NCBI RefSeq assembly: GCF_055900595.2 | Contig: NZ_CM148325.1 | Length of the DNA stretch: 64,000 bases | Direction: 5' to 3' (one strand) | Shown here: positions 1 through 64,000 of the stretch, in pieces | Layout of the letters: each line of letters starts with the position of its first letter | How positions within the stretch are numbered: the stretch's first letter is position 1 | Notes under the pieces: generated by a model | What the model was told of the DNA's origin: nothing | Database searches by the model: none | Seen by the model: only the letters and a program-made list of their open reading frames with translations | Made by a program: the position numbers and the translations under genes

Positions 1-2186
1 GTCCCTTTGTCTGGCAACTGGCACAGCAATTAAATCTTCACGGCGATGTCTGTAATGACGGCGATGGCGTAGAAGTCCGGCTGCTGGAAGACCCGAAAAC
101 GTTTCTTGTTCAATTGCATCAGCACTGCCCGCCGCTGGCGCGTATTGATAGCGTCGAATGTGAGCCGTTTATCTGGATGCAGCCGCCCACTGAGTTCACC
201 ATCCGCCAGAGCGCGGGCGGCGTCATGAATACGCAAATTGTTCCCGATGCCGCAACTTGCCCTGCCTGTCTTGCCGAAATGAATACCCCAGGCGAACGGC
301 GTTATCGTTATCCGTTTATCAACTGTACCCATTGCGGCCCGCGTTTCACCATTATTCGCGCGATGCCTTACGACCGTCCATTTACCGTGATGGCGGCGTT
401 TCCGCTATGTCCGGCCTGCGATAAAGAATATCGCGACCCGCTCGATCGTCGCTTCCACGCCCAGCCGGTGGCCTGCCCGGAGTGTGGCCCACATCTTGAA
501 TGGCTAAGTCCTGGTGAACATGCGAAACAAGATGCGGCATTACAGGCGGCTATCGCTCAGTTAAAAATGGGCAACATTGTCGCTATCAAAGGGATTGGCG
601 GATTTCATCTCGCCTGCGATGCGCGTAACAGTAACGCGGTGGCGACACTACGGGCGAGCAAACATCGCCCGGCGAAACCGCTGGCGGTTATGTTGCCAAC
701 GGCAGAAGGTTTACCCGACGCTGCCCGTCAGTTGCTCACCACGCCCGCCGCGCCGATTGTTCTGGTGGATAAAATATATGTTCCGGAACTTTGTGACGAT
801 ATCGCCCCTGGCCTTAACGAAGTCGGGGTGATGTTGCCTGCGAATCCGCTCCAGCATTTGCTGTTACAGGAACTGCAATGCCCGCTGGTGATGACCTCCG
901 GCAACCTGAGCGGTAAACCACCGGCTATCAGCAACGAACAGGCGCTGGAGGATTTGCAGGACATTGCCGACGGATTCTTGATTCATAACCGCGACATCGT
1001 GCAGCGGATGGATGATTCAGTGGTGCGCGAAAGTGGCGAAATGTTGCGCCGCTCGCGGGGGTATGTACCGGATGCGCTGGCTTTGCCTCCGGGCTTTAAA
1101 AATATTCCTCCTGTGCTGTGTCTCGGTGCGGATCTGAAAAATACCTTCTGTCTGGTGCGTGGTGAACAGGCGGTGTTGAGTCAACATTTGGGCGATTTAA
1201 GTGACGATGGCATTCAGATGCAGTGGCGCGAAGCGTTGCGCCTGATGCAAAACATCTACGATTTTACTCCACAGTTTGTGGTGCATGATGCGCATCCGGG
1301 CTATGTCTCCAGCCAGTGGGCGCGTGAGATGAATCTGCCGACGCAAACGGTGCTGCATCACCATGCCCACGCGGCGGCGTGTCTGGCAGAACATCACTGG
1401 CCGCTGGATGGCAGTGATGTCATTGCTTTGACGCTCGACGGTATTGGTATGGGCGAAAACGGCGCTTTATGGGGCGGCGAGTGCTTGCGGGTGAACTATC
1501 GCGAATGCCAGCACCTGGGCGGCTTGCCTGCGGTGGCGCTTCCGGGGGGCGATCTTGCGGCAAAGCAGCCGTGGCGAAACCTGCTGGCGCAGTGCCTGCG
1601 CTTTGTGCCGGAGTGGCAGAATTACCCTGAAACGGTAAGTGTGCAACAGCAAAACTGGAGCGTGCTGGCGCGGGCCATTGAGCGTGGAATTAACGCGCCG
1701 CTGGCGTCATCGTGTGGGCGTTTGTTCGATGCTGTGGCGGCGGCACTGGGCTGTGCGCCAGCCACGTTAAGTTATGAAGGTGAAGCGGCTTGTGCCCTCG
1801 AGGCGCTGGCGGCTTCGTGCCAGGGAGTAACGCATCCGGTGACGATGCCGCTGGTGGACAATCAACTGGATCTCGCCACTTTCTGGCAGCAGTGGCTGAA
1901 CTGGCAGGCACCGGTTAATCAACGCGCGTGGGCATTTCATGATGCGCTGGCGCAGGGTTTTGCCGCGTTGATGCGTGAGCAGGCCACGATGCGTGGTATC
2001 ACTACGCTGGTATTTAGCGGCGGGGTTATTCATAACCGTTTGCTGCGTGCACGTCTGGCGCATTATCTTGCTGACTTTACGTTGCTCTTCCCGCAGAGTT
2101 TACCTGCGGGGGATGGCGGGTTGTCTCTGGGGCAGGGGGTTATTGCTGCGGCCCGTTGGGTGGCGGGTGAAGCCCAGAACGGATAA
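1..2186 (+). CDS. hypF: Carbamoyltransferase HypF (hydrogenase maturation), 5'-truncated by window edge
   Basis: Frame continues open from position 3 ([20 protein letters not shown]...); 690-aa track ORF matches HypF C-terminal ~700 aa; stop at 2184-2186. Confidence 0.93.
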
Positions 2187-2208
2187 ACGTGTTGCATTTG
2201 GGCGCAGT

Positions 2209-2292
2209 GCCGGATGCGGCGTGAACGCCTTATCCGGCCTACACATGCGCTTCCCGTAGGTCGGATAAGACGCGCCAGCGTCGCATCCGACA
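2209..2292. repeat. REP/BIME palindromic element pair (gccggatgcggcgtgaacgccttatccggcctaca / gtaggtcggataagacgcgccagcgtcgcatccgaca)
   Basis: Two inverted REP-type palindromes in hypF-norW intergenic region, seen directly. Confidence 0.8.
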
Positions 2293-2312
2293 TTTTGGGC
2301 ACACTAGCCCGC

Positions 2313-3446
2313 CTACATCGGCAAGGTTTTCAACAATCCAAACGCCTCTTTCATCCGATCCTCACTGACTACAAAGGCGCGAAGCTGGTCGGCATCGTCA
2401 ACGCCGCGCGCCACCATTCCCTGGCTTTCGGTACAAATCTGCCAGCGCAAATCCCGACGCTGGGTTTCGCCTGCCAGATGCAGCGGTAATTCCGGCGTTT
2501 TGATTTTCACCAGCATCGCCGGGAGTTTCAGCGGCGTGTTATTGCCGAGAAGATTTTTTGCCAGCACCATCGCGCTAAGTTGAATCGGCTGGAGGAACGG
2601 CAATACCTGACCGTTAATTTCCGCGCAATCGCCCAGCGCATAAATATCGGCATTACTGGTTTGCAGATAACTATCGACGCAAACGCCGCGATTAATCGTC
2701 AGCCCTGCACGTCGTGCCAGGGCGGTTTCCGGGCGCAGTCCGGTGGCGGCAATTACCGCATCCACTTCGATGCTGCGCTGGCGGTCCAGCGTTGCCAGAA
2801 TGCCAGAATCCGTTTTTTCCAGCCCCTGCAACTGAGATTTCAACAGCAGATGAACGCCCATCTCCGTCAACCGATGCTGTAAGCGACTGCTTACTTCCGG
2901 TGGCATTAACGACGCCAGAATACTGGCAGCGTTGTCGATTAGCGTGACCGCTTTGCCTGCCCGACAAAAATCCATCGCCAGTTCGCTACCAATCAAACCA
3001 CCGCCTACAATCAACACCCGTCGGGCATCCCTCAGTTGTGTTTCACAGGCGCGATACTCTTGCTGACTATTTAACGTCAGCATTAACTCACGCCCAGGCA
3101 CCGGCGGGACAAAGGCGTTGGCACCGGTTGCCAGCACTAGCTTGTCGTATTGCCACTGATTATTCTGGCTTTTCACCACATGGGCTTCGGCATCGATATC
3201 CGTCACCCAGGTGTGCGGAAACAGGCGCAGATTAAACTGCTCGGCAAATTCACCCGCCGTCTGGCGGGTAAGGTCGTCGGCACGTTGCCCCTGACTGATC
3301 ACATGGCTAAGATCAGGTTTGTTGTACTCATCCATGCTGTCGGCGGCAATCAGGGTCAATGGAATACCGGTATCCTGTTTACGAATATTTTTCACCAGTT
3401 GGCGGGCGGCGAAGCCTGAACCAATGATCACAATGCCGTTGCTCAT
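2313..3446 (-). CDS. norW: NADH:flavorubredoxin reductase
   Basis: 377-aa ORF with N-terminal FAD/NAD Rossmann motif ([10 protein letters not shown]), overlaps norV stop by 4 nt. Confidence 0.93.
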
Positions 3447-4882
3447 TTTGCCTCCGATGCCAGTTCGTCAAAGACGTCTTTGCCGAGAGAGCATTCCGGG
3501 CACAGGAAGTTATCCGGGACTTCACTCCACGGCGTTCCTGGCGCAACGTCCTGCATTGGCTCGCCTTTTGCCGGATCGTAAATCCACTGGCAGACACTGC
3601 ACTGCATCCGTGGGCCGAGGTCAGCCGTCGTGGTGGCACAGGTTTCTTCTTTAACCACCGTATTCACCGTGCTCTGTGGCAGCGGCGAAAGCGCCCACTG
3701 ACGGGCAATTTCACGACCGTGTTCACGGCATAACTCCAGCGCGTCCTGGTCCGGTCGCCATTTGGCTTTCAGGCTAAGCGACATTTCGAAACCTGCATCC
3801 TGCAGGCGTGTGGAAAGACGATCCACCGCACCGCCGCTCCAGCCGTGAGAGCCGAAAGCACTGGCGCGTTTGTTACGGAAGCGTAATCCGGTCATCTCCT
3901 CCACCAGCCCGGCGATTTTCGGCATCATCACGTTATTCATCGTCGACGTGCCGACCAGCACGCCTTTTGAGCGGAAGACATTGGTCAGGATTTCGTTTTT
4001 ATCGCTTCGGGCAACGTTGAAAATTTTCACCGCCACGCGTGGGTCGGTTTCCGCAATACCCTGGGCGATAGCATCGGCCATCATGCGGGTATTATTCGAC
4101 ATGGTGTCGTAGAAAATGGTGATTCTGTCTTCCTGATAATCCGCCGCCCATTTCAGGTACAGCTCGACAATTTGCGTCGGGTTATCGCGCCATACCACGC
4201 CGTGAGAGGTCGCTATCATATCGACCGGCAAGTTAAAGCCCAGGATCTCGGTGATTTTCGGCGTTACCAGGCGGCTGAACGGTGTCAGGATATTGGCGTA
4301 GTAACGCTGACACTGCTCGAAAAGCTCGGTCTGATCCACTTCATCGTTGAAGAGATGCTCGTCGCAGTAGTGCTGACCGAAAGCATCGTTACTGAACAGC
4401 ACCGCGTCGCCCGTCAGGTAAGTCATCATGCTGTCCGGCCAGTGCAGCATTGGCGTTTCGACAAAAATGAGTTGTTTGCCGTTGCCGATATCCAGCGTGT
4501 CGCCGGTTTTCACCACGTTGAAATTCCACTCCGGATGATGGTGATGACCATTTATTGAGTCGATAGCGTTGGCAGTACAATAGATCGGCGTATCGGGAAT
4601 TTGCGCCATCAGTTCGGTCAGCGCCCCGGCGTGGTCCTCTTCAGCATGGTTAATCACGATGTAATCGATATCCGCCAGATCGATTTCATTACGCAGGTTC
4701 TGCACAAATTCGCGGCTGAATTTATGGTCGACGGTGTCGATCAGTACGTTTTTTTCTTCGCGGATGAGGTAGCTGTTGTAACTGCTGCCGCGCAGCGTTT
4801 TATATTCTGTACCGTGAAAATCACGCACTTCCCAGTCACGTTGACCAACCCAATGAATGTTATTTTTCACCACAATAGACAT
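3443..4882 (-). CDS. norV: Anaerobic nitric oxide reductase flavorubredoxin
   Basis: 479-aa ORF; metallo-beta-lactamase/flavodoxin core and C-terminal rubredoxin Cys pairs (CSVCQWIYD...CPECS). Confidence 0.94.
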
Positions 4883-4929
4883 AGCAACCTCAATTTATTC
4901 AGCGTGTTCTAAAAAGATGTCTTGCTAAT

Positions 4930-4945
4930 TGCAGATTGCGTGCCA
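4930..4945 (-). promoter_or_regulatory. sigma54 (-24/-12) promoter of norVW
   Basis: Minus-strand sequence TGGCACGCAATCTGCA fits TGGCAC-N5-TTGCW just upstream of norV. Confidence 0.7.
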
Positions 4946-5000
4946 GTTTTTTATCTAATTGTTTTTAATCTATAAATTAATTTATGCTCATTAATGAGTA

Positions 5001-5056
5001 GTCAAAATGACTATCAATAAAATGGTCGATATGACAATATCTATAGTCAAATTGAC
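5001..5056. promoter_or_regulatory. Three NorR enhancer sites (GT-N7-AC): gtcaaaatgac, gtcgatatgac, gtcaaattgac
   Basis: Three evenly spaced GT-N7-AC inverted repeats in norR-norV divergent intergenic region. Confidence 0.75.
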
Positions 5057-5068
5057 AGTGAGGCAAAG

Positions 5069-6583
5069 ATGAGTTTTTCCGTTGATGTGCTGGCGAATAT
5101 CGCCATCGAATTGCAGCGTGGGATTGGTCATCAGGATCGTTTTCAGCGCCTGATCACCACGCTGCGTCAGGTGCTGGAGTGCGATGCGTCTGCGTTGCTA
5201 CGTTACGACTCGCGGCAGTTTATTCCGCTTGCCATCGACGGGCTGGCGAAGGATGTACTCGGTAGACGCTTTGCGCTGGAAGGTCATCCACGGCTGGAAG
5301 CGATTGCCCGCGCCGGGGACGTGGTGCGTTTTCCCGCAGACAGCGAATTGCCCGATCCTTATGACGGTTTGATTCCCGGGCAGGAGAGTCTGAAGGTTCA
5401 CGCCTGCGTTGGTCTGCCGTTATTTGCCGGACAAAACCTGATCGGTGCATTGACACTCGACGGGATGCAGCCCGATCAGTTCGATGTTTTCAGCGACGAA
5501 GAGTTACGGCTGATTGCCGCGCTGGCGGCGGGAGCGTTAAGCAATGCGTTGCTGATTGAACAGCTGGAAAGTCAGAATATGCTGCCGGGCGATGCCGCGC
5601 CGTTTGAAGCGCTGAAAGAGACGCAGATGATCGGCCTGTCGCCAGGCATGACGCAATTGAAAAAAGAGATTGAGATTGTGGCGGCGTCCGATCTCAACGT
5701 CCTAATCAGTGGTGAGACGGGAACGGGTAAGGAGCTGGTGGCGAAAGCGATTCATGAAGCCTCGCCACGGGCGGTGAATCCGTTAGTCTATCTCAACTGT
5801 GCCGCACTGCCGGAAAGTGTGGCGGAAAGTGAGTTGTTTGGGCACGTGAAAGGGGCGTTTACTGGCGCTATCAGTAACCGCAGTGGGAAGTTTGAAATGG
5901 CGGATAACGGCACGCTGTTTCTGGATGAGATCGGCGAGTTGTCGTTGGCATTGCAGGCCAAGCTGCTGCGGGTGTTGCAGTATGGCGATATTCAGCGCGT
6001 TGGCGATGACCGCAGTTTGCGGGTCGATGTGCGCGTGCTGGCGGCGACTAACCGCGACTTGCGCGAAGAGGTGCTGGCAGGGCGATTTCGTGCTGACTTG
6101 TTTCATCGCCTGAGTGTGTTTCCGCTTTCGGTGCCGCCGCTGCGTGAGCGGGGTGATGACGTCATTCTGCTGGCGGGGTATTACTGCGAACAGTGCCGCC
6201 TGCGGTTGGGGCTTTCCCGCGTGGTGTTAAGTTCCGGGGCGCGGAATTTATTGCAACATTATAGTTTCCCGGGGAACGTGCGCGAACTGGAACATGCTAT
6301 TCATCGGGCGGTGGTGCTGGCGAGAGCGACCCGCAGCGGCGATGAAGTGATTCTCGAGGCGCAACATTTTGCTTTTCCTGAGGTGACGTTGCCGCCGCCA
6401 GAAGCGGCGGCGGTGCCTATTGTTAAGCAAAACCTGCGTGAAGCGACAGAAGCGTTCCAGCGTGAAACTATTCGCCAGGCGCTGGCACAAAATCATCACA
6501 ACTGGGCTGCCAGCGCACGGATGCTGGAAACCGACGTCGCCAACCTGCATCGGCTGGCGAAACGTCTGGGGCTGAAGGATTAA
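5069..6583 (+). CDS. norR: Sigma54-dependent NO-responsive transcriptional activator NorR
   Basis: 504 aa; GAF N-terminus, AAA+ sigma54 activator core ([14 protein letters not shown]), C-terminal HTH. Confidence 0.94.
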
Positions 6584-7545
6584 ATAATCCCGGCCTGATA
6601 GAAATCCTGCAGGTTAATTGCGCCGGTAAGTTTGCCATTTTCATCCACCACTGGTGCGGCGGTGATTTTGCGCTTCATCAGAACTTCTTTGGCGTCGATG
6701 GCGCGACTTTGCGATAGCAACGTCGTGCCGCCTGCCGTCATCGCTTCATTAACTGGCGTGGTGAGTGCACCGCCGCCAACCAGCCAGCGACGTAAATCCC
6801 CGTCGGTAAAGACGCCTTTCACCAGCCGTTGATCGTCGCACACGGCTACCAGTCCCAGACCGGTGCGACTAAGTTCCAGCATCGCATCCATCACGCTGGC
6901 GGTTAACGCCACCTGCGGGATGGTGTCATCACGGCGCATCAGATGATGCACTTTGTTCAGCAAGCGAGCGCCCAGAGCCCCAGCTGGGTGGGAGCGGGCA
7001 AAATCTTCTTCATTAAATCCGCGCGCCTGCATGACCGCCATCGCCAGCGCGTCGCCCATCATCAGGGTATTGACGGTGCTGGAGGTCGGCGCAAGGTGCA
7101 TCGGGCAGGCTTCGCGTTCTACAGAGATATCCAGCACCGCTTTCGCCGCCAGGCCCAGCGGTGATGTCGGTTTACCGGTCATCGCCAGCAGCGCGATAGA
7201 TTTGTCTTCCAGACGCGGAATAATCAGATCCAGTTCCTTTGCGCCACCGGAGTAAGAGATAAACAGCATCACATCGCGGCTTTCAATCATCCCCAGATCG
7301 CCGTGCAGTGCTTCTGCCGGATGGACAAAAAAAGCAGGCGTGCCGGTACTGGCAAGCGTTGCGGCGATTTTCTTACCAATGTGGCCCGATTTGCCAATTC
7401 CCGAAACCACCACTTTGCCTTCGCAGTGCAGGATGATATTGGCGGCGCGAACAAAATCATCGCCCAGACGTTCTGGTAAACGGCTTGCTTCCTGCAACTC
7501 CAGCATTAACGTCTGACGCCCCGCGTTCAGTAGTGCTTCACTCAT
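6580..7545 (-). CDS. gutQ: D-arabinose 5-phosphate isomerase GutQ (SIS + CBS domains)
   Basis: 321-aa ORF matching GutQ; follows srlR in srl operon. Confidence 0.92.
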
Positions 7546-8311
7546 TGCTCTCTCCGGTTATGATCACATCGATCCCTTTCTCTTCCAGCGCCTGACGAAA
7601 CGCCGGATCGATACCTGCGTCGGTAATCAGCTTATCGACGCTTTCAAGACTACAAACCACGTTGGGGCTTTTACGGCCAAACTTCGATGAGTCAGCCATC
7701 AAAATCACTTCGCGCGCGGCATTACACATCGCTTTACTGACGGTATAGACCTCGTTGAAGGTGGTTACGCCTGCATTGAGATCGATGCCATCGGTGCCCA
7801 TAAACAATTTATCGAAGCTGAAATGTTCGAAGGCGTTCTCTGCCAGCTGCCCGTGAAATGAGGCCGATTTTTTACGAAATGTGCCGCCTGGCATCAGGAT
7901 AGTTTGTTCGTTATCCAGTTCGGATAGCGCATTGACGATGTGCAGGCTGTTGGTCATCACCGTGATGTTATTAAAGCGCGAGAGCAGGGGCACCATCTGT
8001 AATACAGTACTTCCAGCATCAAGAATGATTGAATCGCCATCATGAATAAAACTGACGGCAGCTTCTGCAATCAGCTCTTTCTTGTGGGTGTTGATGAGTG
8101 TTTTATGATCGATAGGCGGATCGGATTCCTCTTTATTCAACACCACTCCGCCATAAGTACGAATGACGGTTCCTGCATGTTCCAGAATGACCAGATCTTT
8201 GCGAATGGTTGTGCCTGTGGTGTCAAAGTATTGCGCCAATTCTTCAACCGAGCATTTCCCCTGCTTTTGCAGGTACTCCAGAATGGCGGCCTGACGCTGA
8301 CGAGGTTTCAT
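7538..8311 (-). CDS. srlR: DeoR-family glucitol operon repressor
   Basis: 257 aa, N-terminal DeoR HTH, operon context. Confidence 0.92.
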
Positions 8312-8377
8312 GGGCGTGATTACCTGATTTAGGTTTCAAAATGATAACTTCGCAAGCTAGTAACATTCACAACGAAA

Positions 8378-8737
8378 TTATCCACGTTTCAGTTTAAGCG
8401 CCAATGATAGAGCATTCTGTGATAGTGGATCATGGGGAAAGATCACATCGGGCTGTAAATCAGCAGAATGCATGCCCGTAATTGCGGGAATTTTTTGCGG
8501 TCGGGCGAAGACAGTCAGTCCTTTCATAAACAAGGTGTCGACGATGCGCTGCTGATCGTCCAGGGCGATGGCGACCACGACCCGCGGTTTAAAGCGCCCG
8601 CTGGAACGGCCCACGCCAACCCGCCCTTGCTGGCAAAGTGCGTCGAAGGCGCGGTTAAAACGAGAAATTTGCCAGCCGCCTAAGGCCAGTTGCGCACACC
8701 AGGCGATAACGGCGACGGTGATGAGTGTGGATACCAT
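8378..8737 (-). CDS. gutM: Glucitol operon activator GutM
   Basis: 119 aa, N-terminal membrane anchor, position between srlD and srlR. Confidence 0.9.
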   Translation of the reverse strand: MVSTLITVAVIAWCAQLALGGWQISRFNRAFDALCQQGRVGVGRSSGRFKPRVVVAIALDDQQRIVDTLFMKGLTVFARPQKIPAITGMHSADLQPDVIFPHDPLSQNALSLALKLKRG

Positions 8738-8768
8738 AACTTTTCCTTAATGTAGCGGCGGAAGTCCT

Positions 8769-8797
8769 GTAGGCCTGATCAACGTAGCGCATCAGGC
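8769..8797. repeat. REP palindromic element
   Basis: gtaggcctgatcaacgtagcgcatcaggc palindrome in srlD-gutM intergenic. Confidence 0.6.
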
Positions 8798-8842
8798 ATT
8801 CTATTAGTCTCGCGGAGATCCTTAACGGATCTCCGCTGTTGA

Positions 8843-9997
<1,155 letters not shown>

Positions 9998-10007
9998 GTT
10001 TCAGCCT

Positions 10008-11545
<1,538 letters not shown>

Positions 11546-11782
11546 TTATTGTTTTATTACCAAACGGCAACCTAATCTAATCAGATTGAAAGATTTAAAA
11601 GTGTTATTTTGATCGCAAAATGAAAGATAAATATTTTAATTTGAAAGTTTGTATAAAAGGATAGTGAGGCGGATGAGTTGAGTTATGTAAAGTCCGTATC
11701 GGGCAGTGACTACCGCTTCCTTGTGCGGGGCGTGATGCTTTACCATACTTGCCCCTGGTTGAATCTGTTAAATGGACCCCTC

Positions 11783-12868
11783 ATGTTCAAGCGTCGTTAT
11801 GTAACATTGCTTCCCCTTTTTGTGTTGCTTGCCGCCTGTAGCAGCAAGCCAAAATCTACTGAGACTGAAACGACCACCGGAACGCCGTCTGGCGGCTTCC
11901 TGCTTGAGCCGCAGCACAATGTGATGCAGATGGGCGGCGATTTCGCTAACAACCCGAATGCCCAGCAGTTCATCGACAAAATGGTGAACAAACACGGTTT
12001 CAATCGTCAGCAGTTGCAGGAAATTCTCTCCCAGGCGAAACGTCTGGATTCGGTATTGCGGCTGATGGATAACCAGGCACCAACCACATCGGTGAAGCCG
12101 CCATCAGGTCCGAACGGCGCATGGCTGCGTTATCGCAAAAAATTTATTACGCCGGACAACGTGCAAAACGGCGTGGTTTTCTGGAATCAGTATGAAGACG
12201 CGTTGAATCGTGCGTGGCAGGTGTATGGTGTACCGCCGGAAATTATCGTCGGGATTATCGGCGTCGAAACTCGCTGGGGACGCGTGATGGGGAAAACTCG
12301 TATCCTCGATGCGCTGGCAACGTTGTCATTTAACTACCCACGCCGCGCGGAGTATTTCTCTGGTGAGCTGGAAACCTTCTTGCTGATGGCGCGCGACGAG
12401 CAGGACGATCCGCTCAATCTGAAAGGCTCTTTTGCCGGTGCGATGGGCTACGGTCAGTTTATGCCATCGTCTTATAAACAATATGCAGTGGATTTTAGCG
12501 GCGACGGGCATATCAACCTGTGGGATCCGGTTGATGCCATCGGTAGTGTGGCGAACTATTTTAAAGCGCACGGCTGGGTGAAAGGTGATCAGGTTGCGGT
12601 GATGGCAAACGGTCAGGCTCCAGGCTTACCGAATGGCTTCAAAACCAAGTACAGCATTTCACAACTTGCTGCAGCTGGACTAACGCCACAGCAGCCGCTG
12701 GGCAATCATCAGCAGGCCAGCTTACTGCGCCTGGATGTTGGCACCGGTTATCAGTACTGGTACGGTTTGCCGAACTTCTACACTATCACCCGTTACAATC
12801 ACAGCACCCATTACGCAATGGCCGTCTGGCAGTTAGGACAAGCCGTGGCACTGGCGCGCGTGCAGTAA
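11783..12868 (+). CDS. mltB: Membrane-bound lytic murein transglycosylase B
   Basis: Track ORF 11678-12868; likely start at ATG 11783 (MFKRRYVTLLPLFVLLAACSS lipoprotein signal). Confidence 0.9.
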   Translation: MFKRRYVTLLPLFVLLAACSSKPKSTETETTTGTPSGGFLLEPQHNVMQMGGDFANNPNAQQFIDKMVNKHGFNRQQLQEILSQAKRLDSVLRLMDNQAPTTSVKPPSGPNGAWLRYRKKFITPDNVQNGVVFWNQYEDALNRAWQVYGVPPEIIVGIIGVETRWGRVMGKTRILDALATLSFNYPRRAEYFSGELETFLLMARDEQDDPLNLKGSFAGAMGYGQFMPSSYKQYAVDFSGDGHINLWDPVDAIGSVANYFKAHGWVKGDQVAVMANGQAPGLPNGFKTKYSISQLAAAGLTPQQPLGNHQQASLLRLDVGTGYQYWYGLPNFYTITRYNHSTHYAMAVWQLGQAVALARVQ

Positions 12869-13012
12869 CTATTTGCAAGAGGGGGGCGTGAGCTTCCCTC
12901 TGGCTAATCAGCTTTTTTCTGAATCCTCCTCGTAAAATTGCAACGCCAACACCATCTTCCTGACGAAAGTGCTATCTTGTCCGACATAAATTTTTGACTG
13001 ACAGAGGTTGTG

Positions 13013-13506
13013 ATGACTGACAGTGAACTGATGCAGTTAAGCGAACAGGTTGGGCAGGCGCTGAAAGCCCGTGGCGCAACCGTAACAACTGCCGAGTCTT
13101 GTACCGGCGGTTGGGTAGCGAAAGTGATTACCGATATTGCCGGTAGTTCCGCCTGGTTTGAACGCGGATTTGTCACCTACAGTAACGAAGCCAAAGCGCA
13201 GATGATCGGCGTACGCGAAGAGACGCTGGCGCAGCACGGCGCGGTGAGCGAACCCGTCGTGGTGGAAATGGCGATAGGCGCACTGAAAGCGGCTCGTGCT
13301 GATTATGCTGTGTCTGTCAGCGGTATCGCCGGGCCGGATGGCGGCAGTGAAGAGAAACCTGTCGGCACTGTCTGGTTTGCTTTTGCCACTGCCCGCGGCG
13401 AAGGCATTACCCGCCGGGAATGCTTCAGCGGTGACCGTGATGCGGTGCGTCGTCAGGCTACTGCGTATGCATTGCAAACCTTGTGGCAACAATTTCTACA
13501 AAACAC

Positions 13507-13510
<4 letters not shown>
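13013..13510 (+). CDS. pncC: NMN amidohydrolase PncC (CinA-like C-terminal domain)
   Basis: 165/166-aa ORF immediately upstream of recA. Confidence 0.9.
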
Positions 13511-14651
<1,141 letters not shown>

Positions 14652-14671
14652 TCGTCTTGTTTGATACACAA

Positions 14672-14700
14672 GGGTCGCATCTGCGGCCCTTTTGCTTTTT
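14672..14700 (+). terminator. Rho-independent terminator downstream of recA
   Basis: GC hairpin gggtcgcatctgcggccc followed by ttttgcttttt. Confidence 0.7.
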
Positions 14701-14718
14701 AAGTTGTAAGGGTATGCC

Positions 14719-15219
14719 ATGACAGAATCAACATCCCGTCGCCCGGCATATGCTCGCCTGTTGGATCGTGCGGTACGCATTCTGGCGGTGCGCGATCACA
14801 GTGAGCAAGAAGTGCGACGTAAACTCGCGGCACCGATCATGGGCAAAAATGGCCCGGAAGAGATTGATGCCACGGCAGAGGATTACGAGCGTGTTATTGC
14901 CTGGTGCCATGAACATGGCTATCTCGATGACAGCCGATTTGTTGCGCGCTTTATCGCCAGCCGTAGCCGCAAAGGTTATGGACCTGCGCGTATTCGTCAG
15001 GAACTGAATCAGAAAGGTATTTCCCGCGAAGCGACAGAAAAAGCGATGCGTGAATGTGACATCGACTGGTGTGCACTGGCGCGCGATCAGGCGACGCGAA
15101 AATATGGCGAACCTTTGCCAACTGTCTTTTCAGAAAAAGTTAAGATCCAGCGTTTTCTGCTCTATCGCGGCTATCTGATGGAGGATATCCAGGATATTTG
15201 GCGAAATTTTGCCGACTGA
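14719..15219 (+). CDS. recX: RecA regulator RecX
   Basis: 166 aa directly downstream of recA. Confidence 0.93.
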
Positions 15220-15346
15220 ACGCATACGGTATTTTACTTCCCAGTCAAGAAAACTTATCTTATTCCCACTTTTCAGTTACCAGCCCGGCGGTTAAGACAC
15301 GCTGTAGCTGGTGGCGATATTTCGTTAGCTTGATTTCAGGATAATT

Positions 15347-17977
15347 ATGAGCAAGAGCACCGCTGAGATCCGTCAGGCGTTTCTCGACTTTTTCCATAGT
15401 AAGGGACATCAGGTAGTTGCCAGCAGCTCCCTGGTACCCCATAACGACCCAACTTTGTTGTTTACCAACGCCGGGATGAACCAGTTCAAGGATGTGTTCC
15501 TTGGGCTCGACAAGCGTAATTATTCCCGCGCTACCACTTCCCAACGCTGCGTGCGTGCGGGTGGTAAACACAACGACCTGGAAAACGTCGGTTACACCGC
15601 GCGTCACCATACCTTCTTCGAAATGCTGGGCAACTTCAGCTTCGGCGACTATTTCAAACACGATGCTATTCAGTTTGCATGGGAACTGCTGACCAGCGAA
15701 AAATGGTTTGCCCTGCCGAAAGAGCGTCTGTGGGTTACCGTCTATGAAAGCGACGACGAAGCCTACGAAATCTGGGAAAAAGAAGTAGGGATCCCGCGCG
15801 AACGTATTATTCGCATCGGCGATAACAAAGGTGCGCCATACGCATCTGACAACTTCTGGCAGATGGGTGACACTGGTCCGTGTGGCCCGTGCACCGAAAT
15901 CTTCTACGATCACGGCGACCACATTTGGGGTGGCCCTCCGGGAAGTCCGGAAGAAGACGGCGATCGCTACATTGAGATCTGGAACATCGTCTTCATGCAG
16001 TTCAACCGCCAGGCCGATGGCACGATGGAACCGCTGCCGAAGCCGTCTGTAGATACCGGTATGGGTCTGGAGCGTATTGCTGCGGTGCTGCAACACGTTA
16101 ACTCTAACTATGACATTGACCTGTTCCGCACGCTGATCCAGGCAGTAGCGAAAGTCACTGGCGCGACCGATCTGAGCAATAAATCACTGCGCGTAATCGC
16201 TGACCACATTCGTTCTTGTGCGTTCCTGATCGCGGATGGCGTAATGCCGTCCAACGAAAACCGTGGTTATGTACTGCGTCGTATCATTCGTCGCGCAGTG
16301 CGTCACGGCAATATGCTCGGCGCGAAAGAAACCTTCTTCTACAAACTGGTTGGTCCGCTGATCGACGTTATGGGATCTGCAGGTGAAGACCTGAAACGCC
16401 AGCAGGCGCAGGTTGAGCAGGTGCTGAAGACTGAAGAAGAGCAGTTTGCCCGCACGCTGGAACGCGGTCTGGCGCTGCTGGACGAAGAGCTGGCGAAACT
16501 TTCTGGCGATACGCTGGATGGCGAAACTGCTTTCCGTCTGTACGACACCTACGGTTTCCCGGTTGACCTGACGGCTGATGTTTGTCGTGAACGCAACATC
16601 AAAGTTGACGAAGCTGGTTTTGAAGCAGCAATGGAAGAGCAGCGTCGTCGTGCGCGCGAAGCCAGCGGCTTTGGTGCCGATTACAACGCAATGATCCGTG
16701 TTGACAGTGCATCTGAATTTAAAGGCTATGACCATCTGGAACTGAACGGCAAAGTGACTGCGCTGTTTGTTGATGGTAAAGCGGTTGATGCCATCAATGC
16801 AGGCCAGGAAGCTGTGGTCGTGCTGGATCAAACGCCATTCTATGCGGAATCTGGCGGTCAGGTTGGCGATAAAGGTGAACTGAAAGGCGCTAACTTCTCC
16901 TTTGCGGTGGAAGATACGCAGAAATACGGCCAGGCGATTGGTCATATCGGTAAACTTGCTGCGGGTTCTCTGAAAGTGGGCGACGCGGTGCAGGCTGATG
17001 TTGATGAGGCTCGTCGCTCTCGTATTCGTCTGAATCACTCCGCAACGCACCTGATGCACGCTGCGCTGCGCCAGGTTTTGGGTACTCATGTATCGCAGAA
17101 AGGTTCACTGGTTAACGACAAAGTGCTGCGCTTCGACTTCTCACACAACGAAGCGATGAAACCAGAAGAGATTCGTGCGGTTGAAGACCTGGTGAACGCG
17201 CAGATTCGCCGTAACTTGCCGATCGAAACCAACATCATGGATCTCGAAGCGGCGAAAGCGAAAGGTGCGATGGCGCTGTTTGGCGAGAAGTATGATGAGC
17301 GCGTACGCGTGCTGAGCATGGGCGATTTCTCCACCGAGCTGTGTGGCGGTACTCACGCCAGCCGCACCGGTGATATTGGTCTGTTCCGCATCATCTCTGA
17401 ATCGGGTACTGCTGCAGGCGTTCGTCGTATCGAAGCGGTAACCGGAGAAGGCGCTATCGCCACCGTTCATGCAGACAGCGATCGCTTAAGCGAAGTCGCA
17501 CATCTGTTGAAAGGCGATAGCAATAATCTGGCTGATAAAGTGCGCTCAGTACTGGAACGTACGCGTCAGCTGGAAAAAGAGTTACAACAGCTTAAAGAAC
17601 AAGCTGCCGCACAGGAGAGCGCAAATCTTTCCAGTAAGGCAATTGATGTTAATGGTGTTAAGCTGTTGGTTAGCGAGCTTAGCGGTGTTGAGCCGAAAAT
17701 GTTGCGTACCATGGTTGACGATTTAAAAAATCAGCTGGGGTCGACAATTATCGTGCTGGCAACGGTAGCCGAAGGTAAGGTTTCTCTGATTGCAGGCGTA
17801 TCTAAGGACGTCACAGATCGTGTGAAAGCAGGGGAACTGATTGGTATGGTCGCTCAGCAGGTGGGCGGCAAGGGTGGTGGACGTCCTGACATGGCGCAAG
17901 CCGGTGGTACGGATGCTGCGGCCTTACCTGCAGCGTTAGCCAGTGTGAAAGGCTGGGTCAGCGCGAAATTGCAATAA
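15347..17977 (+). CDS. alaS: Alanine--tRNA ligase
   Basis: 876 aa class II aaRS. Confidence 0.97.
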
Positions 17978-18211
17978 TATAAGCGTCAGGCAATGCCGTG
18001 GACTCGCTTCACGGCATTCGCATTAACGCTATCGACAACGATAAAGTCAGGTTGAAGTTGTGTATATCGGCTAAACTTAGGTTTAACAGAATGTAATGCC
18101 ATGACTGCTTACATGTAATGTGTTTGTCATTGCTTACTTTTTGGCGTTATATGATGGATAATGCCGGGATACAGAGAGACCCGACTCTTTTAATCTTTCA
18201 AGGAGCAAAGA

Positions 18212-18397
18212 ATGCTGATTCTGACTCGTCGAGTTGGTGAGACCCTCATGATTGGGGATGAGGTCACCGTGACAGTTTTAGGGGTAAAGGGCAACCAGGT
18301 ACGTATTGGCGTAAATGCCCCGAAGGAAGTTTCTGTTCACCGTGAAGAGATCTACCAGCGTATCCAGGCTGAAAAATCCCAGCAGTCCAGTTACTAA
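18212..18397 (+). CDS. csrA: Carbon storage regulator CsrA
   Basis: 61 aa [48 protein letters not shown]. Confidence 0.98.
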
Positions 18398-18711
18398 TCT
18401 TTCCGCGTCTCATCTTTATCGGTGAGACGCACCCTCAAAATTCCTCCTTCACTCCATTTCTTTTCGCGTTATTCCCGTTCATTCAACTTAAGTCTCCATT
18501 TTTTTGCATTACTGCTATCTGTCAGACCTCCGTTTTTCTGTTGATAAAACACTCTTTTTGACGTTTTTACAGACTAATTGAGCGTGAAGTGTGCAAACGA
18601 TAAAAGTGTGGGAAAAATTGTTTGACTTATAAGTCTCAGAAAGTAATATGTGCGCCACGCAGCGACGATGAGCGATAAACAAGTTCTTCGAAGCACTCGT
18701 AAGAGGCGTGT

Positions 18712-18804
18712 GGTGAGGTGGCCGAGAGGCTGAAGGCGCTCCCCTGCTAAGGGAGTATGCGGTCAAAAGCTGCATCCGGGGTTCGAATCCCCGCCTCACC
18801 GCCA
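18712..18804 (+). tRNA. serV: tRNA-Ser (GCT anticodon)
   Basis: 93-nt class II tRNA with long variable arm, GGTGAGGTGGCCGAGAGG...CGCCTCACCGCCA. Confidence 0.9.
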
Positions 18805-18807
18805 TTT

Positions 18808-18884
18808 GCATCCGTAGCTCAGCTGGATAGAGTACTCGGCTACGAACCGAGCGGTCGGAGGTTCGAATCCTCCCGGATGCACCA
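18808..18884 (+). tRNA. tRNA-Arg (ACG anticodon), copy 1
   Basis: 77-nt GCATCCGTAGCTCAGCTGGATAGAGTACTCGGCTACGAACCGAGCGGTCGGAGGTTCGAATCCTCCCGGATGCACCA. Confidence 0.92.
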
Positions 18885-18946
18885 TATTCTACGAAATCTT
18901 CAGCAATGAAGGTGTCGAAGAGGTGGCGGTACTAACCGCAAGCACC

Positions 18947-19019
18947 AGGGAGGATAACGTTGCTTTAGCAACGGCCCGAAGGGCGAGCCGTAAGGCGAGT
19001 AATCCTCCCGGATGCACCA
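18947..19019 (+). other. tRNA-Arg 3'-end remnant (aatcctcccggatgcacca) embedded in a 73-nt insert with internal inverted repeat (gggagga...tcctccc)
   Basis: 19-nt exact copy of tRNA-Arg T-arm/acceptor 3' end without a 5' half, seen directly in spacer after copy 1. Confidence 0.6.
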
Positions 19020-19083
19020 TCTCTTACTTGATACGGCTTTAGTAGCGGTATCAAAAAATCTGCAGTAAAGTAAGTTTCCCGAT

Positions 19084-19160
19084 GCATCCGTAGCTCAGCT
19101 GGATAGAGTACTCGGCTACGAACCGAGCGGTCGGAGGTTCGAATCCTCCCGGATGCACCA
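19084..19160 (+). tRNA. tRNA-Arg (ACG anticodon), copy 2
   Basis: Identical 77-nt sequence. Confidence 0.92.
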
Positions 19161-19262
19161 TATTCTCCGTAATCATCAGTGATGATGGTTAAGATGGATT
19201 TTCTTATTTGATATGGCTTTAGTAGCGGTATCAATATCAGCAGTAAAATAAGTTTTCCCGAT

Positions 19263-19339
19263 GCATCCGTAGCTCAGCTGGATAGAGTACTCGGCTACGA
19301 ACCGAGCGGTCGGAGGTTCGAATCCTCCCGGATGCACCA
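19263..19339 (+). tRNA. tRNA-Arg (ACG anticodon), copy 3
   Basis: Identical 77-nt sequence. Confidence 0.92.
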
Positions 19340-19549
19340 TATTCTCCGTAACCTTCAGCAATGAACGTATCGAAGAGGTAGCGGTACTAACCGCAGGCAC
19401 CATCTCCTCCAAAAAATCCCCTTCAAAAATATTTCATTTCTAAATAACTATTTTATCCATTTCCTGAATATTCTTCTCCTTCGCCATCAGCGACAAAATC
19501 AAGCAATTACGCTAAAGTAGCGTCATATTTTTCGACTTGCGAGAAGACC

Positions 19550-20116
19550 ATGTACGAGCGTTATGCAGGTTTAATTTTTGATATGGATGGCACAATCCTG
19601 GATACGGAGCCTACGCACCGTAAAGCGTGGCGCGAAGTATTAGGGCACTACGGTCTTCAGTACGATGTTCAGTCGATGATTGCGCTTAATGGCTCGCCCA
19701 CGTGGCGCATTGCTCAGGCGATTATTGAACTGAATCAGGCCGATCTCGACCCGCATGCGCTGGCGCGTGAAAAAACAGAAGCAGTCAGAAGCATGTTACT
19801 CGATAGCGTCGAACCACTCCCCCTTGTTGAAGTGGTGAAAAGCTGGCACGGACGTCGACCAATGGCTGTAGGAACGGGGAGTGAAAGCGCCATCGCTGAG
19901 GCACTGCTAACGCACCTGGGATTACGCCGTTATTTTGACGCCGTCGTTGCTGCCGATCACGTCAAACATCATAAACCTGCGCCAGACACATTTTTGTTGT
20001 GCGCGCAGCGTATGGGCGTGCAACCAACGCAGTGTGTGGTCTTTGAAGATGCTGATTTCGGTATTCAGGCGGCCCGTGCTGCAGGCATGGACGCTGTGGA
20101 TGTTCGCTTGCTGTGA
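19550..20116 (+). CDS. yqaB: HAD-superfamily phosphatase (fructose-1-P/6-phosphogluconate phosphatase YqaB)
   Basis: 188 aa, HAD motif I DMDGT near N-terminus. Confidence 0.88.
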   Translation: MYERYAGLIFDMDGTILDTEPTHRKAWREVLGHYGLQYDVQSMIALNGSPTWRIAQAIIELNQADLDPHALAREKTEAVRSMLLDSVEPLPLVEVVKSWHGRRPMAVGTGSESAIAEALLTHLGLRRYFDAVVAADHVKHHKPAPDTFLLCAQRMGVQPTQCVVFEDADFGIQAARAAGMDAVDVRLL

Positions 20117-20541
20117 GTGAAGCTTTATCGCTTTTCTCGTTGTTTGCCAGTAGTTTCCTCAGCGCTACACTATTACCCGGTAATTCCGAAGTCGTGCTGG
20201 TTGCAATGTTGCTTTCCGGGGTAAGTCATCCCTAGGTTTTAGTGTTAACAGCAATAATGGGTAATAGCCTTGGAGGGTTAACTAACGTTATTCTTGGGCG
20301 TTTCTTTCCATTGCGTAAAACATCGCGCTGGCAAGAGAAAGCTACTGGTTGGCTGAAACGCTATGGTGCAGTCACGCTATTATTAAGCTGGATGCCCGTG
20401 GTTGGCGATTTACTGTGTCTGTTAGCGGGATGGATGCGCATCTCCTGGGGGCCAGTAATCTTTTTTTTGTGTCTTGGTAAAGCGTTACGTTATGTTGCAG
20501 TTGCAGCAGCGACCGTTCAGGGCATGATATGGTGGCACTAA
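20113..20541 (+). pseudogene. yqaA: DedA-family inner membrane protein YqaA interrupted by in-frame TAG at 20233-20235
   Basis: GTG 20113 opens frame encoding MSEALSLFSLFASSFLSATLLPGNSEVVLVAMLLSGVSHP then TAG; same frame continues as track ORF 20242-20541. Confidence 0.6.
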
Positions 20542-20586
20542 TTGTAGGCCTGCACACATGGTCACCATTACAGTTATGCTAATTAA

Positions 20587-22170
<1,584 letters not shown>

Positions 22171-22178
22171 CAGAAAAG

Positions 22179-22251
22179 AAAAAGGCCACTCGTGAGTGGC
22201 CAAAATTTCATCTCTGAATTCAGGGATGATGATAACAAATGCGCGTCTTTC
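22179..22251 (-). ncRNA. micA: sRNA MicA (SraD)
   Basis: Minus strand reads GAAAGACGCGCATTTGTTATCATCATCCCTGAATTCAGAGATGAAATTTTGGCCACTCACGAGTGGCCTTTTT; terminator hairpin plus T-run; convergent with gshA 3' end. Confidence 0.88.
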
Positions 22252-22319
22252 ATATACTCAGACTCGCCTGGGAAGAAAGAGTTCAGAAAATTTTTAAAAA
22301 AATTACCGGAGGTGGCTAA

Positions 22320-22835
22320 ATGCCGTTGTTAGATAGCTTCACAGTCGATCATACCCGGATGGAAGCGCCTGCAGTTCGGGTGGCGAAAACAATGAACACC
22401 CCGCATGGCGACGCAATCATCGTGTTCGATCTGCGCTTCTGCGTGCCGAACAAAGAAGTGATGCCAGAAAGAGGGATCCATACCCTGGAGCACCTGTTTG
22501 CTGGTTTTATGCGTAACCATCTTAACGGTAATGGCGTAGAGATTATCGATATCTCGCCAATGGGCTGCCGCACCGGTTTTTATATGAGTCTGATTGGTAC
22601 GCCAGATGAGCAGCGTGTCGCTAATGCCTGGAAAGCGGCAATGGAAGACGTGCTGAAAGTGCAGGATCAGAATCAGATCCCGGAACTGAACGTCTACCAG
22701 TGTGGCACTTACCAGATGCATTCGTTGCAGGAAGCGCAGGATATTGCGCGTAGCATTCTGGAGCGCGATGTACGCATTAACAGTAATGAAGAACTGGCAC
22801 TGCCAAAAGAGAAGTTGCAGGAATTGCACATCTAG
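22320..22835 (+). CDS. luxS: S-ribosylhomocysteine lyase (AI-2 synthase)
   Basis: 171 aa with HTLEH metal motif. Confidence 0.96.
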
Positions 22836-22853
22836 TCAGTTTAAGCAGAAGAG

Positions 22854-22887
22854 GCCGGGCTGGTGAAATCACCGCCCGGCTTTTATT
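22854..22887 (+). terminator. Rho-independent terminator after luxS (possibly bidirectional)
   Basis: ggccgggctggtgaaatcaccgcccggc hairpin followed by ttttatt; overlaps stop of convergent HD-kinase gene. Confidence 0.7.
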
Positions 22888-23998
22888 ACCTGTCAGTCAC
22901 CCGATATTCCACGCTATGTGCTTCATCAGGTTGAGGAACTTCCAGCCTTGAGGCCATCCGCATCACGACCGCTTCAGGAACGGCATACTCGCGCCTGGCA
23001 TTTTGCTGCTTCCATTGCGCCCACGGTACTTCCAGATAAACGATTTTTACTCGTGCACCGTAAGCCGTAAATAGACTGATGAGCTGGCTACGCAACTGGC
23101 GGGTAATGTTCGTTGCATTCCAGATGAACGGCTTCTTCTGGCGTAAAAAAACGCGCGCTTCTTCTTTTGCCTGTTGCACAATACGCCCGGTGGCGGTTTT
23201 GTCGTCCGGACTGGCATTGATTCGCCGCCGCATATCATCAAGGCTGATAACGTTCACTCTCTGGCACTGTTCACTGATAAAGCGATCTTTGCCCATACCC
23301 GGTAAACCACACAGCAAAATAACCTCAAAAGATTCAGCCTCCCAGGGAACAAAATCAGGAGAACTTTGTTCATGGGTCAGGTAATGCCAGCGTGCGGAAT
23401 CCGAAGCGAATGAACGCACTTTTCCCCAGCATTGTTGCTCCTGGCAAAATAGCTCGAACAGATCGATGCGTTCCAGCATTGATTGCTGATCATGACAATG
23501 GCGACCAAGCAGATCGGCACGAGCAAGCAAAGCGAGCAGACGTGTGTCGATACGCATTGCAGCCGTGAGCAGCAAACGCTCCGGTTCCGGACGTTCCAGT
23601 AACCATAGCGGTAACCCATGCAGACGCACCAGTGCAACAATTTGCTCGCGTAGCACGAACGGCGTCGGGATATCGCGCCATAAAATTTGTCGGGCCGTCA
23701 ATTCCCCCCGACGAGCATGACCAGGGGACTGAATACGTCCGTTTTCCTGCACGGTAGTACTGCGCTTTTCAACGTCATGCAATAACGCCGCCGCCCATAA
23801 AATTTCCTGCTGCTGAGCGGGGAGTTGCTGAAACTCAGCCATCGCAACGAGTGCGTTCAGCACCATTTCAGTATGCACACCAACGTCGCCTTCACCATGA
23901 TGCTCCGGGTCTTGCGGCGTGTTATGCATATCCTCAACCCAGCTAAAACGCTGGCGTAGCGTCGACCAGCGTTTGTCGTCGGTAAGTTGCCAAATCAT
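22886..23998 (-). CDS. HD-domain phosphohydrolase fused to P-loop polynucleotide-kinase-like domain (candidate RNA end-healing enzyme)
   Basis: 370 aa; N-terminal H...HD motifs ([24 protein letters not shown]); C-terminal Walker A ([13 protein letters not shown]); start overlaps upstream ligase stop (ATGA). Confidence 0.6.
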
Positions 23999-24702
23999 GA
24001 CTGTTCTCCATAAGCGAACTCATGGGCCATCCGCGCCCGTCGCCAGTGGCGTTTCCAGTGCTCGGTGGTTTTGACATGATTTTTGCGCACATACTTGAAG
24101 ACGTTATGCGAAAAGTCAGCGACGGAAAACGCATCACGATTCCGGCTGACAATGCCTTCCAGCGTACAGGGTTGCCCGGTTTGTGTATCCCAGGGATCGA
24201 ACGCGCCGCGCGCATTGGTCAGCGCCAGAAAATCACGTTGCCAGCTTTTTTCATCATTCCCCGGCTGCGGGCCGGAGATTTCGGGAACGCAGGGGAAATC
24301 AAACAGAGCGGCGTAAAACTGCACCTCTTCCCAGCTCAGCCACATATCCTGGCAGCGAACGGCAAACAGGTAAAAGTCCTGTTCCAGGGCGCGGTATTCA
24401 ATGGAATGAACGGCGTAGAGATTTTCACCAAACAGTTCCAGATCGCCGAGATCGTTTTTCAGCAGTTGCCAACGCTGGCGAATTTTATAAGTCCATGCCG
24501 ACTGCGTAGGCGCAGCATGGGAACGGGCAAACACGCCGTAGCGGTTAAGGCAGTTATTTTCGCCGTCGAGTTTTTCTGTATGCACCAATTGCGTGATGGC
24601 CTGTAAATCCTGCCAGTAATCGGCATTAATACGGTCATCGCTGGTGGTGCCAGGGGAGAAAGGATAATGCCAGGTTCTCCCGTATTTCCGTTGGGTATTC
24701 AT
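23995..24702 (-). CDS. Minimal Rnl-type RNA ligase (nucleotidyltransferase domain only; candidate RNA sealing enzyme)
   Basis: 235 aa; motif I KxDGxN (EKLDGEN), motif III-like LFGENLY, motif IV EGIVSR, motif V FKYVRKNH in canonical order. Confidence 0.6.
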
Positions 24703-24923
24703 AATAATCCATTATTTTGTGTGTAATAAATGTACGCCCGCGAGGGTGCGAGTTATGGGGTTAAAAGAAAAATGTGAGTATCACCCGCGAAAGCGAGGGC
24801 GAAGGAAAAAGAGAATTAACAACCTGAGCGAATGCTCAGAACCGGTTAATGGTGAATGGAAGAGTTTGGGGCGGCGAAAAGATACACCGTTTGAGATGAT
24901 AAAACAACCGTTTACAGAATGAG

Positions 24924-24950
24924 CAAATAAAAAGGGAGCCGCAGCTCCCT
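24924..24950 (-). terminator. Rho-independent terminator after emrB
   Basis: Minus strand agggagctgcggctccct hairpin followed by ttttattt, placed between emrB stop and ligase gene. Confidence 0.7.
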
Positions 24951-24959
24951 TTGACAACC

Positions 24960-26498
24960 TTAGTGCGCACCGCCTCCGCCGCCACCTGCGCCAAATGGCG
25001 GTTTAGCAAACCACACCAGCCCCAGCAGGACGAGGAATATCCCGGCTGACATCCAGAAGATCTCATTGGCGGAAATAATCAGCCCCTGATTGGTGATCTG
25101 CTGGGCAATCCAGCCTGATGCCTGTTGTTGCGTCATCCCCAGCCCTTCCAGTTGGCTGTACATCGCCTGAGCGTTCGGGTTAAACGGGTTTACCGACTCG
25201 GTTAACTGTGCGTGGTGCATCGACTCGCGGTTAGTCCACATGGTGGTGGTGATGGATGTGCCGATAGACCCCGCCAGCGTTCGCGTAAAGTTAGAGAGGC
25301 TCGATGCCGCCGCCAGTCGTTCCGGTGGCAAACCAGACAGCGTAATGGTGGTCAGCGGCATAAAGAAGCAGGCCACTGCGAAGCCCTGGATAAACTGCGG
25401 CCAGGCCGACGCACCAAAATCCATACCCGGTTCAAAGGTATAGGCACGCCAGTAGAAGCAGACGGCATACATAATAAAGCTGAAGGTTACCAGCCGCCGC
25501 ATATCCAGTTTATGCGCGAAGCGGCCGATAATCGGCGACAGGATCACCGGAATAATCCCTACCGGCGCAGAGGCCAAACCTGCCCAGGTCGCCGTGTAAC
25601 CGTAGACCTCCTGCAACAACTGCGGCAGCAGAACAATCGCGCCGAAGTAGAGCATATACGCGAGGCTGATACACAAGCAGCCGATGGTGAAGTTGCGCGA
25701 CTTAAACAACGACAGATCGACTATCGGGTTATCGTCGGTCAGCTCCCAGACAATCAGGAAGCAGATAGCCACCACCGCCACCACGGTGAGGATGATTATT
25801 TCCTGCGATGAGAACCAGTCCAGCTCTTTACCGCGGTCGAGCATAATCTGCAGGCTGCCGATACCAATCACCAGCAGTGCCAGCCCCACGGCATCAATCC
25901 GCCGCCGTTCGGTGCGGGTTTCGCGTCCGCGCAGGGTTTGCAGTGTCATCAACACCACCGCCACGCCAATCGGCACGTTGATGAAGAATATCCAGCCCCA
26001 GTGGTAATTATCGCTGATATAACCGCCGAGGATCGGGCCGCAAATTGGCGCGACAATCACCGTCATCGACCACAACGCCAGCGCGATCGAGCGTTTGGCT
26101 GGCGGGTAGTTATTCAGCAATAGACTTTGCGAAAGCGGGATCAATGGCCCGGCGACAATCCCCTGAATCACGCGGAAGAAGATCAGCATATTCAGGCTGC
26201 TGGAGACACCACATGCCCACGATGCAATAGCGAAGGCGATGGTCGACCAGAGGAACAGCTTCACTTCCCCAACACGTTTTGCCAGCCAGCCGGTAAGCGG
26301 GATCGAGATGGCATTCGCCACCCCGAAAGAAGTGATTACCCACGTTCCCTGGCTGAGCGATGAGCCCAGATTCCCGGCGATAGTGGGGATCGCCACGTTA
26401 GCAATGGTGGAGTCCAGCACCTGCATGAATGTCGCTAGTGACAGCGCAATCGTCATAATGACCAGTTGCGCGCCTTCCAGCGGTTTTTGCTGTTGCAT
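24960..26498 (-). CDS. emrB: Multidrug efflux MFS permease EmrB
   Basis: Track ORF 515 aa; probable start MQQQKPLEGAQLVIM at 26498; 14-TM MFS. Confidence 0.95.
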   Translation of the reverse strand: MQQQKPLEGAQLVIMTIALSLATFMQVLDSTIANVAIPTIAGNLGSSLSQGTWVITSFGVANAISIPLTGWLAKRVGEVKLFLWSTIAFAIASWACGVSSSLNMLIFFRVIQGIVAGPLIPLSQSLLLNNYPPAKRSIALALWSMTVIVAPICGPILGGYISDNYHWGWIFFINVPIGVAVVLMTLQTLRGRETRTERRRIDAVGLALLVIGIGSLQIMLDRGKELDWFSSQEIIILTVVAVVAICFLIVWELTDDNPIVDLSLFKSRNFTIGCLCISLAYMLYFGAIVLLPQLLQEVYGYTATWAGLASAPVGIIPVILSPIIGRFAHKLDMRRLVTFSFIMYAVCFYWRAYTFEPGMDFGASAWPQFIQGFAVACFFMPLTTITLSGLPPERLAAASSLSNFTRTLAGSIGTSITTTMWTNRESMHHAQLTESVNPFNPNAQAMYSQLEGLGMTQQQASGWIAQQITNQGLIISANEIFWMSAGIFLVLLGLVWFAKPPFGAGGGGGGAH

Positions 26499-26514
26499 TA
26501 CACGCACCTCTGGA

Positions 26515-27687
26515 TTAGCCAGCGTTAGCTTTTACGATATCGTCGATCAGTTTATTGACAGGAGCCAGGCTTATTTCACGCGCGGTGCTCACCGCTACCG
26601 GCGTAGAACGTACTTTATTTGCCAGTACCTGACCGTCACGGTTAGTGGTATTGACGCTCACCAGCGTGGATAAACCGATACGCAGCGGGTATTGTTCCAG
26701 CTGTTTTTGGTCCAGTTCAATACGTACAGGCAGACGCTGAACAACTTTTATCCAGTTACCAGTGGCATTTTGCGCCGGAAGCAGCGAGAACGCGCTACCT
26801 GTCCCCATATCCAGACCAACCACTTTACCGGTGTATTTCACATCATCGCCGTAAATATCCGTGGTGATGGTGACCGGCTGACCGATGCGCATATTGGCAA
26901 TCTGCGTCTCTTTAAAGTTGGCATCCACCCACATATTGGTGGCTGGAACGACCGCCATCAGCGGCGTCGTTGGGCTAATTTGCGCCCCAGGCTGTACTGC
27001 TCGGCGGGAGACATAACCGGTCATCGGACTGACAATACGGGTACGCTCCAGCGCCAGCCAGGCGTTACGTACTTCGGTGGCAGCCTGTTGCACGGCAGGC
27101 TGATCTTCCAGTTTAGTCCCCAGAATCATCGCCTGATTGGCATTGTATTGTTGAATGGCGACATCCAGTTGCGCCTGGGCACTGGTCACCGCGTCGCGGG
27201 CGTGTTGCAGCTCTTCGCGACCAATCAGGTTGGCATTGCCCAGCGGCACACGGCGGTTGTAGTCGCTTTGTGCTTTCGCGAGGGCGATTTTTTGCACCTC
27301 AATATTCGCCTGCAACTGTTTGCTGTTAATCATCAGCTGGTGGGTTTGGCGCACGCTGGAAGCCAGTGCCGTTTTGGCTTTTTCAAACGCCTGGCGAGCA
27401 TCTGTCGGGTCGAGAGTGACCAGCACATCGCCTTCTTTTACAAAATCGGTGTTATCGGCCCAGACTTTCGTCACGCTGCCAGACACCTGAGACATAATTT
27501 GAATCTGATTCCCTGCCACGTATGCGTCATCGGTTTCTTCGAAATGACGCAGTACTAAAAACCAATAAATCCCTATCGCTACGGCAATAATTATAAAGAG
27601 CAAGGTGAGAAGCAGGAGCAGACGCTTACGTTTGCCGCTCTTCTTTACCGGTTGCTGCGGGGTTTGAGTCTCCGCATTTGCGCTCAT
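26515..27687 (-). CDS. emrA: Multidrug efflux membrane fusion protein EmrA
   Basis: Track ORF 394 aa; probable start MSANAETQTPQQ at 27687. Confidence 0.95.
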   Translation of the reverse strand: MSANAETQTPQQPVKKSGKRKRLLLLLTLLFIIIAVAIGIYWFLVLRHFEETDDAYVAGNQIQIMSQVSGSVTKVWADNTDFVKEGDVLVTLDPTDARQAFEKAKTALASSVRQTHQLMINSKQLQANIEVQKIALAKAQSDYNRRVPLGNANLIGREELQHARDAVTSAQAQLDVAIQQYNANQAMILGTKLEDQPAVQQAATEVRNAWLALERTRIVSPMTGYVSRRAVQPGAQISPTTPLMAVVPATNMWVDANFKETQIANMRIGQPVTITTDIYGDDVKYTGKVVGLDMGTGSAFSLLPAQNATGNWIKVVQRLPVRIELDQKQLEQYPLRIGLSTLVSVNTTNRDGQVLANKVRSTPVAVSTAREISLAPVNKLIDDIVKANAG

Positions 27688-27813
27688 ATTGTTCTCCACG
27701 ATCTTCTTAACTCATCGGCTGAGCCGACCTGCTTGCCAAAAAGGCCAGCATGTTGCGATGCTGGCCAGTCATTTTTTCTGTTATAAATCTGGATTTTTGA
27801 GCGAGATGACGCG

Positions 27814-28344
27814 TTAGCTCATCGCTTCGAGAACCACACCGTCTTGTTCCATCTGGTCGAGACGGGAGAGCAATTTGCGGGTGATTTGCTCGAGCTGATC
27901 TTTTTCTGTTGTGCTGAGCGCGGACCAGAGTTGATGCAGGCAATTATGCTGCGGTGGTAAAACTTCGCGCAAAAACTCGTGACCTTTTTCCGTTAATTGC
28001 AGATGCAGGCAGCGGCGATCGTTATCGCTTTCACGACGTTCGATCCAACCGCGTTTTTCCAGTTCATCGGCAATACGCGTCGCGTTGGTACGGGATGATC
28101 CAAGAGCACAACTCAATTCAGAAGGCTGAATACTGTGGTTTTCCTGAGACTCCAGCGTAATCAACGCCATAAACAACGTCTCGTTAATCCCCTGAGCCTT
28201 CAGCATTTTATTGCGGTTCTCCAGCAGCTTGCTTTGCATATGCATGCAAAGACGGGTCAGAAGGATCTCCTGATAAGGAAAATCTTCGTGGCGGCTGGCG
28301 CGAAATTTTAGCATTTGTTCAATGGGCGTAAACGAACTATCCAT
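27814..28344 (-). CDS. mprA: MarR-family repressor of emrAB (MprA/EmrR)
   Basis: 176 aa MarR wHTH; upstream of emrA. Confidence 0.94.
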
Positions 28345-28434
28345 TTGGGTATGACCTCATTAATTTCAGCCGATATAGTAACGACAGTGACAAATAAAGT
28401 AAATGTATTGTTTTAGAAAAATGATTCTTGTGGG

Positions 28435-28770
28435 TTATATAATCGCCATCACTTTCCAGGCGAGCCCATAGGCCAGCGCACTAAGCAGTGTTGGGATGAT
28501 AATGCTGCGTGTTTTATAGAAACTGGCACCCAGTACCGCGAAGCCGACCAGAGTGGGCACGAAACGGCGTGTATCGTGCATCACTTCTGGTGCGGTAGAG
28601 ACAACCAGCAGAGCGCATATCGAGGCGATGCCAATGGTGTCGAGCAAAATACCTACCGCGCCACGTTTGGTTGGGCGGGCATTACCCACACGCAGGCGCA
28701 GCGGCAAATAGCGGAAGCAATAATTCGCCGCGCCAACCAGTAACCCAAGCAGCAGAACCTCATAGCTCAT
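28435..28770 (-). CDS. ygaH: AzlD-like branched-chain amino acid (L-valine) exporter small subunit
   Basis: 111 aa membrane protein overlapping ygaZ stop. Confidence 0.85.
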
Positions 28771-29497
28771 CGGGCGCTCCTTGCCAGAATGCCTGGATTA
28801 ACGCAGTGAGGCAGCCACAGACAATGCCTGCCAGAATGGCGACGGGAATAGAAAATAGCGTTACGCCTGCAAGGGCACCAACTAACGCTGCGGTAACGCA
28901 AAGAGATTGTTTGCGCTGGAAAGATGCGAGCAGGAAACTCATAAAGAGTGCCGGAAGCATAAAACCTAATGCTGCTTCAACGGCGGGATATCCTTGCAGC
29001 AAGCCGCTGCCGGAGAATGCCCCTATTACCGTACCAAATACCCACGATGACCATGAACTGAAGGCAATGCCGATCATCCAGTTCTCGCTCCAGCGGCGAT
29101 TATTGCGTACCAGTTTTGCGGTTGCGGCGGCAAAAACCTCATCCGTCAGGCCAAACGCCCACAGGGCGGTTTTCGATTTTTGCAGACGCTGAATAATACG
29201 GCTACGCAGTGACGGGCCATACAAAACATGGCGAACATCCATTGCCATGACGGTCAGTGCAGCAACCCACAAACTACTCCCGGCTGCCAGCATCGCGGTA
29301 ATGACGAACTGGCTCGCGCCTGCATAAATGATGCAGGAGAAAAAAACGCTTTCGAGAGGAGAGAATCCCAGACGGGTCGCATTCAGACCGAACGCAAAGG
29401 CCACCGGAATATAACTAATAACAATCGGTAAACTGTCTTTGCATCCTTCCATGAAGGTCGCCGAACCAGGAGCAGGCTGTGGAGTAGGGCTTTCCAT
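28760..29497 (-). CDS. ygaZ: AzlC-like L-valine exporter large subunit
   Basis: 245 aa polytopic membrane protein. Confidence 0.85.
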
Positions 29498-29620
29498 AGA
29501 GTGTACGCTTAACGATTGTTAATATTATAAATAGACTGAATGAATATCTTAACCTTATCAGACTGATGGGCTTCTTAACACCCTTATAAGTGTAAAGCCA
29601 CGAAAACGGTTGCTGATTGC

Positions 29621-30805
29621 TTAATTTGCGGCTTCCTGACGATGAAAACCTCGCCACCAGACCAGTAAGTTAACCAGGGCAATCGTCGCGCCAGCCAGAC
29701 AAACGCCAGACCAACCGCCATGTTGCCAGGCTGAGGCTGAAATTAGCGAACCGGCGGCACCGCCAATAAAGTAGCTGGTCATGTAACCTGCGGTCAGGCG
29801 ATTACGCGCATCAGGGTGTATTCGATAAATTACCGTCTGGTTAGTGATATGCACGCCCTGCACGGTGAGGTCCAGCACCAGGATGCCGATAATCAAGGCC
29901 AGTACGGAAGTGTGGCCAAACCAGATAGCAAGCCATGAAAGTAACAGCAGCAGCAGACCGAAAGTTGTGGTGTGGTGCGATTTGCCCTTATCGGCAAAAC
30001 CGCCCGCCGGACGAGCGCCCAACGCTCCGGCAGCTCCCGCGAGTCCAAACAGACCAATGACGCCATCGCTGTAGTTAAAAGGTGGAGCGGCGAGCAAAAA
30101 GGCCATTGAGGTCCAGAGAATGCTGAAGTTGGCAAAGGTCAGGCAGCCCAGCAACGCGCGGGTGCGCAGAATTTTATCGCTGATAAACATACTGAAAACG
30201 GAACCTAACAACTGTGGATAGTTGAGGTGGGTTTCTGATTTCATCTGCGGCAGGCCGCGCCATAACGCCAGCGCCATCAGTGCCATTAACACCGAGGCAA
30301 CCCAAAAGACGGTGCGCCAGCCGCCGAGGTTTGCCAGCAACCCGGCAACGGTTCGTGCCAGCAAGATCCCCAACAGCAGCCCGCTCATAATGGTGCCGAC
30401 CACTTTGCCGCGTTTGTCCGGTGAAGCCAGCGTCGCTGCCAGCGGAACCAGAATTTGTGCCACGACCGAGAATAAACCGGTTAATGCCGTACCGAGGATC
30501 ATCATCGCCAGCGACTGACTGCTGGCGGTAATCAACATACCGCCCGCTGCCAGTAAGGTCATCGAGACAATCAGGCGGCGGCGTTCAAACATATCACCGA
30601 GGGGAACAAGAAACAGCAGACCTGCGGCATAGCCCAACTGCGCGGCGGTAACAATAAAGCCCGCCGAACTGGCGGAAAGGGAAAAGTTACGCGCGATGGT
30701 GTCGAGTAATGGCTGGGCGTAATAGTTACTGGCTACCGCCAGACCGGTGGCGATAGACATCAGCACGATCAGTGCCGGGCTAAGCTCATGATTAGGTTTA
30801 GTCAT
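29621..30805 (-). CDS. ygaY: MFS transporter YgaY (intact here)
   Basis: 394 aa uninterrupted MFS ORF between ygaZ and proX. Confidence 0.8.
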   Translation of the reverse strand: MTKPNHELSPALIVLMSIATGLAVASNYYAQPLLDTIARNFSLSASSAGFIVTAAQLGYAAGLLFLVPLGDMFERRRLIVSMTLLAAGGMLITASSQSLAMMILGTALTGLFSVVAQILVPLAATLASPDKRGKVVGTIMSGLLLGILLARTVAGLLANLGGWRTVFWVASVLMALMALALWRGLPQMKSETHLNYPQLLGSVFSMFISDKILRTRALLGCLTFANFSILWTSMAFLLAAPPFNYSDGVIGLFGLAGAAGALGARPAGGFADKGKSHHTTTFGLLLLLLSWLAIWFGHTSVLALIIGILVLDLTVQGVHITNQTVIYRIHPDARNRLTAGYMTSYFIGGAAGSLISASAWQHGGWSGVCLAGATIALVNLLVWWRGFHRQEAAN

Positions 30806-30906
30806 TATTTTTGTTCATCAGGTGATGATTAAGCTGGAAATCAATAATAGCGGATGTTGATGAATATGGGATGAAAGATAGATTGTTGAAATGTGCGGTG
30901 TGGTTT

Positions 30907-30987
30907 GTAGGCATGATAAGACGCGGCCGCATCGCATCAGGCATTGTGTACAGAGCGGCGGATGAGGCAAAAGCGCCTTATCCGCCC
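30907..30987. repeat. REP palindromic elements
   Basis: gtaggcatgataagacgcggccgcatcgcatcaggc and gcgccttatccgcc motifs. Confidence 0.6.
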
Positions 30988-30996
30988 GAATAAAAA

Positions 30997-31989
30997 TTAC
31001 TTCTGCGCTGCCAGCGCCTCATTCACCCAGCCATCGAACTGCTGCTGGTGGGCTTTGATCCAGCCATCAACGTGTCCCTGAATATCGCCTTCTGAGGCTT
31101 TGCCGTCATGCATGATGGCGTTCTGGGCGTTAATGTCTGCCACCGGCAACTGCATAATGGCAAACAGTTTCGCTGCTGCCGGGTTTTTCTCGGCCCAGGC
31201 TTTGTTGGCAACGATATGCATGGTACTGACCGGGAAGCCGTAATTCGCGCCATTCGGCAGTTTGGTATCGGCATTTTTATCGCCCGGCAGTGCGGAGAAC
31301 GGCACCTGCAACCAGACCACATCTTTCCCCGGTTTCAGTTCGTTACTCACCCAGTACGGCGTCCAGGTGTAGTAAAACACCGGCTTACCCTCTTTGTAAC
31401 GACTGATGGTGTCAGCCATCATCGCTGCGTAGTTCCCCTGATTATGCGTCACGGTATTGGTCAGTCCATACGCGGCAAGCTGGTGGTTGATCGCACCTTC
31501 GCAGCCCCAGCCTGGGTTACAGCCGGTTAAATCCGCTTTACCGTCGCCGTTGGTATCGAACAGTTTGGCGATCTTCGGATCTTTAAGTTGCGCGATGTTG
31601 GTAATTTTATACTGGTCGGCGGTTTTCTTATCGATCAGGTAACCCTGTGCCGCGCCGTTAACAAATACTCCTTCACGATAAAATTTCTTATCGCCACCGG
31701 CAGCTTCGTACATGTTGTCATGCAGTGGCGTCCAGTTCACGGCGGTGAAGGTTGCATCGCCGGAAGCAAGCGAGGTGTAGCCAACGTTGTAATCCACTTC
31801 GCTGGGTTTATTGACGGTATAACCTAATTTCTCCAGCGCGCGGCTGACCAGCAGCGTCTGGAAAGTTTCTTCGGTGATGGTGCTCTGAACCGGATTAACA
31901 GTAATGCCTTTGCCCGGCAGGTCGGCAGCAAAAGTTTGTGTAGAGATAAGCGTGGCAAACGCTGTCGCAAAAAGTACGCTATGTCGCAT
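30997..31989 (-). CDS. proX: Glycine betaine/proline ABC transporter periplasmic binding protein
   Basis: Probable start [21 protein letters not shown] (signal peptide) at 31989. Confidence 0.94.
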
Positions 31990-32046
31990 TGTTATTCCTT
32001 TTTTTGGCAGGGTGATAATGCCCGGCGTCACCGGGCAAGTGCAGAG

Positions 32047-33111
32047 TTACTTAATGAATGGGCGGGTCAGCAGACCGACAGGGCCAGTGGTGTACCAGCG
32101 ACGGTTGCCGCGACTGCGTGAGTCGCGCCCAACGGCCTGCGTCAGGCGGTCGAGGATAATGGCGAGGATCACAATCCCGACGCCGCCAACGGTGGCAAGG
32201 CCCATATCCAGACGACCGATACCGCGAAGTACCATCTGACCCAGCCCACCGACGGCAATCATCGAGGCAATGACCACCATAGAAAGGGCCAGCATCAGCG
32301 TCTGGTTAACACCCGCCATAATGGTCGGCATCGCCAGCGGTAACTGAACTTTGAACAGCATCTGCCGCGGGCTGGCACCGAATGAGCGCGAGGCTTCAAT
32401 TAAATCCGCCGGAACCTGGTTAATACCAAGAATCGTCAGACGGATAATCGGCGGCAGAGCAAAGATTATAGTCACCACTACGCCCGGCACGTTGCCGATG
32501 CCAAACAGCATGACGATTGGCACCAGATAAACAAACGCTGGCGTGGTCTGCATGGCATCAAGCAGTGGACGAATAATTTTCGCCGCTCGCGGACTTCTCG
32601 CCAGCCAGATCCCCAATGGCAAACCGATGACGATACAGAACAGTAGGGCGGTTAACACCAGCGCCAGAGTGACCATTGCCTGCGACCATGCACCGATTGC
32701 GCCGATAGCAATCAGCGAAATCAGCGTCGCCACGCCCATTCCGATGCCGGAAATCTGCCAGGCGATGAGAGCGAAAACGATAATCGCCACCGGTGCGGGC
32801 ATACCCAGCAGCAATTGCTGGAAACCGTTAAGTATGTAATCGACCGGAACGCGCACGCCCTGGAAGACCGGACGGAAATGGGTAACGACCCAGTCGATCC
32901 CTTCAGTTACCCAACTGTCAAGCGGGATCAGCGTTTTATGGAACGGATCGAGAATATTAAAATGCTCGACGTTTGGTGCAGGCGTACTGGTCAGCCAGTC
33001 AGCGCCACCGCCGTCAGTCGGTGCAGTCGCCGGTGTACCCCAGGCGTCTGCAGATTGTGCAGCACTGTCCGCCGCTGGCGTGGTATCCCACGGATTATTT
33101 TGATCAGCCAT
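32047..33111 (-). CDS. proW: Glycine betaine/proline ABC transporter permease
   Basis: 354 aa permease. Confidence 0.94.
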
Positions 33112-34306
33112 TATTTACCCCCTCACGATCTAAAGCGCGCAGCAGCATTCCTTTCGAAATGATGCCGACATACTGTTGGTCCTCGTCGACCACGGGCACC
33201 GCACAGGGCGCTTGTCCGACATGAGAGAGCAACTCGCTAAGAGGCGTTTGCGCATCGACTGCTAATGGCGCATCAATCAGCGCCGCATCAAGACCTTGCT
33301 GCTGCGTTAACGCGGTTTTAAGCGAATCGATAGACACTGCACCGACAAATCTATTACCGCGTTCGATAACGTAGCCATATTCGCGATCTTCATCCTGCAA
33401 TAATTTCAGTGCAGAACGCGGGCCGAAGCCGGGGGTTTTACGAATTAAGCCGTTCGGTGTACGACGGGCAATATCTTTTGCACTGAACACCTGGCTAATA
33501 TCGACGCCACGGAAGAAGGTTCGGACATAATCATTCGCCGGATTATTGAGAATTTCATCCGGTGTGCCAACCTGCACCACTTCACCATTTTGCATAATGG
33601 CAATTCGGTCGCCAATACGCATAGCTTCGTCGAGATCGTGAGAAATAAAGACAATGGTACGTTGATGTTTCGCCTGTAATTTTACCAGCTCATCCTGCAT
33701 CTCAGTGCGAATTAATGGATCAAGCGCCGAGAAGGCTTCGTCCATTAATAATATATCCGGATTAATTGCTAATGCGCGTGCTAATCCGACGCGTTGACGC
33801 ATCCCACCAGAGAGCTCGTCCGGGTAGCTATGGGCATAATTTTCCAGCCCGACCTGACGCAGTGCATCAAGGGCTTTTTCCCGGCGTTCTTCGGCATTAA
33901 TTCCGGCCAATTCCATACCGAATGCAGTATTGTCCAGCACGGTCATATGCGGCATTAAGGCAAAGGACTGGAAGACCATCGCAATCTTTTTTCTGCGCAC
34001 CTCACGGAGTTCGGCGTCGGATATTTTGGCAATATCCACACCATCAATCAGCACTTGCCCGCGGGTGGGTTCAATCAGGCGATTGAGAAGGCGTACCATT
34101 GTGGATTTACCCGAACCGGATAATCCCATGATGACAAATATCTCGCCTTCTTCAATGGCCAGACTGGCGTCTTTTACGCCAAGCGATAGCCCGGTTTTTT
34201 CCAGAATTTGTTCTTTTGAAAGTCCTTGTTCGATATATTTGAACGCTCGCTGAGGATGCTCGCCAAATATTTTATAGAGATTTTTAATTTCTAATTTAAT
34301 TGCCAT
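33104..34306 (-). CDS. proV: Glycine betaine/proline ABC transporter ATPase (with CBS domains)
   Basis: 400 aa, Walker [10 protein letters not shown]. Confidence 0.95.
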
Positions 34307-34661
34307 GCAATAGAAAGATTCCTGTTATTTGTTTATGTCGATACATTACCCAATGGAAATAGTCACTTTTTTCTACCCTAACATACTGAGAATCTGAGGC
34401 AACCCCTGATGGCAAATGTGGCATGAATATTGATGCGAGCAAATCGCCGGAATTTCCCATGATATAAGGGCTGAGAGCAAATCGAGAAAGTTGATATTTT
34501 TTTGTCATAGATAGCGAAAAAACGCCTGAATATTGTGGTTTCAGGCGAATAATGCAACAGAGTATCAGTGTAGATCACCACAAAATATTTGCGTGATAAA
34601 AAGCTATTTGGCAGGAATTATTTCCCTACTGTGGTTGGTGATATTTTTGAAAATAACACAC

Positions 34662-35630
<969 letters not shown>

Positions 35631-37775
35631 TTAAAGCGCGCAGGAGACGCAGCCTTCAATTTCAGTACCTTCCAGCGCCATCTGACGCAGGCGGATGTAG
35701 TAGAGCGTTTTGATACCTTTACGCCAGGCATAAATCTGCGCTTTGTTGATATCGCGAGTGGTGGCGGTATCAGGGAAAAACAGCGTCAGCGACAGTCCCT
35801 GATCGACATGGCGAGTCGCTTCGGCGTAGGTGTCGATGATCTTTTCTGCGCCGATTTCGTAAGCGTCCTGATACAGCGCCAGATTCTCGTTAGTCATAAA
35901 TGGGGCAGGGTAGTAAACGCGTCCTGTTTTGCCTTCTTTGCGTATCTCTACTTTCGCCACAATCGGATGAATACTCGACGTGGCATGGTTGATATAAGAG
36001 ATGGAGCCGGTTGGCGGCACTGCCTGGAGATTCTGGTTGTAAATGCCATAGCGCATCACGTCGTCGCGCAGTTGCGCCCACATTTCGCGGGTAGGTAACG
36101 TGATACTGCTACGAGCAAACAACTCGCCAACTTTCGCCGTTTTCGGTTGCCAGTTACCTTGCAGATATTGGCTAAAATATTCACCGCTGGCATAGCGTGA
36201 CTGTTTGAACCCGGCGAAGGTTTCACCGCGTTCGCGCGCCAGCAACATTGAGGTACGCAGCGCGTGCCAGGTGATGGTGTAGAAATAGAGATTGGTGAAA
36301 TCCAGTGCTTCCGGCGAACCATAGGCGATGCCTTCTCGCGCCAGGTAACCGTGTAAATTCATCTGCCCCAGCCCGATGGCGTGTGAGGCGGCATTTCCGG
36401 CTTCGATGGACGGCACGCTGCGAATATGACTCATATCTGACACCGCAGTTAAACCGCGTACGGCGATCTCTACCGTGCGGGCAAAGTCGGGGGAATCCAT
36501 GGTGTGGGCAATATTCAACGAACCTAAATTGCAGGAAATATCATGGCCTGTGCGGGCATAGTCGAGATTCTCGTCATACTCTGAGGCGCTGTTAACCTGC
36601 AAAATTTCTGAGCAGAGATTGCTCATATTTATACGCCCGGCAATAGGGTTAGCACGGTTAACCGTGTCTTCATACATGATGTAGGGATAGCCGGATTCAA
36701 ACTGGATCTCCGCCAGCCGCTGGAAGAAATCACGGGCGTTGATGTATTTTTTGCGGATGCGTTCATCGGCAACCAGTTCGTCATAGTGTTCGCTGATGGC
36801 GATATCGGCAAACGGCTTGCCATAAACTCGCTCAACGTCATAGGGCGAAAACAGCGCCATCTTCGCATTCTCTTTTGCCAGATGGAAGGTGATATCCGGG
36901 ATAACCACGCCCAGCGACAGTGTTTTAATGCGGATTTTCTCGTCGGCATTTTCCCGCTTTGTATCGAGAAAACGCAGAATATCGGGATGATGAGCATGTA
37001 AATAGACTGCGCCAGCACCCTGACGAGCGCCGAGCTGGTTGGCATAAGAAAATGCGTCCTCCAGCATTTTCATCACCGGAATCACGCCAGAGGATTGATT
37101 TTCAATACGTTTAATTGGTGCGCCCGCTTCCCGCAGATTCGACAGCAAAAATGCCACGCCGCCGCCGCGTTTCGACAGTTGTAGTGCGGAATTTACTGCC
37201 CGGCCAATCGACTCCATATTGTCTTCAATACGCAGCAAAAAACAGGAAACCAGTTCGCCACGCTGCTGTTTACCGCAGTTGAGGAATGTCGGTGTTGCAG
37301 GCTGAAAGCGTCCTGACAGCATCTCATCGGTCAGTTGCGTCGCCAGTGTTTCATCGCCTTGTGCCAGCGTCAGCGCCACCATCGTGACTCGATCGGCAAA
37401 ATCTTCCAGATAACGCTTACCGTCGAATGTCTTCAACGTATAGCTGGTGTAAAACTTCCATGCTCCGAGGAATGTCTGAAAACGAAAACCGCTGGCGTGT
37501 GCGTGGGCAAACAGTGTAATGACAAAATCGCGAGAGTAGCGGTTGAGGACGTTTTCATCATAGTAACCTTCGTTGACCAGCCAGTTCAGGCGCTGCTGCT
37601 GGCTACTGAAGGTCACACTGTTCGGGCGTACATGCGTCGCCATAAAGGCGTCAACGGCCTGGCGATCTTTATCGAACTGAATGCGACCTGCGCTATCGTA
37701 AAGGTTAAGCATCGCATTCAGAGCGTGGTAATCCATCGTTTCCTGCGTCAGGCGTTCTGCGGTTGTCGTTGCCAA
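35631..37775 (-). CDS. nrdE: Class Ib ribonucleotide reductase alpha subunit
   Basis: 714 aa. Confidence 0.95.
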
Positions 37776-38158
37776 AATTCGGTTACTCCTTTACGAACGT
37801 TTTCGATATCGCTTTGCGTACCCATGAGTTCAAAGCGGTACAGCCACGGCACGCCGCATTTCCGGGCTATCACATCTCCGGCGCGGCCATACGCCTCACC
37901 AAAGTTGCGATTACCCGAAGCAATAACGCCGCGAAGCAACGCCCGGTTGTGCTCGTCGTTTAAAAAGCGAATTACCTGTCGTGGCACCGCGCCAGCCGTA
38001 CCGCCGCCGCCGTAAGAGGGCACGATCAGGATGTAAGGCTCGTCTACCTGAATCCGTTCCCGCTCATTGAGCGGGATGCGCACCGCGGGCAGTCCTAAAC
38101 GTTCGATAAAACGCTGCGTATTTTCGGAGCTGCTGGAAAAGTAGACGAGTTGGCTCAT
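37748..38158 (-). CDS. nrdI: Flavodoxin-like NrdI
   Basis: 136 aa; overlaps nrdE start. Confidence 0.94.
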
Positions 38159-38400
38159 GCACTGGCCGCGTGTGGCGCTGGATGCAGACGATTGATCATG
38201 TCCGGGCGGAAACCAGACCAGCTAAGATCGCCTGCAATCACTACCGGCAACTGACGAAAGCCCTGAGCACGTAACGCTTCCGCCGCTTCAGGAACGCGAT
38301 CGACATTAATCATTTCAAAATCAAAGCCCCGGTTTTCCATCGCCCGTTTGGTGGCGTGGCACTGAACGCAATCGTTACGAGTGTAAATAGTAATGCGCAT
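38155..38400 (-). CDS. nrdH: Glutaredoxin-like NrdH
   Basis: 81 aa with CVQC redox motif. Confidence 0.94.
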
Positions 38401-38608
38401 GATTCGTATTTCCGTTTAAAATGAAGATACGGCGCGATGATACGCGTCGGGTTGTCTCTCTGTTGATACAGAGATACTAGATGTAGTTGAAAAAAGATTC
38501 AACCATACAAGATATGGGAATTTTAGATTGATTACACCACCGATGAATGGCTCAACGGGGTAGGGGATTTTGTGTTTTTTTGCCGGGTGATTGCCCGGCA
38601 TCAGGAAG

Positions 38609-39040
38609 TTACATCCGCATGGAAACGGCCAGGCGGTTAAAGCAATTCATCAGCCCGATGGCAAATGTTAAGTCGCTGATTTCTGCTGCGCTGAAATGCT
38701 CAAGCAAAGGCTGATAAACGTCGTCTTCCGCATGGGTTCGGGCAATATCGGTCACCGATTCCGCCCATGCCAGCGCCGCCCGCTCGCGATCGTCAAAATG
38801 ATGGCTTACGCGCCAGCCTGCCAGGGCATCCAGCTTATGCTGCGGCACACCGGATTTGCGTAATGCTTTGCTGTGCATCTCCAGACAAAATGCGCAACCA
38901 TTGATTTGCGAGACGCGCAAATAAACTAACTCCATCAGCGTAGTTTCCAGCGTGCTATTTTCCAGCGCCGTTTTGGCCTGCACCAGCGCGTTATATACCG
39001 TTGGGCTAAGTTCGTAGTAAGGCTGACGTAATGTAGTCAT
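38609..39040 (-). CDS. Carboxymuconolactone decarboxylase-family (AhpD-like) protein
   Basis: 143 aa with AhpD core motif CxxCxxxH (CAFCLEMH). Confidence 0.7.
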   Translation of the reverse strand: MTTLRQPYYELSPTVYNALVQAKTALENSTLETTLMELVYLRVSQINGCAFCLEMHSKALRKSGVPQHKLDALAGWRVSHHFDDRERAALAWAESVTDIARTHAEDDVYQPLLEHFSAAEISDLTFAIGLMNCFNRLAVSMRM

Positions 39041-39127
39041 ACAGTTTCTCCTCTTATTAACGCCCGCAATGTAGCACTATAATGGACTGCTAAAGAGAGC
39101 CATAAATTACCTAAAAAAGCAGACCAT

Positions 39128-40462
39128 ATGCCGCGCTATCAGGATATCGCCCGTCAGTTAAAAACGGCTATTGAGCAAGGGGAACTGAAACCCGGCGCAA
39201 GGCTACCTTCAAGTCGTACCTGGTCGCAGGAACTGGGGATGTCTCGATCCACTGTCGAAAATGCGTATGCTGAGCTGGTGGCGCAAGGATGGCTGATCAG
39301 GCGGGGACAGGCTGGCACATTTGTCAGTGAGCAGATATATCCACAACAATCTACTGTACAAGTTGTGGCTTTTGCCGGTGAAAGTCAGCAACCGTTGCCA
39401 TTTCAAATGGGATTACCCGCACTCGATCTCTTTCCGCGAGAGCTGTGGGCGCGGGTGATGGGGCGTCGCCTTCGTACCCAGACGCGCTTTGATTTGGCTT
39501 TAGGCGATGTCTGCGGTGAGGCGGCGTTGCGTGAGGCAATAGTTGATTACTTACGCGTTTCACGTGGGATTGATTGTCAGCCAGAGCAGGTCTTTATCAC
39601 TCACGGTTATGCGGCCTCAATGGCTTTAATTCTGCACGCGCTGGCGAAACCGGGAAACGGGATGTGGATGGAAGATCCCGGCTTTCCACTGATTCGCCCG
39701 ATTGTCACTCGCCACGGTGTGGAAATTTTGCCTGTGCCGGTTGATGACAACGGACTGGATATCACAAGCGGAATACAAAATTATCCTGATGCGTGTTTTG
39801 CCCTGATAACACCAGCACACCAAAGCCCGCTGGGTGTGGCGCTCTCTTTAGCGCGCAGGCATCAGATACTGGAATGGGCAGAGCGTAGTCAGGCATGGAT
39901 TATTGAAGATGATTATGACAGTGAGTTTCGCTATCACGGTAAGCCGTTACCGGCGTTAAAAAGTCTCGATGCACCGCAGCGGGTAATTTATGCCGGAACA
40001 TTCAGCAAAGCACTATTTCCTGCATTGCGCTGTGCGTGGCTGGTGGTGCCGGTGAAGCAAATTGCACAATTCCGCCACCAGGCGTCACTGGCTCCATGTG
40101 CGGTACCTGTTCTATGGCAGAACACACTGGCAGACTTTCTTCGCGAGGGGCATTTCTGGCGGCATCTGAAGAAAATGCGTCAGCATTATGCTCAACGTCG
40201 GCAATGGATTGAGCAAGCGTTGACGCAGCAGGGATTTCAGGTTGTGCCGCAGAAAGGTGGTATCCAGATGGTGATCAGAATGATGGGCGATGATATTGCC
40301 CATGCGCGTAAAGCCAATGCTGCAGGCCTTGCGGTGCAGGCACTTAGCGACTGGCGTATCCGCTCAAGTGGGGAAGGTGGATTACTTCTCTCTTTTACCA
40401 ATATCGTTAACGAAGGTATGGCGCGACAGGTAGCACAACAATTACGTAAAGCCTTAAGCTAA
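39128..40462 (+). CDS. MocR-type (GntR HTH + PLP aminotransferase-like) transcriptional regulator
   Basis: 444 aa; N-terminal GntR wHTH (SSRTWSQELGMSRSTVENAY) and class I aminotransferase-like domain with candidate PLP lysine (TFSKALFP); divergent from AhpD-like gene. Confidence 0.72.
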   Translation: MPRYQDIARQLKTAIEQGELKPGARLPSSRTWSQELGMSRSTVENAYAELVAQGWLIRRGQAGTFVSEQIYPQQSTVQVVAFAGESQQPLPFQMGLPALDLFPRELWARVMGRRLRTQTRFDLALGDVCGEAALREAIVDYLRVSRGIDCQPEQVFITHGYAASMALILHALAKPGNGMWMEDPGFPLIRPIVTRHGVEILPVPVDDNGLDITSGIQNYPDACFALITPAHQSPLGVALSLARRHQILEWAERSQAWIIEDDYDSEFRYHGKPLPALKSLDAPQRVIYAGTFSKALFPALRCAWLVVPVKQIAQFRHQASLAPCAVPVLWQNTLADFLREGHFWRHLKKMRQHYAQRRQWIEQALTQQGFQVVPQKGGIQMVIRMMGDDIAHARKANAAGLAVQALSDWRIRSSGEGGLLLSFTNIVNEGMARQVAQQLRKALS

Positions 40463-40487
40463 AAAACCCCGAAATCAGGCTTCGGGG
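40461..40487 (-). terminator. Rho-independent terminator of ygaM (bidirectional with MocR gene)
   Basis: Minus strand ccccgaagcctgatttcgggg followed by tttttt. Confidence 0.75.
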
Positions 40488-40518
40488 TCAAAGACGCGTA
40501 TTTATTATCATTGTTGCA

Positions 40519-40848
40519 CTACGATTTGCGCATGCTTAACAGTGCGCCGATAAAAATACCTACCGCAGCTGCTGTACCCACGCTACACCAGGGTCTTTCA
40601 CGAACAAAAGAATCCGCGCAGCCAACGGCATCGCGCGCGGCTTGCTGGACGCGAGTACGACCATGCATTCGCGCTCTGGTTTCTTTCAGTAGAGCCTGCG
40701 CTTTACTACGAGCGGCTTCGGCTTCCCCTTTGGCGTCGCTGCCCCAGGACTTCAATACAGATTCGAGACTGTCAGCCAATTGATTGACATCATTCTGGAT
40801 ATCCTGCACGCCATCATCGACGTCGTTGCGGTTCGGTCGGTTAAACAT
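40519..40848 (-). CDS. ygaM: ElaB/YqjD-family ribosome- and membrane-associated protein YgaM
   Basis: DUF883-like 109-aa protein with C-terminal TM; track ORF extends 4 codons upstream. Confidence 0.85.
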   Translation of the reverse strand: MFNRPNRNDVDDGVQDIQNDVNQLADSLESVLKSWGSDAKGEAEAARSKAQALLKETRARMHGRTRVQQAARDAVGCADSFVRERPWCSVGTAAAVGIFIGALLSMRKS

Positions 40849-40999
40849 ATGATCCCCCATTAGAATTCGATGTAATTTTTAGTGTAGACCATAATTTTCT
40901 TAACTGAGGTTCATCGCGGCTTTATGGACTTTTCTGAAAGCGTTGTGAATGCGCAATCAGGTAAGGTAGGCCCGCGGTTGATAATAACGAGGATCAAAT

Positions 41000-41344
41000 A
41001 TGTATTTACGACCAGACGAGGTGGCGCGCGTACTTGAAAAAGTCGGTTTTACTGTCGATGTGGTAACTCAGAAAGCTTATGGTTACCGCCGTGGGGAAAA
41101 TTATGTCTATGTTAATCGCGAAGCACGAATGGGACGTACCGCTCTGGTAATTCATCCAACATTAAAAGAACGCAGTTCAACACTGGCTGAACCCGCTTCC
41201 GATATTAAAACTTGCGATCATTACCAGCAATTTCCGCTCTATTTAGCGGGTGAACGTCATGAGCATTACGGTATCCCACATGGCTTTAGTTCGCGTGTTG
41301 CGCTTGAACGTTATTTGAATGGTTTATTTGGCGAAGCCAGTTAA
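41000..41344 (+). CDS. ygaC: Uncharacterized protein YgaC
   Basis: 114 aa, conserved neighbour of alaE. Confidence 0.85.
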
Positions 41345-41380
41345 AGACGCGACTGGCGATGCCAGTCGCGAAAGGAAGGG

Positions 41381-41830
41381 TCAGGCTTTTACCTGCTGGT
41401 AACGGCTGACTTTAAACAGTCGGCGGCAATAATCGAGGAAGTAGCCATAAACCGCCCCCATCAACATCGAAACAACGATGTTTGAACTGACCGCCGCCAT
41501 AATCTGATGCCAGTCTGCGCCCACCACTAACAAGATCGCCACATACACCGGTGACTGGAACGTCACATACGCCAGGATATCCGCCAGATTTTTTACCCAG
41601 CCCGACGGACTAACTTTGCGTGCCGCGCGCATAAACAGATCGCGGTACATACCGTATGGCCATGCAATTAAGATGTTCACCGGAATCGCTACCAATCTGG
41701 AATAAAGAGACTGTTCGAAGCTCATTCCGGAGAGGAAAACTTCAATACACATGTTCACGACAGAACAGTAAACAACCATCGCGAACGTATCTGCAACTGC
41801 ATGACGCAAGCGTGACTGCGGTGAGAACAT
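41381..41830 (-). CDS. alaE: L-alanine exporter AlaE
   Basis: 149 aa membrane protein. Confidence 0.9.
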
Positions 41831-42497
41831 GCTAATGCTCCTTAATAAAAGCGTAATGGGACGTTAATAGAGATGAAAGCAGTGGATCTCATTGCCATCT
41901 GCATTTTCGCATAGCGTATATCGCTGGCTATTACTAATCAATTAGTGAAAAATTTTTATTTAATCTGTTTTTGTAGATAAAATATTCCGTAGCGGCGCGT
42001 TTTTTGTACATTGTGGATTTTTACATGCTGATATGATTTATTTTCAATTAAATCAATTAGATATGCACTTATCTTTATTTTCACTAATGAAAGTTTGGGG
42101 GTGAGGTAACGCTATAAGCGTAGAGAGTTCGGTGTATGCAGTGACTGGGTCATTTTCAGCATTTTTTATGCCAGACAATGTACATTAACAGCAGAAAGCA
42201 CCAGTGAGTGATGTTTATTTTTATTCGTATATATTGCATTTTTATTCGATTTGGTTTTATCAGGCTTTCGGGATTAGCGAGCAGAGAGCGCCGCTCTGTT
42301 CACCAATAACCGAAATTACTCATCAAATTGGCTAATATATAATCTTGAAATTATTCTGAGAGTTTCAGAAAATAACAGCTGAAATAATCTCGTGCAGGAC
42401 TGTAAATAGATTAAATTTTGTGGAAATATAATAAGTGATCGCTTACACTACGCGACGAAATACTTTTTTGTTTTGGCGTTAAAAGGTTTTCTTTATT

Positions 42498-42902
42498 ATG
42501 TCCGTAATGTTACAAAGTTTAAATAACATTCGCACTCTCCGTGCGATGGCTCGCGAATTCTCCATTGACGTTCTTGAAGAAATGCTCGAAAAATTCAGGG
42601 TTGTCACTAAAGAAAGACGTGAAGAAGAAGAACAGCAGCAGCGTGAACTGGCAGAGCGCCAGGAAAAAATTAGCACCTGGCTGGAGCTGATGAAAGCTGA
42701 CGGAATTAATCCGGAAGAGTTACTGGGTAATAGCTCTGCTGCTGCACCACGCGCTGGTAAAAAACGCCAGCCGCGTCCGGCAAAATATAAATTCACCGAT
42801 GTTAACGGTGAAACTAAAACCTGGACCGGTCAGGGCCGTACACCGAAGCCAATCGCTCAGGCGCTGGCAGAAGGTAAATCTCTCGACGATTTCCTGATCT
42901 AA
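42498..42902 (+). CDS. stpA: H-NS paralogue StpA
   Basis: 134 aa [21 protein letters not shown]... Confidence 0.96.
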
Positions 42903-42948
42903 TTACTGAGGCCGGATGTCGCTGCTATGGCGCGTCCGGCGTCGCTTC

Positions 42949-43473
42949 TCAAGCTTGTTGGTTCCACGGCATCTTATCTAACAACCTTGCCATCCCACAA
43001 AAACCGCTAATTCCTGCAAACAGTAACCCGGCACCAACAAAGCCACTTAATAAGAAGAAACCACTATTTACGGTATAACCCAGTACAACGCCGATTAATA
43101 TTAAACCACCCGCGGCGATCTGCACCTGGCGCATTAACGGCAAGGGTTGAGACTTATTTACCGCAACTGGCAATCCTGCTTTTTTCCAGCCATCAATCCC
43201 ATCTTCGAGTAAAAAGATTTCTGCGGGTGCGGCAATCGCTGCTAATTTATCGGCGTTATTACTGGTGCGTTTACCTGCCTGGCAGTGGAAGATAATTTGC
43301 TCACGACGTAATTTAGCCGGAAGACCTGACTGTTCGAGCACAGATAATGGAGCCAAATCTGCTTCAGGAATATGTTCACGAAGATATTCATCAGCATCAC
43401 GAATATCGATTAACTTTGCGCCGCGTGCGATTAATTCTTGTGCATCATGCGGCGAAATGGTTGTCAAAGCCAT
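42949..43473 (-). CDS. ygaP: Membrane-anchored rhodanese (thiosulfate sulfurtransferase) YgaP
   Basis: 174 aa, rhodanese active-site Cys (FHCQAGKR) and C-terminal TM helices. Confidence 0.9.
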
Positions 43474-43482
43474 AGTGACTCC

Positions 43483-43782
43483 TTACGGACAATAGACATT
43501 TTTCAGGGTGGCGATAATGGCATTTACCGCCTCATTTTTAATGGAATATAGAATGCGTTGGGCATCCCGTTGGCTGTCGATAAGCCCTTCGTCTCGCATA
43601 CGAGCGAGATGCTGTGATGTCGCAGAGGCACTCAATCCGGTAATGCGCGTCAGCTCTCCCGCGCTGGTACCGGGGGAACCGCTAAGCATGCACAGAATCA
43701 GCAACCGTTTAGGGTGGCTCATTGCTTTCAATAAGGCCGCTGCCTGTTCGGCACTGGCCTGTAATTGCGCGAGTTCAGTCAT
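43483..43782 (-). CDS. ygaV: ArsR-family transcriptional regulator YgaV
   Basis: About 99 aa ArsR HTH, cotranscribed with ygaP. Confidence 0.88.
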   Translation of the reverse strand: MTELAQLQASAEQAAALLKAMSHPKRLLILCMLSGSPGTSAGELTRITGLSASATSQHLARMRDEGLIDSQRDAQRILYSIKNEAVNAIIATLKNVYCP

Positions 43783-43964
43783 AGTCATTTAAGTGTTTTC
43801 TAAATTAAGTAAACTCTAAACTAAAAATACAACATATGCCAGCATCAGCAGCGTAAATGAGAGTAAAAGCGTAAGCTGAAACTGGCAGGCTCCGCTAAAA
43901 TTACTACGCTTAAGAGATAAAATCTCTTTTTAAACAATGAGTAATTTTCTTATAGGGAGTACAT

Positions 43965-44123
43965 ATGGGTTTCTGGAGAATCGTCATCACCATCATTCTG
44001 CCGCCGCTCGGCGTGCTGCTCGGTAAAGGGTTCGGTTGGGCGTTCATTATTAATATTCTGCTGACACTGCTTGGGTATATCCCCGGTTTGATTCACGCGT
44101 TCTGGGTGCAAACCCGCGATTAA
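43965..44123 (+). CDS. yqaE: Small membrane proteolipid YqaE (UPF0057/Pmp3 family)
   Basis: 52-aa ORF MGFWRIVITIILPPLGVLLGKGFGWAFIINILLTLLGYIPGLIHAFWVQTRD, below track size cutoff, found by direct reading. Confidence 0.85.
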   Translation: MGFWRIVITIILPPLGVLLGKGFGWAFIINILLTLLGYIPGLIHAFWVQTRD

Positions 44124-44206
44124 ACCTGTCCTCACCCCCGCGGCGTTAACGCGCCGCGTTCCTCTGCTACACTTTCTGAGTGTTTCCGTTAACGAATGAG
44201 GTAGCT

Positions 44207-44656
44207 ATGGGTCTGTTCAATTTTGTGAAAGATGCCGGAGAAAAACTCTGGGACGCGGTTACAGGTCAGCACGATAAAGACGATCAGGCGAAGAAGGTGC
44301 AGGAGCATTTGAACAAAACCGGTATACCTGATGCCGATAAAGTGAATATTCAAATTGCCGACGGCAAAGCGACGGTCACTGGTGACGGCTTAAGTCAGGA
44401 GGCGAAGGAGAAAATCCTTGTTGCGGTGGGGAATATTTCCGGTATTGCCAGTGTCGATGATCAGGTGAAAACGGCGACACCAGCCACTGCCAGCCAGTTT
44501 TATACCGTTAAGTCTGGCGACACTCTGAGTGCCATTTCCAAACAGGTCTACGGTAACGCCAATCTGTACAATAAAATCTTCGAAGCGAATAAACCGATGC
44601 TAAAAAGCCCGGATAAAATTTACCCGGGGCAAGTGTTGCGTATTCCTGAAGAGTAG
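44207..44656 (+). CDS. kbp: Potassium-binding protein Kbp (BON + LysM)
   Basis: Probable start [14 protein letters not shown] at 44207 after GAGG RBS. Confidence 0.9.
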
Positions 44657-45319
44657 TTAATTGCCAGCCATTGCCTGCTGGATAATGGGAATTGGCGTCA
44701 GTAAATGCTGGCGCATTAACTCACTGGCGCGCGCGGTATCTCGCGCCAGTACCGCCGCAGTCAGGGTCTGGTGCTGATCGCGTTTATCCTCAAGCATTTC
44801 CACCGAAAGCACTGTTCGCCGCAGCCAGATAAATCGATAGCGCGCCGCCAGATCAAACAACCGTTCACGCATTTGCAGCAAATAGTGAGAACCACAGCCC
44901 GCCACAATTGCAGTATGAAACGCCTGATGACGCAGATCCCACTCATCAAGCATTTTCTCACTGGCGTCACAGGCCTCCAGCTTACTCAGCAGATGCGCTT
45001 TTGCGAGAACGTCTGCCTCCCATTCATCGCCACCGCGGGCAATCGCCAGACTGACCAGCATCGCTTCCATATTGGCGCAGGCGTCGAAAATATCGAGCAG
45101 CTCCTGCTCTGACATAGACGCCACCCGATACCCTTTTTGATTCACCACCGTGACCAGTCGTTCTGCTACCAGTTGCGAAAGCGCTTCCCGCAACGGCCCA
45201 ACGCCAAGTGCATAACGCGATGTCAGCAAACTCATCCGTAATTTTTCATCCGGTTGAAAATTACCGCGAATAATATCGTTCTTCAGCCAGCGATAGCCAT
45301 CCAGAGACGTAATGGTCAT
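44657..45319 (-). CDS. csiR: GntR-family regulator CsiR
   Basis: Probable start MTITSLDGYRW at 45319; FadR-type GntR. Confidence 0.88.
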   Translation of the reverse strand: MTITSLDGYRWLKNDIIRGNFQPDEKLRMSLLTSRYALGVGPLREALSQLVAERLVTVVNQKGYRVASMSEQELLDIFDACANMEAMLVSLAIARGGDEWEADVLAKAHLLSKLEACDASEKMLDEWDLRHQAFHTAIVAGCGSHYLLQMRERLFDLAARYRFIWLRRTVLSVEMLEDKRDQHQTLTAAVLARDTARASELMRQHLLTPIPIIQQAMAGN

Positions 45320-45339
45320 GGTGTGACTCCTGATCATTA

Positions 45340-46740
45340 TTAGCGCGTATTATGAACGGGTGTTTTTTGCCACAATACCAGTTTTTTCCAGCGCGCCATA
45401 ATCGGCACGGTACAGATTATCCCTATCGCTAATAAACCGGTGGAGATCACTTCTAACTGTTGCGCCGGGCGGAATAGCATCACTACCAACACAAAGGTAA
45501 TAAAGCCGATTACCAGCCAGGTGAGCCACGGGTAAAGCCACATTCGCAGGCGAATTTCGCTTCCTTCTGCTCGCAGGATTTTGCGCATTCGTAATTGCGA
45601 AACGGCGATGACTAAATAAACCAGCAGGGCGATAGCGCCGGAGCTGTCGATCAGAAATTTAAACACTTTCGCCGGTGCGTAATAGTTAACCACCACCGTT
45701 AAAAACGCCGCGCCGGTGGAGAGTAACACCGCCACGTACGGGGTTTTACTGCGGTTAATTTTGCCCATTACCGCGGGAGCATCACCGCGACGGCTTAAGG
45801 AGTAGAGCATTCTGGAAGCGGTATACAGAGCCGAGTTCAGGCAACTGGTTACGGAAAGTAATATCACGCAGTCCATGATTAATTTCGCATGGGGAATATT
45901 GAGCAATTCCAGAACCGAGCGATAAGATCCAACGGCTTTCAGCCCCGGCATATTCCACGGTATTAATGCCACGACGACAAAAATAGAGCACAAATAGAAG
46001 ATAGAAATACGCCAGATAACCGAGTTGGTGGCGCGGACAATATGTTTTTCCGGCGTGTCGGATTCCGCGGCGGCAATGGTGACAATTTCTGCGCCCATAA
46101 ACGAGAACATGGTGATCAACATCGCGCTTAATACCGCACCGAAGCCATTGGGCATAAAGCCGCCGCTATCCCACAATCTTGAGATCCCGCTCACTTCGGC
46201 ATAAGGGTAAAAACCGCTAATTGCGACTGCACCAAGGAAAATAAAGGCCAGGATAGCGATGACTTTGCACAGCGCCAGCCAGAACTCAAATTCGCCGTAG
46301 TTTTTAACGCTTAATAAATTACTGCCAGTTAAGGCGAGGGTAATGACGAGGGAAAATAACCAGATGGGAATGCCTGGAACCCACGAGTGCAGGATCATGG
46401 CGGCGATGTTGGCTTCCAGCGGGATAACCAGTACCCAAAACCACCAGTACAGCCAGCCGATGGTATAACCCGCCCAACGACCAATAGCTTTATCGGCATA
46501 GGTGGAAAACGAACCCGTGTCGGGCGTGGCAACCGCCATTTCCGCCAACATCCGCATAATCATAACCACCAGTAATCCGGCGAACAGATAGGCCAGTAAT
46601 ACCGCCGGGCCCGCTTCGGCGATAGCGACGCTGGAACCGACAAACAGACTTGCGCCGATAACACCGGCAATAGACAACATGGTGACGTGGCGTGACTTCA
46701 GCCCGCCGCCTAACTCATGTGGTTGCGATGATTGCCCCAT
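45340..46740 (-). CDS. gabP: GABA permease
   Basis: Probable start MGQSSQPHELGGGLKSRHVTMLS at 46740; APC transporter. Confidence 0.93.
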   Translation of the reverse strand: MGQSSQPHELGGGLKSRHVTMLSIAGVIGASLFVGSSVAIAEAGPAVLLAYLFAGLLVVMIMRMLAEMAVATPDTGSFSTYADKAIGRWAGYTIGWLYWWFWVLVIPLEANIAAMILHSWVPGIPIWLFSLVITLALTGSNLLSVKNYGEFEFWLALCKVIAILAFIFLGAVAISGFYPYAEVSGISRLWDSGGFMPNGFGAVLSAMLITMFSFMGAEIVTIAAAESDTPEKHIVRATNSVIWRISIFYLCSIFVVVALIPWNMPGLKAVGSYRSVLELLNIPHAKLIMDCVILLSVTSCLNSALYTASRMLYSLSRRGDAPAVMGKINRSKTPYVAVLLSTGAAFLTVVVNYYAPAKVFKFLIDSSGAIALLVYLVIAVSQLRMRKILRAEGSEIRLRMWLYPWLTWLVIGFITFVLVVMLFRPAQQLEVISTGLLAIGIICTVPIMARWKKLVLWQKTPVHNTR

Positions 46741-46838
46741 CCTGAATCCTCTCGAAAGTGTGTCACTTGGGAGAGCGCCCCGACATTTCCCGCGTCGGGT
46801 CACGCGTGTAATTGTTATTGGTTCTTTTTACCGGAGAG

Positions 46839-46967
46839 CGGCTCCGCCTTATCCGGCCGACATAGATTTATTCCTGTTCACGTACAGATTGTCGGATGCG
46901 GCGTAAACGCCTTATCCGACCTGGATTCTCGTAGGCCGGACAAGACGCGAAGCGTCGCCTCCGGCAT
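46839..46967. repeat. REP/BIME cluster (three REP palindromes)
   Basis: gcctccgccttatccggcc / gtcggatgcggcgtaaacgccttatccgacc / gtaggccggacaagacgcgaagcgtcgcctccggcat. Confidence 0.8.
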
Positions 46968-46977
46968 GGGTGCGGAG

Positions 46978-48258
46978 CTACTGCTTCGCCTCATCAAAAC
47001 ACTGGCTGATGATCTCCAGACCCTGACGGATCTGAGCCTCTTCAATGGTGAGCGGGACAAGGATGCGCAGCACGTTGTAATACGGGCCGCAGGAGAGAAG
47101 AATCAGGCCTTTATCGCGGGCGCGCGCCACGATGTCGGCGGTGAGTTTGGCGTCCGGTTTACTGTGATCGCCACCTTCAAACAGCTCGATAGCGATCATC
47201 GCCCCCAGCCCGCGAACGTCGCCGATCTCGGTGTGTTTTTCGGCGATCGCCAGCAATCCGTCTTTCAGCTTTTGCCCCAGATCGTTGGCTTTTTGCAGCA
47301 GATTTTCCTGCTCGAATACCTTTAACACTTCCAGCGCTGCCACGCAGGCAATCGGGTTACCCGCATAGGTACCGCCCAGACCGCCTGGAGCGACGGCATC
47401 CATCACTTCGGCGCGCCCGGTGACGCCCGCCAGCGGGAAGCCGCCTGCGATCGATTTCGCAAAGGTGGTGAGATCCGGCGCCACGCCCATCTGTTCCATC
47501 GCAAACAGTGTGCCGGTACGCCCCGCACCGCTTTGCACTTCATCGGCAATCAACATGATCCCGTGCTCGTCACACAGCGCGCGTAAACGCTGCATAAAGG
47601 CTGGTGTCGCGGCGTAGAAACCGCCTTCACCCTGAACCGGCTCAATCACGATGGCGGCGATATCTTCCGGCGCAGCGTCATTTTTGAAGATCCGATGAAT
47701 ACTGGCGATAGCATCATCTTCACTGATGCCGTGCAGTGGGCAAGGATAAAGCGCGCGATAAACATGGCCCGGCATCAGGCCCATACCCGCAGAGTACGGA
47801 TTCACCTTGCCGGTCAGCGCCAGCGTGTAGTGCGTACGCCCGTGATATGCACCGCTAAAGGCGATAGTGCCGCTGCGTTTGGTGGCGGCGCGGGCGATTT
47901 TCACCGCGTTTTCCACCGCTTCGGAACCAGTCGTCACCAGCAGCGTTTTTTTGGCAAAATCGCCTGGCACCTTCTGATTCATAATCTCGCACAGCTCCAG
48001 ATACGGCTCGTAGGCCAGCACCTGGAAGCAGGTGTGCGACAGTTTTTTCAACTGCGCTTCCACCGCCGCAACCACTTTCGGATGCAGGTGCCCGGTATTG
48101 AGCACCGCAATCCCGCCCGCGAAATCAAGATACTCACGGCCTTCAACGTCCCACACCCGGCAGTTTTCCGCGCGGTCAGCGAAAATCGGGTGAATTTGCC
48201 CAACGCCACGGGGAATCGCCTGACTGCGGCGTTGCATTAACTCTTTATTGCTGCTCAT
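46978..48258 (-). CDS. gabT: 4-aminobutyrate aminotransferase
   Basis: 426 aa PLP class III aminotransferase. Confidence 0.96.
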   Translation of the reverse strand: MSSNKELMQRRSQAIPRGVGQIHPIFADRAENCRVWDVEGREYLDFAGGIAVLNTGHLHPKVVAAVEAQLKKLSHTCFQVLAYEPYLELCEIMNQKVPGDFAKKTLLVTTGSEAVENAVKIARAATKRSGTIAFSGAYHGRTHYTLALTGKVNPYSAGMGLMPGHVYRALYPCPLHGISEDDAIASIHRIFKNDAAPEDIAAIVIEPVQGEGGFYAATPAFMQRLRALCDEHGIMLIADEVQSGAGRTGTLFAMEQMGVAPDLTTFAKSIAGGFPLAGVTGRAEVMDAVAPGGLGGTYAGNPIACVAALEVLKVFEQENLLQKANDLGQKLKDGLLAIAEKHTEIGDVRGLGAMIAIELFEGGDHSKPDAKLTADIVARARDKGLILLSCGPYYNVLRILVPLTIEEAQIRQGLEIISQCFDEAKQ

Positions 48259-48271
48259 TCGCGTTCTCCAG

Positions 48272-49720
48272 TTAAAGACCGATGCACATGTATTTGATTT
48301 CTAAATAATCTTCGATGCCATACTTCGAACCTTCACGACCCAGCCCCGAGGCTTTTATGCCGCCGAACGGGGCCACTTCATTGGAAATAATGCCGGTATT
48401 GATACCGACGATGCCGTATTCCAGCGCCTCGCCCACGCGGAAGACGCGGCTTAAATCACGGGCGTAAAAATAGGCGGCAAGGCCAAACTCGGTGTCATTG
48501 GCCTGCGCAATCACATCGGCTTCATCTTTAAAACGGAATAGCGGGGCGAGGGGGCCGAACGTCTCTTCTTTCGACACTTTGGCGTTGACCGGAACATCCA
48601 CCAGAATGGTCGGCTGGAAGAAGTTGCCGCCGCGTTCACGTGCTTTGCCTCCGCAAACCACGCGCGCGCCTTTCTCCAGCGCATCGGCGATATGCTCTTC
48701 CACTTTTGCTACCGCTTTTTCATCGATCAGTGGCCCAATGGTGACGCCTTTTTCCAGCCCATCACCGATGTGCAGTTTGCTCACCGCCTGCTGCAATTTT
48801 TCGGCAAAGCGGTCATACACGCCGTCCTGCACATACAGGCGGTTGGCGCAGACGCAGGTTTGCCCGGCGTTACGGAATTTCGAGGCCAGCGCGCCTTCCA
48901 CGGCTTTATCGAGATCGGCATCGTCAAAGACAATAAACGGTGCGTTGCCACCCAGCTCCAGCGACACTTTTTTGATGTCTTTCGCGCACTGTTCCATTAA
49001 CTGACGGCCAATTTCGGTCGAGCCGGTAAACGACAGCTTGCGCACCAGCGGGTTGCTGGTCAGTTCGTTACCGACCGCGCCCGCCGAACCGGTCACCACG
49101 TTAAATACGCCAGCCGGAATGCCCGCGCGAATCGCCAGCTCTGCCAGCGCCAGCGCAGAGAACGGCGTCTGACTGGCGGGCTTCAGCACCATCGTGCAGC
49201 CTGCCGCCAGCGCCGGACCGGCTTTGCGGGTAATCATCGCCGCCGGGAAGTTCCACGGCGTGATAGCGGCGGTAACGCCAATCGGCTGCTTGATAACAAT
49301 CAGGCGTTTATCGGCCTGATGACCGGGAATGGTGTCGCCATAAATACGCTTGCCTTCTTCGGCAAACCACTCAATAAATGAGGCGGCGTAGCTGATTTCG
49401 CCTTTCGCTTCCGCCAGCGGTTTGCCCTGTTCGAGGGTCATCAGGCGCGCTAAATCGTCCTGATGCTCCATCATCAAATTGAACCAGTTACGCAGAATGT
49501 TGGCGCGTTCTTTGGCGGTAAGGGCACGCCAGGCGGGCAGGGCGCGGTTGGCGGCGTCGATAGCGGCGCGGGTTTCATCTGCGCCCATTTTGGGTACGCT
49601 ACCCAGCTTGTCGCCATTCGCCGGATTAGTGACCTCGATGACTTCGCCATTGTTGGCGTCCAGCCATTCCCCGTTAATTAACGCCTGCTGGCGGAATAAG
49701 TTATTGTCGTTCAGTTTCAT
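48272..49720 (-). CDS. gabD: Succinate-semialdehyde dehydrogenase (NADP+)
   Basis: 482 aa ALDH. Confidence 0.96.
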   Translation of the reverse strand: MKLNDNNLFRQQALINGEWLDANNGEVIEVTNPANGDKLGSVPKMGADETRAAIDAANRALPAWRALTAKERANILRNWFNLMMEHQDDLARLMTLEQGKPLAEAKGEISYAASFIEWFAEEGKRIYGDTIPGHQADKRLIVIKQPIGVTAAITPWNFPAAMITRKAGPALAAGCTMVLKPASQTPFSALALAELAIRAGIPAGVFNVVTGSAGAVGNELTSNPLVRKLSFTGSTEIGRQLMEQCAKDIKKVSLELGGNAPFIVFDDADLDKAVEGALASKFRNAGQTCVCANRLYVQDGVYDRFAEKLQQAVSKLHIGDGLEKGVTIGPLIDEKAVAKVEEHIADALEKGARVVCGGKARERGGNFFQPTILVDVPVNAKVSKEETFGPLAPLFRFKDEADVIAQANDTEFGLAAYFYARDLSRVFRVGEALEYGIVGINTGIISNEVAPFGGIKASGLGREGSKYGIEDYLEIKYMCIGL

Positions 49721-49742
49721 CGCTACATCCTGTTTTCAAAGG

Positions 49743-51011
49743 TTATTGATTAAAGGCGGCGTGTAAGGCATCCACACTACGTGCCGCTCGCAGCGTGCGT
49801 CCGGGGTTACTCTGGCTTGCCAACAGCGTTTGTACCTTGCTGACAATATGCGCACCAATAGGAATTGCTGATGTCGCTGCCGGGGAGGGCGCATTGCAGG
49901 TGTGGATCGTGCGCGGGGTGGTGACAAACAGAAAATCGTCAATCAGCTTGCCGTCCGGCGATACTGCCTGCGCCCGCACACCGGCGGGCCAGGGCTGGAG
50001 ATCGCTTAACGAAAGCCCGGGACAATACTTTTGCACCAGCCGCAGATAGCCGCTTTTGCACAGCGAGTTTTTCATCTCGCCCAGTCCTGAGCGTAGATGG
50101 TTTTGCAGCACCCGGCGAATCCCCGACGAGCCCAAAATCTCCAGCGTGTCGCTAAATGAGAAGTCGCGCTTGCGATAGCCTTCGCGTTTGAACGCCAGCA
50201 CTGCGTTTGGCCCAACGGTCACGCTGCCCTCGATCATACGAGTGAGATGCACGCCCAAAAACGGCATTGCCGGGTCGGGGATGGGGTAAATCAGATGGTT
50301 AACAATCTGGTTATGCGCCGGGGCAAGGCGGAAATATTCGCCACGGAACGGGCAAATGATAAAGCCCGGCTCGAGGCCGAGCATTTTCACCAGCCGGTCA
50401 GCCATCAGCCCGGAACAGCTAATCAGCGTCGATGCTTCATATTCACCGCCCTGACGGGTCCGTATCACCACGCCGTTTTTATGCTCACTGAGGGCGCTGA
50501 CTTCGGCGTTATAAATAATCTCACCGCCTCTGGCCTGGAAGATTTTTGCCATCGCCGCCGTTACTTCGCGGTAGCTGACGATGCCGCTGGACGGCACAAA
50601 AATGCCGCCAAGCCCGGTGATATTCGGTTCGCGCTCGCGCAGTTCCTCGGCGTTTAACCACTCGCGCTCGATCCCGTTCGCCGCCGTGCGTTCCCATAAA
50701 GCGCGCATCCGTTCCATTTCGAGTTCAGACGTGGCGACCAGCATCTTGCCGCAGTTGTCGTAGCGAATGCCGTTTTGATCGCAAAAGGCTTTAGTGGCGC
50801 GGTTTCCCGCCAGGCAAAACTGCGCCTTCAGGCTGCCGGGCGTGTAATAGACCCCAGCATGGATCACGCCGCTGTTGTGGCCCGTCTGGTGACAGGCCGG
50901 GCCGGACTCTTTTTCCAGCAACGCAATGCGGGCGTCCGGATAGACATCAATCAGTTGCATGGCGGTCGACATGCCAATGATGCCGCCGCCAATAATCACA
51001 AAATCATACAT
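49743..51011 (-). CDS. lhgO: L-2-hydroxyglutarate oxidase/dehydrogenase
   Basis: Probable start MYDFVIIGGGIIG at 51011 (FAD motif). Confidence 0.92.
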   Translation of the reverse strand: MYDFVIIGGGIIGMSTAMQLIDVYPDARIALLEKESGPACHQTGHNSGVIHAGVYYTPGSLKAQFCLAGNRATKAFCDQNGIRYDNCGKMLVATSELEMERMRALWERTAANGIEREWLNAEELREREPNITGLGGIFVPSSGIVSYREVTAAMAKIFQARGGEIIYNAEVSALSEHKNGVVIRTRQGGEYEASTLISCSGLMADRLVKMLGLEPGFIICPFRGEYFRLAPAHNQIVNHLIYPIPDPAMPFLGVHLTRMIEGSVTVGPNAVLAFKREGYRKRDFSFSDTLEILGSSGIRRVLQNHLRSGLGEMKNSLCKSGYLRLVQKYCPGLSLSDLQPWPAGVRAQAVSPDGKLIDDFLFVTTPRTIHTCNAPSPAATSAIPIGAHIVSKVQTLLASQSNPGRTLRAARSVDALHAAFNQ

Positions 51012-51030
51012 CCGCTCGATTCCTTTGCGC

Positions 51031-52122
<1,092 letters not shown>

Positions 52123-52342
52123 TTATTGTGATCAAAAGCAACAAATTAGTAACATTTAATGAAGGGTATTAAGGCAAAGGAGACAGGAAATGAATAACTA
52201 AAGCAACAGGTTAGGGAGAGCTACCATCAGAGAACAGATTATCTGGTCGATAAAAAACAGTAAATGGCTTCACTGCAAAATGACCGTTAGTAAACTAAAC
52301 ATATCATCTGCCCCGTTTTAGCGGGGCAGATATAACATTAAA

Positions 52343-54595
52343 TTACAAATAGAAATAGTTCGGCGGTTCTCCTGTTTTCCCTAAAAGAAGAGCGCTGCGC
52401 CCAGGAATATTGATATTTAGAGCTCCGCCTCTAAGCGTAAATACTTTACCAGGGGGAATACTTTTGCGTGTATTATTATTATTAATGGTAACGCTATTAC
52501 TCCCCATGTTTTTATATATTCCTGGTTGCAATTTGTTAGGCCAGGTACCTTCAACTTCTTCGTTTCCTTTATTTATTATAACTAGTCCATCATGAGGAGA
52601 GTGATTAATGTTCACAGAATCCCCACGACTAAAGGCCAGAACATTTTTAGTTGCAAATACACCCTCAAATGCGCTCCATATTCCTTCTTTATCTATATAT
52701 AATGCGTGGAATTCATTGTAGAGCTGCTGATAGGTAGAGCAACCTTTATTAAGCCACGCCTCACCGCCGACACGAGTGGACCCATCATCATTTTTAATCT
52801 CAGTCGTTGATTTTAATACCTGACCATCCCAGTAAACTAAAGGCCTGCTGAACGGGAGAGCGGCCATATATGCCATTGCTAATTGTTCATCTTGCTGATG
52901 GTTAAATAAAAAGTCATTGAAAAGATTACCATTGTTAGGGAAATCGTGGTTGATGTTAATCAATATCCGTCTTTCTGATGGGATGCTTGAGATTGCGGAA
53001 CCCGGTTTTGATGCAAGGGTTTGGAGATCTCCACCGAATGAAAAGGCTTGTATCGTCTTCATGAGCAATGAAAAATCAATGGCGCTTAAATCATCTCTTT
53101 CATAAAGCAGCGATGACATTTGTTGTTCATCTAACGGACAAGTTACCAGGTATTCCATGTAATTCATAACAGCTTTTTTTTGATATTTTGGATTAAATAA
53201 ATTTGTATTGTGCAACCGCTCATTATAATTTTTAAGCGGTGGGGTTATCGACCTCTCTATTTGTTCATGTTTTGAGTGTTTTGCTGCATCATAACGTAAA
53301 CCTCGTACGCCATATTTTCGCATTTCACGAACGTATTGATTTTGCAACATAATAACCTGGTCACTTTTGGGTGTTGTTTTAGGCATTCCATTTAAACGCT
53401 TTTCTTTTAATGCATGGAGGTTTTCCCATTCATCCTTAGAAATATTATCTTTACTTGCTTCGAAGTCTTTTGCAGTGAGATGTATATCTTCTGGATGGAT
53501 TTGGTCACGTTCTTTTGTTACTGGATCTATAATAAAGGGAATCAAGACCTGACCTTGCCAATAGCCAGGGATACCACTTTCTATATCTTTACTAATCTTC
53601 GCTCGTATATCGGCAGAGGGATAATCCAGATCATTTTTACCACTACCCCCGATTCCCATAAAGTTAAATGTATAATCAGGAATGATATCGATGCCAAATT
53701 TTTTGGCATCTTTAACCAATGCGATAAAATCCTGCAAATCTCCCATTGGATTATGGATGGTACAAAGATCTTCGGGTTGATAAGCGTGATACCAGTAACC
53801 TTTTTCTTCTTCAGGTGTTTCTGGTCCGTCGGCGCGGAAAGTTGTTACGGGAGGGATTTGTATATAACCATAATGGCAACGTGCAAACTCGGCCATATTT
53901 TTCCTGATTTGCTGGTAGGTGGCATTAAAAGCATGAAGAATCGCCTCGCCAGGTTTTTTGGGTGTGATGATTTCACATTGTGATTTCTGATCAGCAGTAA
54001 GAGATTTACGCTCAAGTGTTTGCCGTAGATGTTCTGGATTGATTAATATTTTAAATGTTTCTTGCTGGCCGGAAGGTGACGTTACGTTAATATTATATAC
54101 ATCAGCTGCCAGTTCATAGTCAGGAATGTTAATAGCATATGCAACATACTTATCTTTTGGAGACGGTTTGTCAGATATAATGTGAGTGAAATGTTCAGCT
54201 GGACCATACTGATGAACACCGCTGTTATCACCTCTTTCAATCATTGTATCTCGTTGATAAACCCATGTTTTTCCTTCTCCTATCCTGTCTGGCGCTGTAA
54301 TGCTACGCTGTGCTGCTTTATTCAACTCTCGGTAAGTTGTATCTGGAAAAAGGGAAATTTTATAATCGTTTTTTAACAGATCATTAATGACTTTTTCTGC
54401 GTGAAAAGTTGATATAATTTCTCTGTCTTTTAAATCCTGAGGATAAACTCCACAAGAATTAATAATATTTGTTATACAGTTCAGATATTCTAATGTATTT
54501 AATTTGGAATTTAGATCCCCGTCAGTAATGTTCCATGATAACAATGTGGGGTTGTCGATAGGTAAATTTCTTGGTCCTGGTTTTATAGAAAACAT
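52343..54595 (-). CDS. ygaQ: Uncharacterized 750-aa protein YgaQ (apparently intact); weak resemblance to GH13 alpha-amylase catalytic-region motifs
   Basis: Uninterrupted AT-rich ORF between csiD and tRNA-ileY; FGIDIIPDYTFNFMG segment is GH13-like but the function call is low-confidence. Confidence 0.6.
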   Translation of the reverse strand: MFSIKPGPRNLPIDNPTLLSWNITDGDLNSKLNTLEYLNCITNIINSCGVYPQDLKDREIISTFHAEKVINDLLKNDYKISLFPDTTYRELNKAAQRSITAPDRIGEGKTWVYQRDTMIERGDNSGVHQYGPAEHFTHIISDKPSPKDKYVAYAINIPDYELAADVYNINVTSPSGQQETFKILINPEHLRQTLERKSLTADQKSQCEIITPKKPGEAILHAFNATYQQIRKNMAEFARCHYGYIQIPPVTTFRADGPETPEEEKGYWYHAYQPEDLCTIHNPMGDLQDFIALVKDAKKFGIDIIPDYTFNFMGIGGSGKNDLDYPSADIRAKISKDIESGIPGYWQGQVLIPFIIDPVTKERDQIHPEDIHLTAKDFEASKDNISKDEWENLHALKEKRLNGMPKTTPKSDQVIMLQNQYVREMRKYGVRGLRYDAAKHSKHEQIERSITPPLKNYNERLHNTNLFNPKYQKKAVMNYMEYLVTCPLDEQQMSSLLYERDDLSAIDFSLLMKTIQAFSFGGDLQTLASKPGSAISSIPSERRILININHDFPNNGNLFNDFLFNHQQDEQLAMAYMAALPFSRPLVYWDGQVLKSTTEIKNDDGSTRVGGEAWLNKGCSTYQQLYNEFHALYIDKEGIWSAFEGVFATKNVLAFSRGDSVNINHSPHDGLVIINKGNEEVEGTWPNKLQPGIYKNMGSNSVTINNNNTRKSIPPGKVFTLRGGALNINIPGRSALLLGKTGEPPNYFYL

Positions 54596-55154
54596 AATAA
54601 AGTTCCTCTAATGGTAGAGTAATATGGTGTATACGGAAACATAAAAATGTTTAATTGTTGTGAAAGTAATTGCAAACAGATGTCCTACTTTTATCCAATA
54701 TTTATATGGAAAAGGATAATGCTTAAATCTGTTTTTTTAATTATCGATGTGGTCTGGAGAGGCAACTGTCAAAAATCGCTCATACGAAACTAATGATTAG
54801 CAGAATAAGATCTATGAAAGAATATATTGCTATATGAAGTTTATTTTTATGGGGTGAAAAGTAACAGATATCATAATGATGCGAAAACTCTTCAGCTAAT
54901 GTAATAAAGTTATATTATTAGATACAAAATCATTACAAACTATCATTGAATCGATGGTAACTATAAATAGTGCTAAGTATTAGCATTTGCTTGTTGACTG
55001 AGAGTATCGACTTTGTGAATGGAAGCGGTGTCGGGTTTTATGTCGCAGGTAATGACGACCCAGGATGAATGAGAACGCATAAAAATCTGTTATTTACATC
55101 ATAAGATCATCATGTTTATTGCGTGGTTTATAAGTATTGTTATTGCATACTCAA

Positions 55155-55230
55155 GGCCCTTTAGCTCAGTGGTTAGAGCAGACGACTCATAATCGCCTGG
55201 TCGCTGGTTCAAGTCCAGCAAGGGCCACCA
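55155..55230 (+). tRNA. ileY: tRNA-Ile2 (CAT anticodon, lysidine-type)
   Basis: 76-nt GGCCCTTTAGCTCAGTGGTTAGAGCAGACGACTCATAATCGCCTGGTCGCTGGTTCAAGTCCAGCAAGGGCCACCA; identity as Ile2 rather than Met inferred from genomic position. Confidence 0.85.
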
Positions 55231-56054
55231 AATCAGCATTCACGTATCAGGAAGAGTTAAGGGTACAAGGGGTACTCGATGGCGGTCTATATTTCACGAC
55301 TAACGCCATTTCAAGGAAGAAGTGTGGTGGGTGGTTTCGAATGAGGGCTGGTGTTTTGGTACGTGGCACGCCACTGCAATGTATTTATCCATCAGTACTC
55401 ATTCAAAAGTACCTGGAAAAAATGCCCGCTATGCCAAGCGGGCAAATTGCTTACATGTGGAATTAAGTAATTAACGATAAAGCCAGAGTATTATCATTTA
55501 TTATACCCATTCATTTAATCAGGTTAATTACTCAAATCACTGAACTATTCTCTGTTCGCTCACTTATGCTGAGTGAGTACCACGACCAATGTATGTAGAA
55601 CAATGCCGTAGAGTAAGGATGAAATGTCTCTGCCACGCCTTAAACATCTACTACTGACTAGAACCGCCGTCGCATGCAGAAGAGTCTTGTGAGCGTTACA
55701 GGAGTCTGGCTTTGCTCATTAATCAACGCTATTTAGATATAAATTTCTAATACTCGAAAAACGATTTTCACAAATAAATTATAACGGGTGGTTTTTATCA
55801 TACAGCGAAATAACCTTTTGTTTATTAAATTTAACATTCCTGTGCTAAATTAATTAAAAGTACCATGTGTAGCATATGAAGCTGTTAATGCCAGCAATTG
55901 TCTCAAATGAGCGATTTTTTATAGTGACAAACAATAATAACATTAAAAATAGTCATGTAGACATTAACTGAGGAAAAGACAATGTTAGTTAGTAATTAAC
56001 ACTAGCACATTTATAAATAGTGGAAATTGTAATGAAAGAAAATCTTCTAAATCC

Positions 56055-57425
56055 ATGGAGTTACTAGCTTATAGTATTATAAAATTAATTTGTAAAGAAG
56101 CTGCCTCAGGGACGTATAACGGTGCTCTTGAAATTTTACAAAAAATGATGTCTGAATGTAAATATCATGAAGGCAATGCTTTTGTCATTATGGGAGCCGG
56201 AGAACAATTAAAACGTATTAAATATGATGCTAATGAAAATAAATTAAAAGTAAACAACGTACACTTTGATAATAATCAAGAGTTAGTTGCTGATGGTGAG
56301 CCTGACGTAGTATTTTTAAAAAAAACGGTGTGGGAAGACCTTCTCGTTAAACTAAAGCTGGAGAACAAAGAAAATGCGGTTTCTGAAATTAACCTGTCAT
56401 CTAATAAAAATAATGTTGATCAGTTTATTGAATGCGCTAAGAGAAATGAACAGACCCTATTCGACAATATAAGAAAAAGTGATTTTCATGTTGCTTCACT
56501 TCAGCCAGGTAGAACGCGTAGTGTTATTTCAGAAACGCCGCCAAATGACTGTATGGAATCACCTAATTTATATGAAAACCACACAGATAAGGTTTCAACT
56601 GTAACTAAAAATTCTCAGCAAGTTAAAGGTCACTATGGAGATAAGTTGAAAGAAATGCAGTTGTTCCTCAACCAGATGAGCAATGCACTTCAACAGGATT
56701 CATCTTTGTTAGAGTCAAAGGAACACACCATAGATATTCAAGAAAAAACGAATAAGTTTGTGCAGCATTTTCAGCGGGTATTATTTGATAAAAATGGAAG
56801 GTCATCAGAGTTTCTACTTAATTTTTATGAGTGTTGCTATAAGTTTTTACCAAGAGCGCAGCCTCAAGATAAAATCGATAGCTATAATTCAGCACTGCAA
56901 GCTTTTTCCATCTTTTGTTCATCTACGTTGACACATAATAATGTAGGGTTTAATTTCAAATTATTTCCAGAAGTCAAGCTGTCTGGAGGAGATCTTGAAA
57001 CGGTATTCAAATACAAAAATGGCAATTTTGTCTGGGAGATAGCCAGAATTAAAATTACTCTCCCAAAAGAAGAGGGTGGTTTATATAATTTAGGTGGATT
57101 GGACTTTAAGGGGTGCTTCTTTTCTGGACAGAACTTCAGTAACTATGATATTAAATATGTGAACTGGGGGACGTCATTGTTTGATGTTGATACTCCGTGT
57201 ATTTTTAATACGCCTGCTAACAATGAGAGTTATGAAAAATCATTAAAGCCTGTGAGCGAAAACGGTTTAAATGGAGTCTTATCTGATCGTAATAAAAAAA
57301 TAAAAATGATCACGGGCGTGGCACCATTCGATGGTATTTCATCTATGGATGATGACTTTGATGATAGTTCCTCTGAGGATGAGCCCGTTGAGAATAGTCC
57401 TGTTGTGACTAGGCCCCTTGTATAA
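56055..57425 (+). CDS. Hypothetical 456-aa protein, very AT-rich, with pentapeptide-repeat-like segment and acidic Asp/Glu/Ser-rich C-terminal tail (occupies the ypjB/ypjC-like position)
   Basis: Long uninterrupted ORF in an AT-rich island; LYNLGGLDFKGCFFSGQNFSNYDIKYVNW repeat-like block; tail SSMDDDFDDSSSEDEPVENS. Confidence 0.55.
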   Translation: MELLAYSIIKLICKEAASGTYNGALEILQKMMSECKYHEGNAFVIMGAGEQLKRIKYDANENKLKVNNVHFDNNQELVADGEPDVVFLKKTVWEDLLVKLKLENKENAVSEINLSSNKNNVDQFIECAKRNEQTLFDNIRKSDFHVASLQPGRTRSVISETPPNDCMESPNLYENHTDKVSTVTKNSQQVKGHYGDKLKEMQLFLNQMSNALQQDSSLLESKEHTIDIQEKTNKFVQHFQRVLFDKNGRSSEFLLNFYECCYKFLPRAQPQDKIDSYNSALQAFSIFCSSTLTHNNVGFNFKLFPEVKLSGGDLETVFKYKNGNFVWEIARIKITLPKEEGGLYNLGGLDFKGCFFSGQNFSNYDIKYVNWGTSLFDVDTPCIFNTPANNESYEKSLKPVSENGLNGVLSDRNKKIKMITGVAPFDGISSMDDDFDDSSSEDEPVENSPVVTRPLV

Positions 57426-57741
57426 AGTTCTAAAAGCAGTTTTCAATGATAAATAAATGGCGATTTTTACAAAGAGATAATAACGTAGATTGAAATAATA
57501 TGTATTATTGATTGAGTAAACGGGATTATTCTTCACACTGCATCCATTTTGCTGTCACTACCAAAGTAAAAGGGGCCACGCTTTCACGTAACCCCTTGAT
57601 TTATTTGATAAGTTTGCGGTGTCTGAACTGGTGCTGTAATTGGTTGAAATATTTCATCTAATGTCTGGTTCAACTTTCCTTAGCTGCCTGAAAGTTTTTT
57701 TGATATTACCCATCAATAATAGGGTGACGGTGTACCACGCC

Positions 57742-57960
57742 TGACTGATGAACTGCGTGCTCAGAGTTACCACTTCAGCGCATAACCGTGGCAGCAGGCC
57801 CGGACAGAACAAACGGCTCAGGACATTATCGGTAGGGGACGTACTGGTAGTCTGTAAACTAAACCGACTGGGGCGCAGTATGCGGCATCTTGCCGTGCTG
57901 TTGGAGGAGCTGTGAGAACGTGGTATTAACTTTCGTGCTCTGACTCTACCAATATTTGCC
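57742..57960 (+). pseudogene. pinH: Serine recombinase (Pin/Hin-type DNA invertase) fragment with in-frame TGA and no intact N- or C-terminus
   Basis: Translation ...RPGQNKRLRTLSVGDVLVVCKLNRLGRSMRHLAVLLEEL*ERGINFRALT matches the conserved GDxLVVxKLDRLGRS...ERGxxFxxLT resolvase core; TGA at 57913-57915. Confidence 0.7.
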
Positions 57961-58352
57961 CAACAATGGGGGGACGAAAGCTGTAAAAGTAAAACAATCT
58001 GCAATCTCAATATTATTGTGTGATTTTTATGTGAGCAGAAGATATTCATCAGAAACGATTATGTAAATCATTTTATTTTTCCGACGGCTTCAATGTCGAA
58101 AGAAAAGAATACGCCCGTATTTCCTGAATAGATTGACTTTTTTATCCAACCACACTTCAGCGCACTGCGTTTAAAAAATGCCTCTTTCTTATGCGGAATA
58201 TCATCATTTCATCATGATGTCTTTGATGAGCGGTGAACACAATACACTTGCGCTGTCTCTTCAGGATTAATCCCCTGGTCTGGTGCCTGTGGGCTGATGT
58301 TGCAGCAGAGCTAAGGTTGCTTAAACGCTACTCAGTATTCACTTTTCAGAGG

Positions 58353-61300
58353 ATGAAATTTATGAACAGGACCAGTCCCCATTATTGTCGTCGCTCAGTA
58401 CTTTCCTTACTGATATCTGCCTTGATATATGCTCCGCCCGGGATGGCGGCCTTTACCTCTAATGTTATTGGTGTGGTAAACGATGAGACTGTAGATGGTA
58501 GCCAAAAAGTAGATGAACGAGGTACAACAAATAACACTCATATTATCAACCACGGTTATCAGGATGTTTATGGCGGGGTATCTAATGGAAGTATTATTGA
58601 ATCTGGTGGCCGTCAATATGTATCAGCCAATGGTACTCATCAGGGGCAGGCCAATAATACAGTCATTAACGGTGGCAGCCAGACAATTCTGGACGGGGGA
58701 ATTTCCACAGGGACGATAATCCAGAGTGGCAGTCAGTATGTTTATGCAGGTGGTACCAGTAATGCAACAACGATAATAAGCGGTCGTTCAACAGTAATGG
58801 GGGGAACTGCGAATGGAACAATAATTAATGGTGGGAGCCAGTCAGTATCGAGTCAGGGGCGTGTTGACGGTACGACGATAAATATGTCCGGGCATCAGGA
58901 GATTACGCAAGGAAGTCTGGCAACGAACACAACAATAGATGGGGGGTGGCAGTATGTGGACTCAAGCAGTGTAGAAAATACTACCATTAAGAATGGAGGC
59001 GAGCAAAGAACAGTTAAGAGCCATGCGCTGAACACCACAATAGATGGTGGTCTACAGGTTGTCGATTCAAGTACCGCAGAAATAACCACCATTAAGAGTG
59101 GAGGAACGCAACAATTAAATAACAGCCAGGCTATGTTCACCACGATTGAAGGCGGAACTCAGTCTATGAATAGTAAGTCAACGGCAAAAAATACTCAGAT
59201 CTATTCTGGTGGTACGCAAATTGTTGATAACACCAGCACCTCGGATGTTATTGAAATTTATTCCGGTGGCGTGCTTGATGTTAGAGGTGGTATGGCAACA
59301 AATGTTACTCAGCACGATGGCGCGGCTTTAAAAGCAATGACTGACTGGTCGACGGTGAGCGGTACGAATAGTGAAGGTGCATTCTCTATTCACAATAACG
59401 TGGCAGACAATGTGTTGCTGGAAAACGGTGGCCATTTAGACGTATATGGTTCGGCAAACAAGACGATTATTAAAGATAAAGGAACAATGTCAGTTTTAGC
59501 GAATGCTAAAGCTGATGCGACCCGAATAGATAATGGCGGGGTTATGGATGTTGCCGGAAACGCGACCAATACCATAATTAATGGTGGCACACAGAATATA
59601 AATAATCATGGTATTGCCACGGGAACCAATATCAACAGCGGAACACAAAATATCAAGAGCGGCGGGAAAGCTGACACGACAAATATCTCCTCCGGGAGCC
59701 GGCAGGTTGTTGAGAAAGATGGTACGGCAACTGGCAGCAATATTAGCACCGGAGGCTCGCTGATTGTCTATACCGGTGGTATCGCACATGGGGTTAACCA
59801 GGAGACGGGCAGTGCTTTAGTTGCCAACACGGGCGCAGGGACTGATATTGAAGGATACAACAAGCTCTCTCACTTCACTATTACCGGAGGGGAGGCTAAT
59901 TATGTTGTGCTGGAAAATACCGGCGAACTGACGGTAGTGGCTAAAACCACGGCGAAAAATACTACCGTTGATGCCGGCGGTAAGCTGATTGTCCAGAAGG
60001 AGGCTAAAACAGATACCACCAGACTTAATAATGGTGGCGTTCTGGAGGTTCAGGACGGTGGTGAGGCTAAGCATGTTGAGCAACAATCCGGCGGCGCATT
60101 AATTGCTTCCACGACTTCCGGAACACTTATCGAAGGAACCAACAGTTATGGTGATGCTTTCTACATCAGGAATTCAGAAGCTAAAAATGTAGTGCTGGAA
60201 AACGCTGGCTCATTAACAGTCGTTACTGGTTCCCGGGCAGTTGATACGATTATTAATGCCAACGGCAAAATGGATGTTTATGGAAAAGATGTTGGCACTG
60301 TACTCAATAGTGCGGGCACCCAAACAATATATGCCAGTGCCACTTCTGATAAAGCAAATATCAAAGGTGGCAAGCAAACGGTATATGGTTTAGCCACTGA
60401 GGCAAATATCGAAAGTGGTGAACAAATTGTTGATGGTGGGTCAACAGATAAAACGCACATCAAAGGCGGCACGCAAACCGTTCAGAATTATGGTAAGGCG
60501 ATCAATACCGATATCGTCTCTGGCCTGCAACAAATTATGGCAAACGGGACAGCGGAAGGTTCCATTATTAATGGCGGTTCACAGGTAGTTAATGAGGGCG
60601 GTCTGGCTGAAAACTCGGTACTTAATGACGGCGGCACACTCGATGTGCGGGAGAAAGGCAGCGCTACGGGGATACAGCAGAGTAGCCAGGGCGCGCTGGT
60701 GGCAACCACCAGGGCGACGCGGGTCACAGGGACACGCGCTGATGGCGTCGCGTTCAGCATCGAGCAGGATGCGGCGAACAATATCCTGCTGGCAAATGGC
60801 GGCGTGTTAACCGTGGAGTCAGACACCACTTCCGCCAAAACACAGGTCAATGCGGGCGGACGGGAGATCGTCAAAACAAAAGCCACTGCGACTGGCACGA
60901 TGCTTACCGGCGGTGAACAAATCGTCGAGGGTGTGGCGAATGAGACAACGATTAACGACGGCGGAATACAAACAGTTTCGGCTAACGGTGAGGCAGTAAA
61001 AACAACGATTAATGAAGGCGGTACGCTGACAGTCAACGATAATGGCAAAGCGACAGATATCATCCAGAACAGCGGTGCCGCTCTCCAGACGAGCACGGCT
61101 AACGGTATTGAAATCAGCGGTACTCACCAGTATGGCACCTTTTCCATTGCCGGAAATTTAGCGACCAATGTGCTGCTGGAAAATGGCGGTAATTTATTGG
61201 TATTAGCAGGTACCGAAGCTCGCGATTCCACGGTTGGCAACGGTGGGGCAATGCAAAACCTGGGTCAGGACTTCGCCACAAAGGTTAATTCCGGTGGGCA

Positions 61301-64000: not shown

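Follow-up and report, generated by a model that had tools for sequence, protein, structure and literature searches.

A likely recent amber mutation in yqaA, a DedA-superfamily gene of Escherichia coli

The DNA analysed here, a stretch of 64,000 nucleotides from contig NZ_CM148325.1 of RefSeq assembly GCF_055900595.2 (hereafter the window), carries a copy of yqaA whose codon 41 is an amber stop. We regard it as highly probable that this codon reflects a genuine, very recent and isolate-specific G-to-A mutation at position 20234, which converted the Trp41 codon TGG into TAG and created a loss-of-function allele of yqaA, the gene for an inner-membrane protein of the YqaA family in the DedA superfamily. 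Translation coupled to yqaB would then begin normally at GTG 20113 and end after 40 residues, the released peptide would consist of re-entrant hairpin 1 of the minimal DedA domain only, and the other 99 codons, specifying transmembrane helix 1 (TMH1), a loop, re-entrant hairpin 2 and TMH2, would be translated little or not at all. Both the type of event and its mechanism are already known, this being an ordinary nonsense mutation in a known gene.

The locus has the gene order yqaB-yqaA-gshA, as in strain K-12. Upstream, yqaB (19550-20116, plus strand) is an intact open reading frame of 188 aa for a HAD-family sugar phosphatase, annotated under this name in near-identical genomes and separated from its counterpart in E. 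coli AST85 by one synonymous difference, at 19891. As the initial annotation had proposed, yqaA opens at GTG 20113, this start and the yqaB stop (TGA, 20114-20116) overlapping within the four nucleotides GTGA. From there the frame encodes MSEALSLFSLFASSFLSATLLPGNSEVVLVAMLLSGVSHP and then meets TAG at 20233-20235. Codons 1-40 (20113-20232, plus strand) are the sole part that ordinary translation would make and correspond, in the structural model described below, to re-entrant hairpin 1 and a short linker. Past TAG, the frame remains open for 102 further sense codons up to TAA 20539-20541. Open reading frame, alignments, Pfam and synteny together delimit a gene of 142 codons with one nonsense codon inside (20113-20541, plus strand), that is, a pseudogene allele of yqaA. 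The 99-codon remnant that follows the stop in the same frame (20242-20541, plus strand; native codons 44-142) was also described correctly at the outset, save that its first codon, taken for Met, is GTG (native Val44); the earliest in-frame ATG stands at 20257 (codon 49). Downstream, gshA (20614-22170, plus strand; glutamate-cysteine ligase) is intact, with a TTG start and its own strong Shine-Dalgarno site, and is the neighbour that would be exposed to any transcriptional polarity.

With Trp41 restored, the protein is a recognizable member of its family. The repaired 142-aa YqaA matches the Pfam VTT_dom (PF09335) over residues 29-132 with 41.3 bits, above the gathering score of 33.9, and falls into one 90%-identity cluster with YqaA of Escherichia, Salmonella and Citrobacter, as expected of an ortholog. 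The uninterrupted frame of a DedA/YqaA family gene is what the window lacks, TAG standing at codon 41. No NCBIfam family matched the repaired YqaA, and an assignment of the fragment to UptA was rejected (NCBIfam 16 bits versus a cut-off of 300). Neither a PDB sequence search nor Foldseek against the PDB returned a solved relative. An alignment of 101 diverse homologs and the repaired protein (102 sequences) served as input for an AlphaFold2 model, which was obtained with a mean pLDDT of 95.2 and a pTM of 0.87. In this model, re-entrant hairpin 1 is formed by a helix (residues 3-19), a turn (20-24, LPGNS) and a second helix (25-35), a linker (36-39) leads to TMH1 (40-64), a helix (72-93), a turn and a further helix (97-107) include re-entrant hairpin 2, and TMH2 (112-141) closes the chain. 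Two facing re-entrant hairpins, each with a transmembrane helix after it and the first turning at a conserved Pro(-Gly) ahead of an acidic residue, are thus predicted for the repaired YqaA only. This is the architecture that Okawa et al. defined as the minimal DedA domain, in which re-entrant loop 1, with its turn at Pro-Gly, is followed by TMH1, an extramembrane stretch, re-entrant loop 2 and TMH2, and YqaA was singled out in that study as consisting almost entirely of it (bioRxiv 10.1101/2020.12.18.423352). Unlike this minimal domain, the polypeptide encoded in the window stops between re-entrant loop 1 and TMH1 and does not provide the domain as a single chain.

The stop occupies the second residue of the modelled TMH1, just past hairpin 1. 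Conservation of Trp41 as such is weak (28 of the 102 sequences have W), and the residue belongs to the most variable stretch of the family, residues 36-42. The 40-aa stub retains T19, P22, S25 and E26, of which P22 is found in 100/102 sequences and E26 in all 102, G23 being present in 70/102. All the other invariant residues, N51, G54, P95, G98, D99, G106 and R126, lie downstream of the stop. The remnant, native residues 44-142, amounts to TMH1 without the first turn, followed by the loop, re-entrant hairpin 2 and TMH2, and scores 33.1 against VTT_dom when taken alone, just under the gathering score. According to the model, neither piece is predicted to hold a complete DedA domain, and we infer a loss of YqaA function, since the two facing re-entrant hairpins are both required for the presumed substrate site.

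Comparison with relatives places the mutation on the terminal branch of this isolate. yqaA is a core gene: a 551-nt query around it matches about 5,423-5,424 of 5,426 complete E. coli genomes, always under features annotated yqaB and yqaA. No identical match to this query was found among the 5,426 genomes, the eight best each differing at one base. In a gene alignment that took in one close genome, one slightly more distant and one typical, the G-to-A change at 20234 is the sole difference across the 429 nt of yqaA from the closest complete genomes (428/429 nt identical). AST85, Z0117EC0005 and six further near-identical complete genomes thus share the haplotype of the window bar one base and differ from it in having an intact gene (WP_032303635.1). 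The K-12 alignment that the initial annotation had called for was run and bore out the Trp codon expected there: codon 41 of MG1655 yqaA (b2689), the same gene in the same context, is TGG within an intact 142-aa open reading frame, where the window has TAG. Over this gene the window and K-12 share 410/429 nt and, TAG apart, the 18 differences are 15 synonymous and 3 missense (I37V, T47I, M139I), a pattern that fits a gene historically under purifying selection.

At a larger scale, 19 SNPs and 1 indel separate the window from AST85 across 63,194 nt. Polarisation with a second close genome, Z0117EC0005, and the outgroup 2017-02-2CC shows that A at 20234 is derived on the terminal branch of the window itself. 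Nine substitutions are derived on this branch in about 63 kb, namely 4 synonymous, 3 missense, 1 intergenic and the nonsense change in yqaA, a mix that points neither to poor sequence quality nor to hypermutation or a general decay of genes. The three missense changes are His to Pro and Arg to Ser in hypF (window positions 511 and 657) and Arg to Cys in csiR (45079). The yqaA allele hence has the attributes of a recent point-mutation pseudogene: its stop is premature with respect to the orthologs and derived, and no other decay is seen in the gene. The mutation is judged recent because the rest of yqaA is undamaged.

The lineage as a whole is rare among the genomes searched. Over a 24-kb core (window 8000-32000), only 8 of the 5,426 complete genomes reach an identity of 99% or more, and after those 8 the next-best among the matches listed is about 97% identical, which, on these nucleotide identities, suggests a divergent E. 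coli lineage as the source of the window.

The explanation that competes best with a genuine mutation, while still improbable, is that the natural strain carries TGG and that the A stems from faulty base calling or polishing, or was acquired by the sequenced culture as a mutation during laboratory passage. The initial annotation had likewise left room for a sequencing error. One deviating base against eight genomes that are otherwise nearly identical is what such an artefact would look like, and the allele is known only from the window and one read set, possibly of the same isolate. Against it, the Logan assembly of the raw reads of SRR27886137 matches window 19322-30541 (11,220 nt) with 100% identity, TAG included, and its contig runs through the site uninterrupted, with no break or bubble. 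Since an independent assembler also arrives at A when starting from the raw reads, a true A is favoured over an assembler error. An assembly artefact is therefore unlikely; SRR27886137 coming from the isolate of the window itself or from a sister isolate, a mutation of the culture is still compatible with this result. Moreover, the site, CCCTAGGTT, lies outside any homopolymer, the window looks accurate elsewhere, as with an amylase-like open reading frame that is intact where two relatives are frameshifted, and the other eight derived SNPs form an ordinary mix. The genuine nonsense mutation, first of the readings proposed at the outset, is accordingly the one that gained support: a single TGG-to-TAG transition relative to K-12 and to eight near-identical genomes, with the same base in a read-based assembly.

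The allele is also rare in public data. In a collection of some 15 billion proteins, an exact copy of the 99-aa remnant product occurs on one contig only, which is that of the Logan assembly of SRR27886137, as compared with 400 contigs for the repaired 142-aa allele in the same collection. TAG-bearing 61-mers, synthetic and native and representing both the K-12-like haplotype and that of the window, found no exact match in the 5,426 complete genomes. From the single-contig record and the lack of any exact 61-mer match, the TAG allele is therefore confined to a single isolate or a very small clone. The 94-aa product expected from ATG 20257 was encountered on 12 public contigs and considered as a recurrence of the allele, a possibility that was rejected as these contigs are not TAG carriers. 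Among them, contigs L008-L012 begin at window position 20256, probably owing to a break of the assembly graph at the polymorphic site 20255, and the alignment shows that L007 carries TGG. L007 (ENA metagenome scaffold VATA22-2...scaffold_4474, position ~419) also lacks 2 bp of yqaB relative to the window (20032-20033) and contains a stretch of N in gshA, oddities that probably reflect a low-quality assembly rather than biology.

A restart of translation behind the stop, at GTG 20242 (6 nt past TAG) or at ATG 20257, yielding a 99-aa or 94-aa product that works alone or joins the 40-aa hairpin, had been put forward in the initial annotation as a source of truncated protein, and we hold it to be very unlikely. 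Translation is classically known to resume behind early nonsense codons, as in lacI. The yqaA remnant offers a start codon in the same frame only 6 nt beyond the stop, and the break falls in the most variable linker of the family (36-42), between two structural elements, at a site of the kind where split membrane proteins sometimes still assemble. The sequence signals nonetheless lend the restart no support. Shine-Dalgarno pairing is -3.6 kcal/mol for GTG 20242, a value not altered by the mutation, and -1.8 kcal/mol for ATG 20257, as against a background of internal codons with a mean of -2.8 kcal/mol, 46% of which are at or below -3.0, and a value of -11.5 for gshA. The product would lack T19, P22, S25 and the invariant E26, and stays under the Pfam gathering score. 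Natural short forms are likewise wanting: the homologs drawn from 90%-identity clusters (at least 120 listed) are all full length, the short entries of a 50%-identity library look like fragments, and the public 94-aa calls are contig-end artefacts. Neither a convincing ribosome-binding site nor natural short forms among homologs, both of which mark a split gene, were thus found for the remnant.

In its most demanding version, termination followed by reinitiation would deliver a 40-aa and a 99-aa polypeptide, and these would come together in the membrane as a working two-piece DedA domain. This we consider extremely improbable; if true, it would be a natural demonstration that the halves of a minimal lipid-transporter-like fold can be expressed separately. 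Other signals were sought in and around the gene. A promoter scan gave nothing above chance as an internal promoter for the remnant open reading frame or for gshA. A hairpin resembling a terminator (20218-20232, with TAGGTTTTAG behind it) was rejected because the count of such hairpins equals the shuffle expectation and its arms are unaltered by the mutation. An Rfam scan placed no known RNA family in yqaA, the nearest being MicA, downstream of gshA.

The chance that the amber codon is read through, by a suppressor tRNA or by high near-cognate readthrough, to give functional amounts of full-length YqaA is next to negligible: nothing in the data speaks for it; the tRNA genes from which classical suppressors arise (glnV, tyrT, serU and leuX) lie outside the window; the tRNAs inside it (Ser(GCT), three Arg(ACG) and one with a CAT anticodon), in addition to tmRNA, include no CTA anticodon, so that within the window the suppressor allele suggested earlier for inspection was not found; and the mutation belongs to a terminal branch, where nothing indicates that it is maintained. 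The conservation of the stop codon that would mark functional readthrough is absent from the relatives examined, and the 5,426 complete genomes contain no exact copy of the TAG-bearing 61-mers. In natural isolates suppressor alleles are seldom encountered, and amber codons are read through at a low basal rate.

Several other features of the window were recorded alongside. The serV-arg tRNA cluster (window 18712-19339) holds three tRNA-Arg(ACG) genes (18808, 19084 and 19263), as does that of AST85; four are present in K-12, Z0117EC0005, 2017-02-2CC and N3. The missing copy is the one reached by the 139-nt spacing, and was presumably lost by tandem-repeat recombination. Between luxS and emrB, on the minus strand (22886-24702), the window encodes an AAA-family ATPase (Pfam AAA_33, weak KTI12) and then an RNA ligase family protein; the insert looks like a small RNA-repair-type cassette, judging from these domains. 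In K-12 only 63 nt separate luxS from emrB, and in 2017-02-2CC the ATPase is frameshifted. At the far end (window 63035-63557), the tmRNA gene (63196-63557, minus strand) directly adjoins the end of ypjA, whereas in AST85, Z0117EC0005 and 2017-02-2CC the similarity to the window ends at 63194-63228 and integrase-bearing islands follow ypjA. Since tmRNA adjoins ypjA where the relatives have islands, the isolate would therefore be without the ssrA-associated island, or have excised it. The alpha-amylase-like gene mentioned above (52343-54595, minus strand) is an intact 750-aa open reading frame in the window, is annotated as frameshifted in AST85 and Z0117EC0005, both with an extra C at window position 54261, and as having an internal stop in 2017-02-2CC. 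At the indel site the window and the outgroup are alike, so the frameshift is derived in the branch of AST85 and Z0117EC0005. Finally, a second early stop, in ypjCB (SNPs 56009 and 56059), was rejected, as it reflected only a different start-codon annotation.

Returning to the probable loss of yqaA function, its tolerance has precedents. E. coli possesses eight DedA paralogs, and a TraDIS screen found no significant change for yqaA (PMC8803141). In a heterologous assay of all eight paralogs, high-level UndP-transport activity was obtained from DedA only (bioRxiv 10.1101/2022.02.03.479048). In nature, yqaA is disrupted in the U288 clade of Salmonella Typhimurium, and transposon insertions in Salmonella yqaA left colonisation of the pig colon unaffected (PMC8065163). 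In both instances the orthologous gene has been inactivated naturally in an enterobacterial lineage. The two lesions are nevertheless of a different nature: that of U288 is an insertion, fixed clade-wide and part of a stepwise genome degradation, whereas the window has a nonsense point mutation, seen in a single isolate or clone. Because yqaA is dispensable on its own and seven other DedA paralogs are present in E. coli, its loss would be tolerated, and we infer that paralog redundancy accounts for this tolerance. The loss may still carry a cost in nature, since yqaA is a core gene whose differences from K-12 are 15 synonymous to 3 missense.

In annotations, a yqaA pseudogene with an internal stop is the proper label for the locus, and not a 99-aa 'VTT-domain protein' as in one public gene call. 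For the family, the allele provides one more natural example that Enterobacteriaceae tolerate the loss of yqaA alone, consistent with redundancy among the DedA paralogs. Moreover, the isolate would be usable as a natural yqaA-null strain for studying an uncharacterised subfamily of DedA proteins.

Follow-up and report, generated by a model that had tools for sequence, protein, structure and literature searches.

The compact interval between gshA and luxS raises the question of which genetic element it accommodates and how this element relates to the transcription of the genes on its two sides. In the window, which is the whole stretch of 64,000 nucleotides analysed here (contig NZ_CM148325.1 of RefSeq assembly GCF_055900595.2), positions 22171-22319 correspond exactly to the 149-nt intergenic spacer, with gshA and luxS lying in the same orientation on either side. 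The products of the two genes matched the Pfam families Glu_cys_ligase (1.1e-169) and LuxS (5.2e-59), respectively, and the genes are also annotated under those names in the matching E. coli records. We estimate a probability of about 0.96 that the locus as a whole represents the gshA-micA-luxS junction in its canonical E. coli form. The junction is an already known feature and holds nothing new, in agreement with the original prediction, which had listed the MicA locus as not being a novelty. The flanking elements are as follows.

20614-22170, plus strand: gshA, glutamate-cysteine ligase, with a TTG start, 518 aa and a TGA stop at 22168-22170 (open reading frame list and Pfam)
22171-22178: spacer separating the gshA stop from the annotated 3' end of MicA, 8 nt, or 9 nt if the MicA end is placed at 22180
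22308-22312, plus strand: luxS Shine-Dalgarno sequence GGAGG, read from the sequence
22320-22835, plus strand: luxS, S-ribosylhomocysteine lyase, 171 aa (open reading frame list and Pfam)

An Rfam cmscan of the whole window placed RF00078 at 22180-22251 on the minus strand, and the match extended over the full length of the covariance model (1-75 of 75) with a score of 83.9 bits (E = 1.4e-11), the gathering score being 41, so that the score exceeded the cut-off for MicA over the complete model. The record of E. coli K-12 MG1655 carries the ncRNA micA (b4442) at 2814802-2814874, corresponding to 22179-22251 of the window on the opposite strand, between luxS and gshA. The window could be aligned with MG1655 without gaps and without a difference from at least 22084 to 22340, and K-12 MicA (also SraD or psrA10; b4442; RF00078) was accordingly 100% identical to the window in the sRNA itself, as well as in its promoter, its terminator, the entire 149-nt spacer and the first luxS bases, with the same strand, spacing and neighbours. 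Thus, there is no unexpected departure from K-12 inside 22171-22319. The 3' part of gshA in K-12 differs from that of the window by a few substitutions, including one at 21986, and LuxS of the window presumably differs from the K-12 protein at about two residues. The elements of MicA are listed below.

22179-22251, minus strand: micA (MicA/SraD sRNA), 73 nt, with the +1 G at 22251 (Rfam and K-12 b4442)
22230-22251, minus strand: single-stranded 5' region of MicA for target pairing, RNA nt 1-22, with no pairs in the Rfam consensus
22208-22229, minus strand: MicA hairpin 1, RNA nt 23-44 (Rfam consensus structure and minimum free energy fold)
22179-22201, minus strand: MicA intrinsic terminator, with a 7-bp GC-rich stem in a hairpin at 22184-22201 and a T-run at 22179-22183
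22258-22285, minus strand: sigma-E-type promoter of micA, with the -10 element GTCTGA at 22258-22263 and the -35 element tGAACTC at 22279-22285, read from the sequence
22286-22303, minus strand: UP-like AT-rich tract upstream of the micA -35 element, forming part of the luxS leader on the plus strand

The position of MicA on the minus strand between gshA and luxS, which had been proposed from the raw sequence, was borne out by both the RF00078 match and the annotated K-12 gene. The proposed distance of 9 nt between the gshA stop and MicA holds with the end given by Rfam, which yields a 72-nt RNA, and becomes 8 nt with the 73-nt annotation of K-12, and the distance of about 70 nt from the MicA 5' end to the luxS start proved to be 68 nt between the +1 (22251) and the ATG (22320). 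The micA locus is hence mainly of use as a calibration point, in that a 73-nt sRNA, its strand and both distances were called right from raw sequence, and the first reading can therefore be regarded as trustworthy for that part of the window.

The internal organization of the RNA was also in line with this assignment. The unpaired 5' region, GAAAGACGCGCAUUUGUUAUCAUCAUC, is the same as in the Rfam consensus and in K-12 and is unique in the window, and the 23-nt motif from the 5' part of MicA occurs at a single site in the window when up to 3 mismatches are allowed, with a chance expectation of 0. MicA base-pairs through this region with its targets, among them ompA and phoP (PMC4618604). A scan for terminators on the minus strand reported GGCCACTCACGAGTGGCC at 22201-22184, followed by TTTTTCTTTT, indicating that the terminator faces gshA and that MicA is convergent with gshA and divergent from luxS, as had been claimed. 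Folding of a 76-nt RNA yielded both expected hairpins, with a minimum free energy of -21.2 kcal/mol and a z-score of -3.06 against shuffled sequences, and Rfam, the terminator scan and the fold agreed on a first stem-loop, an A/U-rich linker and a second stem-loop that forms a Rho-independent terminator. Among the matches listed, 92 unique homologues retained six stem pairs of the terminator invariantly around a variable loop, the closing pair differing as A-T, T-A or G-C, and the pairs of hairpin 1 were retained in 81-92 of the 92. Double changes in hairpin 1 were few in the same homologues (e.g., CG to TA and GC to AT). As the RNA hardly varies, covariation is sparse, and support for the structure therefore comes mainly from the Rfam model and the fold.

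Upstream of the +1, the minus strand reads tGAACTC, 15 nt, GTCTGA, the 6 nt gtatat and the +1 G, so that the boxes of a sigma-E promoter are in register with the start of MicA, this class assignment being a sequence match. Comparison of 106 unique enterobacterial promoters among the matches listed indicated that AAC (-32 to -30), TC (-11/-10) and A (-7) are invariant, and that the bases at -1 to -5 are 74-100% conserved, which is above the 34-77% found for the spacer between the -35 and -10 elements in the same set. Strict sigma-E dependence of micA has been shown in K-12, for which the same promoter signature and an AT-rich element 5' of the -35 element were described (PMC1851643). Within the corresponding tract of the window, the A-run at 22296-22300 was 80-100% conserved in 96 unique spacers among the matches listed. 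Taken together, the Rfam score, the identity with K-12, the register of the promoter and the presence of both hairpins and the terminator indicate that the element in the gshA-luxS spacer is MicA. By identity with K-12, MicA of the present strain would be expected to be expressed as an RNA of about 72 nt that depends on sigma-E and Hfq and represses ompA and phoP, as described for K-12 and Salmonella (PMC1851643, PMC4618604, PMC1804206).

The annotation of closely related genomes could be taken to suggest that the sequence has been kept in this strain as an inactive relic, giving no functional sRNA, since RefSeq annotation of near-identical genomes shows no feature in the spacer. RefSeq/PGAP indeed gives none in the non-K-12 E. 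coli genomes inspected, including the closest genome and four others with a 100% identical spacer. We treated the missing micA as an annotation gap rather than as an absence, since the same sequence carries a micA annotation in the K-12 record. Furthermore, the gene, promoter and terminator match base for base those of K-12, where MicA is expressed and functional, and the junction region was present in 5423 of 5426 complete E. coli genomes, with the 149-nt spacer at least 99% identical in 4699 of the 5426. A genuine loss allele also looks different, as exemplified by the deletion in E. coli R13 (see below). A relic is, therefore, highly improbable, and a functional MicA gene is the reading that we retain.

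The R13 allele deserves mention in its own right. In E. coli R13 (L123, NZ_CP107151.1), a 39-bp deletion corresponding to window 22230-22268 leaves a spacer of 110 nt and takes away MicA nt 1-22 with the seed and the +1, the micA -10 element and the proximal luxS -10 element and start. Such a natural micA-null allele is rare: among the 5423 matching E. coli genomes, coverage of the spacer falls below 80% in only 2. The annotation gap has a practical side as well, in that deletions of luxS or of its upstream region in unannotated strains can remove or disturb micA unnoticed. This trap has confounded biofilm phenotypes of luxS in Salmonella (PMC4618604) and comparisons of luxS mutants in Photorhabdus (PMC5488855).

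The conservation of the arrangement, which had also been claimed, was examined beyond E. coli by scanning one genome per species for an exact match to the 23-nt MicA motif GACGCGCATTTRTTATCATCATC, which gave at least 120 loci from about 44 named genera, including Escherichia, Salmonella, Citrobacter, Klebsiella, Enterobacter, Yersinia, Serratia, Rahnella, Pantoea, Erwinia, Pectobacterium, Dickeya, Sodalis, Hafnia and Edwardsiella. The loci were oriented as in the window, and their flanks were identified by tblastn with GshA and LuxS of the window. As a result, the order gshA(+), MicA(-), luxS(+) was found in all 111 informative loci, each from one species and holding both flanks, among the matches listed, and the remaining 9 loci among these matches are truncated at the end of the stored DNA, none showing another neighbour. 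Because the sample was chosen through the MicA motif, this result tells where MicA sits if it is present and not how often it is present, and the conservation of MicA nt 5-27 in the sample is by construction of the search motif. The same arrangement is described for Photorhabdus (PMC5488855; PMC1489923). In other Enterobacterales (Salmonella, Yersinia, Serratia, Pantoea, Pectobacterium and Edwardsiella, among others), the gene order, the sigma-E core and the terminator stem are as in the window and MicA measures 70-80 nt, whereas the hairpin loops and the linker differ.

Among the matches listed, the gap between the gshA stop and MicA was most commonly 8 nt (47 loci), followed by 5 nt (26 loci), with a range of -1 to 96, and the distance from the MicA +1 to the luxS ATG was mostly 67-80 nt. 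In 11 loci among these matches (L008, L013, L027, L029, L032, L050, L057, L060, L074, L084 and L100), including those of Superficieibacter, Pluralibacter, Kluyvera and Pseudocitrobacter, the latter distance was 122-179 nt rather than about 70 nt, which implies that sequence has been inserted between luxS and the promoter of micA.

Conservation along 96 distinct spacers among the matches listed tracked the terminator stem, hairpin 1, the 5' region, the promoter boxes and the GGAGG of luxS, the last being itself 80-100% conserved. This pattern bears on the idea that the spacer codes for a small protein, for which the mechanical list of open reading frames offers two candidates, namely, one of 46 aa at 22192-22332 on the plus strand and another of 48 aa at 22107-22253 on the minus strand. 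Each of them runs, in another frame, into the end of a real gene. The spacers come in 34 different lengths of 147-260 nt, not in steps of three, among the matches listed, and conservation follows the RNA and promoter elements (the stem and the -35 and -10 boxes, with a variable loop) and not codons. The small open reading frames were rejected on account of this free length variation and non-codon pattern of conservation, coding by the spacer being scarcely conceivable.

The closeness of the MicA terminator to gshA suggests another function that would be added to MicA rather than replace it. If the hairpin were bidirectional and also ended gshA transcription, its location only 8-9 nt from the gshA stop would be accounted for, as would the conservation of this tight gap, mostly at 5 or 8 nt among the matches listed. 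When a plus-strand terminator of gshA was sought in the spacer by the terminator scan, none was found; the MicA terminator on the minus strand was the only one reported, with no other terminator-like site between the gshA stop and luxS. The plus-strand RNA forms the same GC-rich hairpin within a fold of -22.8 kcal/mol (z = -3.6), and no evidence is cited for a polycistronic gshA-luxS message (Udekwu 2010, PMC2956633). Against this, the hairpin is followed on the plus strand by AAAATTTC (AAAAUUUC), which has no U-run, whereas a U-run is present on the minus strand (TTTTTCTTTT); an intrinsic terminator shared by convergent genes would have an A-run before and a U-run after the hairpin on both strands. 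Moreover, the luxS transcript that starts at 21988 from the distal promoter P1 reads through the hairpin (PMC2956633), and termination on the plus strand would therefore be at best partial. We consider a shared, partial termination of gshA at the MicA hairpin to be possible, with the balance tilting against a bidirectional terminator, and the hairpin primarily serves as the terminator of MicA in the reading adopted here.

The relation of MicA to luxS depends on where luxS transcription starts. The published 5' ends of K-12 were mapped to the window by gap-free alignment, on the basis of sequence identity, and the resulting elements are as follows.

21950-21988, plus strand: luxS distal promoter P1, inside the gshA coding region, with the start G at 21988 (-332 from the luxS ATG)
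22215 and 22237/22238, plus strand: other published luxS 5' ends inside micA (PMC7967276 Table S1; PMC2956633)
22229-22266, plus strand: luxS proximal sigma-70-like promoter, with the -35 element ATGATA at 22229-22234, 18 nt and the -10 element TATACT at 22253-22258

In K-12, three luxS mRNA species are made (PMC2956633). The start of P1 was located by 5'-RACE at a G at -332 and is sigma-S dependent (Udekwu 2010, PMC2956633), a 38-bp fragment from -371 to -332 is active in luc fusions in an rpoS-dependent manner, and the P1 transcript extends through all of micA (PMC2956633). The published primer sequences for the P1 fragment map to 21950-21988 of the window, and the -10/-35 region of the 38-bp minimal promoter matches K-12. 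The sole difference in 21950-21988 is A for C at 21986, which corresponds to -2 of the P1 start. Other luxS 5' ends, tentatively put down to processing, fall within MicA (PMC2956633). One of these belongs to the R3 species, which has an overlap of 14-15 nt with MicA and a 5' end at window 22237/22238, and which builds up with MicA and is missing when RNase III is lacking (PMC2956633). The dRNA-seq data of Thomason 2015, as given in Table S1 of PMC7967276, place the micA start at 2814802 (window 22251) and luxS starts at 2814838 (window 22215), with an overlap of 37 nt with MicA, and at 2814787 (window 22266), with no overlap. The luxS 5' ends thus differ among studies, lying at -332, -105, -83/-82 and -54. 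Transcripts antisense to MicA have also been detected by RNA-seq (PMC5389530).

The start at 22266 is of particular concern for the layout of the spacer. A promoter scan of the plus strand found 1 site against 1.1 expected in shuffled sequences, which alone is not significant; this sigma-70-like site was retained because its spacing fits the published start at 22266. It has 9 of 12 matches, with its -35 element within the micA seed and its -10 element abutting that of micA at 22258, and in 84 of 106 species among the matches listed the luxS -10 hexamer retained A2 and T6 and agreed with TATAAT at no fewer than 4 of its 6 positions. The proximal 70 bp upstream of luxS has been reported to have no promoter activity (PMC2956633), the fragment used being without the -35 element at 22229-22234.

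The original prediction had MicA transcription antisense to the luxS leader. Since the sequence is identical, the published antisense data of K-12 apply here, and they uphold this claim for the leaders that begin at 21988, 22215 and 22237/22238, but not for the shortest one, from 22266. An overlap of the long luxS leaders with the MicA transcript is thus supported by the mapping in K-12, from which it would be carried over to the present strain. The luxS isoforms vary with MicA and RNase III (PMC2956633). LuxS protein, however, was unchanged on overexpression of MicA (PMC2956633), and the effect of MicA on luxS was called unclear in a 2015 review (PMC4618604), so that a regulatory outcome of this cis-antisense arrangement, with biological weight, can be regarded only as possible. 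Our search of the literature after 2014 on MicA and luxS returned, apart from titles judged tangential, nothing beyond this review, a start-site compilation of 2021 and a paper on polyadenylation (PMC5389530).

It could nevertheless be supposed that the main purpose of MicA at this locus is the control of luxS in cis, through RNase III cleavage of the duplex between MicA and the luxS leader or through collision or occlusion of the two promoters, with its regulation of ompA and other targets in trans being secondary. The constancy of the gene order in 111 of 111 species among the matches listed is consistent with such a purpose, although synteny may persist merely through a spacer too tight to rearrange. 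Likewise, the luxS leaders overlap MicA and the formation of R3 needs both MicA and RNase III (PMC2956633), whereas the shortest luxS transcript, from 22266, escapes the overlap and the LuxS protein level did not respond to MicA overexpression, as noted above. At the level of DNA, the micA -10 element directly adjoins that of the proximal luxS promoter at 22258, and the conservation of micA -1 to -5 (74-100%), compared with that of the promoter spacer (34-77%), would fit a second constraint from the other strand. The best-conserved part of MicA is, however, its 5' seed, which pairs with targets in trans. On these grounds, a primary role in cis seems unlikely to us, and we regard repression in trans as the main role of MicA.

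Several E. coli sRNAs provide a useful comparison. In MicC/ompN, OxyS/oxyR, ArrS/gadE and SymR/symE, the 5' end of the sRNA, which may act in trans or in cis, overlaps the leader of a divergent mRNA as it does in MicA, the long leader starting beyond the sRNA start so that the two RNAs are complementary (PMC7967276). MicA is unlike those pairs in being wedged between two co-oriented genes, with its terminator nearly touching the upstream stop codon, and in having established targets in trans, its cis effect on luxS being without a demonstrated outcome at the protein level. RybB is the other classical sigma-E-dependent sRNA that represses omp mRNAs. Both RybB and MicA have sigma-E-type promoters and act as Hfq-dependent repressors of mRNAs for outer-membrane proteins (PMC1804206). 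RybB differs from MicA in its unrelated sequence, its different locus and its lack of overlap with luxS.

Based on these results, the locus may be suggested to work as follows. The identity, coordinates, structure, promoter motif, conservation and synteny come from the present analysis, and expression, sigma-E dependence, the transcription starts and RNase III processing are carried over from K-12 publications by 100% sequence identity. MicA would be transcribed from the sigma-E promoter at 22258-22285 under envelope stress or in stationary phase, as an Hfq-dependent sRNA of 72-73 nt, with transcription ending at its intrinsic terminator, at a distance of 8-9 nt from the end of gshA. Its main role would be played in trans, where the unpaired 5' end would base-pair with envelope-related mRNAs, including those of ompA and phoP, and repress them. 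As the micA promoter occupies the middle of the 68-nt gap, luxS is left without private promoter space, and its transcription would start either inside or beyond micA (21988, 22215 and 22237/22238) or at 22266, from a promoter that reaches into micA. The long luxS leaders would be fully or partly complementary to MicA and could be processed by RNase III in a MicA-dependent manner.

From the abutting -10 elements, we infer that the micA and proximal luxS promoters are probably not occupied simultaneously. Steric interference between micA and luxS was raised only as a possibility in the 2015 review (PMC4618604), and we found no direct test of promoter exclusion between them in the literature. 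The short luxS leader from 22266 has 54 nt and the long leaders are complementary to MicA. It might be, as a rather doubtful extension that we put forward tentatively, that the sigma-E promoter of micA and the sigma-70-like proximal promoter of luxS constitute a conserved, mutually exclusive pair and that envelope stress moves luxS transcription from the short leader to the long ones. If so, sigma-E activity would be coupled to the output of luxS/AI-2 and of the activated methyl cycle through promoter occupancy, besides the processing by RNase III.

Some other features of the window are also worth recording. Downstream of luxS, the luxS-emrB interval contains, at 22886-24702 on the minus strand, a two-gene cassette that is absent from K-12, in which the luxS-emrB gap is 63 bp. 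The first gene encodes a protein of 370 aa with a strong AAA_33 kinase-like domain and a weak HD-domain match (below the Pfam cut-off), the second encodes a protein of 235 aa of the RNA_ligase family, and the two open reading frames overlap by 4 nt. The cassette looks like a putative RNA repair, or healing-and-sealing, pair. Of 5426 complete E. coli genomes, 999 carry it there; the majority of the copies are only 90-95% identical to that of the window, and 8 are at least 99% identical.

Upstream of gshA, the serV-argV tRNA cluster at 18712-19339 comprises one tRNA-Ser(GCT) and three tRNA-Arg(ACG) genes, the latter at 18808, 19084 and 19263. An overlapping ARAGORN call of tRNA-Arg(TCG) at 18828-18899 on the minus strand is probably a mirror artefact. 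Four tRNA-Arg genes are found in an E. coli genome whose gshA-luxS junction is identical (L001), and K-12 also has four; one repeat unit is missing in the window. A further tRNA gene is located at 55155-55227 on the plus strand. Finally, the full-length tmRNA gene ssrA (291 bits) lies at 63196-63557 on the minus strand, about 41 kb from luxS; the corresponding distance in K-12 is about 59 kb, so that the intervening content would differ from that of the window.

Follow-up and report, generated by a model that had tools for sequence, protein, structure and literature searches.

What is the function of two minus-strand genes that lie between luxS and emrB in an Escherichia coli chromosome? The original prediction, made from a 64,000-nucleotide stretch of contig NZ_CM148325.1 (the window), described them as a translationally coupled pair for RNA end healing and sealing, composed of a stand-alone ligase (LIG) and a fusion of an HD phosphohydrolase to a P-loop kinase (HD-Pnk). 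Both open reading frames and their overlap were found in the window, and we consider it probable that the pair is an accessory copy of LIG/HD-Pnk, a cassette for the healing and sealing of ends. The locus comprises the following features, with gene boundaries taken from the open reading frame listing.

22320–22835, plus strand: luxS, convergent with HD-Pnk
22841–24959, either strand: allele-specific segment, 2119 bp in place of 58 bp in K-12-like genomes
22854–22880, either strand: luxS/HD-Pnk hairpin common to both convergent genes, folding at −26.3 kcal/mol (plus) and −22.2 kcal/mol (minus)
22886–23998, minus strand: HD-Pnk, a predicted 370-aa bifunctional end-healing protein
22925–23335, minus strand: P-loop 5′-OH polynucleotide kinase domain (AAA_33), C-terminal, about residues 222–358
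23285–23308, minus strand: P-loop GLPGMGKD within the HD-Pnk kinase domain
23429–23926, minus strand: HD phosphoesterase domain, N-terminal, about residues 25–190 (HHxEGD, H42, H74-D75, H94, H127, D162)
23995–23998, minus strand: ATGA overlap of the ligase TGA and the HD-Pnk ATG, a translational coupling
23995–24702, minus strand: LIG, a 235-aa stand-alone adenylyltransferase (RNA-ligase-like) with no OB or other appended domain
24556–24576, minus strand: ligase motif I EKLDGEN (residues 43–49), in which K44 is the predicted AMP-accepting lysine
24703–24959, minus strand: emrB–LIG spacer, 257 bp, containing the emrB terminator and a conserved palindrome
24823–24840, minus strand: hairpin or palindrome CTGAGC-N4-GCTCAG (terminator scan), conserved across eight species
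24931–24952, minus strand: emrB terminator (terminator scan)
24960–26507, minus strand: emrB, upstream of LIG on the same strand, 257 bp away

In K-12-like genomes, the luxS and emrB stop codons are separated by only 63 bp containing one hairpin, in agreement with the claim that this slot holds no genes in K-12. Comparison of the interval across E. coli genomes defined the presence and absence of the pair, and a three-way alignment, with ATCC 25922 and one empty-site genome beside the window, gave the boundaries of the allele-specific segment. The indel boundaries showed no flanking repeats or mobile-element signatures; a mobile-element origin of the segment was rejected, because the repeat search returned short chance matches only. 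No third gene and no Hen1 occupies the slot, and MicA was the sole match in an Rfam scan of the region.

The pair is present in 994 of 5,426 complete E. coli genomes (18%), and the identical luxS–emrB slot holds it in eight Enterobacteriaceae species. Both genes are under purifying selection, with dN/dS values between E. coli alleles of 0.04 for LIG and 0.11 for HD-Pnk; these values, together with the thousands of homologues found for each protein, argue against chance open reading frames, and the pair is probably real and functional. A GC content of 0.51–0.54 and a divergence matching that of the flanking genes bear out the description of an old, backbone-like module. The suggestion that the module was ‘inserted’, however, probably has the direction wrong: as the slot is shared by eight species and the genes are under purifying selection, the pair looks ancestral in this position and repeatedly lost. 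LIG is frameshifted in 109 E. coli genomes, including those of Nissle 1917 and ATCC 25922, which carry a 10-bp deletion, and is therefore dispensable at least in those lineages; this counts against the preferred reading.

The hairpin shared by the convergent genes, followed on the plus strand by UUUUAUUA, serves luxS well as a terminator and the LIG/HD-Pnk operon less well. At the other end, the operon promoter presumably lies within the emrB–LIG spacer. RNAalifold detected no covariation in the CTGAGC-N4-GCTCAG stem of this leader, so that an RNA structure and a DNA palindrome are not distinguishable there. A scan of the minus strand of the spacer gave no consensus sigma-70 site, and neither a sigma-54 site nor a LexA-type box (CTGT-N8-ACAG) was seen in the spacer by eye. 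That no recognisable promoter was found counts against the preferred reading.

LIG matches the Pfam family RNA_ligase (PF09414, 4.4e-28) over residues 38–205, and all of the nucleotidyltransferase motifs named in the original prediction are present in canonical order. In a 63-sequence family alignment, K44, D46 and G47 (motif I), E93 (motif III), E182 and G183 (motif IV) and K203 (motif V) are invariant; K44, D46 and G47 are likewise invariant in 29 multi-domain relatives. E182 and K203 belong to the motifs required for ligation steps 2 and 3, all of which are conserved. The alignment also revealed a conserved N-terminal segment that is specific to the LIG family (K6, Y7, R9, H12, S16, D22 and D23). 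The AlphaFold model (pLDDT 94.7) is made up of one compact domain, with no more than 37 residues at the N terminus and a short helix at the C terminus beyond it, as expected for a protein said to lack an OB or C-terminal domain.

Foldseek matched the nucleotidyltransferase fold of the model with a probability of 1.0 to Naegleria Rnl5, T4 Rnl2, archaeal Rnl3, Trl1-LIG and T4 Rnl1, the RNA ligases aligning at a TM score of about 0.5 and 15–20% identity. RNA ligases from several families head the PDB matches and DNA ligases come below them, an order that lends support to an RNA substrate. A search of PDB with the single LIG sequence returned hemocyanins, which were judged spurious as sums of weak repeated-domain matches; the family-profile search led to RNA ligases instead, with the Candida glabrata Trl1 adenylyltransferase domain as its top match (5e-5). 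NCBIfam contains no model for LIG. The appended substrate-binding domains that define the Rnl1 to Rnl5 families were sought as the C-terminal domain of Rnl1, Rnl2 and Rnl3 and the N-terminal OB-like domain of Rnl5, and none is present in the 235-residue, one-domain model; LIG was therefore filed with the LIG/LigB clade and not with Rnl1–5. Judged by its motifs, it is an OB-less member of the covalent nucleotidyltransferase superfamily (PF09414). Among the 29 multi-domain relatives, a polynucleotide-kinase domain occurs in 15, a 2H phosphoesterase in 8 and a PTP-type phosphatase in 7, an arrangement that follows the same heal-and-seal logic with different 3′-healing modules.

The fusion of an HD domain to a P-loop kinase was also recovered in HD-Pnk, by a strong Pfam match to AAA_33 (2.2e-31) and a weak one to HD (PF01966, 1.6e-3), so that every profile match anticipated by the original prediction (RNA_ligase, HD and AAA_33/PNK-like) was obtained. 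Against NCBIfam, the HD domain matched HDIG just below its cut-off (2.7e-5; 23.9 bits, cut-off 27.6) and the HD region of the CCA-adding enzyme (1.8e-5), and Foldseek paired it with the HD-bearing tRNA-processing enzyme 3wfp. Residues H34, H42, H74-D75, H94, H127 and D162, and the P-loop G-L-P-G-M-G-K237-D238, show little or no variation among 16 homologues. The AlphaFold model of the protein has a pLDDT of 91.1. Its kinase domain matches the kinase of Clostridium thermocellum Pnkp by sequence and by fold (TM 0.74), and by fold also T4 Pnk (TM 0.73) and mammalian PNKP; the match to the bacterial Pnkp model TIGR04075 covers the kinase segment only (2e-9; 36 bits against a cut-off of 750). In the alignment with the C. 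thermocellum kinase, D254 and R257 fall on the Asp and Arg of its SSDxxR segment. The P-loop is a GKD variant, in which Asp replaces the usual Ser/Thr after the lysine, and this counts against the preferred reading.

The two genes are closely linked. LIG lies directly upstream of HD-Pnk in all 80 loci compared, which come from Enterobacterales and Bacteroidota and cover two phyla. By curated models, RtcB adjoins the pair in 26 of these loci, accompanied by PrfH in 14 of the 26, and Tpt1/KptA is near the pair in two. RtcB–PrfH is physically next to LIG/HD-Pnk in Serratia, many Bacteroides, Mucilaginibacter and Dysgonomonas; in Dysgonomonas, Tpt1 also occurs with the pair, together with NADAR and Nudix genes. 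RtcB2–PrfH has been shown experimentally to be a 16S rRNA repair module (PMC9304027, PMC9223846), and its adjacency suggests that the target is RNA belonging to the translation machinery. The literature searched on PrfH mentions neither a polynucleotide kinase nor a gene of the ligase family next to PrfH. Two observations on the neighbourhoods count against the preferred reading. Healing by HD-Pnk would remove the 3′-phosphate/5′-OH ends that RtcB needs, so that the two routes would compete, with no obvious cooperation, and in E. coli none of RtcB, PrfH and Tpt1 neighbours the pair within the window.

If the pair acts as such a cassette, repair would proceed in three steps. The HD domain, with a transition metal bound by its His and Asp residues, would hydrolyse a 2′,3′-cyclic, 3′- or 2′-phosphate to leave a 2′,3′-diol. 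The P-loop kinase would then move the γ-phosphate of an NTP onto the 5′-OH, with K237 in the P-loop, D254 as the likely general base and R257 contacting the acceptor. LIG would react with ATP to form LIG-AMP at K44 and pass the AMP to the new 5′-phosphate, after which attack by the 3′-OH would seal the break. The ATGA overlap may cause the two proteins to be made in fixed proportion and, having no substrate-binding domain of its own, LIG may require either HD-Pnk or a structured substrate in order to act. The sequence analysis itself established the domain identities, the conserved catalytic residues, the strict linkage of the genes, purifying selection and homology to the Deinococcus pair. 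Phosphoesterase, kinase and self-adenylylation activities are assigned by analogy with homologues described in the literature; that LIG seals strands, that RNA is the target and that ribotoxin damage is the trigger are inferences. The proposal of three activities agrees with the biochemistry of the homologues and with the gene neighbourhoods. An important caveat concerns sealing: no ligase of this family is known to join strands, and Runella LIG and Deinococcus LigB are reported to self-adenylylate without joining any substrate tested.

The Deinococcus homologues are also the source of an alternative, in which HD-Pnk cleans 3′-phosphate/5′-OH ends at oxidative or radiation-induced DNA breaks and LIG, perhaps with partners, seals DNA. 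Repair of DNA breaks is the role proposed for the D. radiodurans ligB–PARG–HD-Pnk operon. The pair is directly homologous to DR_B0100 and DR_B0098 of that operon, which is induced by radiation; mutants in HD-Pnk show sensitivity to ionising radiation and to mitomycin C, and in one study LigB is reported to have ligated DNA when DR_B0098 and PprA were present (PMC6300522). This phenotype points to DNA and counts against an RNA target, the kinase domain is also similar to mammalian PNKP, and a title cited by PMC6097658 calls Runella HD-Pnk a DNA/RNA end-healing enzyme. LigB alone, however, did not ligate DNA (PMC1997131), LIG has no OB or DNA-clamping domain, the solved ligases nearest to it in sequence and fold act on RNA, those acting on DNA ranking below them, no CTGT-N8-ACAG box was seen upstream, and the recurrent neighbours in the clade of the E. 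coli genes (RtcB, PrfH and Tpt1) are RNA-specific. A role in DNA repair, which the original prediction named among the outcomes that would refute it, is improbable but not negligible. An anti-phage defence or toxin–antitoxin-like system, with the kinase or HD domain as an effector and not a repair enzyme, is far less credible still. The patchy, accessory distribution (18% of E. coli genomes), weak matches to the phage families phrog_6931 and phrog_24030 and one homologue in a 462-kb uncultured phage would suit it, but PADLOC has no family matching LIG or HD-Pnk, the chromosomal slot is stable, without mobile-element context or flanking repeats, the divergence looks vertical, and the repair-enzyme active sites are intact in both proteins.

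There is a modest chance that LIG is not a conventional strand joiner, and that it acts on a special end, on an embedded nick, in a complex with HD-Pnk, or by transferring AMP to another acceptor. The special end could be a 2′-PO4 of the kind used by fungal Trl1, in which case Tpt1 would complete the junction, and the embedded nick could lie within a ribosome or tRNA; on this reading the cassette would heal ends and then mark or cap them instead of simply resealing them. Two homologues self-adenylylate and, in what the sources report of them, join nothing tested (PMC6097658, PMC1997131, PMC5397189), and Tpt1 is described as clustered with the pair in Runella (PMC6097658), as it is in the two loci noted above. 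LIG consists of a lone nucleotidyltransferase domain and an N-terminal segment conserved within its family, its top PDB profile match is the C. glabrata Trl1 domain (5e-5), and it is strictly co-linear and overlapping with HD-Pnk. Against these points, the motifs for ligation steps 2 and 3 are all conserved (E182 and K203), and linkage to Tpt1 is rare (2/80), E. coli K-12 having kptA and lacking the LIG/HD-Pnk cassette. Runella HD-Pnk reportedly removes 2′-, 3′- and cyclic phosphates, in which case no 2′-PO4 end would remain after its action.

Cassettes of this type are already known, but the question of what their ligase does dates from 2007, and the organisms that hold the prototypes have limited genetics. 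Among E. coli strains a natural experiment is at hand: K-12 and about 82% of complete genomes have no such pair, ST131-type O25:H4 isolates, for example, have it intact, and others, such as Nissle 1917 and ATCC 25922, combine HD-Pnk with a frameshifted ligase. Protection from colicin E3 by RtcB2–PrfH was shown in ATCC 25922, and hence in a background where the LIG route was no longer available. The adjacency to RtcB–PrfH in Serratia and Bacteroides yields the concrete hypothesis that the substrate is RNA of the translation machinery. More speculatively, the pair might provide extraintestinal pathogenic E. coli and gut Bacteroides with a second, RtcB-independent repair of ribotoxin-cut rRNA or tRNA, in which LIG seals only when docked on HD-Pnk or at a nick embedded in a ribosome or tRNA. 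We regard this extension as rather unlikely, but if true it would explain why isolated Runella LIG and Deinococcus LigB fail to ligate in vitro, why the LIG and HD-Pnk genes are never separated, and why they adjoin RtcB–PrfH in many genomes. If colicins or toxin RNases are indeed countered by the pair, clinical lineages of E. coli would differ in a factor that affects their fitness.

The same three-activity logic (3′ phosphoesterase, 5′-OH kinase and ATP-dependent ligase) is found in T4 Pnkp with Rnl1 and in bacterial Pnkp/Hen1, and the E. coli kinase domain has those of C. thermocellum Pnkp and T4 Pnk as relatives in both sequence and fold. The systems differ in 3′ healing, which is assigned to an HD domain in E. 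coli, a DxD acid phosphatase in T4 and a calcineurin-type phosphoesterase in bacterial Pnkp, and in the ligase, which in E. coli is a separate, bare nucleotidyltransferase domain; the locus contains no calcineurin-type phosphoesterase, fused ligase domain or Hen1 methyltransferase partner. RtcB2–PrfH likewise targets 2′,3′-cyclic-phosphate/5′-OH breaks, but by unrelated chemistry, a GTP-dependent ligation of 3′-phosphate to 5′-OH, and is absent from the window. Fungal and plant Trl1 and the ‘Swiss Army Knife’ proteins combine a ligase, a polynucleotide kinase and a 3′-healing phosphoesterase, as the E. coli pair does, and the multi-domain relatives of LIG carry AAA_33 or tRNA-ligase kinase domains with 2H or PTP phosphatase domains. 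Trl1 and the ‘Swiss Army Knife’ proteins are, however, single polypeptides with 2H or PTP healing modules instead of HD, and Trl1 needs a 2′-PO4 end, a requirement that is only hypothetical for LIG.

Literature searches found no published account of an RNA ligase locus between luxS and emrB in E. coli, nor newer work on the function of LigB or LIG. The ‘distinct architecture’ that had been claimed for the pair is not new. In Deinococcus, a homologous ligase and HD-Pnk are encoded in the same order and orientation: LIG is 35% identical to DR_B0100 (LigB/DdrP), and HD-Pnk is 28% identical to DR_B0098 over its full length and both domains (E = 4e-30). LigB self-adenylylates and DR_B0098 is a 5′-kinase (PMC1997131). 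The Deinococcus operon differs in its megaplasmid location, radiation induction and DNA-damage phenotype, the E. coli pair being chromosomal, and in a PARG-like gene (DR_B0099) between the ligase and HD-Pnk genes that has no counterpart in E. coli. Its HD-Pnk has 413 residues, with an inter-domain insertion, compared with 370 in E. coli, and a GSGKS P-loop in place of GMGKD.

For Runella slithyformis, PMC6097658 (citing Munir & Shuman 2017) describes a LIG/HD-Pnk operon that encodes an N-terminal HD and a C-terminal P-loop 5′-OH kinase in one protein of about 370 residues, with a small ATP-dependent ligase-like gene upstream whose 3′ end overlaps the HD-Pnk start, as in E. coli. The same account gives Runella HD-Pnk as a 2′,3′-phosphoesterase and 5′-OH kinase and Runella LIG as forming an enzyme-AMP; for this LIG and for LigB, the sources describe self-adenylylation with no joining of the DNA or RNA substrates tried (PMC6097658, PMC1997131, PMC5397189). 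The Runella cluster, as reported, adds Tpt1 (AEI48611) and a methyltransferase-HIT gene upstream, whereas E. coli has the two-gene core only. A protein search seeded with the Dyadobacter homologue gave no match named Runella, and the link to this prototype is indirect, running through Dyadobacter relatives and the published description: E. coli HD-Pnk shares 55% identity with its homologue from Dyadobacter, a member of Runella’s family, and 53–59% with proteins of the bacteroidotal clade that contains this family. With its HD domain, Pnkp-type kinase, full-length homology to DR_B0098 and upstream ligase-like gene, the E. coli pair belongs, as judged by homology, to the LIG/HD-Pnk cassette of Runella and Deinococcus, an architecture that was already known.

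The luxS–emrB interval of the window carries two minus-strand genes, which encode a 235-residue ligase-like protein (LIG) and a 370-residue protein combining an HD domain with a P-loop kinase (HD-Pnk). The features of the locus, in window coordinates, are the following.

22180–22251, minus strand: MicA small RNA between gshA and luxS (Rfam RF00078, 83.9 bits), expected for the region
22320–22835, plus strand: luxS, convergent with the pair
22854–22880: strong hairpin between luxS and HD-Pnk (fold −26.3 kcal/mol on the plus strand, −22.2 on the minus strand)
22886–23998, minus strand: HD-Pnk, 370 aa (ORF listing)
23995–23998, minus strand: ATGA shared by the LIG stop and the HD-Pnk start (ORF listing and sequence)
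23995–24702, minus strand: LIG, 235 aa (ORF listing)
24931–24952: emrB terminator hairpin (terminator scan)
24960–26507, minus strand: emrB, co-oriented with the pair, 257 bp upstream of LIG

The original prediction of two coupled minus-strand reading frames, overlapping at ATGA and lying between the emrB and luxS terminators, was borne out in every detail, and all protein motifs that it quoted are present. It had also stated that K-12 has no genes here, in agreement with the 63-bp luxS–emrB gap of K-12-like genomes, where one hairpin is common to both genes. The occupied allele contains 2119 bp (22841–24959) in place of 58 bp, and a repeat search across these indel boundaries found neither flanking repeats nor mobile-element genes at the occupied allele. 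The spacer is an insertion sequence target as well, since an IS200C transposase lies within it in the empty allele of NZ_OZ465017.1.

Within the emrB–LIG spacer, a perfect palindrome, CTGAGC-N4-GCTCAG (24823–24840, minus strand), has ACCGGTT before it and a U-rich tract after it. The element recurs approximately 140–180 nt upstream of the LIG ATG in all eight Enterobacteriaceae loci with the pair in this slot; its stem keeps one sequence in six of them and has a single changed base in the other two, whereas the loop varies in sequence and in length (4–6 nt). Second terminator, leader attenuator and operator are all possible roles for it, the eight loci showing no covariation in the stem that would choose among these.

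LIG has a single Pfam match, RNA_ligase PF09414 (4.4e-28, residues 38–205), and its AlphaFold model (pLDDT 94.7) consists of one domain. Across 63 aligned members of the family, with identity down to about 30%, the nucleotidyltransferase residues K44, D46 and G47 (motif I), E93 (III), E182 and G183 (IV) and K203 (V) are invariant, and a family-specific N-terminal segment (K6, Y7, R9, H12, S16, D22 and D23) is nearly so. Foldseek against the PDB ranked Naegleria Rnl5, T4 Rnl2, archaeal Rnl3, fungal Trl1-LIG and T4 Rnl1 at the top, with DNA ligases lower, although TM scores to the RNA ligases are only about 0.5 and identities 15–20%; the family profile retrieved the adenylyltransferase domain of Candida glabrata Trl1 (5e-5) and the Naegleria ligase (1e-3). 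On this combined evidence LIG belongs to the RNA-ligase branch and consists of an adenylyltransferase domain alone, with none of the appended domains by which Rnl1 to Rnl5 are defined, as the proposal of a minimal ligase-type nucleotidyltransferase had anticipated. Hemocyanin matches from a single-sequence PDB search were spurious sums of weak repeats, and the names ‘2'-5' RNA ligase’ and ‘poly(A) polymerase’, given to family members by some sources, are unsupported by domain evidence. One 90%-identity protein collection files LIG in a cluster represented by an HD-Pnk.

The assignment of the 370-residue protein to an HD phosphohydrolase fused to a polynucleotide-kinase-like P-loop domain also held. 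Pfam detects HD weakly (1.6e-3) and AAA_33 strongly (2e-31), and among NCBIfam models HDIG and the HD region of CCA-adding enzyme match the N-terminal part, and the bacterial Pnkp kinase segment matches the C-terminal part. The kinase is closest in sequence to that of Clostridium thermocellum Pnkp, followed by tRNA(Sec) kinase and T4 Pnk, and in fold to C. thermocellum Pnkp (TM 0.74), followed by mammalian PNKP and T4 Pnk (0.73). D254 and R257 align opposite Asp and Arg in the SSDxxR segment of C. thermocellum Pnkp, and all of 16 homologues retain the HD residues H34, H42, H74-D75, H94, H127 and D162. The P-loop GLPGMGKD (23285–23308, minus strand) has Asp after the lysine, where P-loops usually carry Ser or Thr; this Asp is invariant in the 16 homologues of the E. 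coli clade, and D. radiodurans DR_B0098 has GSGKS.

Comparison of the interval across 5426 complete E. coli genomes found 994 that carry the pair, in each case on the chromosome, with the products named by PGAP ‘RNA ligase family protein’ and ‘AAA family ATPase’ or ‘ATP-binding protein’. The window matches strain Z0117EC0005, being identical across the 2.8-kb interval queried, and its allele is approximately 4.5% diverged from the common one. E. fergusonii and E. albertii proteins fall in the same 90% clusters as the window pair. The pair lies directly downstream of emrB in representatives of eight species, two from Escherichia and six from elsewhere in the Enterobacteriaceae, with luxS beyond HD-Pnk in all except the Phytobacter locus and directly adjacent in five; Enterobacteriaceae UBA3516 and Kosakonia sp. 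S29 (loci L006 and L007) have about 4.7–5.4 kb of extra DNA between HD-Pnk and luxS. Between E. coli and the six non-Escherichia species, protein identity is 81–88% for LIG and 71–78% for HD-Pnk, in the range of the flanking EmrA (82–85%) and GshA (86–88%). The GC content of the pair (0.51–0.54) is like that of its surroundings. Synonymous divergence between E. coli alleles (about 0.19) matches luxS and emrB, and dN/dS is 0.04 for LIG and 0.10–0.12 for HD-Pnk. The conserved slot, flank-like divergence and GC content uphold the prediction of an old, backbone-like module; the simplest reading is an ancient resident that has been lost repeatedly, not a recent insertion, and the term ‘inserted’ probably has the direction reversed. 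Against the E. coli species-representative genome, window 20614–26507 has synonymous divergence of 0.18 in luxS, 0.27 in emrB, 0.20 in LIG and 0.19 in HD-Pnk; such neighbourhood-wide divergence suggests that the segment as a whole is deeply diverged or recombined, and that the cassette is not peculiar in this respect.

In E. coli ATCC 25922 (L002, 1994–2691), a 10-bp deletion corresponding to window positions ~24343–24352 frameshifts the ligase. A junction-specific query located this allele, with HD-Pnk still intact, in 109 complete genomes, Nissle 1917 among them; the deletion is absent from about 860 carriers. ATCC 25922 is the strain in which RtcB2–PrfH was shown to protect from colicin E3.

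Relatives were found in 342 species, scanned with one genome per species, and the best 80 loci were examined. These include Enterobacterales (Escherichia, Kosakonia, Klebsiella spallanzanii, Phytobacter, Serratia, Providencia, Xenorhabdus, Budvicia and others) and Bacteroidota (Bacteroides, Mucilaginibacter, Chitinophaga, Niastella, Dyadobacter and Dysgonomonas). Among these best 80, the ligase gene is directly upstream of HD-Pnk on the same strand in every locus. Just two neighbours recur across phyla, an RtcB-family ligase in 26 of the 80 and PrfH (release factor H) in 14. They are present in each of the five Serratia loci, in most Bacteroides and in single Mucilaginibacter and Dysgonomonas loci, nearly always directly upstream of LIG; RtcB is downstream in two. 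The Serratia neighbours exceed the curated cut-offs of TIGR03073 (release-factor-associated RtcB) and TIGR03072 (PrfH), and the bacteroidotal RtcB neighbours are RtcB-family proteins under the subfamily cut-off. Two arrangements stand out.

L012–L016 (Serratia), L038, L045, L053, L060, L061, L063 and L080 (Bacteroides), L064 and L070: four-gene array, RtcB–PrfH directly upstream of LIG/HD-Pnk
L070 (Dysgonomonas sp. ZJ279), 2526–9100: eight genes, RtcB, PrfH, Tpt1/KptA, LIG, HD-Pnk, Nudix, NADAR and a 196-aa protein

The Nudix protein resembles an ADP-ribose-responsive repressor model, and the Dysgonomonas array links the cassette to NAD/ADP-ribose metabolism. RtcB2–PrfH is experimentally established in ribosome rescue and religation of colicin E3-cut 16S rRNA (PMC9304027; PMC9223846). 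The PrfH/RtcB2 papers searched name no polynucleotide kinase or ligase-family neighbour; the new link to RtcB–PrfH offers a lead on the LIG/HD-Pnk substrate.

We consider a three-step RNA heal-and-seal pathway probable. The HD domain would strip a 2',3'-cyclic or 3'-phosphate and the P-loop kinase would phosphorylate the 5'-OH, as characterized homologues and conserved catalytic residues indicate; LIG would then seal in a K44-AMP-dependent step, predicted from its conserved motifs and the self-adenylylation of homologues. Gene neighbourhood makes tRNA or rRNA cut by ribotoxins the likely substrate. The domains of 29 multi-domain LIG relatives (AAA_33 kinase in 15, 2H phosphoesterase in 8, PTP-type phosphatase in 7) show that the clade has repeatedly been joined to a 5'-kinase and some 3'-healing enzyme, and these relatives, with the neighbourhoods, favour RNA repair. 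DNA-break repair, for which the Deinococcus operon phenotypes argue (PMC6300522), is an improbable alternative.

That LIG is a non-canonical or partner-dependent ligase is unlikely, if less so than action on DNA; it would explain why homologues failed to ligate and why a substrate-binding domain is missing. A defence or toxin system is very improbable, having essentially no support: PADLOC matched no family with LIG or HD-Pnk, and mobile-element signatures are absent. Healing by HD-Pnk would take away the ends that RtcB requires, so where one locus encodes both, the two must act on different substrates or be alternative routes. E. coli, whose strains naturally include carriers, non-carriers and ligase pseudogenes, is a genetically tractable host in which to settle the role of LIG.

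The pair is genuine and the function proposed for it is reasonable. It belongs to a known type of cassette, its activities in E. coli being predicted. In the Runella slithyformis gene cluster described by the Shuman laboratory, which includes HD-Pnk, LIG formed enzyme-AMP and ligated no tested DNA or RNA substrate (PMC6097658). The Deinococcus radiodurans pair has been known since 2007 as LigB (DR_B0100), which self-adenylylates and is inactive as a ligase by itself, and the 5'-kinase DR_B0098 (PMC1997131; PMC5397189). E. coli LIG is 35% identical to DR_B0100, and E. coli HD-Pnk aligns from end to end with DR_B0098 (28% identity, E 4e-30). Its identity to homologues throughout Bacteroidota is 53–59%, including 55% to that of Dyadobacter, of Runella's family Spirosomataceae. 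What had been called a ‘distinct HD-kinase plus stand-alone ligase architecture’ is thus exactly the published one of Runella and Deinococcus. On the D. radiodurans megaplasmid MP1 the operon runs from an RNA-ligase-family protein through TIGR02452-family DR_B0099, the PARG of PMC6300522, to an ‘AAA family ATPase’, and its PARG-like gene links it to NAD/ADP-ribose metabolism, as in the Dysgonomonas array.

Follow-up and report, generated by a model that had tools for sequence, protein, structure and literature searches.

A divergent MocR regulator and AhpD-like gene pair between nrdH and ygaM: a probable ancestral Enterobacterales module lost from most Escherichia coli

The window analyzed here (64,000 nucleotides of contig NZ_CM148325.1, assembly GCF_055900595.2; all coordinates are positions within it) carries, between nrdH and ygaM, two divergently oriented genes encoding a small AhpD-like protein of the carboxymuconolactone decarboxylase (CMD) family and a MocR-family regulator. 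The main features of the locus are as follows.

38609 to 39040, minus strand: AhpD-like/CMD-family CDS, an ORF of 143 amino acids (aa) with CAFCLEMH at residues 49 to 56
39128 to 40462, plus strand: MocR-family regulator CDS, an ORF of 444 aa
39041 to 39127: divergent intergenic spacer of 87 bp, within which lie both putative promoters and a candidate operator
38582 to 38599: GCCGGG-N6-CCCGGC, a GC-rich hairpin shortly after the stop codon of the AhpD-like gene
40465 to 40489, minus strand: intrinsic terminator hairpin of ygaM, directly 3′ of the MocR stop codon and common to K-12
38578 to 40460: segment of ~1.88 kb that is missing from K-12-type E. coli and takes in the GC-rich hairpin, both CDSs, and the spacer

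Both ORFs and their divergent arrangement are as an earlier, sequence-only reading of this DNA had described them, except that the spacer, given there as 88 bp, is 87 bp long. The AhpD-like gene lies on the nrdHIEF strand, 208 bp upstream of nrdH. The GC-rich hairpin that follows it is not a canonical terminator, since an A-run follows on the strand of the gene, and a terminator scan of positions 38380 to 40560 returned none after the AhpD-like gene; an Rfam search of positions 38300 to 40700 gave no match by E-value.

The domain content proposed from the letters alone is borne out by profile matches. The AhpD-like protein matches the Pfam CMD family (PF02627; E = 3.6e-20) and TIGR00778 ahpD_dom (52.5 bits, against a cutoff of 27.8), whereas it scores 30.2 bits against the full-length ahpD model TIGR00777 (cutoff, 191.95) and does not qualify as a canonical AhpD. 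Its closest solved structure is PA0269 (2ijc/2o4d/7xw1; E = 1e-31), and it also aligns with Atu0492 (2gmy; E = 3e-30); identity to solved homologues is ~50% for the AhpD-like protein and ~30% for the MocR protein. The cysteines of the C49-A-F-C52 motif, together with H56 and E37, align with Cys48, Cys51, His55, and Glu36 of PA0269, and C49, C52, H56, R42, Q45, and N47 are invariant in all 60 MocR-linked homologues that we compared. The five-residue proton relay of AhpD (Glu, Cys, His/Tyr, Cys, His) is nevertheless incomplete: Phe51 sits at the position of His132 in Mycobacterium tuberculosis AhpD and of Tyr50 in PA0269 (it is F in 47 and Y in 12 of the 60 homologues), and Glu37 is kept in just 38 of the 60. 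With Phe as the third relay residue and Glu37 so often replaced, peroxidase chemistry may be weak in this protein, or may not be its real function.

M. tuberculosis AhpD shares the CMD fold, the CxxC active site, and the Glu/His relay residues, but it forms trimers, has its active site toward the C terminus, and is encoded beside ahpC; here, Phe replaces the relay His and there is no ahpC neighbor, and no AhpC-type gene occurs at the locus or among the recurrent neighbors in 80 loci of relatives of the regulator. PA0269 of Pseudomonas aeruginosa, which is hexameric and for which Cys-dependent, albeit weak, reduction of H2O2 has been shown, has the same CxxC...H site and is likewise predicted to be MocR regulated (by PA0268), although PA0268 belongs to another MocR orthogroup in a 2016 survey and PA0269 retains Tyr50 at the position of Phe51. 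Going by its Pfam family and by its product name in RefSeq, the small protein would instead be a genuine gamma-carboxymuconolactone decarboxylase of aromatic catabolism. We rejected this assignment, which is extremely improbable given that the protein bears the CxxC...H signature of AhpD, absent from PcaC-type enzymes (PMC3141380), that it matches the ahpD_dom model above cutoff, and that no pca or other aromatic-pathway genes surround the pair in the window or recur among its neighbors elsewhere.

The divergently encoded protein has the features of the MocR subfamily: an N-terminal GntR winged helix-turn-helix (residues ~1 to 70; Pfam GntR, E = 1.5e-16 over residues 4 to 66), a fold-type-I aminotransferase-like domain (residues ~95 to 440; Aminotran_1_2, E = 5.8e-26) with a pyridoxal phosphate (PLP) lysine at K294, and a repeat-type operator layout (see below). 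K294, which aligns with the SK lysine K312 of GabR, and the E260-D-D-Y-D264 motif are each conserved in 81 of 81 relatives, and N425 is conserved in 80 of 80. By sequence, the protein is a member of the Spro_3719/STM2803 orthogroup, and it shares 74 to 77% identity with Citrobacter regulators of identical synteny. Both genes are under purifying selection, with dN/dS values of 0.03 to 0.17 for the AhpD-like and MocR genes alike.

The sequence-only reading had proposed looking for operator repeats in the divergent spacer, and phylogenetic footprinting identified a conserved three-box element there. Its components, and the nearby elements of transcription and translation, are listed below.

39082 to 39127, plus strand: candidate tripartite MocR operator of 46 bp, ATGGACT-N7-AGAGCCAT-N16-CAGACCAT
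39082 to 39088, plus strand: box A, ATGGACT, in the opposite orientation to boxes B and C and overlapping the last two bases of the TATAAT hexamer
39096 to 39103, plus strand: box B, AGAGCCAT, which box C repeats in the same orientation
39120 to 39127, plus strand: box C, CAGACCAT, abutting the MocR ATG at 39128
39078 to 39083, plus strand: putative −10 hexamer of the MocR gene, a perfect TATAAT with a weak −35, read by eye
39076 to 39081, minus strand: putative −10 hexamer of the AhpD-like gene, TATAGT (the reverse complement of ACTATA), read by eye and from the alignment
39048 to 39053, minus strand: Shine-Dalgarno sequence of the AhpD-like gene, GAGGAG, 7 nt before the ATG and conserved as CTCCTC in the alignment

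The boxes take the form ATGGyCT/AGrCCAT, as two direct repeats and one inverted, and their consensus (ATGGnCT-N-GCCAT-N-CCAT) retains fixed spacing from E. coli to Pseudomonas, Burkholderiales, and Bradyrhizobium; within 24 Enterobacterales sequences, there are no indels between the boxes, while the inter-box sequence varies. Reduced to ATGG-N14-CCA-N22-CAT, the pattern is present in 36 loci from gamma-, beta-, and alphaproteobacteria as a single site directly 5′ of the MocR gene, with one off-site match in ~0.85 Mb (~1.6 chance matches would be expected across all of the DNA of the loci); in the 64-kb window, it matches twice, with 0.12 matches expected. The whole 87-bp spacer is 100% identical in the O157:H7 and Nissle 1917 alleles, even though the flanking CDSs are 90 to 98% identical (dS, 0.06 to 0.42). 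A generic repeat finder applied to the spacer returned just two copies of AATGTAG and a CATATG palindrome, missing the operator because its boxes are merely 4 to 7 nt long and require phylogenetic footprinting. Similarly, a consensus promoter scan of positions 38380 to 40560 (threshold, 9/12) returned no sigma-70 site in the spacer, such that the promoter elements are by-eye readings that draw their support from conservation; CACTAT(A/G)ATGG is conserved across the Enterobacteriaceae at the MocR −10 region. If the leftward AhpD-like promoter is positioned as we infer, box B would occupy its −35 location.

The nrdH-ygaM interval had been described as empty in K-12, and this is the case: in MG1655, the gap is 247 bp and contains neither gene. 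Homology between K-12 and the window stops at around 38515 to 38577 and picks up at 40461. We compared the K-12 spacer by local alignment (global alignment with cheap gaps scattered it meaninglessly), and by this method the stretch that follows the AhpD-like gene survives in K-12 as a diverged remnant. On the right, the K-12 deletion has its edge at the ygaM terminator hairpin. In comparisons of loci, the order nrdH-pair-ygaM recurs in Escherichia albertii, Citrobacter, Kluyvera, Pseudocitrobacter, and Pseudescherichia and also in Cedecea, Enterobacter, Pluralibacter, and Rahnella. This shared position across genera indicates that the pair is ancestral and that K-12 carries a deletion of ~1.9 kb. 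Among 5,426 complete E. coli genomes, 1,276 (~24%) contain the pair at ≥80% query coverage and 1,387 contain some part of it, with a regulator-truncated allele present in up to 111; one such natural allele has a 589-bp deletion in the N-terminal part of the regulator. The intact pair is found in Nissle 1917, ST95, strain 042, and O157:H7, and its clean deletion in K-12 and ST131.

Patchiness of this kind would also be produced if the minority (~24%) of E. coli genomes that have the pair had gained it horizontally, as an islet at the nrdH-ygaM junction, and its mosaic alleles, which diverge by 3 to 9% in nucleotide sequence, could be read in the same way. Such an origin is very improbable, however, and we rejected it on the grounds that position and orientation are the same in at least nine further genera, among them Rahnella, a member of the Yersiniaceae, and that protein identity follows taxonomy (91% in E. 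albertii, 74 to 77% in Citrobacter, and 62 to 71% in other Enterobacteriaceae). Moreover, the GC content of the pair (0.49 to 0.54) resembles that of its flanks, no mobility genes, integrase, insertion sequences, or repeat boundaries were found at the pair, and the remnant 3′ of the AhpD-like gene persists in K-12. As such, the comparative evidence is that the pair is patchy in E. coli through loss and not gain, and the best explanation for its absence from K-12 and ~75% of E. coli is loss of the module by a clean ~1.9-kb deletion. Its earlier description as accessory thus holds insofar as it is variable in E. coli, but the pair was lost rather than acquired and is ancestral in the Enterobacterales. 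Repeated loss or decay in E. coli argues that its function is dispensable in many niches.

The conserved position next to nrdHIEF raises the question of whether the AhpD-like protein works with the nrd system, either as redox partner to NrdH, which like it is a CxxC redox protein, or through read-through cotranscription, which would account for where the gene lies. Its orientation on the nrdHIEF strand, its distance of only 208 bp from nrdH with no canonical terminator between, and the conservation of the neighborhood in the Enterobacterales are all compatible with such coupling, but the pair has no nrd neighbors at any non-Enterobacterales locus, which led us to reject it. Furthermore, K-12 nrdHIEF functions without the pair, and the nrdH promoter region (38401 to 38515) is 98% identical (113/115) whether or not the pair is present. 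We therefore hold functional coupling to be hardly likely; the adjacency to nrdHIEF, which the sequence-only reading had called oxidative-stress linked, is real in the Enterobacterales, but it is a matter of synteny, and elsewhere the pair never lies beside nrd genes.

What does travel with the regulator is the AhpD-like gene itself. Among 80 loci of regulator relatives, 64 have an AhpD-like gene within 5 kb; in 34 of these, the two genes are divergent and adjacent, in 15 they are divergent with GNAT acetyltransferase and/or azoreductase genes between them, and in 13 the AhpD-like gene is downstream on the same strand. The remaining 16 of the 80 loci have no nearby AhpD-like gene. An FMN azoreductase-like gene occurs in 34 loci and a GNAT acetyltransferase gene in 21. 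When distant representatives of the AhpD-like protein were taken as the starting point, one of three contigs showed MocR, GNAT, flavodoxin-like, and CMD genes together, the other two contigs being shorter than 2 kb. Co-occurrence of the pair in other genomes, which the sequence-only reading had left to be checked, is therefore extensive, and together with the conserved three-box element it backs the earlier view of the pair as a regulator and its target.

The same loci bear on the identity of the regulator, which could be a true PdxR, responding to PLP and governing genes for the synthesis or salvage of vitamin B6, with the AhpD-like gene a mere bystander. The protein scores 405.9 bits against the NCBIfam PdxR equivalog NF052282 (cutoff, 320), PGAP calls the gene pdxR in some genomes, and the best solved relative is Bacillus clausii PdxR (7pq9; E = 2e-63). 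In addition, the position of GabR Arg430 is the invariant Asn425 here and Ser in PdxR, and with no Arg at this position, PLP alone could be the ligand. Even so, this identity is quite unlikely, and we rejected it because the gene context lacks B6 genes and has an AhpD-like neighbor in 64 of 80 loci: neither pdxS/pdxT nor B6 salvage genes occur near the pair in the window or among the recurrent neighbors in the 80 loci, and the operator occupies the spacer that separates the regulator from the AhpD-like gene and accompanies the latter across classes. As general background, E. coli synthesizes PLP by the DXP-dependent route and, to our knowledge, is without pdxST. The 2016 survey also puts the Spro_3719 group apart from the PdxR groups. 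B. clausii PdxR remains informative as a comparison: it has the same domain architecture, likewise has no Arg at the GabR Arg430 position, and binds a ~48-bp target that lies in a divergent spacer and combines two direct repeats with an inverted one (NAR 2023), but it controls pdxST and recognizes other box sequences.

A catalogue from 2016 already contains the orthologous regulon: Suvorova and Rodionov (PMC5320631, supplement) listed STM2803, CKO_04020, KPN_03002, and Spro_3719 as regulating COG2128 and PFL_2191 as regulating COG2128, AcpD, and GNAT. That survey counted 53 predicted regulons with MocR–AhpD-like pairs, catalogued MocR-COG2128 pairings of similar type in the Actinobacteria, and found two direct boxes plus one inverted box to be the commonest MocR motif (PMC5320631). 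The Spro_3719/STM2803 group matches the present pair in regulator orthogroup, in its AhpD-like (COG2128) target, and in chromosomal position, which our loci show for nine other genera and which for Salmonella rests on STM2804 being ~5 kb from stpA; the GNAT and AcpD/azoreductase members in Pseudomonas likewise match the neighbors in our loci. The sole E. coli analyzed in the survey, however, was K-12, which is without the pair, and the group appears in supplementary tables with no functional discussion. Our literature search found no experimental study of a MocR regulator with a carboxymuconolactone decarboxylase, AhpD, or azoreductase, or of these locus tags; STM2804 appears solely as a marker-insertion site of “no known function.”

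Taken together, these data make it probable that the pair is a self-contained, ancestral Enterobacterales regulator-target module, consisting of MocR and the AhpD-like protein, that has been lost in most E. coli; the AhpD-like protein is most likely a small thiol-redox protein controlled by the MocR regulator. Bacillus subtilis GabR offers a mechanistic precedent, in that it too belongs to the MocR family, regulates a divergent operon, and conserves the PLP lysine, although it has Arg where the present protein has the invariant Asn425. The GabR site, composed of two direct ATACCA repeats, overlaps its own promoter and the −35 of the promoter of its target, gabTD, and Arg430 and Arg207 bind the GABA carboxylate.

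Here, a head-to-tail MocR dimer most likely binds the 46-bp three-box operator. So placed, it would cover the −10 of the regulator's own promoter and abut its start codon, and it would span roughly −13 to −58 of the divergent AhpD-like promoter. By analogy with GabR and PdxR, MocR would repress its own gene, and a change in the state of its PLP site would cause it to switch between box combinations, turning the divergent gene on or off. The target would be a PA0269-type AhpD-like protein, probably a hexamer, whose invariant Cys-x-x-Cys...His site could reduce a peroxide, a disulfide, or an electrophile adduct in a thiol-dependent manner. Elsewhere in the Proteobacteria, this regulator would additionally control a GNAT acetyltransferase and a reductase that is FMN dependent and azoreductase-like, and these co-targets point to a role in detoxification or redox stress.

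A broader possibility, which we raise tentatively and consider rather unlikely, is that MocR and the AhpD-like protein, with the azoreductase-like and GNAT proteins, form a Proteobacteria-wide stress regulon in which the PLP of the regulator chemically senses either a non-carboxylate amine or a toxin reactive toward carbonyls (e.g., an arylamine, a hydroxylamine, a hydrazine, or an aminooxy compound), whereupon the regulator would induce a detoxification route of reduction, acetylation, and re-reduction. Such a regulon would fit both the Asn found invariantly where GabR has Arg430 and the repeated presence of reductase and acetyltransferase partners, although neither demonstrates it. If true, MocR regulators would gain a new class of effector, and PA0269-type AhpD-like proteins a physiological role.

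The name “PdxR, pyridoxine biosynthesis regulator,” which automated annotation is spreading through RefSeq E. coli records, is probably misassigned for this MocR orthogroup. The biological importance of the locus is modest, but it gives clean and testable access to an orphan regulon, for which the natural E. coli genotypes (intact, regulator truncated, and deleted) are ready test strains. As an example for pan-genome analysis, this seemingly “strain-specific” pair in E. coli is really an ancestral core locus in the process of being lost.

The divergent genes between nrdH and ygaM constitute an annotated, previously catalogued MocR-AhpD-like module and, in that sense, an ordinary one. The six-frame ORF list reproduces both reading frames of the sequence-only reading, which had the spacer's coordinates right and its length one base too long (88 bp):

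38155-38400, minus strand: nrdH, left neighbor of the pair
38609-39040, minus strand: AhpD-like coding sequence, 143 aa
39041-39127: divergent spacer, 87 bp
39128-40462, plus strand: MocR-type regulator coding sequence, 444 aa
40519-40860, minus strand: ygaM, right neighbor of the pair

Its family assignments, a carboxymuconolactone decarboxylase (CMD) protein with a redox motif and a GntR-aminotransferase fusion, agree with the Pfam and NCBIfam matches. The smaller protein matches Pfam CMD (PF02627, E=3.6e-20), scores 52.5 bits against the NCBIfam "AhpD family core domain" (cutoff, 27.8), and carries C49-A-F-C52-L-E-M-H56; the larger combines a GntR wHTH (E=1.5e-16) with an Aminotran_1_2 domain (E=5.8e-26).

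Scanning the MocR protein against one genome per species yielded 79 loci, to which O157:H7 was added for a co-occurrence set of 80. An AhpD-like homologue lies within 5 kb of the MocR gene in 64/80 loci: divergent and adjacent in 34, divergent with one or two genes between in 15, downstream on the same strand in 13, and convergent in 2 (the other 16 have none within 5 kb). The intervening genes encode a GNAT acetyltransferase and an FMN-dependent NADH-azoreductase-like flavoprotein, and when neighboring ORFs were clustered, 59 loci had the AhpD-like gene, 34 the azoreductase-like gene, and 21 the GNAT gene. An independent look-up from a 59%-identical AhpD-like protein, based on precomputed Pfam labels, likewise places MocR divergent from GNAT, Flavodoxin_2, and CMD genes. 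Outside the Enterobacteriaceae, the usual divergent operon runs GNAT acetyltransferase, FMN azoreductase-like flavoprotein, AhpD-like gene, as seen in five Pseudomonas loci (L021, L022, L024, L027, and L039) and in six other fetched loci (L023, L038, L072, L074, L078, and L084); in the Enterobacteriaceae, the AhpD-like gene is the sole operon member retained.

Alignment of the spacers from 24 Enterobacterales loci reveals three near-invariant blocks, with zero indels between them and a variable remainder. Box A repeats, in inverted orientation, the motif that boxes B and C share as direct repeats; two candidate promoter elements are listed with them:

39081-39076, read leftward: TATAGT before the AhpD-like gene, putative promoter element
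39078-39083: perfect TATAAT, overlapped by box A, putative promoter element
39082-39088: box A, ATGGnCT
39096-39103: box B, AGnGCCAT
39120-39127: box C, CAGnCCAT, abutting the regulator ATG

Box B would occupy the place of the -35 element of the AhpD-like promoter; a simple consensus promoter scan of the spacer found no promoter. The skeleton ATGG-N14-CCA-N22-CAT has two matches in the 64-kb window versus 0.12 expected. The second (24667-24712, minus strand), without the extended box consensus, probably arose by chance. Of all fetched loci, 36 have a single skeleton match, always at the same spot directly 5' of the MocR gene; off-site, only 1 match was found in ~0.85 Mb. These loci include Pseudomonas, Collimonas, Herminiimonas, Burkholderia, Bradyrhizobium, and Sphingomonas, as well as Rhodospirillaceae and Moraxellaceae MAGs, giving the cross-class consensus ATGGCCTA-N6-AGrGCCAw-N16-TAGGCCATGA; a further handful of loci have one-base spacing variants or box variants. 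The operator is also present in three loci without the AhpD-like gene (L071, strict pattern; L052 and L063, one-base spacing variant), the latter two of which keep the azoreductase-like gene.

In a regulon survey (PMC5320631), the commonest MocR motif structure combines two direct boxes with an inverted one, and the 48-bp site of Bacillus clausii PdxR, whose holo-protein clamps the outer two, inverted boxes, has the same arrangement. The three-box layout is in keeping with the family and is that of a standard MocR operator. Operator conservation and the 64/80 co-occurrence support the proposal that the divergent genes are regulator and target.

Within E. coli, the pair is present in a minority of genomes. 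A megablast search of 5,426 complete E. coli genomes with the junction as query found the flanks in 5,421 and the pair (≥80% query coverage) in only 1,276; queried alone, the pair matches 1,387 genomes, 1,276 of them in full. Carriers include O157:H7, Nissle 1917, ST95/APEC O1:K1:H7, and strain 042; K-12, ATCC 8739, and ST131 lack it. The idea that the pair might be shared by K-12 and most E. coli is therefore wrong, and the interval described as empty in K-12 is indeed a gene-free 247 bp from nrdH to ygaM in MG1655. Identity to the window separates three allele classes: ≥99% (n=14), ~97% (n=~1,000), and ~91% (n=365, mostly O157:H7).

Comparison of the junction across genera points to loss, not gain. 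When the window NrdI, NrdH, AhpD-like, MocR, YgaM, and YgaC proteins were mapped onto the 79 loci by tblastn, the order nrdI-nrdH-[AhpD-like]-[MocR]-ygaM-ygaC was recovered in E. albertii, Pseudocitrobacter, Pseudescherichia, Cedecea, Enterobacter spp., Pluralibacter, and even Rahnella; Citrobacter matches this order minus ygaM, and in Kluyvera the pair adjoins ygaM-ygaC. MocR identity to the window protein drops with taxonomic distance (E. albertii, 91%; Citrobacter, 74 to 77%; other Enterobacteriaceae, 62 to 71%), and a homologue search found AhpD-like proteins at 83 to 85% identity in Salmonella and 78 to 82% in Klebsiella aerogenes, Raoultella, Kluyvera, and Scandinavium. In GC content (0.49 to 0.54), the pair resembles its flanks, and a search around the pair in the window found no mobility genes or boundary repeats. 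K-12 keeps a diverged version of the ~60 bp 3' of the AhpD-like gene (window 38516-38577), after which homology resumes at the ygaM terminator (window 40461); K-12 has therefore undergone a ~1.88-kb deletion removing exactly both genes. The pair is ancestral in Enterobacterales and in the process of being lost in E. coli.

Partial matches to the pair occur in up to 111 complete E. coli genomes, and the five listed all have 68% coverage. One such allele, flagged by RefSeq as a pseudogene, has a 589-bp deletion from the MocR start codon (window 39128-39717) that eliminates residues 1-197, including the wHTH; in this locus (L082, 1233-1400), boxes A and B are untouched, as is the AhpD-like gene. 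Partial alleles look like natural regulator nulls and like a second, independent decay route beside the K-12-type full deletion.

Where retained, both genes are under purifying-range dN/dS values (pairwise among the window, O157:H7, Nissle, another E. coli, and E. albertii): 0.03 to 0.08 for the AhpD-like gene and 0.07 to 0.17 for the regulator. The dS between E. coli alleles is large, up to 0.48; among the loci compared (L002, O157:H7; L083, Nissle; and two others, L019 and L003), the alleles are unusually divergent, with dS nearing the E. coli-E. albertii range (0.50 to 0.74). Alleles are also mosaic: between the window and Nissle, the regulator is close (dS 0.06) and the AhpD-like gene distant (dS 0.30). 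Despite this coding divergence, the window, O157:H7, and Nissle share the 87-bp spacer without a single difference (100% identity), in keeping with a strongly constrained regulatory DNA; recombination may also play a part.

The module's relatives appear in the MocR regulon reconstruction of Suvorova and Rodionov (Microb Genom 2016; PMC5320631), in whose supplementary table every member of the orthogroup "Spro_3719 - Enterobacteriales" regulates COG2128: CKO_04020 (Citrobacter koseri), Enterobacter 638, ECA2654 (Pectobacterium), KPN_03002 (Klebsiella), STM2803 (Salmonella), and Spro_3719 (Serratia). The same source assigns COG2128 to 53 regulons, has a sister group "PA0268" regulating PA0269, and lists Pseudomonas fluorescens PFL_2191 as regulating COG2128, COG1182 (AcpD), and PF00583, exactly the AhpD-like/azoreductase-like/GNAT content found here. 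There, K-12 (two MocR genes, b4340/YjiR being named) is the only E. coli analyzed, which explains why the window's member is missing from the tables, and the main text does not discuss the Spro_3719 group. Our literature searches for MocR paired with AhpD or azoreductase returned only this survey, and those for experimental work on a Spro_3719-type pair returned none; the only use of STM2804 found was as a neutral insertion site of "no known function" (PMC3723669).

RefSeq names the regulator inconsistently, as "PLP-dependent aminotransferase family protein" or "pdxR ... pyridoxine biosynthesis transcription factor PdxR," the latter because it scores 405.9 against the NCBIfam PdxR equivalog (NF052282; cutoff, 320). 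Linkage to pdxST or salvage genes, which defines PdxR, is absent at the window pair and from the clustered neighbors in 80 relatives' loci; we therefore do not file the regulator as PdxR. It may be PdxR-like in mechanics, and NF052282 seems to reach too far, taking in this AhpD-linked orthogroup.

Across 60 MocR-linked AhpD-like proteins, R42, Q45, N47, C49, C52, and H56 never vary (60/60); Phe occupies position 51 in 47 of them and Tyr in 12, and just 38 retain Glu37. Of the solved structures, P. aeruginosa PA0269 comes closest (E=1e-31); it forms a hexamer, reduces H2O2 weakly in a cysteine-dependent manner, and has a Glu36/Cys48/Tyr50/Cys51/His55 relay (PMC3141380). By this comparison, the window protein shares four relay residues out of five, Phe standing in for Tyr/His. 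The regulator's PLP lysine K294 and EDDYD motif do not vary among 81 relatives, and Asn425 (window 40400-40402) is likewise invariant in 80/80. Asn425 aligns to GabR Arg430 (Ser in B. clausii PdxR), the aminotransferase carboxylate-binding Arg that, with Arg207, binds the GABA carboxylate; Pro187/Leu188 align to Arg207. As a lead, the Asn hints at an effector that may be neither GABA-like nor an alpha-amino acid; a non-carboxylate amine, or PLP alone, could be what is sensed.

On the minus strand, no canonical intrinsic terminator was found from the AhpD-like stop codon to the nrdH promoter region (38401-38608), and transcription may therefore run on from the AhpD-like gene into nrdHIEF. A GC-rich hairpin at 38582-38599, absent from K-12, has an A-run after it on the minus strand and a T-run before it on the plus strand. 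Separately, GC falls to 0.34 to 0.36 at 41800-42600, in the long intergenic region 5' of stpA (42498-42902), as is typical of AT-rich DNA bound by H-NS/StpA; this stretch has no relation to the pair.

Taken jointly, the gene identities and the regulatory link are quite probable, and our confidence in any specific physiological signal is low. Most likely, the regulator would repress its own gene, and effector-dependent switching between box pairs would control the AhpD-like gene, whose product is a putative CxxC thiol oxidoreductase that, in other Proteobacteria, would belong to a detoxification or redox set.

Follow-up and report, generated by a model that had tools for sequence, protein, structure and literature searches.

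The 456-codon open reading frame (ORF) between tRNA ileY and a recombinase gene remnant is a real and already catalogued gene, ypjCB, which belongs to a known family without assigned function. In the DNA studied here an 11-bp deletion has separated the canonical start from the rest of the frame. We consider it probable that the ORF is a start-less allele of a gene confined to E. coli and Shigella, and that this gene evolves close to neutrality and has been lost repeatedly. The most conserved segment of the YpjCB protein is a short pentapeptide-like block, whose periodicity is beyond chance.

Genomic context and identity of the ORF

The window, i.e. the whole stretch of 64,000 nucleotides that was analysed, is a segment of the E. 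coli chromosome. Its gene order was established from ORF and RNA calls and from the annotated genome of a strain that is 99.9% identical (Table 1); in that strain the fragment downstream of the ORF is labelled "recombinase family protein, incomplete" (L001, 8788-8913). The tRNA upstream of the ORF was called Met-CAT by ARAGORN and Ile by PGAP. Both flanks, the tRNA and the recombinase fragment, had been recognized in a preliminary description of this DNA. The surrounding AT-rich block contains ygaQ, ileY, ypjCB and the recombinase fragment, and is flanked by glaH and ypjA. On the ypjCB side, the block is bounded on the left by ileY.

Table 1. Coordinates of the features in the window
Feature	Position	Strand	Evidence or remark
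gabD-lhgO-glaH	left part of window, before ygaQ		
AT-rich block, ~6 kb, GC 36.9%	52114-58232	none	composition profile; synteny in 14 genomes
ygaQ	52343-54595	-	
tRNA ileY, anticodon CAT, Ile2	55155-55230	+	ARAGORN; Rfam tRNA, 67 bits; PGAP "tRNA-Ile" in relatives
Canonical start remnant of ypjCB	55970-55999	+	sequence read, translation, DNA alignment
Residual ypjCB ORF, 456 codons + stop	56055-57425	+	ORF list; NF050179 profile positions 29-465
DUF5507 region (PF17612), aa 1-132	56055-56450	+	E = 1.8e-64; model positions 29-160 of 160
DUF5508 region (PF17621), aa 206-456	56670-57422	+	E = 1.3e-142
Pentapeptide-repeat-like block, 7 pentads, aa 344-378 of ORF	57084-57188	+	shuffle test; pN
Acidic Ser/Asp/Glu-rich C-terminal tail, predicted disordered	57339-57422	+	translation; pLDDT < 30
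Serine recombinase gene fragment (pinH remnant)	~57787-57912	+	PGAP annotation in 99.9%-identical strain; ORF 57748-57915
ypjA, autotransporter gene	58233-63035		
ssrA	63196-63557		

The ORF has a GC content of 35.2% (GC3 30.9%) against 50.5% for the window, and its product is rich in Asn (9.2%), Leu (9.0%), Lys (8.8%), Ser (8.3%) and Glu (7.7%), in agreement with the low GC and the Lys/Asn/Glu-rich composition reported earlier. The AT-rich block around ypjCB is probably old DNA of foreign origin. A horizontal origin of the gene, as proposed in the preliminary description, is plausible because of its low GC and its one fixed chromosomal position beside ileY, where the integration of elements with the ter operon is documented (PMC8193136); the patchy occurrence of the locus described below is in line with it.

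The ORF product scored 912 bits (E = 7.5e-275) with the NCBIfam model NF050179 ("YpjCB family protein", an "exception" model), whose curated cutoff is 650 bits for the whole protein. The NCBIfam and the Pfam matches alike begin at model position 29. The score, the DUF5507 plus DUF5508 architecture and the syntenic position all place the ORF in the YpjCB family; in the window, however, the frame is incomplete at its 5' end, profile positions 1-28 being absent. The product aligns with the family throughout and shares 94% identity with the most frequent of the 484-aa alleles. The order ileY, ypjCB, recombinase remnant/ypjA was identical in 14 annotated genomes, and carrier genomes annotate the gene as ypjCB or as "DUF5507 domain-containing protein". 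The window ORF is unlike the family in that its first 28 residues have been removed by the frameshift. The K-12 allele is broken instead by a nonsense codon at position 161 (CAG-to-TAG), and the K-12 and O157 alleles both miss 35 residues through an in-frame 105-bp deletion. K-12 ypjCB is thus a pseudogene with an internal stop, split into ypjC (b2650) and ypjB (b2649); the suspected link of the ORF to the ypjB/ypjC pseudogene was therefore right, and the two are the same gene.

A 5' frameshift cuts the ORF off from the canonical start

The canonical start of the family lies 28 codons upstream of position 56055. Family proteins in the databases are mostly 484 aa long with the N-terminus MLVSKSNEINTSTF, and the canonical N-terminal segment MLVSKSNEINTSTFINSGNCNERKSSKS is followed by MELLAYS... 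at Met29. A remnant of this start is preserved in the window. It consists of GAGGA at 55970-55974, an ATG at 55982 and four canonical codons, followed after the junction 55993/55994 by AAT TAA. Reading from this ATG gives ATG TTA GTT AGT AAT TAA, which encodes MLVSN and a stop. DNA alignment with four other strains revealed an 11-bp deletion directly after codon 4, which is common only to the closest relative, and the same gap appeared at nt 15-25 in an alignment of 16 sequences. Owing to this deletion, the 456-codon ORF begins at the family's internal Met29, a residue that is invariant across the aligned alleles. No further lesion was found in the ORF downstream of the deletion. No allele has a Shine-Dalgarno sequence before Met29, and all have GAGGA before the canonical ATG. 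The preliminary description had taken the ORF for an intact gene of 456 aa. An ATG-to-stop frame of that length does exist on the plus strand, but the gene is not intact because it is frameshifted after codon 4.

The NCBI pipeline treats a near-identical allele as a normal gene encoding a 476-aa protein with an ATT start at 55995. Since this ATT is 22 nt from the sole ribosome-binding site, we attribute it to a choice of start that was guided by the model and consider it an artefact. A diagnostic 60-mer detected the deletion allele in 8 of 5,426 complete E. coli genomes, and this rarity indicates that the lesion is recent. We infer that the window carries a recently inactivated copy, which is at most poorly translated into an N-terminally truncated product. 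Most likely the allele is non-functional, or at best weakly expressed as a truncated protein. The appropriate annotation is a 5'-frameshifted ypjCB allele and not an intact gene; its rescue by an ATT start is implausible.

Distribution of ypjCB

The locus, scored as carried when at least 80% of the 3.3-kb region was present, was found in 3,020 of 5,426 complete E. coli genomes (~56%), always in the chromosome, and was absent from the other ~44% (~2,400 genomes). A HMMER search of 1.84 billion representative proteins with a profile built from seven family members returned one full-length cluster, from E. coli and Shigella, together with some 45 fragments that belong to the family. Two other hits were rejected as spurious. 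One is a repetitive adhesin-like protein of 3,960 aa, in which the repeat SNYSISYVNAPTGLTV weakly resembles SNYDIKYVNWGTSLFDV and the summed score is inflated by 12 separate matches. The other is an unrelated protein of 1,316 aa. A one-genome-per-species scan of 100,044 species, a weak negative by itself with its two exact peptide patterns, returned a single 2.8-kb contig from a metagenome bin. This contig holds the K-12-type allele including the stop at codon 161, and is therefore probably E. coli contamination.

No match to ypjCB was found by tblastn among 50,697 phage records. Four matches were filed as plasmids. Three of these are chromosome-sized E. coli records (4.8-4.9 Mb); the fourth, a 245-kb E. 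coli plasmid, matches only 32% of the query, at 60.6% identity. The PHROG family phrog_30093, whose function is unassigned, matches the ypjCB product over its full length. The sequence searches confirm the orphan status claimed earlier, and at the species level ypjCB is a true orphan of E. coli and Shigella.

Allelic states and evolutionary regime

We examined 14 non-redundant gene-bearing genomes, evenly spaced down the similarity ranking. The gene was intact with the canonical 484 aa in three genomes and intact with 449 aa in three others, O157:H7 included, which have the in-frame 105-bp deletion. In the remaining eight genomes it was disrupted by five different lesions. Two of them are nonsense mutations, CAG to TAG at codon 161 and TGT to TGA at codon 41; the other three are deletions, namely the one of 11 bp and losses of 1 bp at nt 473 and at nt 609. 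At least five independent knock-outs are thus represented in this sample. An exact 60-mer for the K-12-type TAG161 mutation was present in at least 1,236 complete genomes, i.e. at least 41% of the carriers. The census consists of the 14 sampled genomes and two diagnostic 60-mers, and its counts have no phylogeny behind them. When the TAG161 carriers are added to the ~2,400 genomes that are free of the locus, only a minority of the species is left with an intact allele. Intact alleles occur in blood and urine strains as well as in O157.

The dN/dS ratios were calculated by the Nei-Gojobori method. The median for all ypjCB pairs was 0.75, and divergent pairs (dS > 0.02) of intact alleles gave 0.64-1.0, compared with 0.13 for ygaQ, 0.05 for lhgO and 0.03 for glaH. 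High dN/dS and frequent disruption in relatives, which the preliminary description had named as evidence that would speak against its own reading, are therefore both features of this gene. The rate varies along the protein. Residues 1-28 are the fastest-evolving part with a pN/pS of 1.7; the linker at 141-207 is at about 1 and residues 29-140 are at 0.5. The pentapeptide-like block (371-415 in canonical numbering) has both the lowest pN/pS, 0.29, and the lowest pN, 0.017.

Several alleles have nevertheless been kept open. When the 116-178 observed differences between intact alleles were scattered randomly, following the substitution spectrum of the data, only 0.04-0.9% of the trials left the ORF open (P 0.0004-0.009). 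Three or more divergent lineages of alleles have therefore been kept open by selection. Residues 1-28 are open, in frame and free of indels in all DNA-aligned alleles without the deletion, despite ~22% non-synonymous divergence. The ypjCB alleles are mosaics of few sequence blocks, a pattern that points to recombination among them. Together these data fit a conditionally useful accessory gene, or a gene under diversifying selection, that many lineages have discarded. A dN/dS near 0.75, retained ORFs and mosaic alleles are also what diversifying selection, as opposed to simple decay, could produce.

Protein architecture and the pentapeptide-like block

The 456-aa product contains no hydrophobic stretch (best 19-residue Kyte-Doolittle mean 0.87), in agreement with the earlier statement that it has no signal peptide. 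The acidic Ser/Asp/Glu tail was likewise found as described, with a C-terminus ending in ...SSMDDDFDDSSSEDEPVENSPVV. The pentapeptide-repeat-like segment that had been noticed comprises seven consecutive pentads, YNLGG LDFKG CFFSG QNFSN YDIKY VNWGT SLFDV, with a hydrophobic centre in 7/7 and D/N in 5/7 according to the pattern x-(D/N)-(L/F/I/W)-x-x. Its pentad score was 13.5. Shuffled versions of the protein scored 9.0 +/- 0.8, and 6 in 20,000 attained 13.5, under a scoring scheme that was picked post hoc, after the sequence had been seen. No Pfam pentapeptide model matched even at an independent E <= 10. In a PDB sequence search the sole match was to Qnr over this block, with a non-significant E of 8.2.

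AlphaFold2 predicted the full-length protein with a pLDDT of 36, too low for a usable fold, and the DUF5507 region, at low confidence, as two helices followed by a beta-meander. For residues 234-446, modelled with 14 sequences, the mean pLDDT was 60 in one of five models, with a pTM of 0.61 and 88 residues at 70-90. In this model three helices are followed by a three-stranded beta-meander, and over the pentapeptide-like block, where the pLDDT is 62-76, a short strand recurs at intervals of five residues. The DUF5508 region is thus predicted as a three-helix bundle, a beta-meander, pentapeptide-like turns and a disordered tail. In a Foldseek search of AFDB50 the best match outside the family was a Bacteroides pentapeptide-repeat protein (E = 1.2e-5, TM 0.41/0.30). 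The fold search of solved structures in the PDB gave no match and retrieved no pentapeptide structure. The modelled strand spacing and these fold searches are the observations that bear on a right-handed quadrilateral beta-helix, the fold of pentapeptide-repeat proteins. With the proteins of the PF00805 clan, such as Qnr and MfpA, YpjCB shares the pentad pattern, here in seven units, and the predicted five-residue strand spacing. It differs from them in that the block covers only ~35-45 residues within 484 and the TM-scores are low. The block is pentapeptide-like, and the protein is not filed in the pentapeptide-repeat family. It is worth noting that a conserved mini-module of this type lies within a protein that otherwise evolves almost freely.

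Alternative explanations

The nearest alternative is that the 456-aa ORF is expressed from Met29 and works, residues 1-28 being dispensable and the 11-bp deletion harmless. The invariance of Met29, the high pN/pS of the segment before it and the undamaged remainder of the ORF would fit such a protein, as would the normal gene called by the NCBI pipeline; reinitiation after the short upstream ORF, which stops 55 nt before Met29, or an unrecognized signal is conceivable. However, the only Shine-Dalgarno sequence belongs to the canonical ATG, and the 28 codons have been kept open and indel-free wherever the deletion is absent. The deletion allele is also so rare and young that its intact remainder is uninformative about selection. 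We therefore consider translation of a working protein from Met29 unlikely. That the ORF is a chance frame in AT-rich DNA and not a gene is hardly credible. A dN/dS close to 1, frequent lesions and the lack of homologues beyond the species would be expected of such a frame, but 456-484 codons in DNA of 35% GC are very unlikely to arise by chance, divergent alleles would seldom have stayed open under random substitution, and non-synonymous change is reduced in the pentapeptide block and in residues 29-140.

Other alternatives concern what an intact protein might do. The preliminary description had likened the architecture to secreted effectors or phage-associated proteins. This comparison was not borne out, with no match in the phage records, the non-significant Qnr match at E = 8.2 as the only similarity to a solved structure and no chaperone-like ORF adjoining the gene. 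The PADLOC models of defence proteins also gave no family match at E <= 1, and none of the tests that were run supports a role as an effector, phage or defence protein. A specific form of the effector idea is that YpjCB is a type III secretion substrate like PipB/PipB2 of Salmonella or EspX of E. coli, in which the Ser/Asn/Thr-rich N-terminus would be the signal (lost in this strain) and the beta-helix a host-binding module. PipB2 and EspX resemble YpjCB in general features rather than in compared sequence: a low-GC gene in an island, a Ser/Thr/Asn-rich N-terminus, a pentapeptide-like C-terminal module, and the fast evolution and frequent pseudogenes seen in many effectors. The segment MLVSKSNEINTSTFINSGNCNERKSSKS does have few acidic residues (2 Glu, no Asp) and is predicted to be disordered. 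Against this, neither sequence nor fold searches matched an effector, the Pfam pentapeptide families remain unmatched, and no secretion or chaperone gene adjoins ypjCB, which is surrounded by a tRNA, a recombinase fragment and an autotransporter gene. Intact alleles are moreover not peculiar to O157, and secretion of the ypjC product is not reported in the examined papers that mention ypjC. We regard a type III substrate as improbable. It is more doubtful still that YpjCB could be an inhibitor of the DNA-mimic type, left over from a mobile element, that binds a DNA-handling enzyme as Qnr/MfpA or anti-restriction proteins do. Qnr as the sole solved-structure match, the strongly acidic tail and the integration hot spot would favour such a protein, but no sequence or fold match is significant, and the gene is on no extant phage and, among genuine plasmids, has only the one partial match. 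Seven to nine pentads would form about two coils, far shorter than known DNA mimics. A broader possibility, to which we also give little weight, though somewhat more than to the type III substrate, is a species-specific protein under diversifying selection whose conserved mini beta-helix of the pentapeptide type would act on a target in a host, a phage or a competitor. One example would be a substrate of a secretion system with the variable N-terminus as its export signal. If so, the repeated knock-outs would be lineages that have escaped the conflict.

Expression and possible function

Published data on this locus come from K-12. The ileY-ypjC region contains a site selected by RNA polymerase in SELEX and is a target of H-NS by genomic SELEX (PMC3946193). 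The promoter motif printed for the ileY-ypjC spacer, TTATCA-18-TTTAAT (PMC3946193), was rejected as a sense promoter in the window, where it occurs only in antisense orientation inside the ORF (56243-56272). Hha binds the ypjC region, and ypjC RNA rose 9-fold upon Hha overproduction (PMC2408971). Deletion of ypjC allowed a pathogen to colonise a K-12 biofilm slightly better, and constitutive expression was without effect (PMC3646849). We did not take this phenotype as functional evidence, because it was not reversed by constitutive expression and concerns a pseudogene fragment. No function is assigned to ypjC in PMC3946193, PMC2408971, PMC3646849 or PMC8193136.

In the reading that we prefer, a near-neutral gene that is repeatedly lost, ypjCB is conditionally useful, normally silenced by H-NS/Hha, and is disappearing. 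The ancestral product, of about 55 kDa, would have been soluble and without enzymatic activity. Its N-terminus, variable and rich in Ser/Asn/Thr, would have been joined to an alpha/beta domain, a linker that is likewise variable and a helical bundle, followed by a short beta-helical segment of the pentapeptide type and an acidic disordered tail. The pentapeptide-like segment alone is clearly constrained, so it is the likeliest working surface, and it probably binds some macromolecular partner. If the conserved module does have a partner, it should be sought among intact alleles, in O157 or TUM1226-like strains.

ypjCB was already known as a catalogued, uncharacterised and E. coli-restricted gene. 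The consequence of these findings is small and goes little beyond annotation hygiene, as ypjCB is an ordinary decaying island gene and not a new system. It is a clean case of a gene that selection keeps open in some lineages and that is near-neutral and lost in others, and may serve as a test case for the way in which orphan genes restricted to one species die out.

Flanking genes and features of the window

The table below gives the coordinates of the features described here. The glaH genes of 11 other E. coli share 95.1-100% identity among themselves; the window allele of glaH shares only 92.7-94.4% identity with them. The dS of the window allele, 0.30-0.37, is about twice that of the adjoining lhgO. 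These divergence values suggest that the window glaH allele is imported or unusually old. The neighboring ygaQ is annotated as a pseudogene in K-12, O157 and several further strains, among them the 99.9%-identical relative, owing to a frameshift or an internal stop. Despite these annotations its dN/dS is only 0.13, so purifying selection acts on the intact copies of ygaQ. The minus-strand tRNA-Arg(tcg) predicted by ARAGORN is probably a false positive within the serV-argV tRNA cluster.

Features of the window outside ypjCB
Feature	Position	Strand	Remark
tRNA-Arg(tcg)	18828-18899	-	ARAGORN; overlaps plus-strand tRNA-Arg 18808-18884
glaH/csiD	51031-52008	-	
ygaQ, alpha-amylase family	52343-54595	-	intact ORF, 750 aa
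ssrA / ypjA junction	63036-63557		ssrA directly adjoins ypjA

Alleles of ypjCB

In the strain with the near-identical locus (L001 6996-8426), the frameshifted ypjCB is annotated by NCBI as a normal 476-aa protein with an ATT start (window 55995). This ATT looks to have been picked to suit the family model rather than to be the real start. We compared the ypjCB alleles in loci L002-L015 of other E. coli genomes. An in-frame 105-bp indel at nt 624-728 of the canonical frame divides the alleles of the species into two classes, encoding 484 and 449 aa, respectively. The C-terminal blocks NAPAYNKSNEKSL, NVPDDNKSYEKLL and NTPANNESYEKSL occur shuffled across allele backgrounds, and this shuffling indicates that ypjCB alleles have recombined with one another.

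Integration at ssrA and ileY

A region of about 320 bp upstream of ypjA and extending into its start (window 57982-58300) matches a second locus, annotated as ymgJ or hypothetical, at 88-90% identity in nearly all E. coli genomes. It looks like a leader region common to two autotransporter loci. At the other end of ypjA, no CP4-57-type prophage or other integrated element is present at ssrA in the window strain; in K-12 and several sampled genomes this site carries integrases, IS elements or defence-like genes (SIR2, HNH plus AAA ATPase). The flank of ileY also differs between strains (corresponding loci L008 1-5756, L015 1-5804 and L016 9441-14582). One strain carries a P2-like prophage whose integrase adjoins ileY and another a different integrase island; a third has lost the entire ypjCB-ypjA interval, with IS3/IS1 and an integrase in its place. 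tRNA ileY is clearly an active hot spot for both integration and deletion.

Follow-up and report, generated by a model that had tools for sequence, protein, structure and literature searches.

Does the decayed serine recombinase fragment in front of the autotransporter gene ypjA record an abandoned phase-variation switch, or is it debris of a phage? The initial annotation of the DNA analysed here (64,000 nucleotides of an Escherichia coli-type chromosome segment, contig NZ_CM148325.1, referred to as the window) had offered both explanations. For the interval 57742-57960 it described a catalytic-core fragment of the Pin/Hin type with an in-frame stop codon and frameshifted flanks, and it proposed an ancestral invertible switch of the neighbouring adhesin gene or a phage remnant which had since been inactivated. 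Our comparisons argue for the phage. The fragment is very probably the E. coli pseudogene pinH, a non-functional internal piece of an invertase gene amid leftovers of mobile elements close to ssrA.

The ypjCB–ypjA spacer and its surroundings

The fragment is located in the spacer between ypjCB and ypjA, which is ~927-937 nt long. All features of the locus are summarized in Table 1. The left neighbour of the debris field is ypjCB, found here in the fused 456-aa form, while in K-12 MG1655 an internal stop divides the gene into ypjC and ypjB. Different ypjCB alleles differ by 3-13% and by one 105-nt indel. The right neighbour carries the RefSeq product name 'adhesin-like autotransporter YpjA/EhaD' and starts at 58353 or 58362. 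Its 5' part (58353-58999) deviates by ~18% from the alleles of K-12, O157 and FDAARGOS_1291, with the typical divergence of the E. coli core being far lower; this is a sign of either an allelic lineage of old age or diversifying selection acting on the passenger domain. Alongside stands the tmRNA gene ssrA, known as a hot spot of integration, which accounts for the presence of debris in the spacer. Only ~160 nt (63036-63195) separate ypjA from the 3' end of ssrA. The 22-kb prophage CP4-57, which in K-12 sits between these two genes, is missing from the window, so that the ssrA site is unoccupied here.

Table 1. Coordinates and supporting evidence of the features at the ypjCB–ypjA–ssrA locus (window positions).
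Feature	Position	Strand	Evidence or remark
tRNA-Ile(CAU) ileY	55155-55230		
ypjCB (DUF5507+DUF5508), intact, 456 aa	56055-57425	+	Pfam DUF5508 E=6e-143, DUF5507 E=9e-65; RefSeq name ypjCB
64-bp terminator-bearing arm (part of attP type)	57544-57607	.	resembles the end abutting the ssrA 3' end in Fels-2-like P2-family prophages
Decayed ssrA 3'-end copy (second pseudo-ssrA, cf. K-12 psaA)	57608-57630	-	K-12 allele and contiguity with Franconibacter attR
Distal (attR-side) arm of CP4-57-family island	57631-57700	.	82% to the arm adjoining cbtA in MEI3O-23
IS3 scrap: left terminal inverted repeat (57701-57718) fused to internal IS3 nt 531-626 (OrfB fragment)	57701-57798	+	blastn 81% over 97 nt
pin', core of the probable pinH pseudogene: codons ~43-91 of a Din-family serine invertase, then weak tail to codon ~101	57799-57971	+	Pfam, tblastn, nucleotide alignment, Mu Gin match
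Autotransporter upstream leader, paralogous to the ycgV leader, conserved	57982-58352	+	89.5% over 351 nt
ypjA/ehaD, AIDA-type autotransporter adhesin, intact, 1560 aa	58353-63035	+	Pfam AIDA repeats E=5e-140, Pertactin, Autotransporter beta-domain E=3e-45
ssrA 3' flank with terminator hairpin	63045-63195	-	in K-12, CP4-57 and psaA stand between this flank and ssrA
ssrA (tmRNA)	63196-63557	-	ARAGORN; Rfam RF00023, 291 bits

The invertase fragment and its identity with pinH

A catalytic-core fragment of a serine recombinase was present far beyond chance. On the frame quoted in the initial annotation, the Pfam Resolvase domain (PF00239) was matched with E=5.2e-11, covering only positions 43-100 of the 145 positions of the profile. 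TBLASTN with two intact prophage invertases from E. coli genomes yielded 38/53 identities (72%, E=1e-22) at 57787-57945, and at the DNA level the same two genes matched 57799-57935 with 84% and 80% identity. Mu Gin (PDB 3uj3/4m6f) was aligned via residues 42-91 with E=3e-14. The DNA firmly derived from an invertase gene comprises 57799-57944, followed by a 4-nt deletion at 57944/57945 and a weak continuation to ~57971 (18/27 nt in a gapped nucleotide alignment). Approximately 50-59 of the 185-197 codons survived, about one third of the gene. The reported in-frame TGA was found at 57913-57915, where K-12 carries TGC and the intact genes CGC, and the reported distance of ~390 bp to the autotransporter start was correct for the gene start given above.

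All close intact relatives of the fragment are tail-fibre invertases of P2-like, Fels-2-like, Mu-like, e14-like and P1/P7 phages. At the DNA level, the highest identity (84%) was observed for a prophage with genes for baseplate, tail fibre and tail-fibre assembly; other relatives were found in P2-like prophages, where the invertase gene is flanked by those for tail-fibre assembly and for the sheath, in Fels-2 and SEN8, and in P1/P7 as Cin. Phage invertases of the Din family flip segments of tail-fibre genes in temperate phages. Comparing the fragment with members of this family (Mu Gin, P1/P7 Cin, e14 Pin, the enzymes of Fels-2 and other P2-like phages, Salmonella Hin), 72-76% amino acid identity was observed over positions ~42-91, including the (D/N)RLGRS region. 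Unlike these invertases, it possesses neither the catalytic serine nor the E-helix/HTH half, and it is accompanied neither by crossover sites nor by an invertible segment. The nucleophilic serine of Din invertases is found at about residue 9-10 within the motif YxRVSTxxQ. The N-terminal catalytic part with this serine is not contained in the fragment, with homology starting at codon ~43 and IS3-derived DNA located upstream. The C-terminal helix-turn-helix domain is absent as well, with no similarity past codon ~101 and the autotransporter leader beginning at 57982. Finally, the TGA and the 4-nt deletion leave no uninterrupted reading frame in the fragment. Judged from these features, it is a non-functional internal piece of a phage-type serine invertase, and no activity would be expected of it today.

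An invertase fragment at this locus is already known as an annotated pseudogene. Positions 2783065-2783304 of MG1655 (NC_000913.3), flanked by ypjA and ypjB, are annotated as the pseudogene pinH (b2648) and map onto window positions 57785-58024. In K-12 DH1, O157:H7 and others, the RefSeq pseudogene label at the site reads recombinase family protein, incomplete, with missing N- and C-terminus. The order ypjA; pinH; ypjB; ypjC; ileY is also given in a published K-12 gene list (PMC10652928). The position of the fragment between ypjA and ypjB/C-ileY and its truncation junctions are those of E. coli pinH. Compared to pinH of MG1655, locus, truncated architecture and junctions are shared at 89% nucleotide identity over the fragment, and the differences are allelic only, as for the TGA which is TGC in K-12.

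Using a coverage of at least 80% as cutoff, the whole ~937-nt spacer was found in 3002 of 5426 complete E. coli genomes, and the segment 57700-57995 in 3042 genomes. About 54 of the 3056 genomes with the locus did not contain the full compact spacer, and a rare strain among these may still carry a longer invertase copy. Furthermore, the alleles of four deeply diverged lineages (window, K-12, O157:H7, FDAARGOS_1291) were aligned. All four possess the same junctions between IS3 and pin and between pin and leader as well as the 4-nt deletion, hence the truncations are older than the divergence of the lineages. The stop codon was lineage-specific, with TGA in the window and TGC in the other three. 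Between lineages, pin' diverged by 1-12% (6-12% in the deep comparisons) and the leader by 0-4.6% (3-5% in the deep comparisons). A drifting pin' next to a conserved leader is the pattern expected for neutral decay adjoining a presumably constrained regulatory region.

Flanking junctions, crossover sites and alternative readings

The sequence upstream of the fragment was found to be of different origin. The first ~57 nt of the interval initially assigned to the recombinase (57742-57798) belong to the IS3 transposase gene (OrfB, 81% nucleotide identity), and the peptide 'LMNCVLRVTTSAHNRGS' quoted for it is an off-frame reading of IS3. In the frame of IS3, the peptide GVPRLTDELRAQSYHFSA is encoded, compared to GAPRLTDELRAQGYPFNV in IS3 OrfB. 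The frameshifted flanks described before are thus only partly correct, the upstream one being IS3 and not invertase. The left inverted repeat of IS3 is matched at 18/18 positions in the K-12 allele and at 16/18 in the window, and a TTACCC microhomology is found at the internal deletion of the IS3 scrap. As the junction to the invertase fragment is internal to IS3, it represents a deletion scar and not an insertion end.

On the other side, the invertase similarity stops at ~57971, ~10 nt short of the leader edge at 57982. For the leader, 89.5% identity was observed between 57982-58332 and the ymgJ/ycgV upstream region (positions 3001-3350 of the ycgV locus used for comparison). The ycgV leader is situated in the locus ymgI-ymgJ-ycgV-minE, with a match in 5321 of 5426 E. 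coli genomes, and no invertase was found near ycgV in that locus. Since the fragment ends at the edge of a leader which ycgV possesses without an invertase, the adjacency of pin' and ypjA is a secondary junction. The ypjA/ycgV leader is shared and conserved and is predicted to be a regulatory module. Small annotated ORFs are included in its ~350 nt.

Intact homologs are provided with pix-type crossover sites (TTCTCCCAAACCAACGTTTATGAAAA), one of them ~60 nt upstream of the ATG of the invertase gene and its inverted partner ~1.8 kb away in the tail-fibre genes. With the core pattern AAACCNNGGTTT and one mismatch allowed at most, no match was obtained in 55000-64000. For full 26-bp sites of the hix/gix/pix type, queries were taken from the intact homologs and supplemented with hixL and gixL; the best hits in the same interval showed 9/26 mismatches, equal to shuffled sequence, and no pair of inverted sites bracketing a segment was detected there. 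Searching for inverted or direct repeats which link the fragment to ypjA or ssrA revealed only short ones at chance level and the internal repeats of the autotransporter. In intact homologs, the proximal crossover site goes with the first third of the gene, and in the window this third is replaced by IS3 debris. In gin and hin, the Fis-dependent recombinational enhancer is contained in the early codons of the invertase gene; as the first 42 codons are absent from the fragment, such an enhancer would be missing as well.

DNA invertases do control surface antigens elsewhere, as Hin does for flagellin, and a serine recombinase fragment ~390 bp upstream of an adhesin gene on the same strand could suggest a dedicated Hin-like invertible promoter switch which once controlled ypjA. 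Proximity and orientation are, however, all that speaks for such a switch. The interval carries no crossover sites beyond chance, the fragment is bounded by IS3 debris at its 5' end and at its 3' end by a leader which is shared with ycgV, a gene with no invertase in its vicinity, the close intact relatives all reside in tail-fibre inversion cassettes, and the leader is conserved while the fragment drifts as neutral sequence does. We consider the switch highly improbable, and this half of the initial proposal is not supported. Thereby, a tempting invertase-driven phase switch for the YpjA/EhaD adhesin is removed; the significance is small, a pseudogene having been confirmed as a pseudogene. The match to the general Resolvase domain and the adjoining insertion sequence scrap might also be taken as signs of a transposon or plasmid resolvase of the Tn3/gamma-delta TnpR type. 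Gamma-delta resolvase, however, matched the fragment with an E-value of about 2e-3 only, compared to the far better value for Mu Gin, which identifies the fragment as Din-invertase-type and not resolvase-type. Its catalytic-domain segment (the DRLGRS region) is closer to invertases than to resolvases, the identity to Fels-2, Cin and other prophage invertases amounts to 72-76% for amino acids and up to 84% for DNA, and the adjoining element is IS3. IS3 is an element with a DDE transposase and without a resolvase. A resolvase as source is therefore exceedingly improbable.

Apart from being a pseudogene, the region might be functional in another way, encoding a small protein (a 131-codon ORF on the minus strand at 57654-58049 or a 55-codon ORF on the plus strand) or a regulatory RNA for ypjA. 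The minus-strand ORF is open in all four diverged lineages, and the neighbouring 75 nt at 57626-57700 are strikingly conserved, with at least 95% identity in 3053 of the 3056 genomes and 0-2.9% divergence among the four lineages; the segments around them, including the coding sequences of ypjCB and ypjA, are 10-40% diverged. Nevertheless, the minus-strand ORF changes ~20% of its residues at ~10% nucleotide divergence, which looks neutral, its C-terminus differs between lineages by a frameshift, and it carries no annotation in MG1655. It was rejected as a gene despite staying open. The plus-strand ORF is closed by the lineage-specific TGA. The conserved 75 nt fall outside the invertase fragment and fold with a z-score of only -1.35, and scanning them for promoters and terminators gave no convincing call. 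Rfam identified only ssrA and tRNA in 55000-64000 and no family in the spacer; a BjrC68 match (E=0.21) was discarded, as it covers only the terminator hairpin. Such a function of the region is very unlikely, and we retain the reading as the decaying pseudogene pinH.

The fossil ssrA junction and the origin of the debris

Upstream of the IS3 scrap, the spacer contains the traces of an ssrA attachment site. The 64-bp arm at 57544-57607 shares 94% identity with the end at which a prophage of E. coli VG12A2 meets ssrA and 90.6% with positions 20-83 of Fels-2 (NC_010463), which are annotated as 'Part of prophage attP'. It is also found in SopEPhi, RE2010, 500465-1 and Cartapus (90-94% identity) and forms a strong terminator-like hairpin on the minus strand, the strand of ssrA. 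For the adjoining ssrA copy, the K-12 allele reads TGGTGGGCTGGCAGTGACTGAA, compared to TGGTGGAGCTGGCGGGAGTTGAA for the 3' end of ssrA (reverse complement) and TGGTGGGCTGGCGGAGTCTGAA for the CP4-57 attR/psaA region. Aligning the window's own ssrA 3' end to 57500-57800 yielded a score no better than shuffles. What identifies the copy as an ssrA remnant is thus the K-12 allele, which has decayed less, together with the contiguous alignment to a Franconibacter island attR, the window allele alone being insufficient. The 23 positions of this copy (57608-57630) are hypervariable between lineages (35-41%) directly beside the conserved arm, and the window copy is more decayed than that of K-12. This second pseudo-ssrA, ~170 nt upstream of pinH in K-12, carries no annotation in MG1655.

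The segment 57568-57677 could be aligned without a break (82% over 110 nt) to the attR which a CP4-57-like island possesses in Franconibacter helveticus and which looks like a live one. The layout of 57568-57700, with terminator, partial ssrA 3' end and distal arm, is shared with the CP4-57 attR/psaA region of K-12 and with CP4-57-like islands. Unlike there, the junction in the window is a fossil: the island is gone, an IS3 scrap, pin' and ypjA stand in its place, and the ssrA fragment is decayed. A scan of contigs from other species, with the conserved arm as anchor, recovered nothing but the Franconibacter island and a contaminant contig resembling E. coli, and no less-decayed invertase was among them. 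That the pseudo-ssrA/attR junction marks the stretch of ypjA and pinH as an older, gutted island of the CP4-57 type and that the conserved 75-nt arm is functional is a combination which we regard as rather unlikely. If it were true, the arm might act, for example, as a small RNA, as a terminator or as an arm-type binding site for secondary recombination of incoming ssrA islands.

The other half of the initial proposal, an inactivated phage remnant, agrees well with the tail-fibre invertases as relatives and with the position of the fragment in the company of IS3 remains and a fossil attachment junction of ssrA. Read from left to right, the debris begins with a Fels-2-type attP arm, continues with a displaced ssrA 3' fragment, the distal arm of the CP4-57 type and an IS3 with an internal deletion, and ends with pin', to which the ypjA module is joined. 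Elements were probably integrated serially at ssrA. An older island of the CP4-57 type may have displaced the original ssrA 3' end together with its terminator. Later, its interior would have been gutted with the involvement of IS3, leaving the IS3 scrap, pin' and the ypjA module between the fossil attR and ssrA. The pin' fragment itself may stem from a prophage, or from prophage-derived cargo of an old ssrA island, which would have been gutted by deletions, some of them associated with IS3; that it stands beside ypjA would then be an accident of these deletions. The CP4-57 prophage of K-12 would have been integrated after the gutting of the older island.

That one Fels-2-like prophage had supplied the attP arm as well as pin' was considered and rejected. 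In this case, the arm would be expected downstream of the fragment, while it is found upstream. Moreover, the same E. coli phages show 92% identity for the arm and ~74% DNA identity for the invertase gene, and the best DNA match (84%) lies in a prophage type other than the Fels-2-like carriers of the arm. Judging from this order and these identities, arm and pin' probably come from different elements. The finer dissection of the spacer into named scraps illustrates serial traffic and decay at a tmRNA-gene hot spot. The strain closest to the window is E. coli Z0117EC0005, with 99.9% identity in the spacer. Its ypjA gene is truncated, and behind it lies an island encoding an HTH regulator and a pair of neighbouring tyrosine recombinases, which is another element exploiting the ssrA neighbourhood.
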